DNA of 64,000 nt from Escherichia phage vB_EcoM_RZ. The DNA lies in the sequence record MW598459. One strand, given 5' to 3'. Shown piece by piece: positions 1 to 64,000 of this stretch. The position numbers and the translations under genes are program-made. Each line of letters opens with the position of its first letter. Positions within the stretch are counted from its first letter, which is position 1. The notes under the pieces are model-generated. The model worked only from the letters and a program-made list of their open reading frames with translations, did not search any database and was not told where the DNA came from.

Positions 1-140
1 ATTTGCATCGCACTATCTGCATACTGGGTAAATTTACCATCTGTAGCAGAGGACATATTTGGGCCTAAACAGCCCATTAGTAATAGACTTAGAGAAAGTC
101 CTCGAATAAGGTCCATAAAGGACTCCTTATTGTTGGTCAT
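1..140 (-). CDS. partial lipoprotein-like ORF (5' part only; continues past window start)
   Basis: Minus-strand ATG at 140; N-terminus MTNNKESFMDLIRGLSLSLLLMGCLGP has a lipobox-like LMGC; reading frame runs off the window. Confidence 0.3.
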   Translation of the reverse strand, partial: MTNNKESFMDLIRGLSLSLLLMGCLGPNMSSATDGKFTQYADSAMQ

Positions 141-190
141 GATTACGCTTTGCAGCCTTAACATAGCGGAATACTAGTTAGTAACTGTAT

Positions 191-466
191 TTATAATCTT
201 TTAAATTTGAAACAATACATTGCAAATAAATCAGAAAAATGTCTATCAACCCATATTCTTTGCACTGGACTAGTAACAGTCAACATATAATGTGATTTTT
301 GTAAATTTATTCCATTTTTATTCGGGCATTCTTTATTAACAGAATGGTACGTGCTTGCTACTATTTCAATTTCCCTTTCATATCTCTCGCTATCTGTTTG
401 TGTGGGGATAAATGCAATCCCAGCAATAACAAAAATAGAGATATACGTCCAAACCTTGTATATCAT
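191..466 (-). CDS. small membrane-anchored protein (sits where T4 has rI next to tk; identity not established)
   Basis: 91-aa ORF with hydrophobic N-terminal helix WTYISIFVIAGIAFI followed by a Cys-containing soluble part; tightly packed upstream of tk. Confidence 0.45.
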   Translation of the reverse strand: MIYKVWTYISIFVIAGIAFIPTQTDSERYEREIEIVASTYHSVNKECPNKNGINLQKSHYMLTVTSPVQRIWVDRHFSDLFAMYCFKFKRL

Positions 467-473
467 GCGAACC

Positions 474-1046
474 TCAGCTTGTTAATTCGAGCCAATGTTT
501 CCTGCATAAAGATACGTACGATTCATTCCCACCGACTAACACTTGCTCGCCGTCCTTTACAGCAGCACCGTCGATTACTCGCGCGGTCATGGTTGCTTTC
601 CGGCCGCAATGACAGACGCCCTTTAATTCAACCAGTTTATCCGAAATAGCCAGAAGTCTGGCTGAACCGGGAAATAATTGACCCCGAAAATCTGTTCTTA
701 ACCCGTAACACATAACGGGGATATTGTAATTATCAACCACTTGAGCTAACTGGTCAATTTGCTCTGGTAACAAAAATTGAGCTTCATCGACCAGGACACA
801 ATGGATATCCTTTTGAGACTCGGCCCATTTATAGAATTCAAACAGGTTCATGTCGGCCGTTACCAGGTTTGCTTCCTGGCTAATACCAATACGTGATTTG
901 ATTTCAGATTCCGAGTCCCGATTATCAATAACAGGTTTTAGCAAAAGCACACTCATTCCACGCTCTTTATAGGAATAAGCTGCAGTCAGCAATGAAGCTG
1001 TTTTGCCTGCATTCATTGCTGCGTAATGATAAATTAAACTCGCCAT
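474..1046 (-). CDS. tk: thymidine kinase
   Basis: 190 aa; P-loop YAAMNAGKTASLL, CVLVDEAQFL, CYGLRTDFRG, C-terminal Zn-ribbon cysteines; closely resembles bacterial/T4 Tdk. Confidence 0.95.
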   Translation of the reverse strand: MASLIYHYAAMNAGKTASLLTAAYSYKERGMSVLLLKPVIDNRDSESEIKSRIGISQEANLVTADMNLFEFYKWAESQKDIHCVLVDEAQFLLPEQIDQLAQVVDNYNIPVMCYGLRTDFRGQLFPGSARLLAISDKLVELKGVCHCGRKATMTARVIDGAAVKDGEQVLVGGNESYVSLCRKHWLELTS

Positions 1047-1055
1047 ATCACCTTC

Positions 1056-1241
1056 TTAAAGCGTATTCACATAAGCTATTAATTCGTTTTCTTTCGCATC
1101 AAATCGATTAGCAAATTCTTCCTGATGTTCGGCATCTATCGGACCATATTCATCATAAAAGGCGTTTGCTTCCGTATGCTCATCCAAAAGCTCATGGATA
1201 AGCTCAAATAATCTACTTTTCTGACTAATGCTTAAACTCAT
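1056..1241 (-). CDS. hypothetical small acidic protein
   Basis: 61-aa ORF in tight operon spacing downstream of next gene. Confidence 0.45.
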   Translation of the reverse strand: MSLSISQKSRLFELIHELLDEHTEANAFYDEYGPIDAEHQEEFANRFDAKENELIAYVNTL

Positions 1242-1444
1242 TTCGGTTCACCATATCGCACAAATTTAGGATGTTCGCAATAACCAGAATGAAAACCTTC
1301 ACCCTTATGATTAGAACATCCTTTATTAGAACAGTACCACCAGTAATCATATTCGCAATTCATTTCATCATTGCATAAAGCTGCGATTACTGGCCATTCA
1401 CATTTTTCACATTTGGCCGTTTTAAGAATTCGGGCTTGGCTCAT
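1238..1444 (-). CDS. hypothetical Cys-rich small protein (possible Zn-binding)
   Basis: 68 aa with CEKCEW..CNDEMNCEY..CSNKGCSNH..CEH cysteine/histidine clusters; overlaps neighbours by 4 nt. Confidence 0.5.
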   Translation of the reverse strand: MSQARILKTAKCEKCEWPVIAALCNDEMNCEYDYWWYCSNKGCSNHKGEGFHSGYCEHPKFVRYGEPK

Positions 1445-1895
1445 AATCCACCACTATTAAATCAATATCAGGAGTAAACATGTCGATTAATTTAGAAACC
1501 TTATCCCAATCGCCGCCAGCAATACCACAACCAATACGAGGAATATAAATTACCGGTTTAAACAAAAGGGTTTCTGCCTGTAGATTTAATTCTATCATAC
1601 AATTTACTAAAGCGCCATAATCAAGATTAGGGCCCGGTTCATATTGGGTGTACAAATTATAGCACATACCAAACCCAGTAGGTTTATGTTTAAAAACAAT
1701 AGACATATCGCCGAGTTTTTCTCTGGAACCATATTCAGTAGTGGTTTTATCTATTTCTAAAACTTTTGGATAGGCCTTCGCCAACTGTCCAGCTACGCCA
1801 GAACCCATTGTGTGAAAGCAGTTGCAACCATGTGCAATAATATTGCCTTGAAGAAAGAGGGCGACGATATCGCCCTTAATATACTGGGTAATCAT
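1422..1895 (-). CDS. macro-domain (ADP-ribose binding/processing) protein
   Basis: 157 aa; motifs GDIVALFLQGNIIAHGCNC, GSGVAGQL, IPRIGCGIAGGDW are typical of macro domains. Confidence 0.7.
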   Translation of the reverse strand: MITQYIKGDIVALFLQGNIIAHGCNCFHTMGSGVAGQLAKAYPKVLEIDKTTTEYGSREKLGDMSIVFKHKPTGFGMCYNLYTQYEPGPNLDYGALVNCMIELNLQAETLLFKPVIYIPRIGCGIAGGDWDKVSKLIDMFTPDIDLIVVDYEPSPNS

Positions 1896-2251
1896 TTAGA
1901 GTTCAACCCTCTATTATATGAATCCACTAACCTGTCAACCATACTGGTGCAGGCCGCCTTATATTTTGCACTTGAAAGAATGCAATCCATTTCAAATAAT
2001 TTCTTTTCATATTTGTTGGATAATACATTCTTTTTCAAAAGTGTATGTTCAACATCATTTTGGCCATCTTTATATGCCGCGGTGAGCTTGGCGCTGAACT
2101 GGATTACACAATCCACATTGCTTGGTGCGCAATAATCTTTAGCCGTCCTCGTTGCATATTCTATGATGCTGTTGTTGTCATCGCTCTGTACTGAAGCTAT
2201 TCCTCCCATGCTGAATACTAACCCTATGGCTAAAGTGATAACTCTTACCAT
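1892..2251 (-). CDS. hypothetical secreted small protein
   Basis: 119 aa; N-terminal signal-peptide-like MVRVITLAIGLVFSMGGIASVQS; several Cys. Confidence 0.5.
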   Translation of the reverse strand: MVRVITLAIGLVFSMGGIASVQSDDNNSIIEYATRTAKDYCAPSNVDCVIQFSAKLTAAYKDGQNDVEHTLLKKNVLSNKYEKKLFEMDCILSSAKYKAACTSMVDRLVDSYNRGLNSK

Positions 2252-2253
2252 TT

Positions 2254-2796
2254 TTAATCCACCGTTTTTAATAGGCCTCGTGATTTTAAGTAGTTAGCTT
2301 TTTCTAGGACCTGTGAAGCATACGTATTACCAGCTTTCACATTCCATCCTGCGTTATATGATGATAGTGTTTTCCTTATATCCCCCTTATGAATATTCAA
2401 CCAGTATGAAAGCTCAATGTAAGCCCAGCGTGCACTGTTCTCTCTCTTGCTTATCATCTTGATTATTTCTTTATCTGTCATTGTCCACCCAACCTGTTTC
2501 ACGCGTTCGCGCACGGTTGGAAGATAATTTTGGAATATACCATATGCATGATGCTTATCTTTATTTAATCCAGTATTAATCCCAGCAGAACTCTCCTGCC
2601 AGGTTAAACCAGCCATGATATATCCCAAACCATTATGTTGGTGCGGATTTTCTTTGTACTTACCATTTTTCTGGAACTGTTCTCCAAACGCATAAGCATA
2701 TTGGAGGTTTTCCATTTGTTCATTACTGAAAGTAGGCTCTACGCTATGGGCAGACATACTAACTGTCAATAGTAAGGTGGCGATTACTTTTTTCAT
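2254..2796 (-). CDS. exported lytic transglycosylase-like (SLT domain) protein
   Basis: 180 aa; signal peptide MKKVIATLLLTVSMSAHS; SLT-like motifs LTWQESSAG (E-S), YGIFQ, SYNAGW. Confidence 0.6.
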   Translation of the reverse strand: MKKVIATLLLTVSMSAHSVEPTFSNEQMENLQYAYAFGEQFQKNGKYKENPHQHNGLGYIMAGLTWQESSAGINTGLNKDKHHAYGIFQNYLPTVRERVKQVGWTMTDKEIIKMISKRENSARWAYIELSYWLNIHKGDIRKTLSSYNAGWNVKAGNTYASQVLEKANYLKSRGLLKTVD

Positions 2797-2806
2797 GAAT
2801 TCCCCA

Positions 2807-3265
2807 TTAGATATAAATCACTTTTGTGCTAATTTTTCCTTCCAGACGATTAGAGTTAACAAACGCCATACGACAACACATGGTCGGAGACTTCCCAGGA
2901 ATAGCGGGGTTAACTGTCATTCCTAACCACAGGTTCTTGTCCGTGATTTCCAGACGAAGTGGACGGTAGTTCACATTCGGGTCAATTTGTGCTTCAACTT
3001 CCGGGAGTGGTTTCATCTCCAAGAATTCAACGATTTCTTTTACATGTGGTGTGATTTTTCCAAACAAGTCAAAAACATATTGTTCATCAATTTCACGTTG
3101 GATTGCACGGTCCAACAGGTGTGGACTGTACTTAATGAAGAATGCCTCAAGGCCTGCTTCTTTACAAGCCTTGTTGATAGCATTATTAATTTTGAGGAAC
3201 TCCGTTTCAAAAATGCGACGAAGTTTATTGCGGCGAATGTAAACACTTGAATCGATAGTAGTCAT
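2807..3265 (-). CDS. hypothetical protein
   Basis: Start placed at internal ATG (MTTIDSS) with SD AAGGAG; the longer track ORF would run through the upstream promoter. Confidence 0.5.
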   Translation of the reverse strand: MTTIDSSVYIRRNKLRRIFETEFLKINNAINKACKEAGLEAFFIKYSPHLLDRAIQREIDEQYVFDLFGKITPHVKEIVEFLEMKPLPEVEAQIDPNVNYRPLRLEITDKNLWLGMTVNPAIPGKSPTMCCRMAFVNSNRLEGKISTKVIYI

Positions 3266-3292
3266 GATTATCTCCTTTTGTTTGATGGGATA

Positions 3293-3321
3293 ATCATAAC
3301 TCATTTCAATCTGCTTGTACA

Positions 3322-3322
<1 letters not shown>
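3293..3322 (-). promoter_or_regulatory. T4-type early promoter cassette (-35 GTGTAC, 17 bp, -10 TTATGAT, leader TATCCCATCAAAC)
   Basis: Minus-strand reading GTGTAC-N17-TTATGAT-TATCCCATCAAACAAAAGGAG-ATG; same architecture as the other cassettes listed. Confidence 0.5.
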
Positions 3323-3901
<579 letters not shown>

Positions 3902-3905
<4 letters not shown>

Positions 3906-4120
3906 TTCACTTCCTCATCAGATGCAGTATCATATTCTACCAAACGAAGGCCATCATATCCGCCACGAACAGAGATATACGTACTCGGATAAACAATTTC
4001 TTTACCATTCCATTGGCCACCGTCCCAACATTCCATAAAGCCTTGTTCGCCCTGTTCATGGAACCAGTCAACAAACAGCTTCAGAGCTTCTTCAGAACCT
4101 TCAATTGTCAATTTAGACAT
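3902..4120 (-). CDS. hypothetical protein
   Basis: 72-aa ORF in operon packing. Confidence 0.45.
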
Positions 4121-4409
4121 ATTTTTTCCAATCAGAAATCATATGAATCTCTTGGTCATAAGTCAAGAGACTACGAGTAATAATACCCTTACAAGGCCCA
4201 GAGATGAACTCGAGAGTAAAGTAAGGAACCTGTTTCATTAATCGGATACTTGGAGCATGACATCTAAAACGAGAGCCCTTAAAGGGCCCCGACATGAATA
4301 CATATTCTAATGGATAGAAATAAGCATATTCAAAATTTGTAGTAAGGTCCTCTCTTCGGACCTTACGTGAGAAATAGCAGAACTCAAAAAGTTCTTCATC
4401 AGTCATCAT
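4113..4409 (-). CDS. hypothetical protein
   Basis: 98-aa ORF in operon packing. Confidence 0.45.
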   Translation of the reverse strand: MMTDEELFEFCYFSRKVRREDLTTNFEYAYFYPLEYVFMSGPFKGSRFRCHAPSIRLMKQVPYFTLEFISGPCKGIITRSLLTYDQEIHMISDWKKYV

Positions 4410-4933
4410 TGCATTCCTATCACAAAGAACAGTGGCAGAGGTTTAGAACCTTGGCACATAAATTTATTCATCATTGTCTGATAAGCTTCATAGAACTTAT
4501 CCATCGCTGGTAGGCGAATAGGCTCTTCAATAATAATCAATAATCGGGTAACAGACAGTCCACGATATTTGTGAAAATGATCTTCATCTAAAAATGAACG
4601 AACAGTATCATATACAACAAAACCAGGTCGTTCAACATTAAGATGTGGCTGTGCTTTAGAAACCCGCTTTATTATATCACAGATTTCTCGTGAGCGATGC
4701 GAAGAACTCGACATAACAATTACATCATTACCCTTAGAAACCCAATCCGCAGCAAATTGTGCAATGGCACTTGTTTTACCTGTTTGCCTTCCGCCGTCAA
4801 GTCTAAGAGTACCAAACTCTTGCATTCTTGAAGCGGGTTCATACCAGGTGTATTGGTCTGAATCTAAGCGTTCAATGGCGCGTTCAGCGAAGGCGTGCAT
4901 TAAGGTTAGATAAATGGGAGTTAAAAATTTCAT
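4406..4933 (-). CDS. small P-loop NTPase-like protein
   Basis: 175 aa; Walker A GGRQTGKTS and Walker-B-like hydrophobic stretch LLIIIEEP. Confidence 0.5.
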   Translation of the reverse strand: MKFLTPIYLTLMHAFAERAIERLDSDQYTWYEPASRMQEFGTLRLDGGRQTGKTSAIAQFAADWVSKGNDVIVMSSSSHRSREICDIIKRVSKAQPHLNVERPGFVVYDTVRSFLDEDHFHKYRGLSVTRLLIIIEEPIRLPAMDKFYEAYQTMMNKFMCQGSKPLPLFFVIGMQ

Positions 4934-5093
4934 AGTTGCCTCTTAGTTGTGGGGCCGTTCCTTGGCACATAATTCATCCGTGTATCCGTATGTAAACCCT
5001 TTACCGCACTTGGGCTCGACCTTATTACAGGTAGGGAAAGGTCCATCACTCAGAGGACGCAACGTTCATGAGGAGAGGGTCGGCTTGCCTTTA

Positions 5094-5393
5094 TTAGAAA
5101 GAACCAGAGCCTTTAATTGTGTTCTGGCGACCTTTATTTTCTAATTCAGAATGGTCGATTTCGTATGCTTGTGCTACACCAAAGGCCTTTTTAACTTTAG
5201 CTAAAGAACCTTTAGATGTAACAATATTAAAAGTATTACCTTTGGTAAAATCAACCAAATCAACTTGTACACCCTGTTTACCGAGGCTTGCGACAATAGC
5301 ATCAACATATTGTTGGTCTAAAGTACCTTGGACTCCAATTTGGAATGCTTTAGGGGCTTTGGCTTCTGTGATAAATTCTTGATAAGTTTTCAT
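5094..5393 (-). CDS. internal-protein-like head protein with capsid-targeting sequence
   Basis: Start at internal MKTYQEFITEAK; matches the N-terminal capsid-targeting sequence of T4 internal proteins (IPI/II/III); sits next to denV/e as ipII/ipIII do in T4. Confidence 0.6.
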   Translation of the reverse strand: MKTYQEFITEAKAPKAFQIGVQGTLDQQYVDAIVASLGKQGVQVDLVDFTKGNTFNIVTSKGSLAKVKKAFGVAQAYEIDHSELENKGRQNTIKGSGSF

Positions 5394-5441
5394 TTTATAT
5401 TCCATTGTTTGGCTGATAAAATCATTATACAACCTTTTTAG

Positions 5442-5858
5442 TTAAGCGTACACAGCTTTCCCATAGTATTTGTACCAAGCAGGCTTTTGAGAAATTTTCT
5501 CATTCAGTCTGGCTTGACTGATTTCAATTGACCAGATTGATGGTTGATAATCATTCTTCCATTCATCAGGAATATCAGTTAAATCTTGGGTAGAAATATC
5601 TTTTATGTTAAACCCTCGCTTTAAACATTCCGCAATAAGTTCTTGATGCCGGTTTTTAAGGAACAAAAGCTTATCATAAAAGAAGATGACATGACCAGTC
5701 CCTAAAAGGAAAGATGATGGGATTTTAAAGTCAGAAACCTTTTTACCATTTTGTACATGCTTACGAACAGCACCAAACACGCGAGGAAGTTCACGATATT
5801 CAGCCATAAGATGTTGGTCAGCGAGTTCAGATACCAGGGTTAAATTAATGCGAGTCAT
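5442..5858 (-). CDS. denV: endonuclease V (pyrimidine-dimer DNA glycosylase)
   Basis: 138 aa; N-terminus [35 protein letters not shown] near-identical to T4 DenV. Confidence 0.95.
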
Positions 5859-5884
5859 GTTTGTTCTCCGTAGTTGATAGGGTC

Positions 5885-5914
5885 ATTATAACCCTATCAT
5901 TTGGAGATGTACAC
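5885..5914 (-). promoter_or_regulatory. T4-type early promoter cassette with dyad around -10
   Basis: Minus strand GTGTAC-N17-TTATAAT; -10 flanked by inverted repeat GATAGGGT/ACCCTATC; leader CAACTACGGAG before denV ATG. Confidence 0.5.
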
Positions 5915-6402
5915 TAATATGCGTCAAAAGTTCCGGTGCGGAAAGTTTCAATAACTCGTTTAGCTCGGTTCGGAGTCTGGACTTTATACCATCTTGAGTC
6001 TGCCAGTTCCTTGGCAGCCGCTTCCCATGATTTAGCCTTCAGCAATCGCATACCCTTAGGAAAACCAGCAACACCAGCAACACCCATCTGGAATACCATA
6101 TTAATGAGTGCACAACGACGAACTTCATCAAGTACATCATAAACAGGTTTTAAGACAGGATGCCTCAAGATTCCGGCTTTAGCTTTTTCGACCGAACGGT
6201 TAAACAATGTTTCAGCTTCGTGCTGGGTTATGCGACCATTACAGACGCGACCCATGAGCTTGTCGAGCTCGGCACGAGCAACATCTTTAGATGGGTTCTT
6301 AGTTATCAGTTGCCCGATGCCAATGGTCCAATAGCCTTCAGTATCTTTATACAAATCCAACTTACAACCTTCATCTATACGTAACATTTCGAATATATTC
6401 AT
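5914..6402 (-). CDS. e: T4-type lysozyme (endolysin)
   Basis: 162 aa; [47 protein letters not shown] matches T4 lysozyme throughout. Confidence 0.97.
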
Positions 6403-6428
6403 AATACCCCCTTATATAGGGGTATTTA

Positions 6429-6893
6429 TTATCCGAAAATTTGAGTCATTACCTTGTACATCGATTTGCCCATCACATACTGCCATTGACTCGGTTTAAT
6501 CAGAGCAAATGCATCGAACTCTGGAACCGAACTACCATCCGGGAAGGTATGATAGGCAGAGCATTTACTATGTCTGAACTGCTCATGCTCGACCGGAACC
6601 GTGTACAAAAACAGGTGAAGATTTTTGTTATCTGAATAACGGAATTCACCTAAGTCTTTTAAGAATGCTGGGTCGTATTGGGTAAACCCGGTTTCTTCTT
6701 CGGTTTCACGGATAGCCGCTTCAATCGGGGATTCACCAGCTTCAACATGACCCTTAGGGATGTCCCATTTGTGTGCAGGCATACCTGGTTTACGAGAACC
6801 AGTCACACGACCCATGAATAACTCTTTATCTTCAGTCATGAAAATAATGCCAGCAGATAATTCTTTCACCTTGTTTTTCTTACTCATCGTCAC
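6429..6893 (-). CDS. nudE: Nudix hydrolase
   Basis: 154 aa; Nudix box GHVEAGESPIEAAIRETEEETG; sits next to e as in T4. Confidence 0.8.
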   Translation of the reverse strand: MTMSKKNKVKELSAGIIFMTEDKELFMGRVTGSRKPGMPAHKWDIPKGHVEAGESPIEAAIRETEEETGFTQYDPAFLKDLGEFRYSDNKNLHLFLYTVPVEHEQFRHSKCSAYHTFPDGSSVPEFDAFALIKPSQWQYVMGKSMYKVMTQIFG

Positions 6894-7116
6894 GTTTCCA
6901 TGATTGGTTAAAAATATCGCTCATTAAAAATTCAAGTCTATTTTCCAATGAAGGGCTTTCACTACTAGAAACTTGAACCATGTAGTCAGCAATAGGTCGG
7001 AACATATCCAAGTCAGTTTCTAAATCATCTTTGATTTTCTCTTCTGATGTACCTGTATCATAGGAATACAGATAAGAATCGCATGACTCAGATTTAATAT
7101 AAATTGCAATACTCAT
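6880..7116 (-). CDS. hypothetical acidic small protein
   Basis: 78-aa ORF; start ATG overlaps stop of upstream gene (TAAATGA). Confidence 0.4.
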   Translation of the reverse strand: MSIAIYIKSESCDSYLYSYDTGTSEEKIKDDLETDLDMFRPIADYMVQVSSSESPSLENRLEFLMSDIFNQSWKRDDE

Positions 7117-7700
7117 TTACGACATTCCTCAATAAAGGAGTTCAATGTATTTTTCTTAGTGATATCGTCATATACCTTTTTAACTTTAGAAATACGAAAA
7201 GGTACTTCAATAACCATAGTCCATAAAAATGATGCAATAAGCCCAGCGAGAGCAGTAGAAAAGCACGCACCCATTACAGCTACGGGTGCTTCATTTTTGC
7301 CTGTCAAGAAAAACCACAGGAATGGTAAAAATAAGATTCCAGCCCAGGCATAAAACCTGGAACAAATTAACTTATCAAATTCATCACTCCAGGTACGAAA
7401 TCCATATTTCTTGCTATAAGAAATTAATGGGTCGGGTGTCTGTTCTTTGAGCGGTTCTGGTTGATGCCCATTAATGATGTATCCCATTTTATATTCCTTA
7501 ATTAAAAGCTCTTTCACATGACGATTGCATCGCGACCAATCAACGTTTTCCACCTTGATTCCTTCATCACCATCATCAAGGTTCGCCCAATATTTTTTGG
7601 TAATCATAAATTCGTCTCTTGATACAATTATACCTGTATTTTCTGCCCGGCGGATGAAGTTTACATCAACACCCATGCAGCCAGTTTCATAAAGGGCCAT
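7113..7700 (-). CDS. hypothetical membrane protein (two predicted TM helices, C-terminal FIEECRK)
   Basis: 195 aa; hydrophobic segments AWAGILFLPFLWFFL and VMGACFSTALAGLIASFLWTMVI; C-tail resembles those of ORFs at 10746, 11086, 11420. Confidence 0.5.
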   Translation of the reverse strand: MALYETGCMGVDVNFIRRAENTGIIVSRDEFMITKKYWANLDDGDEGIKVENVDWSRCNRHVKELLIKEYKMGYIINGHQPEPLKEQTPDPLISYSKKYGFRTWSDEFDKLICSRFYAWAGILFLPFLWFFLTGKNEAPVAVMGACFSTALAGLIASFLWTMVIEVPFRISKVKKVYDDITKKNTLNSFIEECRK

Positions 7701-8386
7701 TACCAGCCCTCCATAGGGAATTCCAGATATACTTGAGCATTAACGCGGATTTCATTTGTAATCTTTTTAACACGGTCGGTATTACGAGACACACGACCAA
7801 ACCAGCGCCAACCGTTACTTACTGCGCGAGAACCCGTATGCCATGTCTGCCAATCAAACTGGAGCAACGTGCGGTCAGGAGCATCCCACTTGGTTAATTC
7901 ATTGGACTCAATTTTTTCCAGAACTTCTTTATGCCACTGGCGATAGATAAGTTCGCCTTCAGGAATCTGACTAAATTGCGCAGTTCCGGTTGCAAAATAA
8001 GTAGGACACACATCAGCGTTAACAAGACCAAGAATATGTTCAGAATGGTAACGAGGATTGTCATAATCAGGTTGCCCTGCAGTAATAAAGTGTTGACCAA
8101 CCGGAATATCCGGGCGTGGTACATCGTCATGGTGATAACCTGGGATAGCAGGATACCAACCAGGCATCAGCATATGAACCCGAGAATCAAATACAACCTG
8201 GTCGGTGTTCCAATCATCCGGCAGACTCATAATAAAGCTACGAGTAATAGGACCGCCATTGTCAAAAGCGAAAGCCAATGAGCTGTTGAAGAACATAGTT
8301 TCGTTTTTGATTTTATCATTAGAAATTTTACCAGCGAAACTGCCTACTGCATGAGCTTGAGAATTAAAAGTTTTTGGACCGTTCAT
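7700..8386 (-). CDS. hypothetical protein
   Basis: 228-aa ORF preceded by an early-promoter cassette. Confidence 0.5.
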   Translation of the reverse strand: MNGPKTFNSQAHAVGSFAGKISNDKIKNETMFFNSSLAFAFDNGGPITRSFIMSLPDDWNTDQVVFDSRVHMLMPGWYPAIPGYHHDDVPRPDIPVGQHFITAGQPDYDNPRYHSEHILGLVNADVCPTYFATGTAQFSQIPEGELIYRQWHKEVLEKIESNELTKWDAPDRTLLQFDWQTWHTGSRAVSNGWRWFGRVSRNTDRVKKITNEIRVNAQVYLEFPMEGW

Positions 8387-8413
8387 AATATTTTCCTCAT
8401 TGATTGTGGGACC

Positions 8414-8443
8414 ATTGTGTCATAGCCCCACTTGGATGTACAC
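8414..8443 (-). promoter_or_regulatory. T4-type early promoter cassette (imperfect dyad)
   Basis: Minus strand GTGTAC-N17-ACACAAT with inverted repeat GTGGGGC/GTCCCAC; leader CAATCAATGAGG before ATG at 8386. Confidence 0.4.
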
Positions 8444-8445
8444 AA

Positions 8446-9405
8446 TTATTTTTCGAAAGGGCGAATTAAATGCTGGTTAGCTTTGAAACGTTTAACATAG
8501 TCTTCGTGACCCAGGGTGTTGTACATATTAACCACTTCCTGATAATGTTCCCAGGCATACTCACGGAACCATCCAGAAGTAATGGAGGTACAGACTTTTT
8601 CCAGCGCAATATGGAAGCTCACGGATGGAGAGATATTGAACTCATTGGGAACCTGCGAACGCTCCAGAGCGAGTACACATGCTTCTTCATAAACCCCTGC
8701 CAGTTTAATAATCTCAGGGAGTGCTTCAAATTTTTCACGCGAGGTCATAACTTCTGAATCATCCTTCATATAGAACTTATATGCAGGTTTATCAGCAAGC
8801 GCCACGGCCTCGTGGATGGAGTCATGGTCAAGGGTATAGATTGTATCATTAAAGAAAGTTTTCTTGCCCACGTCTAGTTTAGGGTGACTATATGACAATG
8901 TTTCTGCCTGGCGCTGCAGCATGATTTTATGCAGTTCGTCATTAAGAACAACACCCTTATTGCGAAGGTAATTAATATGACTCATTGTCTTCAGGAAGAA
9001 TGGATTGTTCTTCAGGTAACGATGAGACAGTTTAATTGCCAGACAAATATCAGGAGTCGCCCAATAGAAACCTGTAAGACGGTCTTTCTTAATATGATTT
9101 TCAGCGTATTTCAAGAGACGATAACTTGAGGTGAAATCTTCATCTTGAAGCTCACCAGTAATTTCTCGTACGTTAGTCAGGGCACGGACAATATAAGCTT
9201 CAAAATAGGTTTCTTTGCCATTGTACATACATTTAAAAGCTTGGACATCAGGGTTATCCACAGGAACATGAGCACCGAACATACGTGCTTTAAAGTGGTT
9301 CCAGGAGCCCTGGTCAGCGATAAAGTCCCAATCAGAGTTTTCAATTTTCTGACTTTCAATCAGACCAGCGTTATGTAATGCACGAGAACCAATAACTAAC
9401 ATCAT
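8446..9405 (-). CDS. hypothetical protein (possible nucleotidyltransferase-like N-terminus)
   Basis: 319 aa; N-terminal VIGSRALH...SDWDFIAD loosely resembles a GS...DxD polymerase-beta-type NTase motif; not verified. Confidence 0.5.
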   Translation of the reverse strand: MMLVIGSRALHNAGLIESQKIENSDWDFIADQGSWNHFKARMFGAHVPVDNPDVQAFKCMYNGKETYFEAYIVRALTNVREITGELQDEDFTSSYRLLKYAENHIKKDRLTGFYWATPDICLAIKLSHRYLKNNPFFLKTMSHINYLRNKGVVLNDELHKIMLQRQAETLSYSHPKLDVGKKTFFNDTIYTLDHDSIHEAVALADKPAYKFYMKDDSEVMTSREKFEALPEIIKLAGVYEEACVLALERSQVPNEFNISPSVSFHIALEKVCTSITSGWFREYAWEHYQEVVNMYNTLGHEDYVKRFKANQHLIRPFEK

Positions 9406-9433
9406 AATATTTTCCTCATTAGTTGACGAGATA

Positions 9434-9463
9434 ATGATACTACGTTTCTTTAGACTTGTATAC
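9434..9463 (-). promoter_or_regulatory. T4-type early promoter cassette
   Basis: Minus strand GTATAC-N18-TATCAT-TATCTCGTCAACTAATGAGG before ATG at 9405. Confidence 0.5.
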
Positions 9464-9506
9464 TAAATCTTGTACATAATTTTCTTATCACATCCTTGTG
9501 ATTAAA

Positions 9507-9734
9507 TTATTTTCCTAACGAAATACGAGTAGGTTTTTTGCCAAAATATTCTTCATAAGAACCATCTAAACGACCCGCTTTAGACCGACAGTATGAATCG
9601 TACTTTTTGTAATAAGTCATCTCAGTATTATAACGCGGGTGTCTATCAGCCATAATAATACTTAATGGCCAACCTTTGGCATAATCGCGAAGACCATTTA
9701 TTTTACTAATGTATCTTTTCTTTAATTTTAGCAT
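9507..9734 (-). CDS. hypothetical basic small protein
   Basis: 75-aa ORF. Confidence 0.4.
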   Translation of the reverse strand: MLKLKKRYISKINGLRDYAKGWPLSIIMADRHPRYNTEMTYYKKYDSYCRSKAGRLDGSYEEYFGKKPTRISLGK

Positions 9735-9952
9735 GAGCTCGGGTACCAGATTTTACCGTCGGCGCGGGCAACGAAGGTACGACCAGCTTCTTCGCCGTAA
9801 CAAGAGCTATTCAGCCAATCTTCAAGACGAACTTCACCGTCATAATCATCTAGCTCAACACCAAAATCCTGAGCAGAAGCCATATCTTTTACTTTCTTAT
9901 ACAGGGCAGCCAGTTCAAGAGCAGCTTTTTCTAATTCGTTAATATCAGTCAT
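9728..9952 (-). CDS. hypothetical small protein (distant member of the C-terminal W-x-S-S-C family)
   Basis: 74 aa, acidic, ends KIWYPSSC-stop. Confidence 0.45.
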   Translation of the reverse strand: MTDINELEKAALELAALYKKVKDMASAQDFGVELDDYDGEVRLEDWLNSSCYGEEAGRTFVARADGKIWYPSSC

Positions 9953-9961
9953 TTTTATTCC

Positions 9962-10156
9962 TTAGCATTCGTAAGAGGAGGACACCCAAGAGGTACCACT
10001 AATTGTAATACAACCATTATAAAGCGTAATATGTCGTTCTAGGTCACGAACACCATCAATGTAGATATCAGCTTCTTCGCGTTCTTCTTTACAAATCTGG
10101 ATAACGTTTTCAATAGCTGCCGCGGCAGTACGGATTGCACAATCTAATTCACGAGA
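9962..10156 (-). CDS. small protein, WVSSSxEC C-terminal family
   Basis: Start at MSRELDC with SD AAGGAA; ends SGTSWVSSSYEC-stop. Confidence 0.5.
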   Translation of the reverse strand, partial: SRELDCAIRTAAAAIENVIQICKEEREEADIYIDGVRDLERHITLYNGCITISGTSWVSSSYEC

Positions 10157-10167
10157 CATATAATTCC

Positions 10168-10449
10168 TTAACATTCAGAAGAGGAGGACACCCAACCGCC
10201 ATTTTCCAGGTCAGTTGTATAGTCATGAGTGTTAACAATAGCCCATTCAGGATGGCCATATTCTTCCCAATGGGCAAGGTCAGCTTTCAAGGCACCAGGA
10301 GAATAATAGTCACCGCCCATACCGCGAGCAGGGTATATATTAAAATGAGTCTCATATTTGTTTGCAATTTCCTCGGCACGCCGAATAGCTTTATGGATGT
10401 CATTTACTGCGTTAGCCAGTTCTTTATTTTTACGGTAATCATTCATCAT
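10168..10449 (-). CDS. small protein, WVSSSxEC C-terminal family
   Basis: 93 aa; ends ENGGWVSSSSEC-stop; 3' coding DNA near-identical to the next family member. Confidence 0.5.
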   Translation of the reverse strand: MMNDYRKNKELANAVNDIHKAIRRAEEIANKYETHFNIYPARGMGGDYYSPGALKADLAHWEEYGHPEWAIVNTHDYTTDLENGGWVSSSSEC

Positions 10450-10458
10450 AACGTTTCC

Positions 10459-10749
10459 TTAGCACATTGCCGAAGAGGAGACCCAAGCACCAACTGTAAC
10501 GACACCGTTTTCAACTTCACCGCCGTTGTTTTCAATTTCATCTTTAAACCACTGGGAGCATTCATAACCGACAGGATAATATGTACGGCCTGAACCATAA
10601 TCACCGGTACCGAATTGGATACCATATTCATCTGCGATTTCTTCGCAGTGTTTTTCAATTTCAGAGGTCTTATTTAGAAGAGAATAGATGGCTTTTTCTG
10701 CAGATTTCTCATCATAATACTTGGGGATAGCAATTTCAATTTTATTCAT
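10459..10749 (-). CDS. small protein, WVSSSxEC C-terminal family
   Basis: 96 aa; ends TVGAWVSSSAMC-stop. Confidence 0.5.
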   Translation of the reverse strand: MNKIEIAIPKYYDEKSAEKAIYSLLNKTSEIEKHCEEIADEYGIQFGTGDYGSGRTYYPVGYECSQWFKDEIENNGGEVENGVVTVGAWVSSSAMC

Positions 10750-11099
10750 GATTTACATTCCTTAATAAAGGTTTCAAGGTCATTACGTTTTGTTTTGTCT
10801 AGGAACTTATTATACTCAGCCATTGCCGAAGCATATCTCTTACGGCTAGGAGCATTCACTGCATTTGTGTGACAGATATCATAAACAACCGGGATAAAAT
10901 AAGCCACAACAGCCGGAGCAATTATCATAAAGAAGCCCATCTCAATAGGCATGACTCCCTCGATTGCAGCCATAACCGTGGTCATTACCAGACCAACCAA
11001 ACCACCGAGCATACCGGTGACAATTCCCAATAATAAATTGCCGCCAATATCATATTCAGCCAATTGATAAACATGTGATGCAAGACTAGGCCGTTCCAT
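10746..11099 (-). CDS. small membrane protein (2 TM, C-terminal FIKECKS)
   Basis: Start at MERPSLAS preceded by SD TAAGGAGG; hydrophobic helices LLLGIVTGMLGGLVGLVMTTVMAAI and FFMIIAPAVVAYFIPVV. Confidence 0.5.
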   Translation of the reverse strand: MERPSLASHVYQLAEYDIGGNLLLGIVTGMLGGLVGLVMTTVMAAIEGVMPIEMGFFMIIAPAVVAYFIPVVYDICHTNAVNAPSRKRYASAMAEYNKFLDKTKRNDLETFIKECKS

Positions 11100-11446
11100 T
11101 ACGAACCTCCTTAATAAATTCTTCGGCACATTTAATTTTGTGCTCTTCTTGTAGGGAAACACATTTTTGTTCCCACTCTTTAACTCGTCCACGATATCCT
11201 TTATTCATATGATTTTGATGCCATACATTTATCAAAATCATACTCAGGACTGTAATAAAAGGAGCTGCGATTATTAGCGCCCAGGCAACTCCAACACTAA
11301 TGATATCCATATCCCCACAAACCACCATCATTATAACCCCAACAATGCACATGGACAAAGCTCCAAATGGAGGCATAAGGTCTTTATCAATCTTGTCTGC
11401 GTATACAAATTTTTCTGGTTTACTTGGCAGATATAACGTTCGCATT
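11086..11446 (-). CDS. small membrane protein (2 TM, C-terminal FIKEVRN)
   Basis: Start at MRTLYLPS with SD AAGGGG; two hydrophobic helices; its tail codons FIKEV contain the SD (AAGGAGG) of the downstream gene. Confidence 0.5.
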
Positions 11447-11992
11447 TTGAACCCCTTTAGCATATTCACGACATTCAGCAATAAAACGATTAAGCTTACG
11501 TTTCCGTTTACGACCCTCTAATGTATACTCAGCCGCCAAATCAAGAAGCTCATCTTTATCATAATTTTTAATATCAGTATAAGTTGGGCGGCGGTCAACC
11601 ATTCCAAAGTGGTCACCATTTTCCAACATCAAATAACACACCAAATGGTCATCATCGTCCGCATTAATAAGCTGCTTATAATCACTTGGTTCATTTAACG
11701 CATACACAGAATAACTCAGCCCAGCGAATTCCACTCGTTGAATACCCAGATTTACGTCAATAATTTCCAAGGCATCTGCAAAAGAAAGGTCTTCAGCTAA
11801 AGCAAAAATAAAAGGCAATTTGGTAGTATCGCCGCGACTTGTTGTTCTTCTTAAGAAATCATTGGAATAGCCCAAGTCGCGGCGGATTCTATAAAGAACT
11901 GTGTTAGTTTCAGTGGCAAGACCACTACCGCCAAACCATTCCACATTTGATAAAAGATTATCATATAAAGTCATAATTTTCTCCTCTCCCAA
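11420..11992 (-). CDS. hypothetical protein (C-terminal KRKRK..FIAECRE)
   Basis: 190-aa ORF, acidic core, basic tail. Confidence 0.5.
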   Translation of the reverse strand: MGEEKIMTLYDNLLSNVEWFGGSGLATETNTVLYRIRRDLGYSNDFLRRTTSRGDTTKLPFIFALAEDLSFADALEIIDVNLGIQRVEFAGLSYSVYALNEPSDYKQLINADDDDHLVCYLMLENGDHFGMVDRRPTYTDIKNYDKDELLDLAAEYTLEGRKRKRKLNRFIAECREYAKGVQNANVISAK

Positions 11993-12016
11993 TTAGGGGG
12001 CTTTACCCCCTTTATC

Positions 12017-12610
12017 TTACTTAAGTGAATTAATGTATTCTTCAATGTCAGCGGACGTGGTATCCACACCAACCTGTGGGCCTTTGAAGGTTTCAACACG
12101 CATCAGAGTGTCTTCAATATCAATCTTAGTCAATGCAGCGATTTCAACAACATCATCTGCAGTCGCAATACCCAGGGCAGATACCTTACGGGTTTCGCGG
12201 ATGTATTCCAGTTTAACAGCTAGTTCCTGACGAGAATCATCCAACTCTTTAACTTTCAATTTAATTTCATTACGCATTTCAACATAATCATCTGCCTTCT
12301 TACGAAGTTGTTTAGCAGTACGACGATACAGGAGACCCAGTTTAGCATGGACCTGGACATCCGCACCATCAGCAATCAGTTTGCGGATTTCACGCTCTTT
12401 TGAAGCGGCGAGTTGGTCTTTTTCATTCGCTAACTCACGGATGCGTTTTTCTTCATTAACCGACTTAACGTGGGCGGTCTGGAGCTCAGTAATCTTGTCA
12501 ATCAGGGTAGACGCTGCTTGAGTATATTGGTCTTCAATAGACAGATTTTTTGTCATTGCAGTACCCAGTTTGGAGCGGATGAATTCAACAAGTTTCTTTA
12601 AAGTATTCAT
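12017..12610 (-). CDS. hypothetical coiled-coil protein
   Basis: 197 aa, charged heptad-like K/E-rich sequence; own early promoter upstream. Confidence 0.55.
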
Positions 12611-12676
12611 GGTATTTCCTTCAGTTGGTTAATATTTTATTATCCAATGTTTTATTGTGTAACTCAGTATGGAATC

Positions 12677-12706
12677 ATTATGCCTTAAAGCAGGGGGCTT
12701 GTATAC
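12677..12706 (-). promoter_or_regulatory. T4-type early promoter cassette; -35 lies in a G5/C5 hairpin
   Basis: Minus strand GTATAC-N18-CATAAT-GATTCCATACTGAGTTACAC; hairpin GGGGGCTTGTATACCCCC (12693-12710) followed on plus by TTTTTT. Confidence 0.5.
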
Positions 12707-12718
12707 CCCCTTTTTTAA

Positions 12719-13162
12719 TTAAATTTCAAATTCTTTGCGGAAGTTGGAAGCATAAGACTGAACTGACGCTTTGTTGAATCCAAACTCACGCACAATCATA
12801 TCAATAACAGCTCTGCGAGCAGCACCATTAGACATATTAACAGTTTTGAACATATCATAGCATAAATCTTTGTTGCTCATACCGGAGCGTTTAGGTGCCT
12901 TACGCTCAGCTTTTGGTTCAGCTTTAGGAGTAGGTTTAACTTCTGGGTTAACCTGTCCATCATTCAGACCTTTAAAAATTTTACCTGCCAGAGTTGCCAG
13001 TTTAGCAGCTTCGCCACGAGTGATACCAAATACTGCCGGGTTAAATGAAATACCTTCAGCTGTCAGACGTTTGAAGAACATACGTGCTGCGGATTGTGCT
13101 TCAGCTTCAGAAGAGTTGTTTAATGCCAGTTTAACATACTTAACCAGTTTTGAAGTTTTCAT
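12719..13162 (-). CDS. hypothetical protein, paralog A (shared C-terminal VQSYASNFRK domain)
   Basis: Start at MKTSKLVKYV; C-terminal ~45 aa (NGAARRAVIDMIV..VQSYASNFRK) shared with ORF 13246-13671. Confidence 0.55.
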   Translation of the reverse strand: MKTSKLVKYVKLALNNSSEAEAQSAARMFFKRLTAEGISFNPAVFGITRGEAAKLATLAGKIFKGLNDGQVNPEVKPTPKAEPKAERKAPKRSGMSNKDLCYDMFKTVNMSNGAARRAVIDMIVREFGFNKASVQSYASNFRKEFEI

Positions 13163-13204
13163 TTTATTATCCCGTTTGTTTATTTGGTAACTCAGTATGG
13201 GATA

Positions 13205-13234
13205 ATTATACATTATCCCACCTGGAAGTAAAAC
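13205..13234 (-). promoter_or_regulatory. T4-type early promoter cassette with dyad around -10
   Basis: Minus strand TTTTAC-N17-TATAAT; -10 flanked by GGGATAAT/ATTATCCC; leader TATCCCATACTGAGTTACC. Confidence 0.5.
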
Positions 13235-13245
13235 ACTTTTCTCAA

Positions 13246-13671
13246 TTATTTTTGAGCTTTGCGGAAGTTGGATGCATATGACTGAACAACAGTCTTTTTG
13301 ATATCATGGGTGGTAACCAGAACATCAATCAGAGCGCGACGAGCTGCATTATCATTCATATCAATTTCTGCAAATGCCTGGAAGCAAATGTCACGAGCGT
13401 TACCAGATTTGGACTGGATTTTTTCTTCTTTAACTTCTTCAATTGGGAATTCAATCATTTCAGCTTGGATTAATTCAATGATAGATTCTTTTGACTGTTT
13501 GGTGTTTACCTTCAGTTCAGAATTAAGGGACTTGGCAATGGCAACAATCTGGGTTGAAGTCAGATGGATAAGTGCATCTTCACGAATGCAGATTTCACAT
13601 ACTTCGTCAGCAACCATTTTGTTAGTGATGCGGGTAACAGAGAATGCAGAGGTCAGGGTCAGAAAGTTCAT
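13246..13671 (-). CDS. hypothetical protein, paralog B (shared C-terminal VQSYASNFRK domain)
   Basis: Start at MNFLTLTS with SD GGAG; C-terminal NDNAARRALIDVLV..VQSYASNFRK. Confidence 0.55.
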   Translation of the reverse strand: MNFLTLTSAFSVTRITNKMVADEVCEICIREDALIHLTSTQIVAIAKSLNSELKVNTKQSKESIIELIQAEMIEFPIEEVKEEKIQSKSGNARDICFQAFAEIDMNDNAARRALIDVLVTTHDIKKTVVQSYASNFRKAQK

Positions 13672-13723
13672 TTTATTTCTCCAAAGTTTTGTTTGATTCA
13701 GTGTGTAACTCAGTATGGAATCA

Positions 13724-13752
13724 TTATGCACCCGGTCAATCTGGATGTACAC
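13724..13752 (-). promoter_or_regulatory. T4-type early promoter cassette
   Basis: Minus strand GTGTAC-N18-CATAAT-GATTCCATACTGAGTTACACAC; leader near-identical to the 12677 and 52392 copies. Confidence 0.5.
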
Positions 13753-13789
13753 TACTTTTTGAAGAAAATTTCAAATTTATTCGGGGTAT

Positions 13790-13810
13790 AAAAAAGCCCG
13801 CATTGCGGGC
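13790..13810 (-). terminator. rho-independent terminator
   Basis: Hairpin GCCCGCATTGCGGGC followed on the minus strand by a T-run; directly after stop of ORF 13813-14367. Confidence 0.6.
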
Positions 13811-13812
13811 TG

Positions 13813-14367
13813 TTAGTTCTTATAAAAGCGGAACGGATTTATATGGAAGGCGAGCATAGCCTTAGGGATGGGTCGGGACAGAAGGCTCTTGAGCTTCCAG
13901 CCACAATAAACACGCAGATAAAAGGTGATTCCACCGACCTTAAGATAAGGAACAGAAGCAAAAACACCCCAGGCATTGTCCGTCCACATAAAGAGCCATC
14001 CGTGATGAGCTTTATCCGGGGAACCAGATTCGACATCAGGATTACCTTTATAATGGAATTCTGAATTGCAATCACGACCGAGCTTGTGGTAAGCAAAATT
14101 GTATGCTTTGTTTCGCCAGAGCCAGGCTACTCGTTGGAAGTAAACACCTAATGGCCATTTTCGGATTTTTGACCAACGTTTGACATGACCCCGGTCACCA
14201 TCAATCGGATTATCATAAGTCATCATCCAATCAAACCCGAACGGAAGTTTACCAGTCTTTTTATTATGGAACGGAACTACAAATGGAGCCAGGATAACGG
14301 CCAGAATCATGGAGATAAAATCCAGCGGAACTAACAGAATCCAACTCAAATATTTTAACAGTTTCAT
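13813..14367 (-). CDS. hypothetical membrane protein
   Basis: Start at MKLLKYLSWILLVPLDFISMILAVILAPFVV (N-terminal TM helix); longer track ORF would run through a terminator. Confidence 0.5.
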   Translation of the reverse strand: MKLLKYLSWILLVPLDFISMILAVILAPFVVPFHNKKTGKLPFGFDWMMTYDNPIDGDRGHVKRWSKIRKWPLGVYFQRVAWLWRNKAYNFAYHKLGRDCNSEFHYKGNPDVESGSPDKAHHGWLFMWTDNAWGVFASVPYLKVGGITFYLRVYCGWKLKSLLSRPIPKAMLAFHINPFRFYKN

Positions 14368-14390
14368 ACGTTTCTCTTTAGTTGATTTAT

Positions 14391-14418
14391 AAAAAAGCCC
14401 CAACCTTTCGGAAGGGGC
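14391..14418 (-). terminator. rho-independent terminator downstream of tRNA region
   Basis: Hairpin GCCCC-loop-GGGGC followed on the minus strand by TTTTTT. Confidence 0.55.
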
Positions 14419-14454
14419 TATACCTTGTCGGGGTTCCACCTGCAAGGCAAGTGT

Positions 14455-14545
14455 TTGTACGAAACGCCGGGATTCGAACCCGGTTATTAAGCAGTTGACG
14501 CTACTCAATATTTTTAAAAGGCCATATCTCGACCATATCCGAACG
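14455..14545 (-). ncRNA. tRNA-like element (canonical T-arm and acceptor pairing, body non-canonical; possible long-arm tRNA, pseudo-tRNA or small stable RNA)
   Basis: Minus strand has CCGGGTTCGAATCCCGG T-arm and 3' CGTTTCG pairing with CGGAACG about 85 nt upstream; no convincing anticodon arm. Confidence 0.3.
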
Positions 14546-14718
14546 TTCCGTCAAAAACGCTACTCGGCTTACGGCAAAGATATTTCCTCGAATCGATAAT
14601 TCGGTGCGCCGTTTCTGCTGTGATATAAGGGGACATCAACAAATCGTAAAGATTTATTAATGTCAGTCCTTAAACAGGGAACATCAGTCCGACGACTTAC
14701 CGGTAGCGACCCGGTTTC

Positions 14719-14958
14719 TCATTCAATTGTAATAGCTAATTTGACTTTAACAACCTTATAATTGGAATCAAGGTCATTGAATTCCATAAAATTTGTTGCT
14801 AGTCTGCGAGTCGGGAAACTTAGATATTTATTATGTTCGGGTGGAGCAGTTAATGCAAACCATGGGACTTGTTTATCATTTTCGTCAAACTCATCAAAGC
14901 TATAAACCAGCTCGTTGCTGGTTATATCCATAACTGCATATGATTCACTAATAACCAT
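14719..14958 (-). CDS. hypothetical small protein within tRNA region
   Basis: Start at MVISESYAV; the longer track ORF would overlap tRNA-Arg. Confidence 0.4.
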   Translation of the reverse strand: MVISESYAVMDITSNELVYSFDEFDENDKQVPWFALTAPPEHNKYLSFPTRRLATNFMEFNDLDSNYKVVKVKLAITIE

Positions 14959-14973
14959 AATATCCTCAGTAAT

Positions 14974-15050
14974 TGGTCGGGGTGGTGGGATTCTAACCCA
15001 CAACCTACGGTTTAGAAGACCGTTGCTCTATACAATTGAGCTACACCCCG
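14974..15050 (-). tRNA. tRNA-Arg (anticodon TCT), CCA encoded
   Basis: Minus strand CGGGGTG acceptor pairs with CACCCCG; anticodon stem-loop ACGGT-CTTCTAA-ACCGT; T-loop GGTTAGAATCC; 3' ACCA. Confidence 0.75.
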
Positions 15051-15127
15051 GGTGGCCCCATCCAGATTTGAACTGGTAACCTTTCCCTTATGAGGGGACT
15101 GCTGCTAACCAATTGAGCTACAGGGCC
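15051..15127 (-). tRNA. tRNA with CAT anticodon (Met or Ile2-type)
   Basis: Minus strand GGCCCTGTAGCTCAATTGGTTAGCAG..CCCCTCATAAGGG..GTTCAAATCTGG..TGGGGCCACC; anticodon loop CTCATAA. Confidence 0.6.
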
Positions 15128-15132
15128 TAAAA

Positions 15133-15399
15133 TTAAATTACAAATCCAGCGGGAGCATTATCATCTTTAATCATATGCTGAATTGTATGATAAGTTAGTT
15201 CTTCTGGTGCAACCAGATAAGCCGCAACGTTAACTAGTGGAATTATTTTTGGTTTAGCGAATGTGCTATCGGCAATTGCCATAAAGGACTCGCCGTCGGT
15301 CTCAACTTCGCCAAATTGACACTCATACGAAATAGAGCAGCGTTTGGTAGTGGTTGTCTTTGTTTTAGGGTCATAAAAAGCTAATTTTAATACTAACAT
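15133..15399 (-). CDS. hypothetical protein
   Basis: 88-aa ORF immediately downstream of tRNAs. Confidence 0.4.
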   Translation of the reverse strand: MLVLKLAFYDPKTKTTTTKRCSISYECQFGEVETDGESFMAIADSTFAKPKIIPLVNVAAYLVAPEELTYHTIQHMIKDDNAPAGFVI

Positions 15400-15536
15400 A
15401 ACACCTCAAGTAAAATTAAGTAAAGTAAGTTTGATTAATAGCACATGCTATTATGAAAGATTCTTTGAGGGAAGAACCTTTGGTAATAGAGGGTACTTAT
15501 TAATAATAACACACAACTCTTAAAGCATATTACTTG

Positions 15537-15917
15537 TTAACCTTCATCAACAATAGTGTGGGTGTTGGCATTAACAATCTGCCACCAGTCAAAACGGTTA
15601 GAACCATAACAAGGCTTATTCTCGTTTTCTTTAATGATAACGCGCAGTTCATCTTCAGTCGCAGCTTTTGCAATTAGGTCTGCATAACCACCCCGGGGAT
15701 AATAGTTATCACCAGCAAAGAGCAAAAAGTTTGTTTTGATATTCTTGAATTCTTCAAGAGTAATAACCGTTCCAGATGGTTGAACAATATCTACGTAACT
15801 ATATCCTAATTTTTGAGCTTCATCTACCGCTTCAAGCAGGGTGTCATGCGCCCACCCAATTTGGCAATCTGGTTTTTCAGATGGATTTGCCTGATAATCC
15901 GCATACACTTTATACAT
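15537..15917 (-). CDS. hypothetical protein
   Basis: Start at MYKVYADY with SD GGTGAG. Confidence 0.45.
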   Translation of the reverse strand: MYKVYADYQANPSEKPDCQIGWAHDTLLEAVDEAQKLGYSYVDIVQPSGTVITLEEFKNIKTNFLLFAGDNYYPRGGYADLIAKAATEDELRVIIKENENKPCYGSNRFDWWQIVNANTHTIVDEG

Positions 15918-15918
15918 T

Positions 15919-16103
15919 TTACTCACCTTTAGAGATTTTATCCATAACGAAAGAGATTGAACCAATTAAAAATGCAACTACTAAAGAGATTATATTCTCA
16001 GAAGTTGAAAGCATATTCAACATAAAGCCAGCAAACATGCTAAAACCAAAAGTGGTAACAGCAACAAGGGCAGTAACATTTCTAATTAATTCGCAACGTT
16101 TCA
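15919..16103 (-). CDS. small membrane protein
   Basis: Start at MKRCELIRNVTALVAVTTFGFSMFAGFML with SD GAGGAG; two hydrophobic segments. Confidence 0.4.
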
Positions 16104-16123
16104 TTTTATTCTCCTCAGTAGTT

Positions 16124-16148
16124 GATAGGTCTAGGTTATGATATACTA
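16124..16148 (-). promoter_or_regulatory. stem-loop plus conserved early leader (variant promoter cassette)
   Basis: Inverted repeat GGTCTAG-TATATCATAA-CCTAGACC followed by TATCAACTACTGAGGAG leader; -35/-10 assignment unclear. Confidence 0.35.
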
Positions 16149-16162
16149 GACCAGTAACTGTT

Positions 16163-16384
16163 TTATTCAGCACCAACGGCTTTCAAAAGTTTTTTAAGGT
16201 TGACAATACCACGGGCAGAGAAAGTAACCTTACCACCTGTTTCAGATACAGAACCTGTAAGTTTTGCCAATTTATCATTTGGTAACTTTTTAAAATCCTT
16301 CAGTGTACCATCAAAAGTTTTAGATTGAATCGGCAATTCGTCATGCATTTTAGCTTCGTTAATAAATTCTTGATACGTTTTCAT
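16163..16384 (-). CDS. internal-protein-like protein with capsid-targeting sequence
   Basis: N-terminus MKTYQEFINEAK (MKTYQEFI + I-x-E motif); own early promoter. Confidence 0.65.
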   Translation of the reverse strand: MKTYQEFINEAKMHDELPIQSKTFDGTLKDFKKLPNDKLAKLTGSVSETGGKVTFSARGIVNLKKLLKAVGAE

Positions 16385-16412
16385 TTTTTGACCCTCAGTA
16401 GTTGATGGGATA

Positions 16413-16441
16413 ATTATACGCTATCCCATTTAAAAGTACAC
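16413..16441 (-). promoter_or_regulatory. T4-type early promoter cassette with dyad around -10
   Basis: Minus strand GTGTAC-N17-TATAAT; ATGGGATA/TATCCCAT inverted repeat flanks the -10; leader TATCCCATCAACTACTGAGGG. Confidence 0.55.
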
Positions 16442-16696
16442 TTATTTTTTAGGGATACGATAGTAACGCATCTCAACATCTTTCTGCTTGTACCACTTTT
16501 TGATAAGGTCTTCAGAACCGCTAATAGTAACGATGTCATAACGACCATCATGCGATACTTCAGCACTTAACTGCATGAAATTGTCCAGTGAACGACGGAA
16601 TTCCTCATTGGAAAAACTGCCACGCGGCGAACCAACATAAGCAAACTCAACTTTTGCATTTGCAGATTCAGTAATAAATTCTTGATAAGTTTTCAT
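16442..16696 (-). CDS. internal-protein-like protein with capsid-targeting sequence
   Basis: Start at MKTYQEFITESA; own early promoter. Confidence 0.65.
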   Translation of the reverse strand: MKTYQEFITESANAKVEFAYVGSPRGSFSNEEFRRSLDNFMQLSAEVSHDGRYDIVTISGSEDLIKKWYKQKDVEMRYYRIPKK

Positions 16697-16722
16697 ATAG
16701 TCTCCAGTAGTTGATGAGATAA

Positions 16723-16752
16723 TCATACTACAGTTATCCCATCGCGTATACT
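16723..16752 (-). promoter_or_regulatory. T4-type early promoter cassette with dyad around -10
   Basis: Minus strand GTATAC-N18-TATGAT; GATGGGATAA/TTATCTCATC inverted repeat; leader CAACTACTGGAG. Confidence 0.55.
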
Positions 16753-16995
16753 TTATTTTAAGTCTTCCAGACGTTTTTTCATCTTGGTGCCGTTCTTAGC
16801 AATTTCACCCGCGTCTGAACAAAGAGCAAGGAGAGCTTTAACTTTACCCTGGTCGCCTTTAAAAGATGATGCATCTACAGAATCGGCAAGTTCTTTGATA
16901 CGTGCAAACAGGCGCTCTGCTTCAGCAAGGGCTTGACCAAGTTTAACTTCCATACCATGGGAAGATTCTGTTATAAATGTTTGATAAGTTTTCAT
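16753..16995 (-). CDS. internal-protein-like protein with capsid-targeting sequence
   Basis: N-terminus MKTYQTFITESS. Confidence 0.65.
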   Translation of the reverse strand: MKTYQTFITESSHGMEVKLGQALAEAERLFARIKELADSVDASSFKGDQGKVKALLALCSDAGEIAKNGTKMKKRLEDLK

Positions 16996-17003
16996 TTGAA
17001 GCC

Positions 17004-17276
17004 TTATTTAAGATAAATTGCATATTTTTTATAACCAGCTGTCTCATGACGGAGACCCTTGTCATTGGCAAAACGCTCAATGTTATTAATTTGGTTCTGG
17101 TCAAGTTCTGAAATGTCAAACGCGAAAAAGTTGCGTTTGTTACCAATTGTTATATGGTCAGTCAAGTCAATGCTATACAGGTGATTGATATTGTCAATCA
17201 TAGATTTGACTGCTTTACTAATTTTTACTTCTTCATTCAGTTGTGACTCGTTGAAAAATTCATTGAAAGTTTTCAT
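17004..17276 (-). CDS. internal-protein-like protein (divergent capsid-targeting sequence)
   Basis: N-terminus MKTFNEFFNESQ. Confidence 0.55.
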   Translation of the reverse strand: MKTFNEFFNESQLNEEVKISKAVKSMIDNINHLYSIDLTDHITIGNKRNFFAFDISELDQNQINNIERFANDKGLRHETAGYKKYAIYLK

Positions 17277-17284
17277 AAGAAACC

Positions 17285-17617
17285 TTATTTATAAAGTTTT
17301 GCCAGTTCTTTACGTCCACGAGCAGACATAATAAATTGTTCATCGCCAATTTTAAAATATGCCATACCACCGTCAACAGCGATACCAATTTCTTTAGTAC
17401 CTTCTTTGCCTTTCCACTTGCCACCAGATTTCAGGACAGCTTCAACTGCAGCTTTGGAATATTTGGACGTTTGAAAACGTTCATTACCAATCTGAAAGAA
17501 AACACCATCTGCATTTTTGGTTAAACCAAATTTCAGAGAGCCTTCACTATCATCAATTGATTTGGTCTCATTGATGGCGGATTCGGCTAAAAACTCGTTG
17601 TAAGTTTTGATGTTCAT
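17285..17617 (-). CDS. internal-protein-like protein (divergent capsid-targeting sequence)
   Basis: N-terminus MNIKTYNEFLAESA; lysine/glycine-rich body; own early promoter. Confidence 0.55.
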   Translation of the reverse strand: MNIKTYNEFLAESAINETKSIDDSEGSLKFGLTKNADGVFFQIGNERFQTSKYSKAAVEAVLKSGGKWKGKEGTKEIGIAVDGGMAYFKIGDEQFIMSARGRKELAKLYK

Positions 17618-17648
17618 TTTAACTCCGTTTGTTCGTTGGTGTAGGTGT

Positions 17649-17677
17649 ATAATACTGCACCTACACTCATTTGTACA

Positions 17678-17678
<1 letters not shown>
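17649..17678 (-). promoter_or_regulatory. T4-type early promoter cassette with dyad around -10
   Basis: Minus strand GTGTAC-N18-TATTAT; inverted repeat GTGTAGGTG/CACCTACAC flanks the -10. Confidence 0.5.
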
Positions 17679-18368
<690 letters not shown>

Positions 18369-18369
<1 letters not shown>

Positions 18370-19046
18370 TATATTACCTTATTAATTTTATCAAAAAGTT
18401 CTTCGAGTGTGCCATCGTTTTTAATAACAATGTCACTAGCTAGTGGTGGAAGTCCAGCTTCCGTAATGTGTGTATCAGTAGAATGATTTGCTTCATCGCG
18501 TTCTACAAAGATTATTGTAGCACCCATCGCCCGAAGCGAATCAAGTTCGTTCTTTTGGCGAACATCTGGGACAACGTAATATTTATATCCAGAATAGAGG
18601 TTGTCAAGATAGTCGCATGCAAAAGTTTTAATCCAAAACATGCTGTCGAACTCTGTACAAACAATATCAGTTCCAAGGGTCTGCATGAAACGTCTAACTG
18701 TCCAGGGCTCAACATTATTTAGTGTGTGAAATTCAATGATTTTACGAACCATATCTGGATTCGGAAGGTCAAGATTATATTGTTGTTTCAACCATTCAAG
18801 AGCATCAACCAGAAGAATATAAGCTTCGGTGTTGTTCATTATCAAGGTTTTTTCACGGTCATAACCTTGTCCATCAAAATTTTCCAGGGTCAAATTGTGT
18901 GGCAGGTCTTGACGAATCCACGCGTTATAAAGCGCTTCTTTAATCGGACCAGCAAGCTGCCACTTTGTTCCGTTTTGACTAATAACATAATCAGCAGTCG
19001 TATCTTTACCACTGCGTTTTTTACCCACAATCGCAATTAATTTCAT
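18369..19046 (-). CDS. 1: dNMP kinase
   Basis: 225 aa; GKKRSGKDTTADYV, YQLAGPIK, VRRFMQTLGTD, MGATIIFVER, DTHITEAGLP match T4 gp1. Confidence 0.9.
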
Positions 19047-19642
19047 ACGTTTCTCATAGATGGATGCATTGACTTAGACCTGATTTCCTGTTGCATTGCC
19101 GCATTACTATCAATCTGTGGTCTACCTTCTATTATTATACCATCAATTTCTACAGCAAAAGACTTAAAGTTAAAAGTTGCTGTTGCAATGATAGCCGGGT
19201 CAGAATCTTCTTTATATGAATACTGAATCTCTGACAGGTCGGACGGCCATGCTCCATAGTAATGGATTGACATGACAATTTTGTCCTTGTTGTTATCTAA
19301 GATATGAAGCGTGACCGCTTCGGGACGACCCTTCGGATGCCATGCTTTTGATTCGTGTGTGATGTAGTTGTTGAGCGAGAGCATCCATTTATAGATATCA
19401 AGCCATGCTCTTAGGTCTTTGTCACACAGAAAGTTAACAATCAGCGGGTCGAATTCTATTGTACTACCAGGAAGACTGGAGCGATTTATACCTTGTGTTC
19501 CGCCCGGGACATCCGTCACAGGAATGTGAACCCCTGGGAGGGTAACGTCTTGAACGTTTAGTTTAAAGGTCTGTGTGAGGTTTGAATCGCTCACCTCTAA
19601 TATAAAGTTAGTCGTGTTAGTTTGATTATATAAACCTGACAT
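19043..19642 (-). CDS. 3: tail completion / sheath stabilizer protein gp3
   Basis: Between genes 1 and 2 as in T4; start set at MSGLYNQ with SD AGGTG (track ORF extends further upstream). Confidence 0.6.
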   Translation of the reverse strand: MSGLYNQTNTTNFILEVSDSNLTQTFKLNVQDVTLPGVHIPVTDVPGGTQGINRSSLPGSTIEFDPLIVNFLCDKDLRAWLDIYKWMLSLNNYITHESKAWHPKGRPEAVTLHILDNNKDKIVMSIHYYGAWPSDLSEIQYSYKEDSDPAIIATATFNFKSFAVEIDGIIIEGRPQIDSNAAMQQEIRSKSMHPSMRNV

Positions 19643-19653
19643 AGTGCACCTTG

Positions 19654-19681
19654 TTTGCTTTAAAACAATCAGTGTTATAAT
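19654..19681 (+). promoter_or_regulatory. consensus T4 middle (MotA-dependent) promoter, antisense to gene 2
   Basis: Plus strand TTTGCTTTA (MotA box) - 13 bp - TATAAT - GGTTCTAGACC, in the gp3/gp2 intergenic gap and pointing into gene 2. Confidence 0.45.
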
Positions 19682-19727
19682 GGTTCTAGACCTTTTGTCC
19701 TTACCAATAACACTGACCGATAATAGA

Positions 19728-20561
19728 TTATGAATTTCTCCATACTTTCTGTGAAGAAAATCTTTTGCCTTTTGAAAAAAACTGCTGAAGGGGGAGTAAT
19801 ACCACATTTGCCCAGTCACTGGGCTTGATTTCAGTAATAGTACCTTTTATATTGCCAGGTATATATGCTTTAATCATCTGGTCAGCCCCTTTAAATCCCT
19901 TCACCTTTGACCAATCAATCTTCAGATGAGTCTTGTTCGTAATCGTAGGAGTATTAGCATATTGCTTAAGAAGTTCCTCAAGGAACTCTTGACGTGCCTT
20001 CGGTGGAATATAGTGCAAGTTCAAACCATACATCAAATTGTGCTTACCTAGCCCAAGATAAATGATTAACGGATATTTGTCCCAGTACGGAAGAGTATCC
20101 TTATGCTTTGCATCATAGATATAAGCATAAATCTTACCCGGTTGAGGTTTAGCCGTTACGTGGCCACGAACTGATTTCTTAATTGTCTCAGCGAACCATC
20201 TGGCAGATTTGGTGTTGCTTGCTGCGCCTTCGTTAGCAATCTTATCTCTTATGCTCTTTCTAAAGCTATTCACCATTATCAGCTGGCGTTCAGCCTTCGT
20301 AAGTTTACCGGCGGGTTTCTTTTTGAGCTTGGATACTTTATAAGCAGTCTGAATTCTCGAATGATATCTTGACATGCTTTTGGTAAAGGTCGAATAGTTG
20401 ATTCCTTTCTCTTCAGCAAACTTCTTCGAGGTCATTCCCTTTTCTTTTGCTGTATAAAATTCAACCCCTATTTCAACCCATTGTTGTTCGGATTTACTGG
20501 GTTTTGGACCTGGTTTATCTACAGATTCATTGATAAATGTAAAAATACTCATCCTTTCCAT
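19728..20561 (-). CDS. 2: DNA end protector protein gp2
   Basis: 277 aa (T4 gp2 274 aa), basic, between gene 3 and gene 4 region. Confidence 0.7.
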
Positions 20562-21277
20562 CCTTCTATAAAATTAATCAAATCATTTTTTAAATAGTAT
20601 GGTAAGGTTTCTGTATAGCCATCGACCATAATATCTTTATTCAAATAACCTCTGTCTTTTATATATAATACAGATATTGCGGATTCTAACATTTTGGCTT
20701 GTGCACCCAGTTCAAATTCTCGATAATATAATTTGGAACTAATGCATTTGGAAAAATGATTTTGCTGCCACAATCTAAAATCATGATTGGAAGTTATACC
20801 ATACTTTAAAGCAGTTCCGCCCGGATATTCTATTTTATTAACATAAACAATAGCAGGTTTCTTTGCGTTAAATCCTTTGTGACAACAGTTTGGACATCCT
20901 TTGTTTTTTGTTGTAAAGTTGTTTAGATTTGTAATCCAACTGGTTGAACATGTAGAACACTTTATATAGGCTTTTGATTTTGTAAAAGTTGAATATGTGG
21001 TATCCCATTTATCAAAACTATACAATGGATTCACGGAATTTATTCTTGTGATTGCATCTAATTCAGATATTAATTTGCTTTCACCATAAGAACGTTTTAA
21101 ATTACAATTAGAACACCAACTTTTTGTTTTTAACTTATGCTTTAAAACAGTTGCTTTGTATTTGCATGTTTCTTCACATATAAAGCACTTTACAAATATC
21201 AAAGTTTTTGATTTATTAAAATCGCCTTGTCCCACTATCTCGCCATTTGTGATGTTAAAATCTGAACAATCGTACAT
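20549..21277 (-). CDS. inserted Zn-ribbon protein with C-terminal GIY-YIG-like nuclease motifs
   Basis: 242 aa; CxxC pairs ([22 protein letters not shown]); then AIVYV-x11-KYGIT, downstream R and E; no gene at this position in T4. Confidence 0.5.
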
Positions 21278-21729
21278 TATAAACCCTTATATCCCATTTT
21301 TCTAAGCGCATCTTCAGTAATCAATCTAAACTGGATGCCCATTTTATCGGCTACGGCCTGCGCTGCTTTCCACTTATCCTTGTTAACGGCCCAAGTGTAC
21401 ATTTCGTTCATAAACCTCTTCTTACTTGCGGCGGTCGTATTGACTGGTTTTGCCGGCGGCCTTGTTTCCTTTTTGGGTTTGACCTCAAAGAAAAACTGTT
21501 GTCCATTTGAGAATTTCACCCACATATCCATGTAATATCTGCGTTTTTTACCATCCGCATTACTGAAATATGGAATAATTACGGTCTCAGAGCCCCATTG
21601 TATCACATCTGGATGATTATCTAACCAATTAAATACAAATTTTTCCCAATTTGACCTGTATGTGATTTTCTTCCAGTCTCCTTTGTACTTGGCAACGTTT
21701 TTTGGCTGCCACTTCCCGGAGTATGCCAT
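21277..21729 (-). CDS. 4: head completion protein gp4
   Basis: 150 aa (T4 gp4 150 aa); divergent from gene 53; late promoter just upstream. Confidence 0.75.
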   Translation of the reverse strand: MAYSGKWQPKNVAKYKGDWKKITYRSNWEKFVFNWLDNHPDVIQWGSETVIIPYFSNADGKKRRYYMDMWVKFSNGQQFFFEVKPKKETRPPAKPVNTTAASKKRFMNEMYTWAVNKDKWKAAQAVADKMGIQFRLITEDALRKMGYKGL

Positions 21730-21757
21730 ATAGCCTCCTAATAAATATTGATATACT

Positions 21758-21765
21758 TATTTATA
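21758..21765 (-). promoter_or_regulatory. late promoter (TATAAATA) for gene 4
   Basis: Plus TATTTATA = minus TATAAATA about 30 nt upstream of gp4 ATG. Confidence 0.5.
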
Positions 21766-21777
21766 AATGGAGGCTTT

Positions 21778-22380
21778 ATGCTTTTTTCATTTTTTAACCC
21801 AATTGATTATGATGCAAAAACAATCAGAAAAAACTCGGCATCATTAACGAAAGAAGACGTCTTAAGCATCCCAATGACTGACATCTTCAGAAACTATCGT
21901 GCCTATTTTGATAAGGTTGCGGTTAATTATACACCAAAAACATATTACATCGCTGGAGCTCCGAGACCTGAAGAACTTGCATACCAGCTCTATGGAAACA
22001 CGCAACTCTATTGGGTTCTCCTTATGCTTAATAATATCTATGACCCTTATTATGGTTGGATATGTTCACAAGAATCATCGTATCAGGCATCAATTCAACG
22101 CTATTCAAATATAGGTGGTAATCAGGTTCTTTATCATGTAAATGAAGATGGTGAAAAATTCTGGAATCTTGTTTCTTATCCTGATAATCCGTACACCTGG
22201 TATGATAAAGGTGATAAGAATAAATTGTACCCACAATATGAAGGTCCATTGGCTGCAGTAGATATCTATGAAGATGCTATTCGCAAAAATGAATATAAAC
22301 GAGAAATAAAGATAATCGACCCTAATGATATCGAATCATTTATTTCGGCATTAATCCGTGAGATGGAGAAGGCATTATGA
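21778..22380 (+). CDS. 53: baseplate wedge protein gp53
   Basis: Start at ATG after SD AATGGAGG; 200 aa; position before gene 5. Confidence 0.75.
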   Translation: MLFSFFNPIDYDAKTIRKNSASLTKEDVLSIPMTDIFRNYRAYFDKVAVNYTPKTYYIAGAPRPEELAYQLYGNTQLYWVLLMLNNIYDPYYGWICSQESSYQASIQRYSNIGGNQVLYHVNEDGEKFWNLVSYPDNPYTWYDKGDKNKLYPQYEGPLAAVDIYEDAIRKNEYKREIKIIDPNDIESFISALIREMEKAL

Positions 22381-24119
22381 TTAATATGTCAGATAATGTA
22401 AGTTGGTTCGTCGGTGTTGTCGAAGACCGAATGGACCCACTTCAACAAGGCCGAGTCCGTGTCCGTGTATGGGGTATGCATCCATATGAGAAATCGCAAG
22501 GGCCTGTAAAAGGTATCAGAACTGAAGACCTGCCATGGATGTCTGTACTGATGCCAACATCATCTGCATCAGTTTCTGGTATTCAAACTGCAATGACCGG
22601 TATGGTGCCAGGGACTCAAGTATATGGTCACTTTTTAGACAAGTGGAAACTCAACGGGCTTGTTATTGGTACGTATGGTTCAGCCTCAAGACAAAAAGCA
22701 AATCCCAACGAAGGCTTCTCTGACCCCACAGGACAATATCCACTTTATGTAGGTAATGATGCTGCTGCGCTCAACCGTGGCGGTGAGGTTGGTTATGATG
22801 CAACTTCGAACGTAATTCAGGATGCAAACACCGATGTAGGTATTAACCCTGATGGCCTTGATTTGAGTCAAGTTAAGCCAGATGATAATCCTAATTTCAC
22901 AATTGAAAATATGCTTCACCGTGATGAAGGTCTTCGTTTGAAAGTATATTGGGACACCGAAGGTTATCCTACTATAGGTATAGGACACTTAATTGCACCA
23001 CAACCTATTAGAGATATGAATCAGATAAACAAAATATTATCTAATCAAATAGGCCGTGAAGTTAAAGGTAACCCTGGTGCAATATCAATGGACGAGGCTT
23101 CTAAGTTATTCCAGGAAGACCTTAAAAAAGTTCAAAACGATATAGGCCGGCATAGTGTTGTAGGCCCGGTTTACAATAAAGAAAACCGTTCGAGACAAAT
23201 GGCTCTTGAAAACATGGCTTTCCAAATGGGATTGGGTGGGCTTGCTAAATTTAAAACGATGCTCGCTGCAATGTTAGCCGGAGATTATAAGAAAGCATTT
23301 GATGCCGCCCGTGATTCTGTATGGTTTAACCAAACTAAAGGCCGTGCATCAAGGGTATCAATGATTATCCTCACAGGTAATATGGAATCATATGGTATTA
23401 TGGCCCCTAAAGAAAGGTCATTTAAAGGGCGTTCATATAGGATGATTCAAACCTTTGCAGCCCCTGCAAATTCTGACCCAGCCGACCCGTGGACTCCAGA
23501 AGATACGAGGATTTTGTTTAAAGAGCCAGAATCCAGTTACAAGGGCGAATATCCTTATGTGCAGACAATGCAAACTGAAGGCGGGCATGTTCAGGAATTC
23601 GATAACACCCCTGGACAAGAACGTTATCGACTGATTCACCCGACCGGTTCCTATGAGGAAGTTGCACCAGATGGTCGTAAGACTTCGAAGACAGTGGCTG
23701 ATGGATATTATATGACCCAGGGCGATTCGAGTACTTACGTTGGCGGTAATAATAAAGTCAACGTTGGTGGTGATGAAACCTATTATAATATGGCTAACGT
23801 TCGTCGTCAGACCGATGGAAACGAAAGCATTCATATTCGTGGGAATGAAACCAAAACCATTGAAGGTGACGGTACAATTATTGTCAAAGGTAATGTAAGT
23901 ATTCTGGTCGAAGGTAATGCTGAAATAACTGTTAAAGGTGACGCAAAAACTCTTGTCGAAGGTAACCATGATTATACGGTAAATGGTAATGTCAAATGGT
24001 CCGTTAATGGAAACGTTGATATGACCGTGGCTGGCAATTGGTCCGAAACAATGTCAACAATGAGTTCTATTGCATCTGGTCAATATACTATTGATGGTTC
24101 GAGGATTGACATTGGCTAA
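22377..24119 (+). CDS. 5: baseplate hub + tail lysozyme gp5
   Basis: 580 aa; N-terminal OB domain, lysozyme domain (DEGLRLKVYWDTEGYPTIGIGHLI) and C-terminal beta-helix repeats (VEGNAEITVKGDAKTLVEGN). Confidence 0.95.
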   Translation: MINMSDNVSWFVGVVEDRMDPLQQGRVRVRVWGMHPYEKSQGPVKGIRTEDLPWMSVLMPTSSASVSGIQTAMTGMVPGTQVYGHFLDKWKLNGLVIGTYGSASRQKANPNEGFSDPTGQYPLYVGNDAAALNRGGEVGYDATSNVIQDANTDVGINPDGLDLSQVKPDDNPNFTIENMLHRDEGLRLKVYWDTEGYPTIGIGHLIAPQPIRDMNQINKILSNQIGREVKGNPGAISMDEASKLFQEDLKKVQNDIGRHSVVGPVYNKENRSRQMALENMAFQMGLGGLAKFKTMLAAMLAGDYKKAFDAARDSVWFNQTKGRASRVSMIILTGNMESYGIMAPKERSFKGRSYRMIQTFAAPANSDPADPWTPEDTRILFKEPESSYKGEYPYVQTMQTEGGHVQEFDNTPGQERYRLIHPTGSYEEVAPDGRKTSKTVADGYYMTQGDSSTYVGGNNKVNVGGDETYYNMANVRRQTDGNESIHIRGNETKTIEGDGTIIVKGNVSILVEGNAEITVKGDAKTLVEGNHDYTVNGNVKWSVNGNVDMTVAGNWSETMSTMSSIASGQYTIDGSRIDIG

Positions 24120-24129
24120 TATACTTCCA

Positions 24130-24651
24130 ATGAGCACTGACCTAGGAGACTCCATGGAAGGAGCCTCAATCGATGTTACGTTTACGGCTCAATTAGAAAC
24201 AAACGAAACATTAGTCGAAATAAATATAACTGAATATGAGGCCACCCCTGGCGTTAATGTTGAGGAGAATCATCTTTATGGTGTTTATGAATCCGTGTTC
24301 GGATTCGCAGATGATGCACTTAAATATCGGCTTAATGATGAATTCAAAACTGCCGGTTCATGGGAAGACCTTCCTACCGATAAGAGTACTCAATTGTATC
24401 TCTGGAGGGCTCCAGCGAGCCTCCAGAAGGTCTTTTCATACACGGTAACCCTAACCTATGACTTTCAAGAAGAGAGCTCTGGTGGAGACACAGGGAGCTC
24501 CGGCGGCAGTAATAGCCGTGCAGGTAATGAGACCGACCCACCTCCTGCTCCAGTAAGAAAAACAATGACAAAAGTTTACACAAAAACTATCGTTGGTAAC
24601 TGGTCAAGATGGGCAGATAAACTGCGTTCATACGTATACGCGAGGGATTAA
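24130..24651 (+). CDS. 5.1: gp5.1-like hypothetical protein
   Basis: Start at MSTDLGD just after gp5 stop; position matches T4 5.1. Confidence 0.5.
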
Positions 24652-24944
24652 TGGCTGGATTAAGTTTTAATCAATGTGTTACAGCAGGCCACGAAGCATG
24701 GCCACCGACTGTAATTAATGCAACTCAAGGTAAAGTATTCACCGGGGGAATTCCGGTGTTAGTTGCCGGAGACCCTATTACCGAGCATACCGAAATTAAA
24801 AAACCATATGAAACTCACGGTGGAGTAACACAACCGCGCACATCAAAAGTATTTGTTACCGGTAAGAAAGCTGTTCAAATGGCAGACCCGATTTCATGTG
24901 GTGATACTGTGGCTCAAGCCTCATCAAAAGTCTTTATAAAATAG
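24651..24944 (+). CDS. 5.4: PAAR-repeat tail spike tip protein gp5.4
   Basis: 97 aa (T4 gp5.4 97 aa); position after 5.1; Gly/Pro-rich small protein. Confidence 0.75.
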
Positions 24945-24952
24945 GAAATAAA

Positions 24953-26899
24953 ATGGCTACTCCTACGAATTACCAATTAACAAGAACCGTTAACGCTATC
25001 CCAAAAGTATTTGTGGGAGCTACGTTTGAAGAAATTAAAAAGAACATCATCGACTGGTTATCAAGCCAGGATGAATTTAAGGATTATGATTTCGTAGGTT
25101 CGCGAATGAATATCCTGATTGATATGCTTGCGTATAATACACTTTATATGCAGCAGTTTGCTAATACAGCAGTTTATGAATCATTTATCGGAACTGCAAA
25201 CTTAAGGTCTTCGGTTGTTCAGGCGGCACAGGATAATGGATATCTTCCATCTTCACGTTCGGCCGCAAAGACTTCGGTTATGTTGACATGTTCTCATGCT
25301 CTACAACCATCGAATATTGAAATCCCACGAGGAACTAAATTCCTGGCCTATGCTCGTGATACATCAGCTGACCCTTATGTTTTTGTTACCACGGAAAACG
25401 TTATCGCGGTTAAAGATATTAACAACCAATACCTTCCGATTGTATCTCTGGCACAGGGTCGTATTATTCGTACGGAACTTTTATATGACCCGAAACAACC
25501 TATTCTTATCCGCGACCCGGATATCGACCGCAAAGAAGTTAAGTTATATGTGAATGGTGTTGAGTGGGATGACTGGACGAACAAATCAATGGTTCATGCT
25601 GGTTCGACTTCCACCATATTTTATATGCGTGAAACAATCGATGGCTATACCGAATTTTTCTTTGGTGAAGGTGAATCCACCAAATCTGTAGCTGGTGGTG
25701 TTATGGAAGCCAACTATATTGGCGGTCTCAAACCTGTGCAAGATTCGACAATTGTTATTGAATATCTTCGTACCTCAGGGGCAGATGCAAACGGTGCTGT
25801 TGATTTCAGTTATGCCGATACTTTGTCCTATATAACAGTGGATAAAATTACTGAAAACTATAATAACGACCCTGATTATGTCGGTGCCGATGGCGGTGGT
25901 GACCCAGAAGATATCGAACGTATCCGTGAACTAGCTGTTGTTAAACGTGAAGCGCAGATGCGTGCTGTCACCGGAACGGATTATGATACCTTCGTATCCG
26001 AAAGATTTGGCTCAATCGTGCAAGCCGTACAGACGTTTACAGACGCTAATAAACCTGGGTATGCGTTTATATCAGTTAAGCCTAAATCGGGCTTGTATCT
26101 CACTGCAGTGCAGCGTGAGGACATCCAGAACTACCTTAGCGAGTTCAACGTATCAACAATTACACCATCGGTAATTTCTCCGGATTATTTGTTCCTTAAA
26201 CATAATATCAAAGTATCTTATGCGCTGAACAAATTACAAGAATCTGAACAATGGTTGCAAGCACAAATCATTAATCAGATTGACCGTTATTATATCGATG
26301 AAGTTGAAATCTTTAACAGAAGTTTTGCTAAGTCAAAAATGCTTACATATGTGGATAATACTGACCATAGTATTCTTGGTTCATCTGCAACCATTTCGAT
26401 GGTGCGTGAAGTCCTGAACTTCTTTAAGACTCCAGAATCCGGCATTAAATACTATAACCAGTATGGCAACCGTTCAGTCGAATCAAGTGAATTTGAATTT
26501 GTTCCGACCACGGGTGAAGCCTATAACGTTCGCATTGTCGCAACTGATAAAGATTCTCGTGGTGACGGTAAAATGGTAATTGGTCCATTCCGTCCAGGCG
26601 ATGTTATTGAAAATGTAAACATCCAGCCTTACCTACTAGATGACTTTAATAAAATGGAAGCTCCGGCTGACCAAACAGTTTATTACGCAATTGGCGAAAT
26701 TGACTATTACTCTGATTATATTTTTTGGGATATCGCTGCGATTGGATTGACCTCCGACCGCTTTGAAGTTCAATCAATCGAACTTTATGCAAGCCCTAAC
26801 CAAGATAATATATACACGCAAGATGGTTCACTGATTGTATTTGAGAATGACCTTCGTCCGCAATATACAAAGATTGACCTTGAACCAATTACACTATAA
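24953..26899 (+). CDS. 6: baseplate wedge protein gp6
   Basis: 648 aa (T4 gp6 about 660 aa); in the 5-6-7-8 order. Confidence 0.85.
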   Translation: MATPTNYQLTRTVNAIPKVFVGATFEEIKKNIIDWLSSQDEFKDYDFVGSRMNILIDMLAYNTLYMQQFANTAVYESFIGTANLRSSVVQAAQDNGYLPSSRSAAKTSVMLTCSHALQPSNIEIPRGTKFLAYARDTSADPYVFVTTENVIAVKDINNQYLPIVSLAQGRIIRTELLYDPKQPILIRDPDIDRKEVKLYVNGVEWDDWTNKSMVHAGSTSTIFYMRETIDGYTEFFFGEGESTKSVAGGVMEANYIGGLKPVQDSTIVIEYLRTSGADANGAVDFSYADTLSYITVDKITENYNNDPDYVGADGGGDPEDIERIRELAVVKREAQMRAVTGTDYDTFVSERFGSIVQAVQTFTDANKPGYAFISVKPKSGLYLTAVQREDIQNYLSEFNVSTITPSVISPDYLFLKHNIKVSYALNKLQESEQWLQAQIINQIDRYYIDEVEIFNRSFAKSKMLTYVDNTDHSILGSSATISMVREVLNFFKTPESGIKYYNQYGNRSVESSEFEFVPTTGEAYNVRIVATDKDSRGDGKMVIGPFRPGDVIENVNIQPYLLDDFNKMEAPADQTVYYAIGEIDYYSDYIFWDIAAIGLTSDRFEVQSIELYASPNQDNIYTQDGSLIVFENDLRPQYTKIDLEPITL

Positions 26900-26919
26900 G
26901 CCTCTTCGGAGGCTTTTTA
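26899..26919 (+). terminator. hairpin terminator/attenuator between genes 6 and 7
   Basis: AGCCTCTTCGGAGGCT hairpin (UUCG-type loop) followed by TTTTT. Confidence 0.45.
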
Positions 26920-26927
26920 AGGAAACC

Positions 26928-29900
26928 ATGATGAGTGTTAAAGCCCCTTATGTAACCAGCTTACGGATTGATAAACTATCTGCTAACCAGGTTAGCATAA
27001 AATGGGATAATGTTGGCGCCAACTTTTATTATTTTGTTGAGATTGCTCCGACAAAAGAAAATGGTGTTGCTATTCCAGAAGAAAATCTGTTATGGAGGAA
27101 TTTAGGTTATACTCCAGACAATGAATGGTTCGAACAAGATTTTATTCGTCCAGTATCATTTTACAAAATGCGTGTTGCTGTTGCAGCAATGGGTTTTGAA
27201 CAATCTGATTGGGTTTATACCGAAGAATTTGAAACCTTTGCAACTAACGCATACACATTTGAACACATGCGTGAGTTTACATTAACAAATAAATTCATCG
27301 AAGAAAAATTCACAAACAATAATCAGGCTTATATCAACTTTAATAATGATGCAATTATGGCATCGTTGATGTCTGAAGATTTTAGCTTTACTCCTGCCTA
27401 TTCTCATTTGTCTTCAATTTCAAACTATGTATTAAAAGAAGACCAATATCACGAAATTCAGGGTAGTATTCAGCCAGTGTGTAACGATGTTAATCGTACG
27501 ATGATTGCTGAACTCGGTGGTGTACTGTATTTGTTTGAACGATTCCAGACAACGGTCAAAGTCTCCAATGATAAAGGGCAGAACTGGTATTATGTAAAAT
27601 TGTTTAATGACCGTATCGGTAACCCGGTTTCGCGCACAATTTATTATCAATCAGATACGACAACTTACGTACTCGGGTATGACCGAATTTTTTACGGTCG
27701 CAAATCAAGTGATATAAGATGGTCTGCTGATGATGTTCGATTCAGTTCTCAGGATATAACATTTGCAAAAATTGGTTCGGATATCAATCTCGGATTTGAT
27801 ATTGAAATATTTGGCACATACGCAAGACTCCCGGCATACATCTCGACAATTGCCGAAGCAATTACTACCACCGATTCCATGATTTACGTTGCCGGGCGCG
27901 ACCGCGTATACAAGGCTAAATCTTCTGATGCTCCAATTGATAACGACCCTAACTCTCCAACATTCGGTGAAAAATTATTTGAAGCTGGATATAGTACAAT
28001 AAGCGGCAACCCAAAAGCTGTTTGTTACAAGATGGATTCAATTGACGGTGAAGTGTTTGCATTAATCACGGGTGAAGTAAAGGAAGAACGCCAAGACCCG
28101 ACTAAGCCTGAAAACGTTGTCGATTCATTATCAAAGGGCGTTTATAAATTAAATACCGATACCGATACATGGACACGAGTTTTTGGTAATACAGAGGATG
28201 AACGTCGCCGTATTGAACATGGTTACACAAGCATGTCAACTGATGGAATTGAACTTTTTATCAGTTCAAGTAACTTCCGTTATTCCGTTGAGCCAGATAC
28301 CGAACTCCCTGCTAAGTATCCTGAAGAAGTTAACGAAGCAGTCAAATATGTGTATGATGAACAATGGATACATGACAAGCATTATTTGATGATGAGTTTT
28401 AGGTCGAATAAAGATTCAGGTTGGGAAGAGTTTAAACCTGGACGTATGTCATATTACGCTGAACCGTTCTTTAACTGGTCTCGCCGTGATGATACTCGTT
28501 GTTGGATTACCACATCAGACAGAGCTCTGGTTGTATATAATGACATGCTGTATCAAAAGATTATCGATACCTTTGGTGGTTCATCCCCTGAACGTATTGT
28601 GCACGAATACTGGAATAAAGGTCAAGTGAAAGTTACTTCTCCTAACATCGAATTCAATGGCTTTAAAAAATATGCCTCGGGTATTATGTTACATAAAAAT
28701 ACTGGTGAGCTTATTGGTTATTTTGAATTCGACTATCGTATGCGTGATGAAGTTAGATTAATCTGGAAACCGAAAGAAGTTATGTTCACTGCAGAATTAC
28801 AGAACCAGGAACATGATATTCCATGGACCCCGGATAATGATGAACAAGAGAAAGACCCGGACTTGCGTCCTCTTTTAACAAAGATGGTTCCGGATAGTTA
28901 TTTGCTCCAGGATAGCAACTTCGAAAAATTCTGTGAATATTATTTGCAGTTTATCAGTGATGGTTCTGGCACATATTATAACAACCTTTTGAACTTGATT
29001 CGCAACCAATACCCACGCGAGGAAGATGCATGGGAATACCTTTGGAGTGAAATGTACAAAAGAAATATATATTTGTCAAAGACCAAGCGTGACGAAGTAG
29101 TTCGTTTCTTTGAAGCAAGACAGTCTGATTTTTGGGCAACCAAGGGGACTGAAGCATCCTATAAGTTTTTATTCAAATTGTTATATAATGAAGACGTTGA
29201 AATCGATATTGAATCCAAGAACGGAACCGAGTATGACATAATCGTCGAATCTGATAACATCAGCGAAGATATTGTTGGACAAACAATTTACACACCAACT
29301 GGCCGCAGTAACGTTACCTATATGGAGCGTGACTACAAACAGGGTAAATTGAGATGGCGTATCACGATTCATAACTTGCTTGGTCGCTTTATTGTTGGGC
29401 AAGAAATTAAATCCGAAAGGACTTCCTTTGAAGGCATGATTGTTCAGGGTGTTCGCGGAAAAGAATTACTTAGCAACAACATCGATTATATCAACCGAAA
29501 TCGTTCTTACTATGTAATGACCATTAAATCAAGTCTCCCAACATCTCGTTATCGTAATGACGTATTGAGATTTGTTCATCCGGTTGGATTTGGATTCGTT
29601 GGAATTACATTATTGACAATGTTTGTTAATGCTGGTCTGTCATTAAAACACACAGAAACCATTATCAATAAACTGAACAACTATCGTTGGTCGTCGGGTA
29701 TTCCGTCAGAATGGTGTGACCGTATCGCAGTTATTGGAGCCGATGGAAACATTGAGCATAATGCTGTTACAGGCGAAGCAGTATATAATATTGCTCCTAA
29801 CGCAGGTTTACCGTTCCCATTACCAGCAGATTATGACGCCGAAAACGATTTTTCAGATTTTCATGGGACTCTCCCATCTGAACGTCGTAAAAAATACAGT

Positions 29901-30026
29901 CCATTGTTTGACCAGTCCGCCGTGACTTTTGCTAACTGGCGCAATTTGGTTAATCAACGTCTTAAGGATGATATTGGTAATCCACGCGACCCGAAAGACC
30001 CCACACAGGTAAAGGTAAATGAATAA
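26928..30026 (+). CDS. 7: baseplate wedge protein gp7
   Basis: Start at ATGATG after SD AAGGAAACC gives 1032 aa, the T4 gp7 length. Confidence 0.85.
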   Translation: MMSVKAPYVTSLRIDKLSANQVSIKWDNVGANFYYFVEIAPTKENGVAIPEENLLWRNLGYTPDNEWFEQDFIRPVSFYKMRVAVAAMGFEQSDWVYTEEFETFATNAYTFEHMREFTLTNKFIEEKFTNNNQAYINFNNDAIMASLMSEDFSFTPAYSHLSSISNYVLKEDQYHEIQGSIQPVCNDVNRTMIAELGGVLYLFERFQTTVKVSNDKGQNWYYVKLFNDRIGNPVSRTIYYQSDTTTYVLGYDRIFYGRKSSDIRWSADDVRFSSQDITFAKIGSDINLGFDIEIFGTYARLPAYISTIAEAITTTDSMIYVAGRDRVYKAKSSDAPIDNDPNSPTFGEKLFEAGYSTISGNPKAVCYKMDSIDGEVFALITGEVKEERQDPTKPENVVDSLSKGVYKLNTDTDTWTRVFGNTEDERRRIEHGYTSMSTDGIELFISSSNFRYSVEPDTELPAKYPEEVNEAVKYVYDEQWIHDKHYLMMSFRSNKDSGWEEFKPGRMSYYAEPFFNWSRRDDTRCWITTSDRALVVYNDMLYQKIIDTFGGSSPERIVHEYWNKGQVKVTSPNIEFNGFKKYASGIMLHKNTGELIGYFEFDYRMRDEVRLIWKPKEVMFTAELQNQEHDIPWTPDNDEQEKDPDLRPLLTKMVPDSYLLQDSNFEKFCEYYLQFISDGSGTYYNNLLNLIRNQYPREEDAWEYLWSEMYKRNIYLSKTKRDEVVRFFEARQSDFWATKGTEASYKFLFKLLYNEDVEIDIESKNGTEYDIIVESDNISEDIVGQTIYTPTGRSNVTYMERDYKQGKLRWRITIHNLLGRFIVGQEIKSERTSFEGMIVQGVRGKELLSNNIDYINRNRSYYVMTIKSSLPTSRYRNDVLRFVHPVGFGFVGITLLTMFVNAGLSLKHTETIINKLNNYRWSSGIPSEWCDRIAVIGADGNIEHNAVTGEAVYNIAPNAGLPFPLPADYDAENDFSDFHGTLPSERRKKYSPLFDQSAVTFANWRNLVNQRLKDDIGNPRDPKDPTQVKVNE

Positions 30027-31023
30027 TTCATCTGTAGTTTATCGTTCGATAATTACCTCGAAATTTCGAACTGAAAAAATGTATAACTTTTATAAAATGA
30101 TTGGCAACGAGCCCGACCAGAATACGATGTATGTAACATTCGGTCGTGCTGAACCCTGGGCATCAAATGAGAATGACCCGGGGTTCGCCCCGCCTTATCC
30201 GGTTGATACGGCACAAGGTGTTGAAGATACTTGGACAAATATGATGGGTGCAGTCAAAGTTTATAAGTCAATGCTTGATTGTGTTGTCCCACGTAAAGAC
30301 TGGGGCGATATTAGATATCCTAATCCGCTTAACTTCCAGGTAGGGGAAATTGTTGTAGCTAACAGTGCTCCGTATAACCGAACTGATGTTGGTAAAGGTT
30401 GGATGGTTTATCGTTGTGTAGACGTTCCTGATGTTGGGACTTGCTCCATTTATTCTATTATCAATAAAGAAGAGTGTTTAAAACTCGGTGGTAAATGGAC
30501 TGCAGAATATAACTCGACGAGAGCTCCAGCTGGGACTGGCGATACAGAAGGACGAGTCGATATGGGCGATGGTTATCTCTGGGAATATTTGTATGAGATT
30601 CCACCTGATGTATCCATCAACCGTTGTACTAACGAATATATTGTTGTTCCATGGCCTGAAGAAATCGAAGAAGACCCATCACGTTGGGGCTACAAAGACA
30701 ATATCAGCTGGCAACAAGATGATTTCGGTTTAATATACAGAATCAAAGGATATACAATCAGATTTAAAGCATTTATGGATTCCATTTATTTCCCAGAGTT
30801 CAGTCTCCCGGGGAACAAAGGTTTCCGCCAGCTGTCGATTATATCCAACCCACTTGAAGTTAAAGTACATCCTAATGACCCAAATATCAAAGCAATCAAA
30901 GAATACTACGATGCAATTGATTTGGACCGTCATTCCGGGGAAATGATTTATATGGAAAACCGCCCACCGATTATTCGTGCAATGGACCAGACAGAAGAAG
31001 TTAACATTATTTTTGAATTCTAA
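30019..31023 (+). CDS. 8: baseplate wedge protein gp8
   Basis: 334 aa (T4 gp8 334 aa). Confidence 0.85.
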   Translation: MNNSSVVYRSIITSKFRTEKMYNFYKMIGNEPDQNTMYVTFGRAEPWASNENDPGFAPPYPVDTAQGVEDTWTNMMGAVKVYKSMLDCVVPRKDWGDIRYPNPLNFQVGEIVVANSAPYNRTDVGKGWMVYRCVDVPDVGTCSIYSIINKEECLKLGGKWTAEYNSTRAPAGTGDTEGRVDMGDGYLWEYLYEIPPDVSINRCTNEYIVVPWPEEIEEDPSRWGYKDNISWQQDDFGLIYRIKGYTIRFKAFMDSIYFPEFSLPGNKGFRQLSIISNPLEVKVHPNDPNIKAIKEYYDAIDLDRHSGEMIYMENRPPIIRAMDQTEEVNIIFEF

Positions 31024-31026
31024 CAA

Positions 31027-31048
31027 GGGACCTTCGGGTCCCTTTTTT
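31027..31048 (+). terminator. rho-independent terminator after gene 8
   Basis: GGGACCTTCGGGTCCC hairpin + TTTTTT. Confidence 0.65.
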
Positions 31049-31053
31049 ATTCT

Positions 31054-31061
31054 ATAAATAT
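31054..31061 (+). promoter_or_regulatory. late promoter TATAAATA for gene 9
   Basis: Exact TATAAATA 27 nt upstream of gp9 ATG. Confidence 0.6.
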
Positions 31062-31087
31062 AGCTATATCAATAACGAGGCTTACCT

Positions 31088-31957
31088 ATGATTAATCAAA
31101 CCCCAAAATTATTAGTAGACATCGGCGAGATTGGTAACGCCAGCACCGGTGATATTCTATATGAAGGCGGTCGTAAACTGAACGTGGATTTAGACAGTTT
31201 GTATAATACATTCGGCGACCAGCGTCTGTACTCTGTGAACAATGGAGAAAACTCCCAGGTACTTCATGCTACTGGCTACTATCAAAAAGCCACAAATATC
31301 ATCGAATGGAACTCAACTGTTGCTCTCGGTTCTATGCGGGATGTCAATACTGCCGAAGGCGTTATCACTGCAAGAATTGCAAAAGGTAAAGCAGGCGAAG
31401 GTGTTATCTTTATTAACTCCAATGGTTCATTATCCACCTCGTTGCCTCTGGAAGTTGAACTACAAGGCACAGATTCATTCCTGACTGCTGCAACGAACAA
31501 AATGAAATTTACTCAGCCTTATACAAAAATTACATTGTGGTGTATTGACGATGCTAACGGCGTAGGGACCTGGGACTACAAAATTGAAAGTATGTTTGGC
31601 AACCAATCTGTATTGCTCGACAAAACATACAATATGAGCTCGGTTGTTCGTGATATTCCACTTGCTTTCCGTGCAGATTATAAAACTATCAAATTGATGC
31701 TGACGGCTATTTCAACAGACGAAACTAAATACAAAGCATCAGAAATATTACTTTACATCGACCTTAAGGACCGCAAGGTATATAGCACAGAATACGCTGT
31801 AATCAGACGTGGACAAACCAATGAAGAAGATGAGATATATGCCATCGATTTTAGAATTGATAACCAGGATATCATTCAGGCGGCTATAAGCTCACCCACT
31901 GCCATGAAGCTCGCTATTAAAGTAATTTCCGCCCAAACAATCGGAGTACCGGTATAA
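31088..31957 (+). CDS. 9: baseplate protein gp9 (long tail fiber socket)
   Basis: 289 aa (T4 gp9 288 aa). Confidence 0.85.
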   Translation: MINQTPKLLVDIGEIGNASTGDILYEGGRKLNVDLDSLYNTFGDQRLYSVNNGENSQVLHATGYYQKATNIIEWNSTVALGSMRDVNTAEGVITARIAKGKAGEGVIFINSNGSLSTSLPLEVELQGTDSFLTAATNKMKFTQPYTKITLWCIDDANGVGTWDYKIESMFGNQSVLLDKTYNMSSVVRDIPLAFRADYKTIKLMLTAISTDETKYKASEILLYIDLKDRKVYSTEYAVIRRGQTNEEDEIYAIDFRIDNQDIIQAAISSPTAMKLAIKVISAQTIGVPV

Positions 31958-33768
31958 TGAAACAGAATTTAAAAATTGGCAATATGGTTGATGATGGTAC
32001 TGGTGATTACCTTCGTCTCGGCGGTCAAAAAATAAACAATAACTTTGACGACCTTTATTATCAGCTGGGTGATGGTGAAAATCCTCATGCGGCTGGTGCA
32101 TGGAAAACTTGGACTACACAAGAAGGCACCGAGTTGTCTGCTGTTATGGGTCGAAGCTATACCATCGATACATCAGCCGGTGCGGTTCGAGTCGTCCTCC
32201 CGAAAGGAACAACTCAAGAATACAATTATGTAATTCGATTGCGTGATGTGTTTGCTACCTGGCAAATCAACCCGGTGACAATTGTTCCTGCAGTCGGGGA
32301 TACGATTAAAGGCTCACCAAATCCAGTAGAAATTAAACGCAACTTAGCCGACCTTGAACTTGTATATTGTTCACCAGGTCGTTGGGAATATATCGATAAT
32401 AAACAAGTCGATAAAATTTCAAATAACGACGTTGCTACGGTTGCATCCCAACAGTTTATTGCTACCGAAGGACAAACTGACTTTATCAATGTGTTTGGTG
32501 CTATTCCGTATAGCGTATCGAACTTAGAAGTCAAACATCGTGGTAACGACCTGTTTTATGGTAAAGATGATATTTTCGACCCGGTGAATGCTGAATTTGG
32601 TTCCCCTGGTGCAAACCCTGGTGAAATCGTTGCGCTTGATGGTAAAAGCATCCGTCTGAAAATGCCATGCGCTGAAGGTGATACGGTTATCATCCGAACA
32701 TTTAATGATGGCATTGCACAATGGCGTAGTTCGTATAATCGTCGTGATGTACTTGTTCGTAGTCAAGACAGGACCAAAGAAACAACAATTAATGGTTCTT
32801 TGATTGTTACGGATTTGACAACCAAACACACCTTTACAATTGAAGAACTTGGCATTTCTCCGGGTAGCCCAATTAACCCAAACGCATGTCAAGTATTCAT
32901 TAACAGTATTTTACAACACCAAGCCGGGACTGCAGGAACTCCAGTATTTTATTGCGAAGGTGCACAAGGTTCCACTGCGGCAGAATGTAGCGCAAATGGT
33001 GGCAGTTGGTCTGAATCAACCCAGGATTATTTGCTGCAATTTGATGATGACAACCGCATCGAAGGTATTAGCATTTATCGTGAATTTGAAGACGGTGATA
33101 TTCTGTCGGTCATTTGGTACAATAACGATATCGGCACAACTATGACCATGGATGAAATCCGTGATGAGACTGACACTCTTTATGTTTCTCAGGGAAATAC
33201 ATTGAGCCTAACTGGTCGTGTACGTATTACAGATTTTGATAATCCGTTTGCACCAAACGTTGAACCGGTCGGTCTTCAGGAAGTTGTTCCATCTTCTGTT
33301 GGCGCTATCTTTGAATTATTCTATCCGGTTGGTACAATTTACGAAAATACGGTTAACCCGAATAACCCGGTTACTTATATGGGATTCGGTTCATGGAAAC
33401 GTTTGAAAGAACGTGTAATCGTTGCCTGGTCTGATGACCCTGCCTCAAACTTCCATACAAACAATAATGACCTGGATTCTGGTGGTAACCCACAAGCGAC
33501 GGCGGGTGGCACAGGTGGTAGTGTTGAAGTTCATATTAAAGATATAAACGTACCTAAACTTGAAACCGATGAGAAAGTTTTGGTTGTTGATGATAATGGT
33601 CCGATTGTTGTTGGCGGTTGTCAGGTAGACCCGGATGCACAAGGTCCAGCTTATACCAAATACAGAGAAGATAAAGCCACCATTAATCAGGCGCAAGACC
33701 CTCAAGCTCAACCGGTTTATACAATGCCTCCATATTTGATTGCTCATCGCTGGGTAAGGATTGCTTAA
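31957..33768 (+). CDS. 10: baseplate wedge protein gp10
   Basis: 603 aa (T4 gp10 602 aa). Confidence 0.85.
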   Translation: MKQNLKIGNMVDDGTGDYLRLGGQKINNNFDDLYYQLGDGENPHAAGAWKTWTTQEGTELSAVMGRSYTIDTSAGAVRVVLPKGTTQEYNYVIRLRDVFATWQINPVTIVPAVGDTIKGSPNPVEIKRNLADLELVYCSPGRWEYIDNKQVDKISNNDVATVASQQFIATEGQTDFINVFGAIPYSVSNLEVKHRGNDLFYGKDDIFDPVNAEFGSPGANPGEIVALDGKSIRLKMPCAEGDTVIIRTFNDGIAQWRSSYNRRDVLVRSQDRTKETTINGSLIVTDLTTKHTFTIEELGISPGSPINPNACQVFINSILQHQAGTAGTPVFYCEGAQGSTAAECSANGGSWSESTQDYLLQFDDDNRIEGISIYREFEDGDILSVIWYNNDIGTTMTMDEIRDETDTLYVSQGNTLSLTGRVRITDFDNPFAPNVEPVGLQEVVPSSVGAIFELFYPVGTIYENTVNPNNPVTYMGFGSWKRLKERVIVAWSDDPASNFHTNNNDLDSGGNPQATAGGTGGSVEVHIKDINVPKLETDEKVLVVDDNGPIVVGGCQVDPDAQGPAYTKYREDKATINQAQDPQAQPVYTMPPYLIAHRWVRIA

Positions 33769-34433
33769 TGAAAACATTAACGAATAAAAAGGCTGGAGTA
33801 ATTTCCCGCCTTGCTAGTTACTTAGAATTTCAAAATACATCAAAAAATATTACGGCTGTCATGGGTCAACGAGCAATCGGCGGCCCATCCGCAACACAAA
33901 CAACCGAGGGTATTTTTTATCCAACAGTTCAGAGCGCAATAGATGATATTGCGTTTCGATATGAGCTTCCGGTTGGCAGTGTAATTACTAATACGAATAA
34001 CCTTTCTCCTGCGGCAATTAGTCAGTCGGATAAAATTAAATTCACCGGGTCTATTTCTGGTGCTGGGGTTGGTGATACTGTTTTATTTTTCATTTTTGGT
34101 ATTCCAGTTGAGGTTATTGTCGGGGATTCGGCTGTATTAGTTGCTTCCAAGGTTAACGATGCTTTGCTGACGGCTGTTGCTGATAGTTTAATTGTGTCAA
34201 GCTCTGCAATTGATAGCGTGGACCAGTCTATATTAAATATTACATATAACGACTACCAAAACCATAATTTTGCACCTTTCACTCAATATGGTTGTACGCT
34301 TAGCCAGACTATTACACAGCAACCGCGCGGTGGGTATGGTTCATGGGAATATCTTGGAACTTCAACCCAGACATTATCAGGTGGCACAGCAAATGGCGCA
34401 ATTTCACTTTACCATTATAAGCGAGTATCGTAA
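33768..34433 (+). CDS. 11: baseplate wedge protein gp11 (short tail fiber attachment)
   Basis: 221 aa (T4 gp11 219 aa). Confidence 0.8.
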   Translation: MKTLTNKKAGVISRLASYLEFQNTSKNITAVMGQRAIGGPSATQTTEGIFYPTVQSAIDDIAFRYELPVGSVITNTNNLSPAAISQSDKIKFTGSISGAGVGDTVLFFIFGIPVEVIVGDSAVLVASKVNDALLTAVADSLIVSSSAIDSVDQSILNITYNDYQNHNFAPFTQYGCTLSQTITQQPRGGYGSWEYLGTSTQTLSGGTANGAISLYHYKRVS

Positions 34434-35983
34434 TGACAACGACTAACACGCTAAAACACATTAGCGATAAATCCGAATATAAAACATTCGACCCGACGGG
34501 AACAGCTTTCCCGTCGACTGTTACCAACGTACAAGAGGCTTTAGGGTCTCTTAATAAAATTGCGTTAGATGGATATATCCCAGCCTCTTCCGAAACGACC
34601 GCAGGGCTCATCAGGCTAGCCACCACACAAGAAGTTATTGATGGTATTAGTCCAGACTCTGCAGTTACTCCAGCGACCTTAAAAGCTCGTTTAGACATCC
34701 CTACGCAAGCCACAGAAACTTATGTAGGTATTACCCGTTATGCAACCAATGCTGAAGCAATTGCCGGAACAGTAACCGATGCGGCTATTGTTCCATCTTC
34801 ATTAAAAGCAACAATTGATGATGTTTTTGCTGTTCGTGTCGGTACCGAAAATAATTTGGGTGTTCTTCGTATTAGTACCGAGGATGCAGCTTTAGCTGGT
34901 ACAGATGATACAACCGCTATGTCTCCGTTGAAAGTTGCTCTGGCAATTGGCAAAGCAACAGCAGCGCTTCCGACTTATTCAACTGCCACACAAACTGTTT
35001 CTGGTTTAGTACGAATTGCTACAAATGCTGAAGTGCAAGCAGGAACCCTGGGTGACGGTGTGGCAATTTCTCCAGCAGGTTTAAATGCTCGTACAGCAAC
35101 ACAAGACCGCGCTGGGATTATTCGTCTTGGTACTCAGTCAGAGATTAATAACAGTGTTGATGGTGTTGCGGTAACCGGAGCAACTCTTAATGACCGTGGC
35201 GCTACAACCGATATTCGCGGTGTTGTTAGATTAACTAATCAGGCAGGGGTTGCTCCCGGGGGTGACGGTGCTGGTGCCTTGGCTTGGAACGCTGATGTAA
35301 TTAACACTCGCGGTGGTCAACGAATTAATGGAAGTCTTTCTTTAGATTATATTTCCACCGGCAATTTTGATTCCAATACAGCTCATATGGGCGGTCAATT
35401 ACTTTCTACACAGCGTTATGCTTCTGAACGGGTTCCTGTCGGAACGGTGATGATGTTCGCAGGTGATAGTGCTCCTCCTGGCTGGATTATGTGTCATGGT
35501 GGCACCGTTAATGGTGACCAATTCCCTGACTATCGAAATACTGTTGGGACTCGTTTTGGTGGTGATTGGAATAACCCTGGCGTTCCTGATATGCGCGGCT
35601 TATTCGTTCGTGGCGCAGGTACGGGCGGTCATATTCTGAATAACCGTGGTCAAGATGGTTATGGTAAAGACCGTTTGGGTGTTGGTTGTGATGGAATGCA
35701 TGTTGGCGGTGTTCAGGCACAACAAATGTCATACCATAAACACGCTGGTGGCTGGGGTGAATATCAACGCAATGAAGCTCCATTTGGTGCGTCAGTTTAT
35801 CAGGGTTATCTTGGTACCAGAAAATATGCAGACTGGGACAATGCCTCGTATTTCACAAATGACGGATTTGAATTAGGTGGTGGTCGTGATTCTCTCGGAA
35901 CGTTAAACCGTGAAGGCCTTATCGGATATGAAACAAGACCTTGGAATATGTCTTTAAACTATATTATTAAAGTTCACTATTAA
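34433..35983 (+). CDS. 12: short tail fiber protein gp12
   Basis: 516 aa; internal repeats G(L/I/V)xR(L/I)(A/S)T..E..(D/A)G; C-terminal receptor-binding domain. Confidence 0.85.
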   Translation: MTTTNTLKHISDKSEYKTFDPTGTAFPSTVTNVQEALGSLNKIALDGYIPASSETTAGLIRLATTQEVIDGISPDSAVTPATLKARLDIPTQATETYVGITRYATNAEAIAGTVTDAAIVPSSLKATIDDVFAVRVGTENNLGVLRISTEDAALAGTDDTTAMSPLKVALAIGKATAALPTYSTATQTVSGLVRIATNAEVQAGTLGDGVAISPAGLNARTATQDRAGIIRLGTQSEINNSVDGVAVTGATLNDRGATTDIRGVVRLTNQAGVAPGGDGAGALAWNADVINTRGGQRINGSLSLDYISTGNFDSNTAHMGGQLLSTQRYASERVPVGTVMMFAGDSAPPGWIMCHGGTVNGDQFPDYRNTVGTRFGGDWNNPGVPDMRGLFVRGAGTGGHILNNRGQDGYGKDRLGVGCDGMHVGGVQAQQMSYHKHAGGWGEYQRNEAPFGASVYQGYLGTRKYADWDNASYFTNDGFELGGGRDSLGTLNREGLIGYETRPWNMSLNYIIKVHY

Positions 35984-35991
35984 GGACCAAA

Positions 35992-37623
35992 ATGATTAAT
36001 AAACTCAGTCTCAAAGAACTGCCGTATAGCATCGGTATTCCAGACGAAGGCCAACAGAGAATTCGTTGGATACAAAACGGTGATTGTATGACTGCGGCCA
36101 GTACCAAATATGGTCATGATGGTAATTTGAACGCCGCCGCGGTTGGCGTTCAAACAAACGTAGATACACTCGACGACAACTCAAATACATCTAAAGAAAA
36201 AATAAACGAAATTATTGATAACGTCAATAATATTCAGGAAGCTTTGGATATAACAACTAACACGGAAGTTGTTAAACAAATTGAAAAAAACCGTACGGAT
36301 ATTCTTGACCTTGATGAACGTCAATTTAATACCGAATTACTGTCAAGCGAAACATCCGAAGGCCTTAAAACGTTAAAAGAAGATGTTGGTGCTTATGACC
36401 CGTTAACCGATTCATATTATCGCACAGTTCGTAATGACCTCGTATGGATTAAAAATGAATTAGGCCAGTATGTTGACCAAGATATAAATGGTCTCCAGGT
36501 TATCGGCAATCCGTCAAAAGGCATGAAACGCCGCATCATCGATAACAGTTCTGCTATTGTTGCTCATGGAGTTCGTATTAAGACTCTTGAGGACAATTAC
36601 CATGATTCTGATGTCGGTTCTCTTAACGTAAAAGTAATTAAAATTCGTGAAGAATTAGGTGAGTCTACTTTAGCAATAGGTAAACCGGCTGTATTTGTTA
36701 GACTGAATACTCTTGATGGTAAAGCAGTCGAAATTGACGAAGATATTACCAACATTCAAGAAGCTATTGGTTTTGGTACAGGGATTGCAATTACAACCCG
36801 CGTTGAAAATCTCGGCGGACGTGTTTCAGTCAATGAAACAGATATTGCGAATATCAAACCAAGACTCACGAAGGTTGAAACTGATATTGGAACAGCACTG
36901 GAGCCATTGACAATTAATGGTCGAATCAGTGCTTTACGCGCGGATGTCAATGGATTACAGGTTGTTGTTGGCCAGGATTCAAGTTCCGGTTTGCGTGGTA
37001 CCACTGCATGGCTTTCTCAGAGAATCGGTACAGAGCAATCTCCAGAGCCAAACACTATCACGTATAAGTTGAATGCAACCACTACGCTGGCTAACGAAAC
37101 TGCATCAGGTCTCCAGGATGTACAAGCTGAAATTGGTACAAATAACACTGGTATGAAAGGTTCTATTTTGACTTTAACTAGTCAGATGAATGGTACAAAC
37201 CCTAACGGTGCTACTGTGGCTGAACGTGGTGTTCTTCCGGTTGTAATTAACTTGGATATGCTGATGGCGTCCAAGCTGAACGATGCACCATTGGACAATA
37301 AGTTATATGGTCGCAAGCAAGGAACCTGGGCTGAAATTATCGATGCTGAAACCGAGATTGATGCAATTAAACTTGATACTGCAAAAATTGCACCATTAAC
37401 CACTCGTGTGACAACCCTTGAAGGTACAGTAACTCCGCTCCCTGGTCGCCTGGATGCGGCCGAGACGAAGATAACTACTTTAGAAGGTAAAGTATCAGCC
37501 TTAGAAACAGAGCTCGCCAAAAGGCCTCCTGTCGCTCCTGTGGCCGATGGTCTCCCGTATGTTCTAGTTGATAATGCATGGGTTCTTTTGTCAACATTCG
37601 TGACATTAAATCCAGCACCATAA
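35992..37623 (+). CDS. wac: fibritin (whisker) protein
   Basis: 543 aa coiled-coil-rich protein between 12 and 13; C-terminal foldon-like GLPYVLVDNAWVLLSTF. Confidence 0.8.
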   Translation: MINKLSLKELPYSIGIPDEGQQRIRWIQNGDCMTAASTKYGHDGNLNAAAVGVQTNVDTLDDNSNTSKEKINEIIDNVNNIQEALDITTNTEVVKQIEKNRTDILDLDERQFNTELLSSETSEGLKTLKEDVGAYDPLTDSYYRTVRNDLVWIKNELGQYVDQDINGLQVIGNPSKGMKRRIIDNSSAIVAHGVRIKTLEDNYHDSDVGSLNVKVIKIREELGESTLAIGKPAVFVRLNTLDGKAVEIDEDITNIQEAIGFGTGIAITTRVENLGGRVSVNETDIANIKPRLTKVETDIGTALEPLTINGRISALRADVNGLQVVVGQDSSSGLRGTTAWLSQRIGTEQSPEPNTITYKLNATTTLANETASGLQDVQAEIGTNNTGMKGSILTLTSQMNGTNPNGATVAERGVLPVVINLDMLMASKLNDAPLDNKLYGRKQGTWAEIIDAETEIDAIKLDTAKIAPLTTRVTTLEGTVTPLPGRLDAAETKITTLEGKVSALETELAKRPPVAPVADGLPYVLVDNAWVLLSTFVTLNPAP

Positions 37624-37626
37624 TAA

Positions 37627-37646
37627 AAGGGCTTCGGCCCTTTTTT
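37627..37646 (+). terminator. rho-independent terminator after wac
   Basis: AAGGGCTTCGGCCCTT hairpin + TTTTTT. Confidence 0.65.
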
Positions 37647-37648
37647 CG

Positions 37649-37656
37649 TATAAATA
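37649..37656 (+). promoter_or_regulatory. late promoter TATAAATA for gene 13
   Basis: Exact TATAAATA about 20 nt upstream of gp13 ATG. Confidence 0.6.
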
Positions 37657-37674
37657 CAGTAAAGAGGAAAACAT

Positions 37675-38613
37675 ATGGCAACTGAATCATACAACCCGAA
37701 ACAATTAAAAGATGCAATCCTTCGTCGTCTTGGTGCTCCAATCACGAATATCGAAGTTACGACCGAACAGGTTTATGATTGCATCCAGCGCGCATTAGAA
37801 TTATATGGCGAATATCACTATAATGGTTATAACAAAGGTTATCAGGCTTTTTATATTGGCCATGATGAAGTTTCACAGCAGAAATTCCGCGATGGCGTTT
37901 TCGATTTAAAAGGACGTAATATTTTTGCAGTAACGCAGATTATTCGTACTAATGTCGGTTCATTAACTTCGATGGATGGTCAAGCTACATATCCGTGGTT
38001 CACAGATTTCGTTCTGGGACTGGCCGGGATTAACGGTGGAATGGGTAGCTCATGTAACAGCTTTGGTCCAAATGCTTTTGGTGCAGACCTTGGTTATTTT
38101 ACACAGCTTATGCAATACCGTTCAATGATGCAAGACCTGATGGTTCCGCTGCCAGATTACTGGTATAATGACGATACTGAACAACTTAAAATTATGGGCA
38201 ACTTCCGTCAGGGAGATGTGATTGTAATTGAAGTTTACACCAAATCCTTTAATGGTGTTGATGCAATGGCCAGCAATACAGCTGGATATGGTTTTGCTTC
38301 GGCCGATTGTGATAATCCGTGGAATGCTGGTGCACAGTGGGATAACCCAGCGCGCAGAATAAGCGGTATGAGAGCCGGTGAGGACCTTGGACTTCAAGAT
38401 GGTGCATACAACAACCGTTGGGTGAAAGACTATGCCACGGCGCTCGTTAAGGAAGTTAACGGCAACGTATTGGCTAAACACCAGGGGATGATGATGCCAG
38501 GTGGTACCACGGTTGATGGTGTTCGTTTAATTGAAGAAGCTCGTATGGAAAAAGAACGGCTCCGCGAAGAACTTGACCTGCTGGATGCACCCGCTGGAAT
38601 ACTAATTGGGTGA
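37675..38613 (+). CDS. 13: neck protein gp13
   Basis: 312 aa (T4 gp13 309 aa). Confidence 0.8.
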
Positions 38614-38616
38614 TTA

Positions 38617-39252
38617 ATGGCTACTTACTATAGACTTTATGTATCAACATTTGAAACATCTAATGGGATAATGGTATATGGCGGTAAACGCCATTCACAT
38701 TATGAAGATTCTAAAGCGGATAGTTATTTCGGTTCTGGTACTATTGTCAAGCGAGCTAAACAAAAATACGGAAGGAAATGTTTAGTCGACATTACATGGT
38801 CTAAACCTTTTGAATCGCCTGCCCTATTAAAAGAAGCCGAAGCCTTACTAGTCAGTGAGCTTTTAGAAAGTTTTGATAATTGTGCAAATTTACATCCAAC
38901 AGGGGGAGGCGGACCAGAAGGTTATAGTTGTCCAGAAGATTCCCCTGCCTTTGGTAAAAAGAGAACAGCAGAATCAAGAAAACGAATGTCAGACGCAGCA
39001 AAACAAAGGGAATGGTCAGAAGAAGGATTAAAACGTCGTAAAGAATCAACAGCTCGAATGTGGATTGATTTTAAGGACAGACATCCAGATTTTTCTGATG
39101 ATAAAAATCCGGCCGCGCGTAAAATTATTACAGGCGACCTAGAATTTTGTACCGGAAGAAAATGTGCAGAATATTATTCGATAACACCGGCGACGGTCAT
39201 TTACAGATGTAAAAGTACAGCCGAAAAATGGAAATTATGGAATTATGCGTAA
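38617..39252 (+). CDS. GIY-YIG homing endonuclease (Seg-like) inserted between genes 13 and 14
   Basis: 211 aa; N-terminal GIY-YIG-like [32 protein letters not shown]3-like [18 protein letters not shown]; no gene here in T4. Confidence 0.7.
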
Positions 39253-40033
39253 TTCTTATGATGCAAGCTTATTCGCTCGGCTCGAAGATGGAACCGGGTA
39301 TGACAATACAAACTCGTCAGAGATACTCAACCAATATGTAAACTTTATGCATCATGAAAATACCCAGACTTTAGCTGATGCTATTGTTGCTGAAAGTATT
39401 CAGATGCGCGGAATGTCTCTATATTATATCCCAAGACAATTCGTTAAACCGGATTTGTTATTCGGTGAAGACCTTCAGAGTAAATTTGATAAAGCATGGA
39501 AATTTGCTGGCTATCTGGATACGTTTGACGCATATCAGGGTGATGGTTCTATCTTTAGTAAATTCGGTATGACTGTGAACGATGAAATCACAATATCGAT
39601 TAACCCTAATCTGTTTAAACATCAATGCAACGGAACCGAACCTATTGCAGGGGATTTGATTTATTTCCCTCTTGATAACAGTCTGTTCGAAATTACATGG
39701 GTGCAACCTTACGACCCATTCTATCAGGTAGGTCAAAACGCCATTCGTAAAATCACCGCGAGCAAATACATTTACTCCGGGGAAGAGCTTAAACCTGAAT
39801 TGCAACGGAATGAAGGTATTAATATTTCAGAATTCAGCGAGCTCGATTTACAACCAATCCACAATATCGATGGCCTTACAGATATCAGCGATATCCCTTA
39901 TGCTGAATCCAATGAGATTAACGCAGAAGCAGCTGAATATGTTAAACCATATTTTGTGCAGAATGGCCGTGGACTTGAGGCTCCTCCGAAGGCAAAACAG
40001 GATAGCTTTGACGATAGTTTCTTTGATGAATAA
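39245..40033 (+). CDS. 14: neck protein gp14
   Basis: 262 aa (T4 gp14 256 aa); start overlaps stop of the endonuclease ORF. Confidence 0.8.
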
Positions 40034-40076
40034 ATACATTTATTAATGCGCCCGAATTGGGCGCCTGGAGGTTACT

Positions 40077-40948
40077 TTGTTTGGGCATTTTTATAATTCG
40101 TCTCTGCGTCGCTATATCGTTTTAATGGGCGATTTATTTTCCCATGTACAAGTGGCCAGAACCAGAGAAGACACTGGACTTAAATATATTAAGGTCCCTA
40201 TTTCTTATGCTTCAAAAGAAAAATTCATGATGCAGCTTGGAAAATGGACCGCTATTCAGAATACACCGACTCCTGACATGACACCACAAGAACGTGCTGC
40301 TCAGAAGGCTAAAATCGAGACCGTATTGCCCCGTATGAACCTACATATGGTTGACTTGATGTATAACGGGCAATATAAAACGGCTCTCCAGAATCACACA
40401 CAAGCGCGATTTGCTAATAACGACCCTCGCAAGCAGATATCTCAATATTCTCCTGTGCCGGTCAAAATGATTTTCGAGCTTGGAATATATACAAGGCATC
40501 AAGATGATATGTTCCAGATTATCGAACAAATCATGCCTTACTTCCAGCCACATTTTAATACAACCATCACTGAACTTTACACGAATGAAATTACATTCGA
40601 ACGTGATATAAGAATCGTATTGCAGTCAATTGCTATGGATGAGCAAATTGAAGGTGATGCAATGACTCGTCGTAGACTCGAATGGTCCATTATGTTCGAA
40701 GTTAACGGTTGGTTATATCCACCGGTCAAGGAAGTAGCCGGGGAAATCCGTACTATCTATCTTGACTTCTTTGCAAATTCCAGAGAGCTTGCACCGGAGG
40801 GCAATTTCGAATCTGTTGACTCGGAAGCTGTTCCACGAGACGTCGACCAAGAAGACTGGCAAGGTGAATCTGTTCAAACATATTCGCAGGATATTCCTGT
40901 GCCGGTTGACCCAGCACCGCCAGCCCCAAGAAAAAATAGGGTACCACT

Positions 40949-40952
<4 letters not shown>
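40077..40952 (+). CDS. 15: tail sheath stabilizer/completion protein gp15 (TTG start inferred)
   Basis: N-terminus (M)[20 protein letters not shown] matches T4 gp15 start; first codon is TTG 7 nt after GGAGG. Confidence 0.8.
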
Positions 40953-43259
<2,307 letters not shown>

Positions 43260-43288
43260 AAGTAAAGCAAACTATTAGAGGACTCAAA

Positions 43289-45268
43289 ATGGCTTTATTA
43301 TCTCCGGGCATTGAGCTCAAAGAAACAACGGTCCAAAGCACTGTTGTTCGTAACGCGACGGGTCGTGCGGCGCTGGTTGGTAAATTCCAGTGGGGCCCAG
43401 CTTTCCAGGTAACTCAGATTACAAACGAAGTTGAACTTGTTGATTTGTTTGGTGGTCCGAATAATGAAACAGCAGATTACTTTATGAGTGGGATGAACTT
43501 CCTGCAATATGGTAATGACCTCCGTACTGTACGTGTTGTTAACCGTGACGAAGCTAAAAACGCATCCCCGATTGCTGGCAATATTGAAACTACCATTGTA
43601 ACTGCTGGTACAAACTATGCTGTCGGTGATGTTATTCAGGTTAAACACAACCAGACTGTTGTTGAACCAGCTGGCCGTGTGACCAAGGTCGATGTTGATG
43701 GTAAAATTCTGGCAATCTTTATTCCTACCAATAAGATTATTGCATTTGCTAAAACTATTAATCAGTATCCTAATTTGGGCAGTGCATGGACTGCAGAAGT
43801 TACGACCACTTCTTCCGGTGTATCTGGTACCATCACTGTCGGGAAAATTGTTACCGATTCTGGCATTCTGTTGACTGAAGCAGAAAACAGTGAAGAAGCA
43901 ATTACTTCTCTGGAATTCCAGGCATCATTGGCAAAATATGCAATGCCGGGTGTTGTTGCTCTTTATCCTGGTGAAATTGGTTCGACTCTTGAAGTTGAAA
44001 TCGTATCCAAAGCTGAATTTGAAAAAGGCGCAACTGCAAATCTGGATATTTTCCCCGGTGGTGGTTCCCGCGCTTCTATAGCTCGTGCAGTGTTTAACTA
44101 TGGTCCTCAGACCGAAAACCAATATGCAATTATCGTTCGCCGCGATGGTGCAATCGTCGAAAACGTTGTTTTGTCTACTAAGCAGGGCGAAAAAGATGTT
44201 TATGGTAATAACATTTACCTGGATGACTACTTTGCAAAAGGTACTTCCAACTACATCTATGCAACATCTCGCAACTGGCCTGTAGGCTTCAGTGGTATCA
44301 TCAATCTGTCTGGTGGTATTTCTGCAAACGATAAGATTACCGCTGGTGATTTGATGCAAGGTTGGGACCTGTTCGCTGACCGTGAAGCTCTGCATATCAA
44401 CCTGCTTATCGCTGGTGCTTGTGCTGGTGAAGGTGATGCGACCGCTTCCACTGTTCAGAAGCACGTAGTTTCTATTGCTGACGAACGTCAGGATTGCTTG
44501 GCATTCATTTCCCCGCCGAAAGGTCTGTTGGTTAACGTTCCTCTGACCCGTGCAGTGGATAACCTGATTGACTGGCGTACAGGTGCTGGTGCATTTGATA
44601 CTGATAACATGAATATCAGCACGACTTATGCAGCGATTGATGGCAACTATAAATATCAGTATGATAAATATAACGACGTTAACCGTTGGGTTCCTCTGGC
44701 AGCTGATATGGCTGGACTGTGTGCTCGTACTGATGATGTTTCTCAGCCTTGGATGTCTCCGGCAGGTTATAATCGTGGTCAGATTCTGAACGTTCTGAAA
44801 TTGGCTGTTGAACCACGTCAGACCCAACGTGACCGCATGTATCAGGAAGCTATCAACCCGGTTGTTGGTTTCGCAGGTGGTGATGGTTTTGTTCTGTATG
44901 GTGATAAGACTGCAACTAAAGTTCCATCTCCGATGGACCATATCAACGTTCGCCGTCTTACGAATATGCTGAAGAAAAATATCGGTGACGCATCCAAATA
45001 TAAACTGTTTGAGCTTAACGATAACTTCACTCGTGCATCATTCCGTATGGAAACTTCTCAATACTTGGATGGTATTCGTGCGCTCGGTGGCATTTATGAA
45101 GGTCGTGTGGTTTGTGATACTACTAACAACACCCCGGCGGTTATTGACCGAAATGAGTTTGTTGCTAGCATTTATTATAAACCTGCCCGCAGTATTAACT
45201 ATATACAGCTTAATTTCGTTGCCACTAGCACTGGTGCTGATTTCGATGAGCTGATTGGGCCACAATAA
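43289..45268 (+). CDS. 18: tail sheath protein gp18
   Basis: 659 aa (T4 gp18 659 aa); MALLSPGIELKETT... N-terminus. Confidence 0.95.
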   Translation: MALLSPGIELKETTVQSTVVRNATGRAALVGKFQWGPAFQVTQITNEVELVDLFGGPNNETADYFMSGMNFLQYGNDLRTVRVVNRDEAKNASPIAGNIETTIVTAGTNYAVGDVIQVKHNQTVVEPAGRVTKVDVDGKILAIFIPTNKIIAFAKTINQYPNLGSAWTAEVTTTSSGVSGTITVGKIVTDSGILLTEAENSEEAITSLEFQASLAKYAMPGVVALYPGEIGSTLEVEIVSKAEFEKGATANLDIFPGGGSRASIARAVFNYGPQTENQYAIIVRRDGAIVENVVLSTKQGEKDVYGNNIYLDDYFAKGTSNYIYATSRNWPVGFSGIINLSGGISANDKITAGDLMQGWDLFADREALHINLLIAGACAGEGDATASTVQKHVVSIADERQDCLAFISPPKGLLVNVPLTRAVDNLIDWRTGAGAFDTDNMNISTTYAAIDGNYKYQYDKYNDVNRWVPLAADMAGLCARTDDVSQPWMSPAGYNRGQILNVLKLAVEPRQTQRDRMYQEAINPVVGFAGGDGFVLYGDKTATKVPSPMDHINVRRLTNMLKKNIGDASKYKLFELNDNFTRASFRMETSQYLDGIRALGGIYEGRVVCDTTNNTPAVIDRNEFVASIYYKPARSINYIQLNFVATSTGADFDELIGPQ

Positions 45269-45300
45269 GACTTTACTTCTGATTTAACTTGGGTTATAAT

Positions 45301-45323
45301 GCGCGTATAATATAAATACGCGC
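45301..45323 (+). promoter_or_regulatory. late promoter TATAAATA embedded in a perfect hairpin, upstream of HNH gene
   Basis: GCGCGTATAATATAAATACGCGC: 8-bp arms enclose TATAAATA (45311-45318). Confidence 0.5.
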
Positions 45324-45335
45324 AAGGATTTACAA

Positions 45336-45941
45336 GTGATTATTTCTAAATTTGTTGAAGTTAAAATACGAAATCATGCAAAATGGTGGAGTGAATACTT
45401 AGGTAAAACTCTAACATACCATGATGTAATTTCTGTTCCAGTTGAACAAATGCCAGATAATAGTAATAAAAAGATTGAGTGTTCCTGTGATGAATGTGGG
45501 GTACATTTTGAGCGCGGCATTCAGCTGCTTCGTCGTGTTGATAAACATTTATGTAAAGCATGTTCAAGAAAAGATATTGGACAAAAGAATGTTATTGCGC
45601 AAGGTGGTGTACCAAGACCATGGCAACGCGGTGAAAAACATCATAGCTGGAAGGGTAATAAGCGCGAATTCTATTTGTATGCTCAACGCGTTCATGCATT
45701 GACAAGAGCAAAACATCTAAAGAATATTTGGTCAACATGGGAAAATGCAGATAAGATAGGAAAATGTGGAGAAGATGGTGCATATCAACTTGACCACAAA
45801 GTTTCTATTGCATATGGATTTTATAATCACATACCAGAGACTGTTATCGCTTCGCTCAACAATTTAGAAATAGTCACTTGGGAATCTAATAGGTCCAAAG
45901 GAAAATCAAATAGTATTGACTTATGGGATATATTATCCTGA
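45336..45941 (+). CDS. HNH homing endonuclease inserted between genes 18 and 19 (GTG start inferred)
   Basis: HNH motif YQLDHKVSIAYGF..NLEIVTWESNRSKG plus Cys clusters CSCDECG..CKAC; SD AAGGA 7 nt before GTG. Confidence 0.7.
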   Translation: MIISKFVEVKIRNHAKWWSEYLGKTLTYHDVISVPVEQMPDNSNKKIECSCDECGVHFERGIQLLRRVDKHLCKACSRKDIGQKNVIAQGGVPRPWQRGEKHHSWKGNKREFYLYAQRVHALTRAKHLKNIWSTWENADKIGKCGEDGAYQLDHKVSIAYGFYNHIPETVIASLNNLEIVTWESNRSKGKSNSIDLWDILS

Positions 45942-45965
45942 CAGTAAATGTAATTAAGCAGTAAA

Positions 45966-46018
45966 CCGTAGAACCATTATACAATGCTATAAATAAAAGC
46001 ATATCATCGGTTCTACGG
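45966..46018 (+). promoter_or_regulatory. long hairpin enclosing a late promoter (TATAAATA at 45988-45995)
   Basis: Arms CCGTAGAACC / GGTTCTACGG (10 bp) around ATTATACAATGCTATAAATAAAAGCATATCAT. Confidence 0.5.
45977..46001 (-). promoter_or_regulatory. possible degenerate middle promoter on minus strand (antisense to HNH gene)
   Basis: Minus strand TGCTTTT(A)-12/13 bp-TATAAT-GGTTCTACGG; box differs from MotA consensus at one position. Confidence 0.25.
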
Positions 46019-46076
46019 ACTCCTCAGAGCTCCTCCAGCGACCTAAATACATTTATTGATGAATCATATTACCTAG

Positions 46077-46084
46077 TATAAATA
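46077..46084 (+). promoter_or_regulatory. late promoter TATAAATA for gene 19
   Basis: Exact TATAAATA about 50 nt upstream of gp19 start. Confidence 0.55.
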
Positions 46085-46136
46085 CATGCATCAGGGACGC
46101 GTTCGCGCGACCTGTGTCTATAAAGAGGATTCCTTA

Positions 46137-46628
46137 ATGGAGTTGACCGATATCACACGCGCTTTCGAATCCGGCGACTTTGCTCGCCCTAACCTGTTCG
46201 AAGTCGAAATCCCATTCCTGGGTAAAAACTTTGCTTTCCATTGTAAAGCAGCCCCGATGCCTGCTGGCATTGTAGAAAAAGTTCCTGTTGGTTACATGAA
46301 CCGTAAAATCAACGTTGCGGGCGACCGTACATTTGATGACTGGACTATTACGATTTATAACGACGATGCTCATAAAGTTCGTCAAGCAATTGTTGATTGG
46401 CAAAATCTGTGTCACGGTATGACTAACGAAATCACCGGTGCAGCTCCTGCTGATTATAAGAAAACCGCTACTGTCCGCCAGTTCCATCGTGATGGCAAGA
46501 CCGTTACGAAAGAAGTTGTTATTACCGGCATGTGGCCAACCAACGTTGGGGAAGTCCAGATGGATTGGGACTCCAATAACGAAATTGAAACGTTCGAAGC
46601 GACGTTCGCAATTGACTGGTGGGAATAA
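46137..46628 (+). CDS. 19: tail tube protein gp19
   Basis: Start at MELTDITRAF gives 163 aa, the T4 gp19 length. Confidence 0.9.
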   Translation: MELTDITRAFESGDFARPNLFEVEIPFLGKNFAFHCKAAPMPAGIVEKVPVGYMNRKINVAGDRTFDDWTITIYNDDAHKVRQAIVDWQNLCHGMTNEITGAAPADYKKTATVRQFHRDGKTVTKEVVITGMWPTNVGEVQMDWDSNNEIETFEATFAIDWWE

Positions 46629-46629
46629 G

Positions 46630-46637
46630 TATAAATA
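46630..46637 (+). promoter_or_regulatory. late promoter TATAAATA for gene 20
   Basis: Exact TATAAATA after gp19 stop; followed by GAGGCTTCGGCCTC stem-loop (46645-46662) in the leader. Confidence 0.55.
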
Positions 46638-46685
46638 AAGTTATTATGAGGCTTCGGCCTCATTTCCCAAACTTCGGAGACTCTA

Positions 46686-48260
46686 ATGGCAGGTTTTAAT
46701 ACAATACTAAATTTTCTTAAGCCTTGGGCTAAAGAAGATGAACAAGAATATAAGCAACAAGAAAAAAATAATTTAGAGTCAATGACCGGGCCGAAGTTTG
46801 ATGATGGGGCTCGCGAAATTGAGTCACAAGAACAAAACGTCCCGTATAATGCATTGATGCAACAGATGTTCGGGAGCAATGAACCTGAAGTAAAAAATAC
46901 CAGGGAATTAATTGACACCTACCGCAACTTACTAAATAATTATGAAGTTGATAACGCAGTGCAAGAAATTGTGTCTGATGCTATCGTTTTTGAAGACGGT
47001 AAAGATGTTGTAGCTCTTAACCTTGATGCTACCGAATTTAGTCAGAAAATTAAAGACCGAATCCTCGAAGAATTTTCGGAAGTCAATAACCTCCTTAATT
47101 TCGAGCGCAAAGGTTCTGACCACTTTAAACGTTGGTATGTGGATTCTCGAATTTTCTTCCACAAAATTATCAACCCATCAAAACTTAAAGATGGAGTTCA
47201 AGAACTTCGTCGCCTTGACCCAAGACAAATCCAGTTCATCCGTGAAATCGTTACACGCATGGAAAACGGTACAAAAATTGTCGACGGTTACAGAGAATAT
47301 TTTGTATACGATACTGGCCATGAAAGTTATTGTGCCGATGGTCGTATATATGAAGCAGGTACTAAAATAAAAATTCCTCGTGCGGCGATTGTATATGCGC
47401 ATTCTGGATTACTTGATTGCTGCGGCAAGAATATCATCGGATACTTGCAACGAGCAATTAAACCTGCAAACCAATTAAAACTATTAGAAGATGCTTTAGT
47501 CATTTATCGTATAACTCGTGCTCCAGACCGCCGAGTCTTTTATATCGATACCGGGAATATGCCGTCCCGTAAAGCAGCAGCACACATGCAACATATTATG
47601 AACACGATGAAAAACCGTGTCGTATATGATGCAACTACGGGTAAAATCAAAAACCAACAGCACAACATGTCAATGACGGAAGACTATTGGTTGCAACGTC
47701 GTGATGGTAAAGCAGTCACTGAAGTTGATACACTCCCGGGTGCACAAGGCATGTCGGATATGGACGATGTTCGCTGGTTTAAGAACAACCTATATCAGGC
47801 TCTCCGAATTCCATTATCTCGTATCCCTAATGACCAAAACAGTGGTGTTATGTTTGATGCGGGCGCGACAATTACTCGCGATGAATTGAATTTCTCTAAA
47901 TGGATTCGACAGCTACAGAATAAATTTGAAGAAGTTTTCCTCGACCCACTTAAAACCAACCTTATCCTGAAAAAAATTATTTCAGAAGAGGAATGGGAAA
48001 AGGAACTAAATAATATTAAAGTTACGTTCAACCGTGATAGCTATTTCACTGAAATGAAAGATGCAGAAATCATGGAACGCAGAATCAATATGCTAACGAT
48101 GGCTGAACCGTTTATCGGTAAATATATTTCGCATCAAACGGCTATGAAGGATTTCCTCCAGATGTCTGATGAAGAAATTAATCAAGAAGCTAAGCAAATT
48201 GAATTGGAGTCCAAAGAGGCTCGTTTCCAAAACCCTGAAGAAGAAGAAGAGGATTTCTAA
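46686..48260 (+). CDS. 20: portal vertex protein gp20
   Basis: 524 aa (T4 gp20 524 aa). Confidence 0.95.
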
Positions 48261-48520
48261 TGGATGATTTATTTGAAGCCATTAAATCAAACGACCTCGT
48301 AGCCGTTCGCAAATATTTTGCTGAAAACATTGGCCCAGTATGCGGTAGTTTGATTGAAGAACGTAAGATTGAAATTGCACGTTCCATCATGATTGAAGGC
48401 GAAGAGCCTAAAGATGATGAAGATGAAGACAAGGACGACGGTAAAGCAGAAAAGAAAGACAAAAAAGAATCTGATGACGCTGACGAAGGCGACGATGATG
48501 AAGATGAGGACGATGAATAA
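48260..48520 (+). CDS. 67: prohead core protein gp67
   Basis: 86 aa with very acidic D/E tail; position 20-67-68-21 as in T4. Confidence 0.7.
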
Positions 48521-48948
48521 TGTTTATTATCCCTGATGATTACGAATTAACTCTTGAAAACATCGAAAGTGTTTCCGAAGAAGCTCAGGGACAATTTGAT
48601 TCATTATCTGAAGCCTTAGAAAAAGACGATATAAATATTATTGTAGAAAACATGTTTGCAGCCGGTGAATACGAAAAAGCAACGGTTATCGGCGCTCTGA
48701 ATGAAGGTGTTCAGCTTAACGAATTTATCGTTAAACATGTATCGTCTCGCGGTGAGTTAACCCGCACAAAAGACCGAGCTACTCGTAAGCGTAATGCTTT
48801 CCAAACAACTGGTCTTTCTAAAGCTAAACGTCGTCAAATTGCCCGTCTGGCTACTAAAACGAAAAGAGCAAACCCATCTACGCAAATCAGAGCAGAGCGC
48901 AAGCGCAAAAAAGCTCGAGCTAAGCGTAAAGCATTCGGACTTGATTAA
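48520..48948 (+). CDS. 68: prohead core protein gp68
   Basis: 142 aa (T4 gp68 141 aa); basic C-terminus. Confidence 0.7.
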
Positions 48949-49586
48949 TGGAACAGAAACCAGAGTTACTAATCGAACACTGGGGTCAACCGGGCGAAAT
49001 TAAAGATGGTGTACCGATGTTGGAATCTCATGATGGTTCCAGCAGCGGTTTAAAGCCAGGACTTTATATTGAAGGTATTTTCCTACAAGCTGAAGTTGTT
49101 AACCGTAATAAACGACTTTATCCTAAACATATTTTGGAAAAAGCCGTTGCGGACTATATCGCCGAACAGGTTGAAACCAAGCAGTCTCTTGGAGAATTAA
49201 ACCATCCACCTCGTGCAAACGTTGACCCTATGCAGGCGGCAATTATTATCGAGGAAATGTGGTGGAAAGGGAATGATGTATATGGCCGCGCTCGTATTAT
49301 CGAAGGCGACCATGGCCCAGGTGATAAACTTGCTGCGAATATAAGAGCAGGTTGGATTCCTGGTGTATCTAGTCGTGGACTTGGTTCCCTGACTAAATCA
49401 GCAAAAGGTTATAGCATCGTTAATGAAGGTTTTAAATTGACGGTTGGAGTAGACGCAGTATGGGGGCCAAGTGCTCCGGACGCTTGGGTCAAACCAAAGC
49501 AGATTACAGAATCACAAACGGCTGTTGCCGATACCAGTGCCGATGACGCCTTTATGGCTCTCGCAGAGGCTTTAAAGGCGTTATAA
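48948..49586 (+). CDS. 21: prohead core scaffold protease gp21
   Basis: 212 aa (T4 gp21 212 aa); position before gene 22. Confidence 0.9.
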   Translation: MEQKPELLIEHWGQPGEIKDGVPMLESHDGSSSGLKPGLYIEGIFLQAEVVNRNKRLYPKHILEKAVADYIAEQVETKQSLGELNHPPRANVDPMQAAIIIEEMWWKGNDVYGRARIIEGDHGPGDKLAANIRAGWIPGVSSRGLGSLTKSAKGYSIVNEGFKLTVGVDAVWGPSAPDAWVKPKQITESQTAVADTSADDAFMALAEALKAL

Positions 49587-49589
49587 ATA
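49582..49589 (+). promoter_or_regulatory. late promoter TATAAATA for gene 22
   Basis: Exact TATAAATA overlapping gp21 stop codon. Confidence 0.55.
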
Positions 49590-49618
49590 AATGTATATCT
49601 TAACAACAGGACTACAAA

Positions 49619-50437
49619 ATGCTTAAAGAACAACTCATTGCCGAAGCTCAGAATATCGATGCTTCCGTTGCTCTCGATAGTATTTTCGAATCAGTTAATT
49701 TGTCCCCGGAAGCGAAAGCTACCTTCGGCACTGTATTCGAAGCTACCGTCAAGCAACACGCCATCAAACTGGCAGAATCTCACATTCACGCCATCGCTGA
49801 AAAAGCTGAAGAAGAAGTCGAAAAGAATAAAGAAGAATCCGACGAAAAAGCAGAGAAAAAACTGAAAGAATCTGCAGCTAAATTCCTGGACCACGTTGCT
49901 AAAGAATGGCTTGCTGAAAATAAACTGGCTGTCGACCGTGGCATTAAAGCTGACCTGTTCGAATCCATGTTCACCGGCATGAAAGAACTGTTCGTTGAGC
50001 ACAACGTTGTTGTTCCGGAAGAATCTGTCGATGTTGTCGCAGAAATGCAGGAAGAACTGGCTGAACAGAAAGAAGAAACCGCTAGCCTGTTCGAAGAAGT
50101 TTCTAAGCGTGATGCTTATATCAATTATGTCCAACGTGAAGTTGCGTTGACTGAAGCAACTAAAGACCTGACTGAATCTCAGAAAGAAAAAGTTGGTTCT
50201 CTGGTAGAAGGCATGGAATACTCTGATGCATTCGGTACCAAAATTGGCGCTATCGTTGAAATGGTTAAAGGACAGGTAGAACCCACCGACAAACCAATCA
50301 CCGAAGCCGCTATAAATAAAAATGTAGACGATGCTGCGGCACTGAATTACATTTCAGAAGCAGTTGAAGAAAAAGGCGCCAAGCCTACCCTGTCCTTCGC
50401 GGACTTGTCTGCTCTCGCAGCATCACGAATTTCTTAA
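49619..50437 (+). CDS. 22: prohead core scaffold protein gp22
   Basis: 272 aa, highly acidic helical protein (T4 gp22 269 aa). Confidence 0.85.
   Translation: MLKEQLIAEAQNIDASVALDSIFESVNLSPEAKATFGTVFEATVKQHAIKLAESHIHAIAEKAEEEVEKNKEESDEKAEKKLKESAAKFLDHVAKEWLAENKLAVDRGIKADLFESMFTGMKELFVEHNVVVPEESVDVVAEMQEELAEQKEETASLFEEVSKRDAYINYVQREVALTEATKDLTESQKEKVGSLVEGMEYSDAFGTKIGAIVEMVKGQVEPTDKPITEAAINKNVDDAAALNYISEAVEEKGAKPTLSFADLSALAASRIS
50311..50318 (+). promoter_or_regulatory. late promoter TATAAATA for gene 23 (inside 3' end of gene 22)
   Basis: Exact TATAAATA about 140 nt upstream of gp23 ATG. Confidence 0.5.
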
Positions 50438-50458
50438 TTTAATAAGGTTATACAACAC

Positions 50459-52018
50459 ATGAAAAAGAATGCATTAGTTCAAAAATGGTCCGCTCTGCTG
50501 GAAAACGAAGCTCTTCCGGAAATCGTTGGTGCTTCTAAACAAGCTATCATCGCTAAAATCTTTGAAAACCAGGAACAAGATATTCTGACCGCTCCTGAAT
50601 ACCGTGACGAAAAAATCTCCGAAGCATTTGGTTCTTTCCTGACCGAAGCTGAAATCGGTGGTGACCATGGTTATGATGCTACCAATATTGCTGCTGGCCA
50701 GACCTCTGGTGCAGTAACTCAGATTGGGCCGGCAGTTATGGGTATGGTTCGTCGTGCTATCCCGCATCTGATTGCGTTTGATATTTGTGGCGTACAGCCT
50801 CTGAACAACCCGACTGGCCAGGTATTTGCACTGCGTGCAGTATACGGTAAAGACCCTGTCGCTGCTGGTGCTAAAGAAGCTTTCCATCCGATGTATGCTC
50901 CGAACGCTATGTTCTCTGGTCAGGGCGCTGCTCAGACTTTTGAAGCACTGGCTGCAAGCAAAGTTCTGGAAGTTGGTAAAATTTATTCTCACTTCTTCGA
51001 AGCAACCGGTTCTGCACACTTCCAGGCTGTTGAAGCTGTAACTGTTGATGCTGCTGCTACCGATGCTGCTAAACTTGACGCTGCTGTTACCGCTCTGGTT
51101 GAAGCTGGTCAGCTGGCTGAACTGGCTGAAGGTATGGCTACCTCCATCGCCGAACTGCAAGAAGGTTTTAACGGTTCCCAGGATAACCCGTGGAACGAAA
51201 TGGGCTTCCGCATCGACAAACAAGTTATCGAAGCTAAATCCCGTCAGCTGAAAGCAAGCTACTCCATCGAACTGGCACAGGACCTCCGCGCTGTTCACGG
51301 TATGGATGCTGATGCCGAATTGAGTGGTATTCTGGCTACCGAAATTATGCTGGAAATCAACCGCGAAGTTATCGATTGGATTAACTACTCCGCACAGGTT
51401 GGTAAATCTGGTATGACCAACACCGTTGGCGCTAAAGCTGGTGTGTTTGACTTCCAGGACCCGATTGATATCCGTGGTGCTCGTTGGGCTGGTGAAAGCT
51501 TCAAAGCTTTACTGTTCCAGATTGATAAAGAAGCCGCTGAAATCGCTCGTCAGACCGGTCGTGGTGCAGGTAACTTCATCATCGCTTCCCGTAACGTAGT
51601 TAACGTGCTGGCTGCTGTTGATACTTCTGTTAGTTATGCTGCTCAGGGTCTGGGTAAAGGTTTCAACGTTGACACCACTAAAGCTGTGTTCGCTGGTGTA
51701 CTTGGTGGTAAATACCGCGTATACATCGACCAGTATGCTCGTGCAGATTACTTCACCATCGGTTACAAAGGCGCTAACGAAATGGATGCTGGTATCTACT
51801 ACGCACCATATGTTGCACTGACCCCGCTGCGTGGTTCTGACCCGAAAAACTTCCAGCCGGTTATGGGCTTCAAAACCCGTTACGGTATCGGTATCAACCC
51901 GTTTGCTGACCCTGCTGCTCAGGCTCCGACCAAGCGCATTCAGAACGGCATGCCGGACATCGTTAACAGCCTTGGCTTGAACGGTTACTTCCGCCGCGTA
52001 TATGTTAAAGGAATTTAA
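50459..52018 (+). CDS. 23: major capsid protein gp23
   Basis: 519 aa; long stretches identical to T4 gp23 (AIIAKIFENQE..GGDHGY..TQIGPAVMGMVRRAIP..). Confidence 0.97.
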   Translation: MKKNALVQKWSALLENEALPEIVGASKQAIIAKIFENQEQDILTAPEYRDEKISEAFGSFLTEAEIGGDHGYDATNIAAGQTSGAVTQIGPAVMGMVRRAIPHLIAFDICGVQPLNNPTGQVFALRAVYGKDPVAAGAKEAFHPMYAPNAMFSGQGAAQTFEALAASKVLEVGKIYSHFFEATGSAHFQAVEAVTVDAAATDAAKLDAAVTALVEAGQLAELAEGMATSIAELQEGFNGSQDNPWNEMGFRIDKQVIEAKSRQLKASYSIELAQDLRAVHGMDADAELSGILATEIMLEINREVIDWINYSAQVGKSGMTNTVGAKAGVFDFQDPIDIRGARWAGESFKALLFQIDKEAAEIARQTGRGAGNFIIASRNVVNVLAAVDTSVSYAAQGLGKGFNVDTTKAVFAGVLGGKYRVYIDQYARADYFTIGYKGANEMDAGIYYAPYVALTPLRGSDPKNFQPVMGFKTRYGIGINPFADPAAQAPTKRIQNGMPDIVNSLGLNGYFRRVYVKGI

Positions 52019-52037
52019 TCCTAGATTAAATTAAATA

Positions 52038-52069
52038 GAAAGGGACCCTTGAGGTCCCTTTCTTGTTTT
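52038..52069. terminator. bidirectional rho-independent terminator (between convergent gene 23 and minus ORF)
   Basis: AGGGACC-CTTGA-GGTCCCT hairpin with T-rich runs on both strands. Confidence 0.6.
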
Positions 52070-52350
52070 CATACCATACCATTTAAATGAACTTCTACCC
52101 GGCGCTTGATAAGGTCTCTGAAGTTAACATTGTTTTCTTGAAGTTTCAACCAGTTACCATTTTTATCTTTAGTGTGAGTAGAATAATTACCATTCCACCA
52201 GAAATCAGTGTCATATGCTAAGTTTTCATATTTTTTAACTAGTTTGTTCAGAGCATTACCATTAACACCATTTGGGTATTTGTTGACCAAGGCAATAACT
52301 TCAATTTCCAGATTTTTAAAGGTGTTCAGAAGGAAAGTTGCTTTGTTCAT
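52069..52350 (-). CDS. hypothetical early protein inserted between genes 23 and 24
   Basis: 93-aa minus-strand ORF with its own early-promoter cassette; occupies the position where T4 carries segD. Confidence 0.5.
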   Translation of the reverse strand: MNKATFLLNTFKNLEIEVIALVNKYPNGVNGNALNKLVKKYENLAYDTDFWWNGNYSTHTKDKNGNWLKLQENNVNFRDLIKRRVEVHLNGMV

Positions 52351-52391
52351 TTTTAAACTCCAGGTTTTGTTTGTTAACTCAGTATGGAATC

Positions 52392-52421
52392 ATTATGTCT
52401 TATCTTAATCTGGTTGTAAAC
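52392..52421 (-). promoter_or_regulatory. T4-type early promoter cassette
   Basis: Minus strand GTTTAC-N18-CATAAT-GATTCCATACTGAGTTAAC; leader near-identical to the 12677 and 13724 copies. Confidence 0.5.
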
Positions 52422-52427
52422 AACTTT

Positions 52428-52435
52428 TATAAATA
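52428..52435 (+). promoter_or_regulatory. late promoter TATAAATA for gene 24
   Basis: Exact TATAAATA 26 nt upstream of gp24 ATG; back-to-back with the minus-strand early promoter. Confidence 0.55.
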
Positions 52436-52460
52436 AAGTATATCACAAAAGGAAATAGCA

Positions 52461-53741
52461 ATGGCTAAAATTAACGAACTCTTAAAAGAGTCGACCACGA
52501 CCACAAGTTCTTCGATTGGTCGACCGAATCTAGTAGCTTTAACCAGAGCTACGACTAAACTGATTTACACCGATTTAGTAGCACAACAGCGCACATCCCA
52601 GCCACTGGCGGCATTATACGGTCTTAAATACCTGACTCAGCAAGATGAATTATCTTTCCAGACTGGTGCAACCTATTCCGGTGCAGTATCAGCAAAAGAC
52701 CGTGCGACCATTCCGGTTTTTGTTGCTGGCACAGTTTATGCTAAAGACGATTTGTTCCAGTTTGAAAATGTAGTTTATAAAGCGCTGGTAGCAACTCCAT
52801 TTGCTGGAGCAACGGGCGATGAGTATGACCAGCTTCAAGAAGCGATGGTTAAATTGACCATCCGTATTATGTCCGAAGCTGCAATCACCGAACGTTTTGA
52901 AGGACCACAGGAAGTCGAAATTGCCGAAGCTAAATTTTTGGTTAACAAATGGAATGCTCCGGTTAAATCTCGTAAGCTGAAAAGCACTGTTACAGTGGAA
53001 CTGGCCCAGGACCTGGAAGCAAATGGTTTTGACGCTCCAAACTTCCTGGAAGACCTGTTAGCTACCGAAATGGCTGATGAAATTAACAAAGATATCCTGC
53101 AATCCCTGGTAACAGTTTCCAAGCGTTATAAAGTTGCTGGGCTCTGTGATGATGGCCTGATTGACCTGTCTTATACTAACTCTCCGGAAGCTTCACGCAA
53201 GTTGTACGAAATCATGTGTGAGATGGTCTCCCATATTCAGCGGGCAACTTCTTACACCGCAACATACGTTGTTGCTTCTACGCGTGTAGCTGCAGTTTTG
53301 GCTGGTTCTGGTTGGTTGAAGCATCGTCCACAAGATGAGAAATATCTCTCCGATAATGCGTATGGTTTCTTGGATAATGGTCTACCGCTTTATTGCGATA
53401 CGAACACTCCATTTGATTATGTGACTGTTGGTGTTAAAGAAGATTTCGGTGGGAAAGAGATGGTGGGTTCACTGTTTTATGCACCTTATACCGAAGGTCT
53501 TGACCTGGAAGACCCTGAACATGTTGGTTCGTTCAAAGTTGTCGTTGACCCAGAAAGTTTGCAGCCGTCTATTGCATTAATGGTTCGTTATGCGTTAGCA
53601 GCTAACCCTTATACAGTGACTGCTGATGATAAACAAGCTCGTATTATTGATGCAACAAATATGGATTTGATGGCAGGACGTTCAGATATGTCTGTACTGC
53701 TTGGTGTGAAACTTCCTAAAGTTCTGACTGAAATAAATTAA
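52461..53741 (+). CDS. 24: head vertex protein gp24
   Basis: 426 aa (T4 gp24 427 aa); gp23-like fold motifs. Confidence 0.9.
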   Translation: MAKINELLKESTTTTSSSIGRPNLVALTRATTKLIYTDLVAQQRTSQPLAALYGLKYLTQQDELSFQTGATYSGAVSAKDRATIPVFVAGTVYAKDDLFQFENVVYKALVATPFAGATGDEYDQLQEAMVKLTIRIMSEAAITERFEGPQEVEIAEAKFLVNKWNAPVKSRKLKSTVTVELAQDLEANGFDAPNFLEDLLATEMADEINKDILQSLVTVSKRYKVAGLCDDGLIDLSYTNSPEASRKLYEIMCEMVSHIQRATSYTATYVVASTRVAAVLAGSGWLKHRPQDEKYLSDNAYGFLDNGLPLYCDTNTPFDYVTVGVKEDFGGKEMVGSLFYAPYTEGLDLEDPEHVGSFKVVVDPESLQPSIALMVRYALAANPYTVTADDKQARIIDATNMDLMAGRSDMSVLLGVKLPKVLTEIN

Positions 53742-53770
53742 AAAGGGACCTTCGGGTCCCTTTATTTTTA
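53741..53770. terminator. bidirectional rho-independent terminator between gene 24 and rnlB
   Basis: GGGACCTTCGGGTCCC hairpin flanked by A-run and T-run. Confidence 0.65.
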
Positions 53771-54775
53771 TTCACTAACTAATGCAATCCAAACATGTCT
53801 TAATGTTTCTCTTACATTTGCGATGAGTTGCTTTTTAACTTCAACAGGATTTTCCGTCAGGGACAATTCAAGACCTTCGCGCCCCGCTTCTTCCAGAATA
53901 TCTTGGACTGTTAACCCCATTACTTTTCCAAAATCCTTCGGTGTTACTTCCCCAATTTTACTGATAACATTGTTGATACGGTTAACAGTCACATAATCAG
54001 TGAAATTCCACAGTAAATCCATATCATTTTGGCTCAGAACCACTGCAGCCTTAATAGGCTTATCAGACTTTTTCTTTTCACTGAATTTAGAGTTCTTACA
54101 TTTAATCGCTACACGCTCGCCGTTAGGTAACCATGCAGGAACATCAGGTTTTAATACAAATCCTTCAGCAGTGAATACTTTACCTTCCACCTTTGCATCA
54201 AAATCAGTGGTATTTGCTGTAGTCAAACCTGCGTTATCCACTGTAAAATTGTAATCAGGGACAACAGAATCCAGGTCATTAGGGAGCTTAATTAATTCTT
54301 CAAAACTACCTGTAGCCAGGCGCGGCGCAACCTTAAACTTATGGATAATACAGAATGCTTCCATCAGGGTGTCAGTCAGGACGGATTCAAAACCATCTTC
54401 TTTAGTAACGCGGATATCAAATACATAAAAATCTTTATCACCGTAATCCACATTCTTCTGGATACCTGCCCCGGCAAACTCACCATAAATCTGGTATGCC
54501 TGGTAATTAATATCCTGCAAAAGTTTCTGCACAGATTTAATAGAATCTGCATAGTTCTTTAATACAATTTCATAACCATAGAAATCTTCTGCAGGCAGGA
54601 TAGGTCCAGTGCGTTTCGCACATGTTACATTGTCTTGTTCAATGATTAATGAAAAGTTGGTACCATGAATCTTCTCGCGAGCTACCCATTCACCGCTGGT
54701 GAAGCCTTGCAGGCGAATCTTTTCAATGAACTTGTTGTTATAGTGATTTTCAAGGCTGTTGTATTTCTTAAACAT
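53768..54775 (-). CDS. rnlB: RNA ligase 2
   Basis: 335 aa; nucleotidyltransferase motif I REKIHGTN; position after gene 24 as T4 rnlB (24.1). Confidence 0.85.
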
Positions 54776-54873
54776 AATCTCTCACTTTTGATGTTATAAA
54801 TATCATTATAAATTAGACCCACTATACTTTCTTTCTCTGAAAGGAATTAATAGTCGCAAAGGGGTCTAGAACC

Positions 54874-54901
54874 ATTATACCACAATTTTATTTGAAGCAA
54901 A
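54874..54901 (-). promoter_or_regulatory. T4 middle (MotA) promoter for rnlB
   Basis: Minus strand TTTGCTTCA - 13 bp - TATAAT - GGTTCTAGACCCC. Confidence 0.55.
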
Positions 54902-54905
54902 AAGG

Positions 54906-55169
54906 TCAGAATTTTACATACAGCATTGGCTTGGCTTCTTGCCAATCATAATTCCAGGTAAATGATGTAAATTTTTCTGCTCGCAGAAATTCAGATATCT
55001 TTGCGCGGTTTCCTTCTTCATACTCTTTTTCAGAAACTGCCATATTAACAGCATCTTTGCCATTTTCAGCGGCGGCAATAGCCACTTTGCGGAATATAGC
55101 AATAAAGTCATTTGCAACTTTATCTTGTGACTCTTTGGCCATTTGACGTAGTTCTTCTGCGAATGTCAT
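54906..55169 (-). CDS. hypothetical protein (24.2/24.3 position)
   Basis: 87-aa ORF between hoc-like gene and rnlB. Confidence 0.45.
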   Translation of the reverse strand: MTFAEELRQMAKESQDKVANDFIAIFRKVAIAAAENGKDAVNMAVSEKEYEEGNRAKISEFLRAEKFTSFTWNYDWQEAKPMLYVKF

Positions 55170-55369
55170 TTCTTCACCTTTTTGTTATTCAAACGTTTAC
55201 GATAAACAATCTTTTCTTTCGCTTTAAATTTAGCTTTAGCTTGTTCTACATCAACCCAGGCCTTTGCCATCTCTTTAGCAGTCCCGCCTAATACCTTGGC
55301 AATTTCAATAAATGTCATACCAGATTCATGCAGAAAATGTACTTTAACCTTATCCATAATGATTCTCAT
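55166..55369 (-). CDS. small basic protein with helix-turn-helix-like segment
   Basis: 67 aa; MTFIEIAKVLGGTAKEMAKAW resembles an HTH; lysine-rich C-terminus. Confidence 0.4.
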   Translation of the reverse strand: MRIIMDKVKVHFLHESGMTFIEIAKVLGGTAKEMAKAWVDVEQAKAKFKAKEKIVYRKRLNNKKVKK

Positions 55370-55454
55370 GTTGAGTTAGTGAAGCTATCTTAACATGGAA
55401 TTTTTAACTTGTAAACAGGGTTTTTATGCCAGGCAACGTTTGTACAGTACCATA

Positions 55455-55483
55455 AAAACAAAGGGACCCGAAGGTCCCTTTTT
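55455..55483. terminator. bidirectional rho-independent terminator
   Basis: GGGACCCGAAGGTCCC hairpin flanked by A-rich and T-rich runs. Confidence 0.6.
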
Positions 55484-55485
55484 AA

Positions 55486-56334
55486 TTAATAAACGTAATC
55501 GTATATAATACCAGCTTCTAAAGCGGTGCGATGAATAATTCGACCATTACGAGATTCTTGTACATCAACCTCTGGATAGTCGGTAATCATTTTTTGAAGG
55601 GTATATCGGTGCAAATAATACGGGCTATCTGGAGCATCAGTTTTCCAGTCTTGCCCAGCAAGAGTCATTTTCTGAATTTCGTCCATAACCCACCAACCAC
55701 ACCAGATATAAGCTGAATTACGAACTGGCAGCGGATGAACGTAAGGTAGTTCGCCCTCTGGTTCAGGAGCTACTTTAGCCGTGACTGTTACATTACCAGT
55801 TTTTGTAACGGTTACAGGGTTATAATCAGTAGCAGATACAACAACAGAAACTTCAATTACCTGGGAACCTTCGGTGCTTGTATCGATTGCTAGAGTATCC
55901 GTGGTGTCAACTACAGGAGAACCGTCTTTCTTCCATGAATAGGCAAAAGTAGCACCAGCAGGCGCGCCAACTACATCTGCTTTAAATGAAGCTAGGGTGT
56001 CTTCCGGAACATTAATCGAAGCTGGAGTTAATGTCACAGAAACACCAGACATTGTTTTATTCTGGATAGTTAAAGTTGTTTCGGCTTCAGCTGTTTCTGG
56101 TTCGCCGTCCGCTGGTGTAGTTGTTGCAACAACTTTAATAGTCTTACTGTCTGCTGGACCAACAGCAACATAATCCATTGCAGCAGTCACAGAAGATTGA
56201 GGAACGCCATCAACGGTCCAGACAAATGATTCGGTACCTTCAGCTGCAGCACCGGAACCGGTCGCAGTGAAATTGGTTGTTGCTCCAATAACGGCCGTAG
56301 CCGTCAAAGGAGCAATAGTTACGGTATAAGCCAT
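55486..56334 (-). CDS. hoc: Hoc-like head outer capsid protein (Ig-like domains)
   Basis: 282 aa; T/V/A-rich beta-strand repeats typical of Ig-like domains and a Trp-rich C-terminal domain; position as T4 hoc. Confidence 0.55.
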   Translation of the reverse strand: MAYTVTIAPLTATAVIGATTNFTATGSGAAAEGTESFVWTVDGVPQSSVTAAMDYVAVGPADSKTIKVVATTTPADGEPETAEAETTLTIQNKTMSGVSVTLTPASINVPEDTLASFKADVVGAPAGATFAYSWKKDGSPVVDTTDTLAIDTSTEGSQVIEVSVVVSATDYNPVTVTKTGNVTVTAKVAPEPEGELPYVHPLPVRNSAYIWCGWWVMDEIQKMTLAGQDWKTDAPDSPYYLHRYTLQKMITDYPEVDVQESRNGRIIHRTALEAGIIYDYVY

Positions 56335-56343
56335 AATAAACCC

Positions 56344-57009
56344 TTATTTTAAAGTGACAAAAGATGAGTTACGAGTTTCTCGTACTAGAACAGACCCATT
56401 ACGATTGATGTAATAAATCAAACTGAATAGAGTTTGGTGTGCGGTGGGATGTGGGAAAGCAGTTGGACGTTCTTTCCAATCTGGAGTCTCGGCAATCCAC
56501 TGATAAATCCACCATGGAACAGTGCAGAATCCAGGGTTCTTACCAATAAGCATTAAATTCGGGCTAAAGTTTTTTGGCAGAGCAAATACGGGTTTTTCAG
56601 ATTCGATAACCTTAGCAACAGCAGCTTCGAACCTTTCTTCGACAAAAGGAATATCTTCTTCAACCACAACAACTGGTTCTTCGATTTCAACAACTTCAAC
56701 CTTTGCTTCGGTTGGAGCATCAAATAAGAGTTTAGCTTCTTCTTTAGCTGACTCATCGCCATCAAATTTAGCACCTGACAATTCATCATCGGCATCGATA
56801 AGGTCAGTGATGCTCAGGCCTTCATTATCATCAGGCATAGGCATGTCAGCAAATGCTTTAAGTCCTGCTTCCAGGTCAGCCAACATATTATCAAAGGTTT
56901 TTGTTTTCTTAACATCAACACCAAGTGATGCTGCATATTCGGCTAATTTTTCTTTGGCTTCTTTTTTCTCGAGGACACGAATTTCCTCAATGTAGTTCTT
57001 GTCAATCAT
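56344..57009 (-). CDS. inh: Inh-like protein (prohead protease inhibitor position)
   Basis: 221 aa acidic protein (T4 Inh 226 aa) located between hoc and uvsW as in T4; by position and size only. Confidence 0.45.
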   Translation of the reverse strand: MIDKNYIEEIRVLEKKEAKEKLAEYAASLGVDVKKTKTFDNMLADLEAGLKAFADMPMPDDNEGLSITDLIDADDELSGAKFDGDESAKEEAKLLFDAPTEAKVEVVEIEEPVVVVEEDIPFVEERFEAAVAKVIESEKPVFALPKNFSPNLMLIGKNPGFCTVPWWIYQWIAETPDWKERPTAFPHPTAHQTLFSLIYYINRNGSVLVRETRNSSFVTLK

Positions 57010-57027
57010 GATGAACCTCGGTTAGTG

Positions 57028-57035
57028 TATAAATA
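57028..57035 (+). promoter_or_regulatory. late promoter TATAAATA for uvsW
   Basis: Exact TATAAATA about 28 nt upstream of uvsW ATG. Confidence 0.55.
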
Positions 57036-57063
57036 TAGATATATTTATTACCTTGGAATCATC

Positions 57064-58563
57064 ATGGATATTAAAATCAACTTTCTAAATTTTAGTCACG
57101 TGCATGTTGAATGTGAAGATGGAATCTTCTACGAACTCCGTGATTACTTCAGCTTCGAAGCTGAAAACTATCGCTTCAATCCAAAGTTCAAGCAGGGAGT
57201 TTGGGACGGACGAATCCGCCTCCTGGATTACAACCGTAAATTACCATACGGTTTGGTTAATCAAATTAAAAAGTTCGCTGACCAGTTTGGCTATTCATTC
57301 TGGATTGACCCACAAATCACCGAGAAAGAAGAAATCTCTCGCGAAGAATTCAACAAATGGGTCGAGTCAAAAGAAATCTATTCAGGCAATACCAAGATAA
57401 CGCCCCATTGGTATCAATCTGACGCCGTATATGATGGTCTGGTCAACAGAAGAAAGATTCTGAACTTACCTACGTCTGCAGGTAAAAGCCTCATCCAGGC
57501 GCTTCTGGCGCGATATTATCTCGAGAACTATGAAGGCAAGGTGCTTATCCTTGTTCCTACAACTGCGCTTGTTGACCAGATGATTAATGACTTTGTTGAT
57601 TATCGGCTTTTCCCTCGTGCAGCTTGTCTGGGTATTCGTTCTGGGACTAAACGCGATTCTGATGCGATGATTTATGTATCGACTTATCAGACGGCTGTAA
57701 AACAACCTAAAGAATGGTTTGAACAGTTTGGCCAGTTTATGAATGACGAATGCCACATGGCTACAGGTAAATCGATTTCGACGGTTATCGAAGGCCTTAC
57801 GAATTGCATGTTTAAATTTGGTCTGTCAGGTTCACTCCGTGATGGCAAAGCCAACCTTATGCAATATATGGGTCTGTTTGGTGATATCTTTAAACCAGTA
57901 TCAACATCTAAATTAATGGAAGATGGCCAGGTTACTGACCTTAAAATAAATAGTATTTTCCTTCGTTACCCTGATGAATTCACCGTTAAAATGAAAGGTA
58001 AAACTTATCAGGATGAAATCAAGGTAATTACAAAAGCTACACGCAGAAATAAATGGGTAACAAACCTTGCCCTCAAGCTTTCTAAAAAAGATGAAAACGT
58101 CTTTTTGATGTTTAAGAATATCGAGCACGGTAAATCGATGTTTGAAATGATTAAGGAAGCTGGTCATGAAAAAGTGTATTATGTTTCTGGGGAAGTCGAT
58201 ACCGAAACTCGTAATGCTCTGAAGGTCATGGCAGAGAATGGAAAGGGAATTATTGTTGTAGCTTCATATGGTGTATTCTCGACGGGGATTTCCGTTAAAA
58301 ACCTCCATCATATTATTTTCGCTCACCCAGTCAAGTCAAAGGTAATTGTACTCCAGACAATTGGTCGTGTGCTTCGAAAACATGAATCCAAATCGACCGC
58401 AAACGTGTGGGACATTGTGGATGATATGGGGGTCAAACCCAAATCAGCAAACGCTAAAAAGAAATATGTTCATATTAACTTTGCGCTTAAACATGCACTA
58501 GAACGTATTCAGCGGTATGCAGACGAAAAATTCAATTATGTAATTAAACAGGTGGAAATATAA
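57064..58563 (+). CDS. uvsW: UvsW RNA-DNA/DNA-DNA helicase
   Basis: Start at MDIKINF as in T4 UvsW; helicase motifs LPTSAGKS and DECH (MNDECHMATG). Confidence 0.9.
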   Translation: MDIKINFLNFSHVHVECEDGIFYELRDYFSFEAENYRFNPKFKQGVWDGRIRLLDYNRKLPYGLVNQIKKFADQFGYSFWIDPQITEKEEISREEFNKWVESKEIYSGNTKITPHWYQSDAVYDGLVNRRKILNLPTSAGKSLIQALLARYYLENYEGKVLILVPTTALVDQMINDFVDYRLFPRAACLGIRSGTKRDSDAMIYVSTYQTAVKQPKEWFEQFGQFMNDECHMATGKSISTVIEGLTNCMFKFGLSGSLRDGKANLMQYMGLFGDIFKPVSTSKLMEDGQVTDLKINSIFLRYPDEFTVKMKGKTYQDEIKVITKATRRNKWVTNLALKLSKKDENVFLMFKNIEHGKSMFEMIKEAGHEKVYYVSGEVDTETRNALKVMAENGKGIIVVASYGVFSTGISVKNLHHIIFAHPVKSKVIVLQTIGRVLRKHESKSTANVWDIVDDMGVKPKSANAKKKYVHINFALKHALERIQRYADEKFNYVIKQVEI

Positions 58564-58790
58564 TGAAATCCTTCGAAGAAATTATGTACGAAGCATCAAT
58601 TGAAGGCTTTATGGCTAAGATTGGTTCCTGTCAGACCATGGACGGTCTGAAGGAGTTGGAAGGCTATTATAAGAAACGCAGCAAAGAAGCTGAACTGAAA
58701 GATTCCGATGATATCAGTGTTCGCGATGCTCTTGCCGGTAAACGCGCCGAGCTTGAGGATATGGACGACGAAGAAGACGAAGATTTCTAA
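58563..58790 (+). CDS. uvsW.1: UvsW.1 small acidic protein
   Basis: 75 aa (T4 UvsW.1 76 aa), overlapping uvsW stop. Confidence 0.6.
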   Translation: MKSFEEIMYEASIEGFMAKIGSCQTMDGLKELEGYYKKRSKEAELKDSDDISVRDALAGKRAELEDMDDEEDEDF

Positions 58791-58791
58791 A

Positions 58792-58820
58792 TAAAAAGGC
58801 CCCAACCAAAAGGAAGGGGC
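58792..58820 (-). terminator. rho-independent terminator for leftward uvsY operon
   Basis: GCCCC-loop-GGGGC hairpin followed on the minus strand by TTTTTT. Confidence 0.55.
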
Positions 58821-58839
58821 AAAACCAAAAATGGTTAAC

Positions 58840-59015
58840 AACACTAGCTAAATTAAAAGTTGGGTCTCGTTCAGTTGCTCTTCTGTATTTTCCGTAACTG
58901 GCAAACTCTGAACATAATTATAACAGGCGCCCGGATGCACCGGACCTTGGTCTGTATCCACAACCAATGCAGAATCGATTGGAGTTTTACAGACAACACA
59001 AATCTTATCTGACAT
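58840..59015 (-). CDS. small Cys-containing ORF (uvsY.-2 position)
   Basis: 58-aa ORF (below track cutoff) read manually: MSDKICVVCKTPIDS..; between uvsY.-1 and terminator. Confidence 0.35.
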
Positions 59016-59154
59016 GATTGTCTCCTCAGTTAAACTTACATATCTATTTAGTGCTCTTCATAATAGCAGCACGAGCTTTCATCTCATTAACAATTTCGGT
59101 TATTCGGTTTGCAGAGATAACCATCTCGTCGAGAATCTTACTAATATTTTTCAT

Positions 59155-59388
59155 TTAATTTTCCTTAAAGTATCTCATACCGGTATCTATTCCCATATTG
59201 TGAGAATAGAACGCATCATCGATGTATCCTGCAAATTTACCTTTAACATAGATAACATCTTCACCACAAGGGTGGTCAGCGCAGATACGAATATCTGCAC
59301 GATTCAATTTCCATTCCTTCATCATATACTTAATTTCTTCTTCGAACTCTTCGTCTTGGTTAAACGCATCGTCGATAGAATATCGCAT
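59155..59388 (-). CDS. uvsY.-1: UvsY.-1-like protein
   Basis: 77 aa (T4 UvsY.-1 76 aa), immediately downstream of uvsY. Confidence 0.55.
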   Translation of the reverse strand: MRYSIDDAFNQDEEFEEEIKYMMKEWKLNRADIRICADHPCGEDVIYVKGKFAGYIDDAFYSHNMGIDTGMRYFKEN

Positions 59389-59822
59389 TACTTGCCCGCC
59401 TCAAATTGTCTTATTTCTAACATATGTTTAAGTGCGAAACTTCGTGACTTAACACCATCTAATGCAGCGCTACAGAAGTCCTGGAGCAGTGTCCAATACT
59501 GAATTGACGTATCAATCTTCAGTACGCTTGAATCTGCGGCCATGACTGTTTTCAATTCTGACTTCTCGTACACATCCATGCATACTTCTTCCCCTGGGTC
59601 ACCCCTTCCTGTATAATGGTCTAGTCGTTTTTTCAGTGCAGTTTTCTTCTGAATCTCAAGACGCATTATTTCTTTCTTGCAGTTGGTATACAATCTCAAC
59701 CATTTGCTATGCAACAAAACGTTGTTTTGTGTTTCATATTGAAGTTGTGTACCATCAATTTTTAAATCTGCATCTAACTCATCCTGAAAGACTTCTAACT
59801 TATATTCAATCTCTGTTTTCAT
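59388..59822 (-). CDS. uvsY: UvsY recombination mediator
   Basis: Start at MKTEIEYKLE; LQYETQNNVLLHSKWL, LDHYTGRGD, LKIDTSIQYW, KHMLEIRQFEAGK match T4 UvsY. Confidence 0.9.
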   Translation of the reverse strand: MKTEIEYKLEVFQDELDADLKIDGTQLQYETQNNVLLHSKWLRLYTNCKKEIMRLEIQKKTALKKRLDHYTGRGDPGEEVCMDVYEKSELKTVMAADSSVLKIDTSIQYWTLLQDFCSAALDGVKSRSFALKHMLEIRQFEAGK

Positions 59823-59850
59823 AATGTATCCAATGTAAGGGTCTAGAACC

Positions 59851-59877
59851 ATTATACAGCCATAAAATTAAAGCATT
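59851..59877 (-). promoter_or_regulatory. T4 middle (MotA) promoter for uvsY
   Basis: Minus strand AATGCTTTA - 12 bp - TATAAT - GGTTCTAGACCC; box overlaps gp25 stop. Confidence 0.6.
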
Positions 59878-60265
59878 AACCGTTTTGACTTAGCTGAATC
59901 CTGATTTGTTCGAGGGTATCAGGGTCATCAACAATGCTGAACTGAACTGTTACGATAATGGAGTTATCATCATACATAGGGACAACTGCCACCTGTAGAT
60001 TGCTTATCCTTGGTTCGAAGTTCCGCACCGCGGAGACGATGTTGCGTTTAATGGTATCTGTGATTAATGGAGTGATATTCTCGAAAAGCTGATTACTTAT
60101 ATCACATCCAAATTCAGGCATAAAAGGCCTTGACCCTTTTCTTGTGGTGATTATTCCCAAAAGACTGTTCTTAACAGACCTTGCACCAGTTACTTTAGCA
60201 ACGTCTTTATCCCAACTTGTAGATAAGTCGGGAGACACATCGCTATACATTTTGTTTATATTCAT
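59876..60265 (-). CDS. 25: baseplate wedge protein gp25
   Basis: 129 aa (T4 gp25 132 aa); position uvsY-25-26. Confidence 0.8.
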   Translation of the reverse strand: MNINKMYSDVSPDLSTSWDKDVAKVTGARSVKNSLLGIITTRKGSRPFMPEFGCDISNQLFENITPLITDTIKRNIVSAVRNFEPRISNLQVAVVPMYDDNSIIVTVQFSIVDDPDTLEQIRIQLSQNG

Positions 60266-60889
60266 TTACATAAACTTAAAGAATTCTTTAAGCCCCTTAA
60301 TTACATGGACAGAATGTGCTCCGCACTCGCAAGAGATAGGAATAGCCATTTGGACCTGTGGCTTGAGAAGTTCTTCTGTTAGTGCATTTATATCATCGAG
60401 GGTAATTGCATTGTACAGGTCCTCGATTTCAGCTTCATTTAAGTCATCAACAACGATGCGCTCACCGCCTTCCGTGATAATATATTCGATACAACAAGCA
60501 ATCATTTTTCCTTTATCACCATCTTCAAACAGTCCAGGATAACGGAATTTAATTTTAAACGCCCCGAAATCACGAATAACTTCAGACTCATCCACGATGC
60601 TTGCGCGACTTATAGTCACAGGAATATCTTGTTCCTTTCCGCACTCACATACCCATGTATGCTCGACGTTAACAGCTCCGAGACTATTTGCCCAGAGATT
60701 AATAAGAAGCAGCTCGGCTTCCTGTTTGTTTAACCCTTTAGCATCAGTGCATTTATTAAGCAGTTCAATTATTGCAGGTTCCATACGCTTTTCTAATTTT
60801 GCCTGAAGCAAATCTTTGTATTCGCGCAAGGTAAAAGCCCTACAATTTATAGTTTTATTTTTAATTTGGACAATAAATTCATAAGTCAT
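60266..60889 (-). CDS. 26: baseplate hub protein gp26
   Basis: Start at MTYEFIV with SD AAGGAG gives 207 aa (T4 gp26 208 aa). Confidence 0.75.
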   Translation of the reverse strand: MTYEFIVQIKNKTINCRAFTLREYKDLLQAKLEKRMEPAIIELLNKCTDAKGLNKQEAELLLINLWANSLGAVNVEHTWVCECGKEQDIPVTISRASIVDESEVIRDFGAFKIKFRYPGLFEDGDKGKMIACCIEYIITEGGERIVVDDLNEAEIEDLYNAITLDDINALTEELLKPQVQMAIPISCECGAHSVHVIKGLKEFFKFM

Positions 60890-60906
60890 AATTTGCTCCT
60901 TTACTG

Positions 60907-60918
60907 TATTTATAAATA
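60907..60918. promoter_or_regulatory. palindromic bidirectional late promoter TATTTATAAATA (gene 26 leftward, gene 51 rightward)
   Basis: Perfect palindrome containing TATAAATA on both strands between the divergent gp26 and gp51 starts. Confidence 0.5.
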
Positions 60919-60942
60919 TCAATAAAGATAAAAGGGGATTCT

Positions 60943-61695
60943 ATGGCCAATATCGTAAGATGTGAAATGCCAGACGGAGTTCATCGTTTCAAACCGTTTA
61001 CAGTCGCTGATTACCGTGATTTACTGCTTGTGCGAAACGACATGAACAACAAACCCGTCGAAGAACAAAAACAATTATTAGACGAACTGTTGGAAGATTA
61101 TTTTGGAGAGTATCCAAAAGCATGGAGGCCTTACATATTTCTGAAGGTATTCACTTCCTCTATCGGTAAGACAAAAGTCCCGGTAGCGTTTGAATGTCAA
61201 AAATGTAAAAAGACAAAGCAGACTTTGTTTAACCTGAATCAGGGTCCATTAGTAAATCCAACGATGGAAACCGCCGGGATAAAAATACAATTTAAGTTCC
61301 CTGAAGTGGAATATAAAGATAAGTCAGAGCTTGTCTTGAATACCATCCAGACTGTCGAAGACTCGGAACAAAAATACAATTGGGAAGACCTTCCTGAAGA
61401 AACAAAGATGCAGGTTATCGATGCAATTGATATAGAGAGCCTCGAAGCACTCCTTAAGAAAATGCATTCGGTTTATATTCCATTTACATATGGCTGTTGT
61501 GAAAAGCACAAAACCGAATACACTGACCTGCTTGACGTCTTTAAGCTTATCCTTAACCCGGATGAAGTCTTTGTATTTTATCAAATTAACCACTTGCTGG
61601 TAAAGAATCAATATTCGCTGGATAGCATCATGCATATGATTCCTATTGAACGAGGTATTGCTTTATCACTAGTTGAGAAGGACTTGAAAAAATGA
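60943..61695 (+). CDS. 51: baseplate hub assembly protein gp51
   Basis: 250 aa (T4 gp51 249 aa). Confidence 0.75.
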
Positions 61696-62861
61696 CAGTT
61701 AAATCTATGCAGCGCGAAGGCTTTCCTAATATCAGCATCCGCCTTTACGAAGATTATGATGCATGGCTTGAGCACCGTTTTGTGGAACTAGCTGCTACCT
61801 TTACAACGTTAACCATGCGCGATTCCCTTTACGGAAGAAATGAAGGTCTCTTGCAATTCTATGATACGAAAAACCTACATACAAAAATGAATGGTGAACA
61901 GGTTATTCAGATTTCCGTTAAGAATGCCAACTCTGACCGAACCCAATCTAGAATATATGGAAGTAAACACTTTGCCGTTTCCGTGGATTCAAAGGGTGAT
62001 AACATAATTACAATTCAGTTGGCTCCTATTCACGAAATTGAAGACTTGAAATTTAGTCGTATGTTTTACCCGAGCGTACAGGAAACATTAGTCGAAATGG
62101 CCGGGGTAATTTATCAAGATAGACCATTACTTTCCCCACCAATAAACGGCATAAACGTTTATGCTCCTAACGTTCCATGGTGTGATTCGATGCACCAATA
62201 TATGGAATTCATAAGGGAAGTTGGCCTGTCGGTAGAAACTGATAAATTTGTTTTTGTATGGGAAGATATTGATGGGATAAGTATCCAGGATTATGAATGG
62301 TTAACATCACAAGAGCCAATTAATTTTGTGGTGGGGGAACCTCGATTGGTTGGGCAATTTGTACAAAACCTGACTACTCCTTTAGCCTTCGATTTTGAAT
62401 GGTTAACAAAGGCAAACCAACACACAAGAAAACCATACGAAAACGCAACTGTGTATGCGCATTCATTCCTTGATAAGAACGCAACCAGAATAACTTTTGG
62501 GGAAGGACAAAACAGTATTCTGGTATCTCGTTCCGGTGGCTATGCAGATTACACATACCGAAATGGTTTCGAGGAAGCACAACGATTGATAACTATGTCA
62601 CAATACGACGGTTACGCGCATTGCAAAACATACGGGAACTTTGAACTGACCCCGGGTGATAAGATAAATTTCTTTGACCCTAAGAACCAATTCAAATATG
62701 ATTTTTACGTAGACGAAGTTATTCATGAAGTGAGTAACAATACATCAATTACAAACCTCTATATGTTTACCAATGGTAAGCCTATCGAAGTTGAAGAACC
62801 ACCGAAGGTTAAAAATGAACTTAAAACTGATTCTGCCGACGAAGAAAATACAGCTGGGTGA
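61692..62861 (+). CDS. 27: baseplate hub protein gp27
   Basis: 389 aa (T4 gp27 391 aa). Confidence 0.85.
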
Positions 62862-63333
62862 TAAAGAGATTCATGTTCCTAAGCTTGGTCTCAAGCATCA
62901 CAATCTGATTAAAAACGAACCTAACCCATACGCTGCATTAAGAAAGATTATGCAATCGATATTCCCTAATCTTACAGCAGCCGAATCCGACTTTGTATCT
63001 TTACATCTCCTGGAATTCAATGGTAAGCTAAAAGACAAACGCGAGATTAATGGATTTACATATAAGCTGGATGATGTTTATATCTGTCAGCGCCTTGAAT
63101 TTTCTTATCAAGGGAAGACATTTAAATTCCGCTCCAATAAACCGTATGAAGAATTCGGACCAGTTGACAATCTCCTGGAGACCCTTTATCTCGGGGAAGA
63201 TGTTCCAGACTTTCTGGATATGCCTGCTTTTGTTGCTAAGTGGGCAGACGATATCACAAGCACATTAGCAATCCCGGGCCCGAATGGTCCTGTTAAGGGG
63301 TTACTGAAAATAATGGAACTCCTAAATGAATAA
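62815..63333 (+). CDS. 28: baseplate hub protein gp28
   Basis: Start at MNLKLILP (track ORF begins earlier); about 172 aa (T4 gp28 177 aa); overlaps gp27 end. Confidence 0.65.
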
Positions 63334-64000
63334 GAACTCCGAACAAACGAGCTTCAGACGCGGTGGACCGAATAAAAAGCTTATTGAAGAATTAGCACCA
63401 CAAAGGAGGGCGGAAGCCCTCTCTGCCGAACAGAATGACGAACTATCGAATCTGAATACAACTCTTACAAATACTCAGGCCGCAACCGAACTTGTGTCGG
63501 AAGCTATTGAGGATAAGGGTAATCAGATTATCGAGAATATCCAAACCAATAATGGAGTCCTCCAGGATATCAGTGCTGGGGTCGAACTGACGGCCGAAGC
63601 CACCGAGAAGACTCAACAAGGGATTAAAAACCTCACGGATATTCTCTCGGATAAACTCGACAAACTCAGTGCAATGATAAGCGGTAAACTAGGCGTCACG
63701 TCTCCTGTGGCTGGTTCTGAAAGCCTTAAACCTGTGGAGGATGCATTACCAGAGCCTGAAGAGAATAAGCCCACGGCGAGCGTTCCAGAGCTCATACCGC
63801 CAGAAGAACAAAAGCCAGACGCAGACTTCATTCCAGAACCAGAACAGCCAAAAACCGATGCAGAAGGTAAAGAGACTAATACCTGGTCACTTGGTGATAA
63901 GCTTGATACCCTTTCGAAGATAACCGAAAAAGGATTTAAGGCATCGGTTTCTGTTGCTGACCGAATCTCCGGGATGCTGTTCAAATATACAATTACGGCA
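63326..64000 (+). CDS. 29: baseplate hub / tail length determinator gp29 (5' part; continues past window end)
   Basis: ATG overlaps gp28 stop (ATGAATAA); open frame to window end; position after gene 28. Confidence 0.6.
   Translation, partial: MNKNSEQTSFRRGGPNKKLIEELAPQRRAEALSAEQNDELSNLNTTLTNTQAATELVSEAIEDKGNQIIENIQTNNGVLQDISAGVELTAEATEKTQQGIKNLTDILSDKLDKLSAMISGKLGVTSPVAGSESLKPVEDALPEPEENKPTASVPELIPPEEQKPDADFIPEPEQPKTDAEGKETNTWSLGDKLDTLSKITEKGFKASVSVADRISGMLFKYTITA

What the first reader, a model, noticed from the sequence alone, without database searches (positions are those of the whole stretch)
54861..59877. Shared start-site core TATAATGGTTCTAGACC across middle promoters
The rnlB promoter (54874-54901) and the uvsY promoter (59851-59877) have MotA-box-like sequences (TTTGCTTCA, AATGCTTTA) 12-13 bp upstream of TATAAT, followed by the same GGTTCTAGACC start-site sequence. 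The same 17-nt core recurs in the antisense promoter at 19654-19692 and, with ..CTACGG, in the hairpin at 45966-46018. A conserved start region (containing the TCTAGA palindrome) beyond what the promoter consensus requires suggests duplicated promoter cassettes or an additional recognition site.
Basis: seen in the sequence. Interest (0 to 1): 0.4.

Follow-up and report, generated by a model that had tools for sequence, protein, structure and literature searches.

The report
Shared start-site core of T4-type middle promoters
Three promoters in this T4-like phage carry an identical 17-base stretch around the point where transcription starts; it is the local version of an extended promoter core that a small, old family of phage "middle" promoters shares and that seems to be kept uniform within each phage genome.

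Summary
TATAATGGTTCTAGACC occurs exactly three times (19676-19692 +, 54863-54879 -, 59840-59856 -), against 0.12 expected even with 3 mismatches allowed. A fourth copy, TATAATGGTTCTAcgg, lies at 45969-45981 (-). All four follow a MotA box at 12-13 bp.

The window is an SP18/JS98-type T4 relative, and SP18 encodes MotA and AsiA. By homology with T4 PuvsY, PnrdC.7 and P34i, whose starts are mapped, transcription should start at the A of TCTAGA.

These are not recent duplicated cassettes. Each site is syntenic in T4, RB69 and JS98-type phages (the 18/19 copy only in SP18), and the spacers are unrelated. The core belongs to a subfamily of MotA-box promoters conserved from about -14 to +6. The subfamily includes the oriF promoter and orphan antisense promoters that are absent from the published T4 list.

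Each lineage has its own version: T4 TCTAAGTCC, RB69 TTTAGGTC, here TCTAGACC. Copies within a genome are more alike than orthologues between genomes, which indicates concerted evolution.

The most likely function is at the RNA polymerase level: a GG discriminator, an A start, +2G and the first transcribed bases, close to lambda PR. A separate binding factor or a role in replication origins is not excluded.

The parts
19654..19662 (+). Site A: MotA box TTTGCTTTA. It lies in the gene 3 / gene 2 intergenic region and points against gene 2.
   Evidence: The orthologous box is conserved in 12 distinct sequences.
19676..19692 (+). Site A: -10 TATAAT (19676-19681) plus core GGTTCT-A-GACC. The predicted start is A at 19688. 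This is an orphan antisense promoter with no ORF of 40 aa or more downstream on the + strand before 19926.
   Evidence: Orthologues: T4 75988 (+), RB69, JS98-type phages and others.
45995..46003 (-). Site D: MotA-like box TATGCTTTT, with one mismatch to the consensus.
   Evidence: The same arrangement is present in SP18.
45966..45981 (-). Site D: -10 TATAAT (45976-45981) plus the core variant GGTTCT-A-CGG (45966-45975). The predicted start is 45969, antisense to the 201-aa ORF and gene 18. The same bases form the left arm of the hairpin.
46009..46018 (.). Right arm (GGTTCTACGG) of the 10-bp inverted repeat that encloses site D.
   Evidence: Folding the + strand gives -20.2 kcal/mol, z = -4.5.
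45988..45995 (+). Late-promoter motif TATAAATA in the hairpin loop, back to back with site D and pointing toward gene 19.
   Evidence: Read directly from the sequence. The T4 late-promoter consensus is taken from PMC1524935.
54893..54901 (-). Site B: MotA box TTTGCTTCA upstream of rnlB.
54863..54879 (-). Site B: -10 TATAAT (54874-54879) plus core GGTTCT-A-GACC. The predicted start is 54867. It drives rnlB (53768-54775).
   Evidence: Orthologues are present in JS98-type phages, RB69 and others.
54814..54826 (-). Degenerate second copy TATAGTGGGTCTA inside the rnlB leader. It can pair with the 5' AGACCC of the predicted RNA.
   Evidence: The fold is not significant (z = -0.53).
59869..59877 (-). 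Site C: MotA box AATGCTTTA. It directly follows the end of the gene 25 ORF (59876-60265, -) and overlaps its stop codon.
59840..59856 (-). Site C: -10 TATAAT (59851-59856) plus core GGTTCT-A-GACC. The predicted start is 59844. This is the uvsY promoter and the positional orthologue of T4 PuvsY, the promoter of replication origin oriF. The likely uvsY start codon is at 59822.

Best explanation
The shared 17-mer is the -10 hexamer plus the discriminator, start site and first transcribed bases of four MotA/AsiA-dependent (sigma-appropriation) middle promoters. These promoters belong to a small, old subfamily found in T4-like phages.

The subfamily's conserved block runs from about -14 to +6, roughly (T/G)G-TATAAT-G-(G/A)-N-T-C-T-A-R-G-Y-C-C. 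Transcription starts at the A that lies 7 nt after TATAAT, here the A of TCTAGA.

The block lies in the part of a promoter that E. coli RNA polymerase holds as the open bubble and downstream fork. The most likely job is therefore at the polymerase level. G at -6/-5 contacts sigma region 1.2. A pyrimidine at -1 and A at +1 fix the start. G at +2 fits the core recognition element. The first 5-6 transcribed bases tune promoter escape. Together these would give a stable, precisely starting promoter when the -35 contact has been replaced by MotA.

The exact identity of three copies in this genome is not inherited from a duplication. It results from concerted evolution: family members are homogenised within a genome, most simply by short-tract copying (gene conversion) between the roughly 20-bp homologous blocks, possibly reinforced by selection.

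What is shown:
- the promoter anatomy;
- orthology and conservation;
- the edges of the conserved block;
- covariation within genomes;
- mapped start sites in T4 homologues.

What is inferred:
- MotA dependence in this particular phage;
- the polymerase-level role of the core;
- gene conversion as the homogenising mechanism.
For: Anatomy:
- Each site has a MotA box, a 12-13 bp spacer and TATAAT.
- motA and asiA are annotated in the relative SP18, which is 96% identical over the region.

Start site:
- The published T4 starts (PMC2988021, Table 1) fall on the A 7 nt after TATAAT in PuvsY (TATAATGAATCT[A]AGTCC), PnrdC.7 (TATAATGGTTCT[A]AGCCC) and P34i (TATAATGGTCCC[A]G).

A subfamily rather than a general feature:
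- Among 58 mapped T4 middle promoters, most have A or T after the -10 hexamer.
- In SP18, ordinary early-region middle promoters read TATAAT + ACCTCC, TAACAT, AGAGGC and so on. Six sites all read TATAATGGTTCT: srd/modA antisense, the nrdC.7-type site, gene 3/2 antisense, 18/19, rnlB and uvsY.

Conservation:
- The same sites exist in T4, RB69 and JS98-type phages, plus more distant IMG/VR genomes.
- Information content is high only from -14 to +6.
- Divergence is 4.4 of 12 positions in -6..+6 against about 7.4 of 12 in the spacer, even between orthologues.

Concerted evolution:
- T4 sites S and C share GGTATAATGAATCTAAGTCC.
- RB69 sites A and C share TATAATGGTTTTAGGTC.
- Here sites A, B and C share TATAATGGTTCTAGACC.
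- The true within-genome A-C pairing gives the smallest distance of all 24 permutations (7, next best 11). The global permutation fraction is 0.0035.
- Under a position matrix built from the other lineages, the chance of 3 or more identical copies in SP18 is 0.0013. The chance of the T4 pair is 0.019 and of the RB69 pair 0.018.
- The local AGACC looks like the family's AGGTCC with GT changed to A. This is clearest at B, where close relatives read AGACCTTCCGATAC against the family's AGGTCCTTCCGATAC. The same AGACC at three unlinked sites favours copying over independent mutation.

Polymerase-level role:
- The roles of -6G/-5G, the core recognition element's +2G and the initial transcribed sequence are reviewed in PMC10911233.
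- Lambda PR reads GATAATGGTTGCA, matching 11 of 13 positions.
- SP18 early promoters also have a conserved G-W-W-C-C-Y-A start region.
Against: - No transcription data exist for this phage. MotA dependence and the start site are by homology only.
- T4 versions have GA, not GG, at -6/-5 and A, not G, at +2. The two best-understood polymerase contacts are therefore not invariant.
- All these phages infect enterobacteria, so the polymerase is essentially the same. A polymerase optimum alone does not explain lineage-specific versions.
- Conservation from +3 to +6, and to about +14 among T4's S, A and C sites, goes beyond the known sequence-specific polymerase contacts.
- Gene conversion across only about 17-20 bp of homology with unrelated flanks is mechanistically demanding, and no conversion tract extending into the flanks was seen.
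- The covariation statistics rest on four lineages and on a family that I defined myself, anchored on TATAATG.
Confidence: 0.55

Rival explanations
1. The core is an operator-like site, or a 5'-RNA tag, for a separate phage-encoded factor that controls this set of promoters as a regulon. The cis sequence and the factor co-evolve, which would give each lineage its own version at several unlinked sites.
For: - Coordinated lineage-specific versions occur at unlinked sites.
- Conservation extends past the polymerase contact positions, to +6 generally and to about +14 in T4 S/A/C.
- The host polymerase is the same in all lineages, so it does not explain the lineage-specific differences.
Against: - No candidate factor is known.
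- The block has no conserved symmetry, and the TCTAGA palindrome is lineage-specific.
- Family-wide information content falls to background beyond +6.
- Not all members within a genome share the +2..+6 part. In SP18, S reads AAGGTC and D reads ACGG, against AGACC at A, B and C.
- No complementary target sequence exists elsewhere in T4 or SP18.
Confidence: 0.15
2. The core marks origin-type middle promoters whose transcripts form persistent R-loops and prime DNA replication, as at T4 oriF (uvsY) and oriG (gene 34). On this reading the orphan antisense sites (gene 3/2, 18/19, srd/modA) would be additional or back-up origins.
For: - Site C is the orthologue of the oriF promoter.
- The oriG promoter P34i reads TATAATGGTCCCAG.
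- Three family members (gene 3/2, 18/19, srd/modA) are antisense and have no evident gene to express.
- How other T4 origins fire is an open question in the field (PMC3016281).
Against: - The family also contains ordinary sense promoters: PnrdC.7 and the rnlB promoter.
- The oriA-associated promoter P56 lacks the core.
- The TATAATGGTCCC of P34i lies on a conserved peptide stretch of gp34, ETGTLWDH. Reading the reverse strand as W-D-H-Y codons (my own reading), it could be held by coding constraint.
- Downstream A+T content does not stand out, and it is unremarkable even for the known origins.
- The review states that R-loop formation at oriF does not depend on specific sequence and that the origins share no motif.
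- The early transcribed RNA is pyrimidine-rich, which by general knowledge gives weak RNA:DNA hybrids.
Confidence: 0.1
3. The identity has no function of its own. It is a neutral by-product of recombination between short dispersed promoter repeats, in the style of PeSL/PmSL cassettes, in a phage with very active recombination.
For: - Promoter-centred repeats that recombine are documented in T4-type phages, including Mot-box versions called PmSLs (PMC4122927).
- The same AGACC, apparently derived from AGGTCC by one complex change, is found at three sites.
- Site D sits next to a 201-aa ORF that SP18 lacks.
Against: - The block is conserved across four genera and in non-orthologous comparisons, while the neighbouring spacers have randomised. 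Purifying selection therefore acts on it.
- Sites A, B and C have no adjacent stem-loop and sit at fixed core-genome positions, not at indel boundaries.
- At site B the sequence is invariant to +5 and highly variable from +6 among close relatives.
Confidence: 0.15
4. The conserved element acts as RNA: a common 5' leader such as AGACC/AAGUCC(U)UCC that affects stability, processing, capping or translation.
For: - All members start with A-R-G/A-Y-C-C followed by a pyrimidine-rich run.
- T4 RNAs that start with A can be NAD-capped, and promoter context matters for this (bioRxiv 10.1101/2024.04.04.588121).
Against: - There is no common secondary structure. The 5' folds of A, B, C and D here and of T4 S and C are not better than shuffles. 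Only site A of T4 and RB69 has a hairpin.
- The strongest conservation lies upstream of +1, which is not transcribed.
- Half of the members are non-coding antisense RNAs, so a translational role cannot be general.
Confidence: 0.05

Closest known systems
T4 MotA/AsiA-dependent middle promoters (sigma appropriation), specifically PuvsY (the oriF promoter) and PnrdC.7
   Same: - MotA box centred near -30.
- Spacer of 12-13 bp.
- Perfect -10 hexamer, often preceded by TG/GG.
- Start at an A 7 nt after the -10 hexamer.
- Site C is the syntenic orthologue of PuvsY.
- PnrdC.7 reads TATAATGGTTCTA, identical to the local core up to +1.
   Different: - The published consensus stops at the -10 hexamer. 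Here a further block from -6 to +6 is conserved in only a subset of promoters.
- Two conserved members, srd/modA antisense and gene 3/2 antisense, are not in the published list of about 58 T4 middle promoters.
Lambda PR and the sigma-70 discriminator / core recognition element
   Same: - Lambda PR reads GATAAT-GGTTGC-A, against TATAAT-GGTTCT-A here.
- Both have G at -6/-5 and a 6-nt discriminator with an A start. The local core also has G at +2, which lambda PR (T at +2) lacks.
   Different: - Lambda PR uses a -35 element and unmodified polymerase.
- The T4 lineage versions lack -5G and +2G.
- Conservation here continues to +6.
PeSL / PmSL promoter-stem-loop cassettes of T4-type phages (Arbiol 2010; Comeau 2014, PMC4122927)
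   Same: - Dispersed, near-identical promoter-centred repeats within one T4-type genome.
- They are proposed substrates for recombination.
- A Mot-box version (PmSL) has been described in a vibriophage.
   Different: - PeSLs combine a terminator stem-loop with the promoter, cluster in hyperplastic regions and flank variable ORFs.
- Sites A, B and C have no stem-loop and sit at fixed syntenic positions in conserved regions.
- Only site D, a promoter enclosed by a 10-bp inverted repeat next to an inserted ORF, looks cassette-like.
T4 R-loop replication origins oriF and oriG
   Same: - Both are built on a MotA-dependent promoter.
- Site C is the oriF orthologue.
- Both P34i and the local core begin TATAATGGT.
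   Different: - Origins are defined by a downstream unwinding element and by replication assays, neither of which could be shown here.
- The family includes ordinary gene promoters.

Membership tests
MotA/AsiA-dependent middle promoter | MotA box (a/t)(a/t)(a/t)TGCTT(t/c)A centred near -30 | tested here: met
   TTTGCTTTA, TTTGCTTCA and AATGCTTTA match exactly. Site D reads TATGCTTTT, with one mismatch. The consensus is taken from PMC1524935 and PMC2988021.
MotA/AsiA-dependent middle promoter | Sigma-70 type -10 (TAnnnT) 11-13 bp downstream of the box, with no -35 element | tested here: met
   TATAAT follows at 12 or 13 bp in all four sites. The sigma-70 scan reports no -35/-10 pair at sites A or D.
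MotA/AsiA-dependent middle promoter | The phage encodes MotA and AsiA | tested here: met
   The genes are not in the window. motA and asiA are annotated in SP18, which is 96% identical over the region.
MotA/AsiA-dependent middle promoter | MotA-dependent transcript starting about 7 nt after the -10 hexamer | not testable with these tools
   Homology only. The T4 PuvsY, PnrdC.7 and P34i starts are mapped at the equivalent A.
T4 R-loop origin (oriF/oriG type) | Middle promoter followed by an A+T-rich DNA unwinding element | tested here: inconclusive
   The promoter is present. A+T content over +1..+80 is 0.62-0.74 against a genome mean of 0.60 in SP18. The known origins are equally unremarkable.
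T4 R-loop origin (oriF/oriG type) | Persistent R-loop and autonomous replication of the fragment during infection | not testable with these tools
   This needs plasmid replication assays or 2-D gels (PMC3016281).
PeSL/PmSL mobile regulatory cassette | Terminator-like stem-loop joined to the promoter | tested here: not met
   There is no stem-loop next to A, B or C. Site D has an inverted repeat that encloses the promoter rather than preceding it.
PeSL/PmSL mobile regulatory cassette | Located in hyperplastic regions at boundaries of variable ORFs | tested here: not met
   A, B and C are at syntenic positions across genera. Only D adjoins an ORF (45336-45941) that SP18 lacks.
Consensus sigma-70 discriminator + core recognition element | G at -6/-5 on the non-template strand and G at +2 | tested here: met
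   TATAAT-GG-TTCT-A-G is present at A, B and C. This is not met by T4 PuvsY, which reads GAATCT-A-A. The roles of these positions are taken from PMC10911233.

The most novel reading that the evidence does not exclude
The start-site core defines a hidden regulon of T4-type phages. It would consist of MotA-box promoters, among them the oriF promoter and conserved orphan antisense promoters (srd/modA, gene 3/2 and 18/19). Their -6..+6 (to +14) sequence would be read by an unknown phage-encoded factor, or would specify R-loop or primer formation, and would co-evolve with that function in each lineage. In that case the orphan sites could be the missing determinants of poorly understood T4 origins, or a programmed antisense shut-off system.
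Probability: 0.15. Interest if true: 0.7.

Novelty: new variant of a known kind. Interest (0 to 1): 0.4.

Why it matters
T4 middle promoters are the model for sigma appropriation, and their accepted definition ends at the -10 hexamer.

Three consequences would follow from a conserved subfamily with an extended -14..+6 core whose versions co-vary within genomes:
- It gives a concrete, testable handle on how discriminator and start-site sequences work when MotA has replaced the -35 contact.
- It flags conserved antisense MotA-type promoters in T4 itself, with predicted starts at 11897 (+) and 76000 (+). These are absent from the compiled list of mapped middle promoters.
- It offers a clean natural example of concerted evolution of 20-bp regulatory elements in a highly recombinogenic virus.

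The finding also bears on an open question in the field: what, beyond a promoter, makes oriF an origin.

If the core turns out to be nothing more than a strong discriminator, the finding is a modest refinement of the promoter consensus.

Tried and rejected
- **Chance.** Rejected by shuffles and by the genome-wide restriction of the core to promoters.
- **Recent duplication of whole cassettes.** Rejected because the spacers and flanks are unrelated and each site is syntenic in other genera.
- **A common 5' RNA structure.** The folds of the predicted leaders are no better than shuffles. Only site A of T4 and RB69 has a hairpin, and only the DNA/RNA hairpin around site D is significant here.
- **A known RNA family at the sites.** Rfam finds only two tRNAs in the window.
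- **A complementary target for the 5' sequence elsewhere in the genome.** None was found at the 9-mer level in T4 or SP18.
- **A discrete antisense RNA ending at a terminator.** One weak terminator-like hairpin lies 122 nt downstream of site A, but this is within the chance expectation.
- **Downstream A+T richness as an origin signature.** It does not discriminate.
- **Literature.** No paper in the library contains these sequence strings. A T4 dRNA-seq study reports 150 start sites, 22 of them antisense, but its table is not held. The Miller et al. 2003 T4 genome review could not be read.
- **Pfam on neighbouring ORFs.** This added little.

Full report
**Observation.** The 17-mer TATAATGGTTCTAGACC is present exactly three times in the window: 19676-19692 on the + strand, and 54863-54879 and 59840-59856 on the - strand. 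Even with three mismatches allowed, shuffles give 0.12 matches, and none of 100 shuffles reached three. The 11-mer after TATAAT occurs exactly only at these three places, and its near-matches are at chance level. A fourth copy, TATAATGGTTCTA followed by CGG, lies at 45969-45981 (-) within a 10-bp inverted repeat, 45966-45975 / 46009-46018. Each copy is preceded at 12-13 bp by a MotA-box 9-mer: TTTGCTTTA, TTTGCTTCA, AATGCTTTA, and TATGCTTTT for the fourth. These four are the only MotA-box + TATAAT combinations in the 64 kb.

**What the window is, and where the sites lie.** The region is 96-99% identical to SP18/DK-13-type T4 relatives of the genus Gaprivervirus. SP18 encodes MotA and AsiA, so the sigma-appropriation system is available to this clade.
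- Site C lies directly after the gene 25 ORF and about 22 nt before the likely uvsY start codon at 59822.
- Site B lies in the intergenic region upstream of rnlB.
- Site A lies in the 85-nt gap between gene 3 and gene 2 and points against gene 2.
- Site D lies between a 201-aa ORF and gene 19 and points against that ORF and gene 18.

A and D therefore have no evident gene to express.

**Start site.** Start positions published for T4 middle promoters (PMC2988021, Table 1) were placed on the T4 sequence. They fall on an A seven nucleotides after TATAAT in three promoters:
- PuvsY: TATAATGAATCT[A]AGTCC
- PnrdC.7: TATAATGGTTCT[A]AGCCC
- P34i: TATAATGGTCCC[A]GAG

By homology the local promoters should start at the A of TCTAGA: 19688 (+), 54867 (-) and 59844 (-), and at 45969 (-) for site D. 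This is inference, because no transcript data exist for this phage.

**A subfamily, not a general property.** In the complete SP18 genome, ordinary early-region MotA-box promoters have A or T after the -10 hexamer (ACCTCC, TAACAT, AGAGGC and so on). Six sites read TATAATGGTTCT:
- the four seen in the window;
- a + strand promoter between srd and modA, antisense to modA;
- the orthologue of T4 PnrdC.7.

Among the 58 mapped T4 promoters only a handful resemble this. T4 itself has the two orphan antisense members:
- GGTATAATGAATCTAAGTCCTTCC between srd and modA, with a predicted start at 11897 (+);
- GGTATAATGGGTCTAAGTCCCTTCC between genes 3 and 2, with a predicted start at 76000 (+).

Neither is in the compiled list of T4 middle promoters. 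The antisense gene 3/2 promoter is conserved in 12 distinct sequences, down to 54% gp3 identity. The srd/modA promoter is conserved in T4, RB69, JS98-type and SP18-type phages.

**Extent of the conserved block.** All distinct family sequences were aligned on the -10 hexamer. Information content is high from -14 to +6: (T/G)G before the -10 hexamer, G at -5, T-C-T at -3..-1, A at +1, G at +3 and pyrimidines at +5/+6. G at -6 cannot be assessed, because the set was anchored on TATAATG. Information content is at background elsewhere, including the MotA-to-TATAAT spacer. Between lineages, -6..+6 differs at 4.4 of 12 positions, whether the sites compared are orthologous or not. The spacer differs at about 7.4 of 12 even between orthologues. 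Among five closely related SP18-type genomes, the block from -12 to +5 is invariant at all 15 copies, while at site B the sequence changes abruptly from +6 onward. The core is thus under purifying selection and is defined at the level of the family rather than the site.

**Concerted evolution.** Each lineage has its own version.

| Lineage | Identical or near-identical copies |
|---|---|
| T4 | S = C: GGTATAATGAATCTAAGTCC; A differs at two positions |
| RB69 | A = C: TATAATGGTTTTAGGTC |
| SP18-type (this window) | A = B = C: TATAATGGTTCTAGACC |
| JS98-type | A and B share AGGTC |

- The true within-genome A-C pairing gives a summed distance of 7, the lowest of all 24 permutations (the next lowest is 11).
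- A global permutation over four sites gives a fraction of 0.0035.
- A position matrix was built from the other lineages to allow for the family consensus. Under it, the chance of three or more identical copies among SP18's six members is 0.0013. The T4 pair has a chance of 0.019 and the RB69 pair 0.018.
- The local AGACC appears derived from the family's AGGTCC by a GT-to-A change. Close relatives have AGACCTTCCGATAC at site B, against AGGTCCTTCCGATAC in RB69 site C and AGGTCCTTCCGTTA in JS98-type site B.

The same AGACC at three unlinked sites points to copying between sites rather than independent mutation. The promoters are therefore old and fixed in place, but their cores are being homogenised.

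**Likely mechanism of the core.** The conserved block lies in the part of a promoter that RNA polymerase holds as the open bubble and fork. According to the review PMC10911233:
- G at -6 and -5 on the non-template strand contacts sigma region 1.2 and can lengthen open-complex life 10- to 50-fold.
- G at +2 fits a pocket of the beta subunit, the core recognition element.
- The initial transcribed sequence affects promoter escape.

The local core TATAAT-GG-TTCT-A-G has all of these. It matches lambda PR (GATAAT-GGTTGC-A) at 11 of 13 positions. SP18 early promoters also carry a conserved G-W-W-C-C-Y-A start region. My best explanation is therefore a polymerase-level extended core for promoters that have lost the -35 contact to MotA.

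There are three weaknesses:
- The T4 versions have GA at -6/-5 and A at +2.
- The host polymerase is the same across lineages, so it cannot explain lineage-specific versions.
- Conservation reaches +6, and about +14 among T4's S, A and C sites.

**Rival explanations.**
- *A separate phage factor reading the core.* This would explain the co-variation. Against it, there is no conserved symmetry, information falls off after +6, not all members of a genome share +2..+6, and no complementary target exists.
- *An origin or R-loop role.* This is suggested by site C being the oriF promoter and by P34i (oriG) reading TATAATGGTCCC. Against it, the family includes ordinary gene promoters and the oriA-associated P56 lacks the core. 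The P34i sequence lies on a conserved peptide stretch of gp34, ETGTLWDH. Read on the reverse strand it could be W-D-H-Y codons held by coding constraint (my own reading). Downstream A+T content is uninformative. The field's own review states that the origins share no motif.
- *A purely neutral recombination by-product.* This conflicts with the conservation of the block next to randomised spacers.
- *An RNA-level element.* This is unlikely because there is no common fold and the best-conserved positions are not transcribed.

**Site D.** The inverted repeat encloses, on the - strand, the MotA-type promoter and, on the + strand, a late-promoter motif TATAAATA (45988-45995). The + strand RNA hairpin is significant (-20.2 kcal/mol, z = -4.5). 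The same structure exists in SP18, which lacks the neighbouring 201-aa ORF, and it is absent from T4. It is the only member that looks like a promoter-stem-loop cassette of the PeSL/PmSL kind (PMC4122927).

**Novelty and limits.** MotA-dependent promoters, PuvsY/oriF and the discriminator/core-recognition-element contacts are all known. I could not find the following described anywhere in the library:
- the extended -14..+6 family;
- its lineage-specific, intragenomically homogenised versions;
- the conserved orphan antisense members in T4.

No paper in the library contains the sequence strings. Key older papers (Miller 2003; Truncaite 2003; Stoskiene 2007) could not be read, so prior description cannot be excluded. 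All functional statements are inferences from sequence. The co-variation statistics rest on four lineages and on a family that I delimited myself.

Noticed in passing
window 59850-59852 (-); SP18 uvsY CDS 113707-114171 (L017): The longest uvsY ORF, and the uvsY CDS annotated in SP18, start at the ATG inside TATA-ATG-G of the promoter. That ATG lies upstream of the predicted transcription start (59844), so the middle-mode mRNA cannot contain it. The real start is probably the ATG at 59822 (MKTEIEYK...). RB69's annotated uvsY start also lies upstream of its promoter.
   Followed up: partly
window 45336-45941 (+): A 201-aa ORF lies between gene 18 and the site D hairpin. It is absent from SP18, whose 18/19 intergenic region otherwise has the same hairpin. 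It matches PHROG 5104 (unknown function) and has no Pfam hit. By eye it has an HNH-like D-H...N...N motif, which suggests a free-standing homing endonuclease insertion.
   Followed up: partly
window 20549-21277 (-): A 242-aa ORF lies just upstream of gene 2, where SP18 has gene 4 directly abutting gene 2; it is not in the SP18 annotation. It matches PHROG 681 'endonuclease' (2.5e-29) and has a weak treble-clef zinc-finger hit. It is probably another mobile endonuclease insertion.
   Followed up: partly
window 45988-45995 (+): The late-promoter motif TATAAATA sits in the loop of the site D hairpin, overlapping the MotA-like box of the opposite-strand promoter by one base. This places a middle and a late promoter back to back inside one inverted repeat.
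   Followed up: partly
window 54814-54826 (-): A degenerate second copy of the core, TATAGTGGGTCTA, lies 40 nt into the predicted rnlB leader. GGGUCU can pair with the 5' AGACCC, but the fold is not better than shuffles.
   Followed up: yes
SP18 genome (L015-L018), e.g. 6934, 166775, 137336, 59199, 48090 (-): The early promoters of this clade read GTGTACA-N16/17-TATAAT-G-W-W-C-C-Y-A. Many have an inverted repeat that brackets the -10 hexamer, for example GGGGTCagagTATAATGACCCC. Near-identical copies occur at 6934 and 166775. They resemble PeSL-type recombination motifs.
   Followed up: no
T4 L194 4007-4052 (+), RB69 L244 2800-2847 (+): Just downstream of the gene 3/2 antisense promoter, T4 and RB69 have a significant hairpin (z about -3). 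Its stem sequences differ between the two phages: CTTCCATTC/GAATGGAAG in T4 and TCTCTTCC/GGAAGAGA in RB69. It lies just after the end of gene 2 on the sense strand. It is not evident in this window.
   Followed up: partly
SP18 152169 (-) (L018): A second TATAATGG site lies inside gene 34, antisense, with an extended -10 and a degenerate MotA-like box (aaACGTTTCA). It is 1.5 kb from the oriG-type promoter.
   Followed up: no
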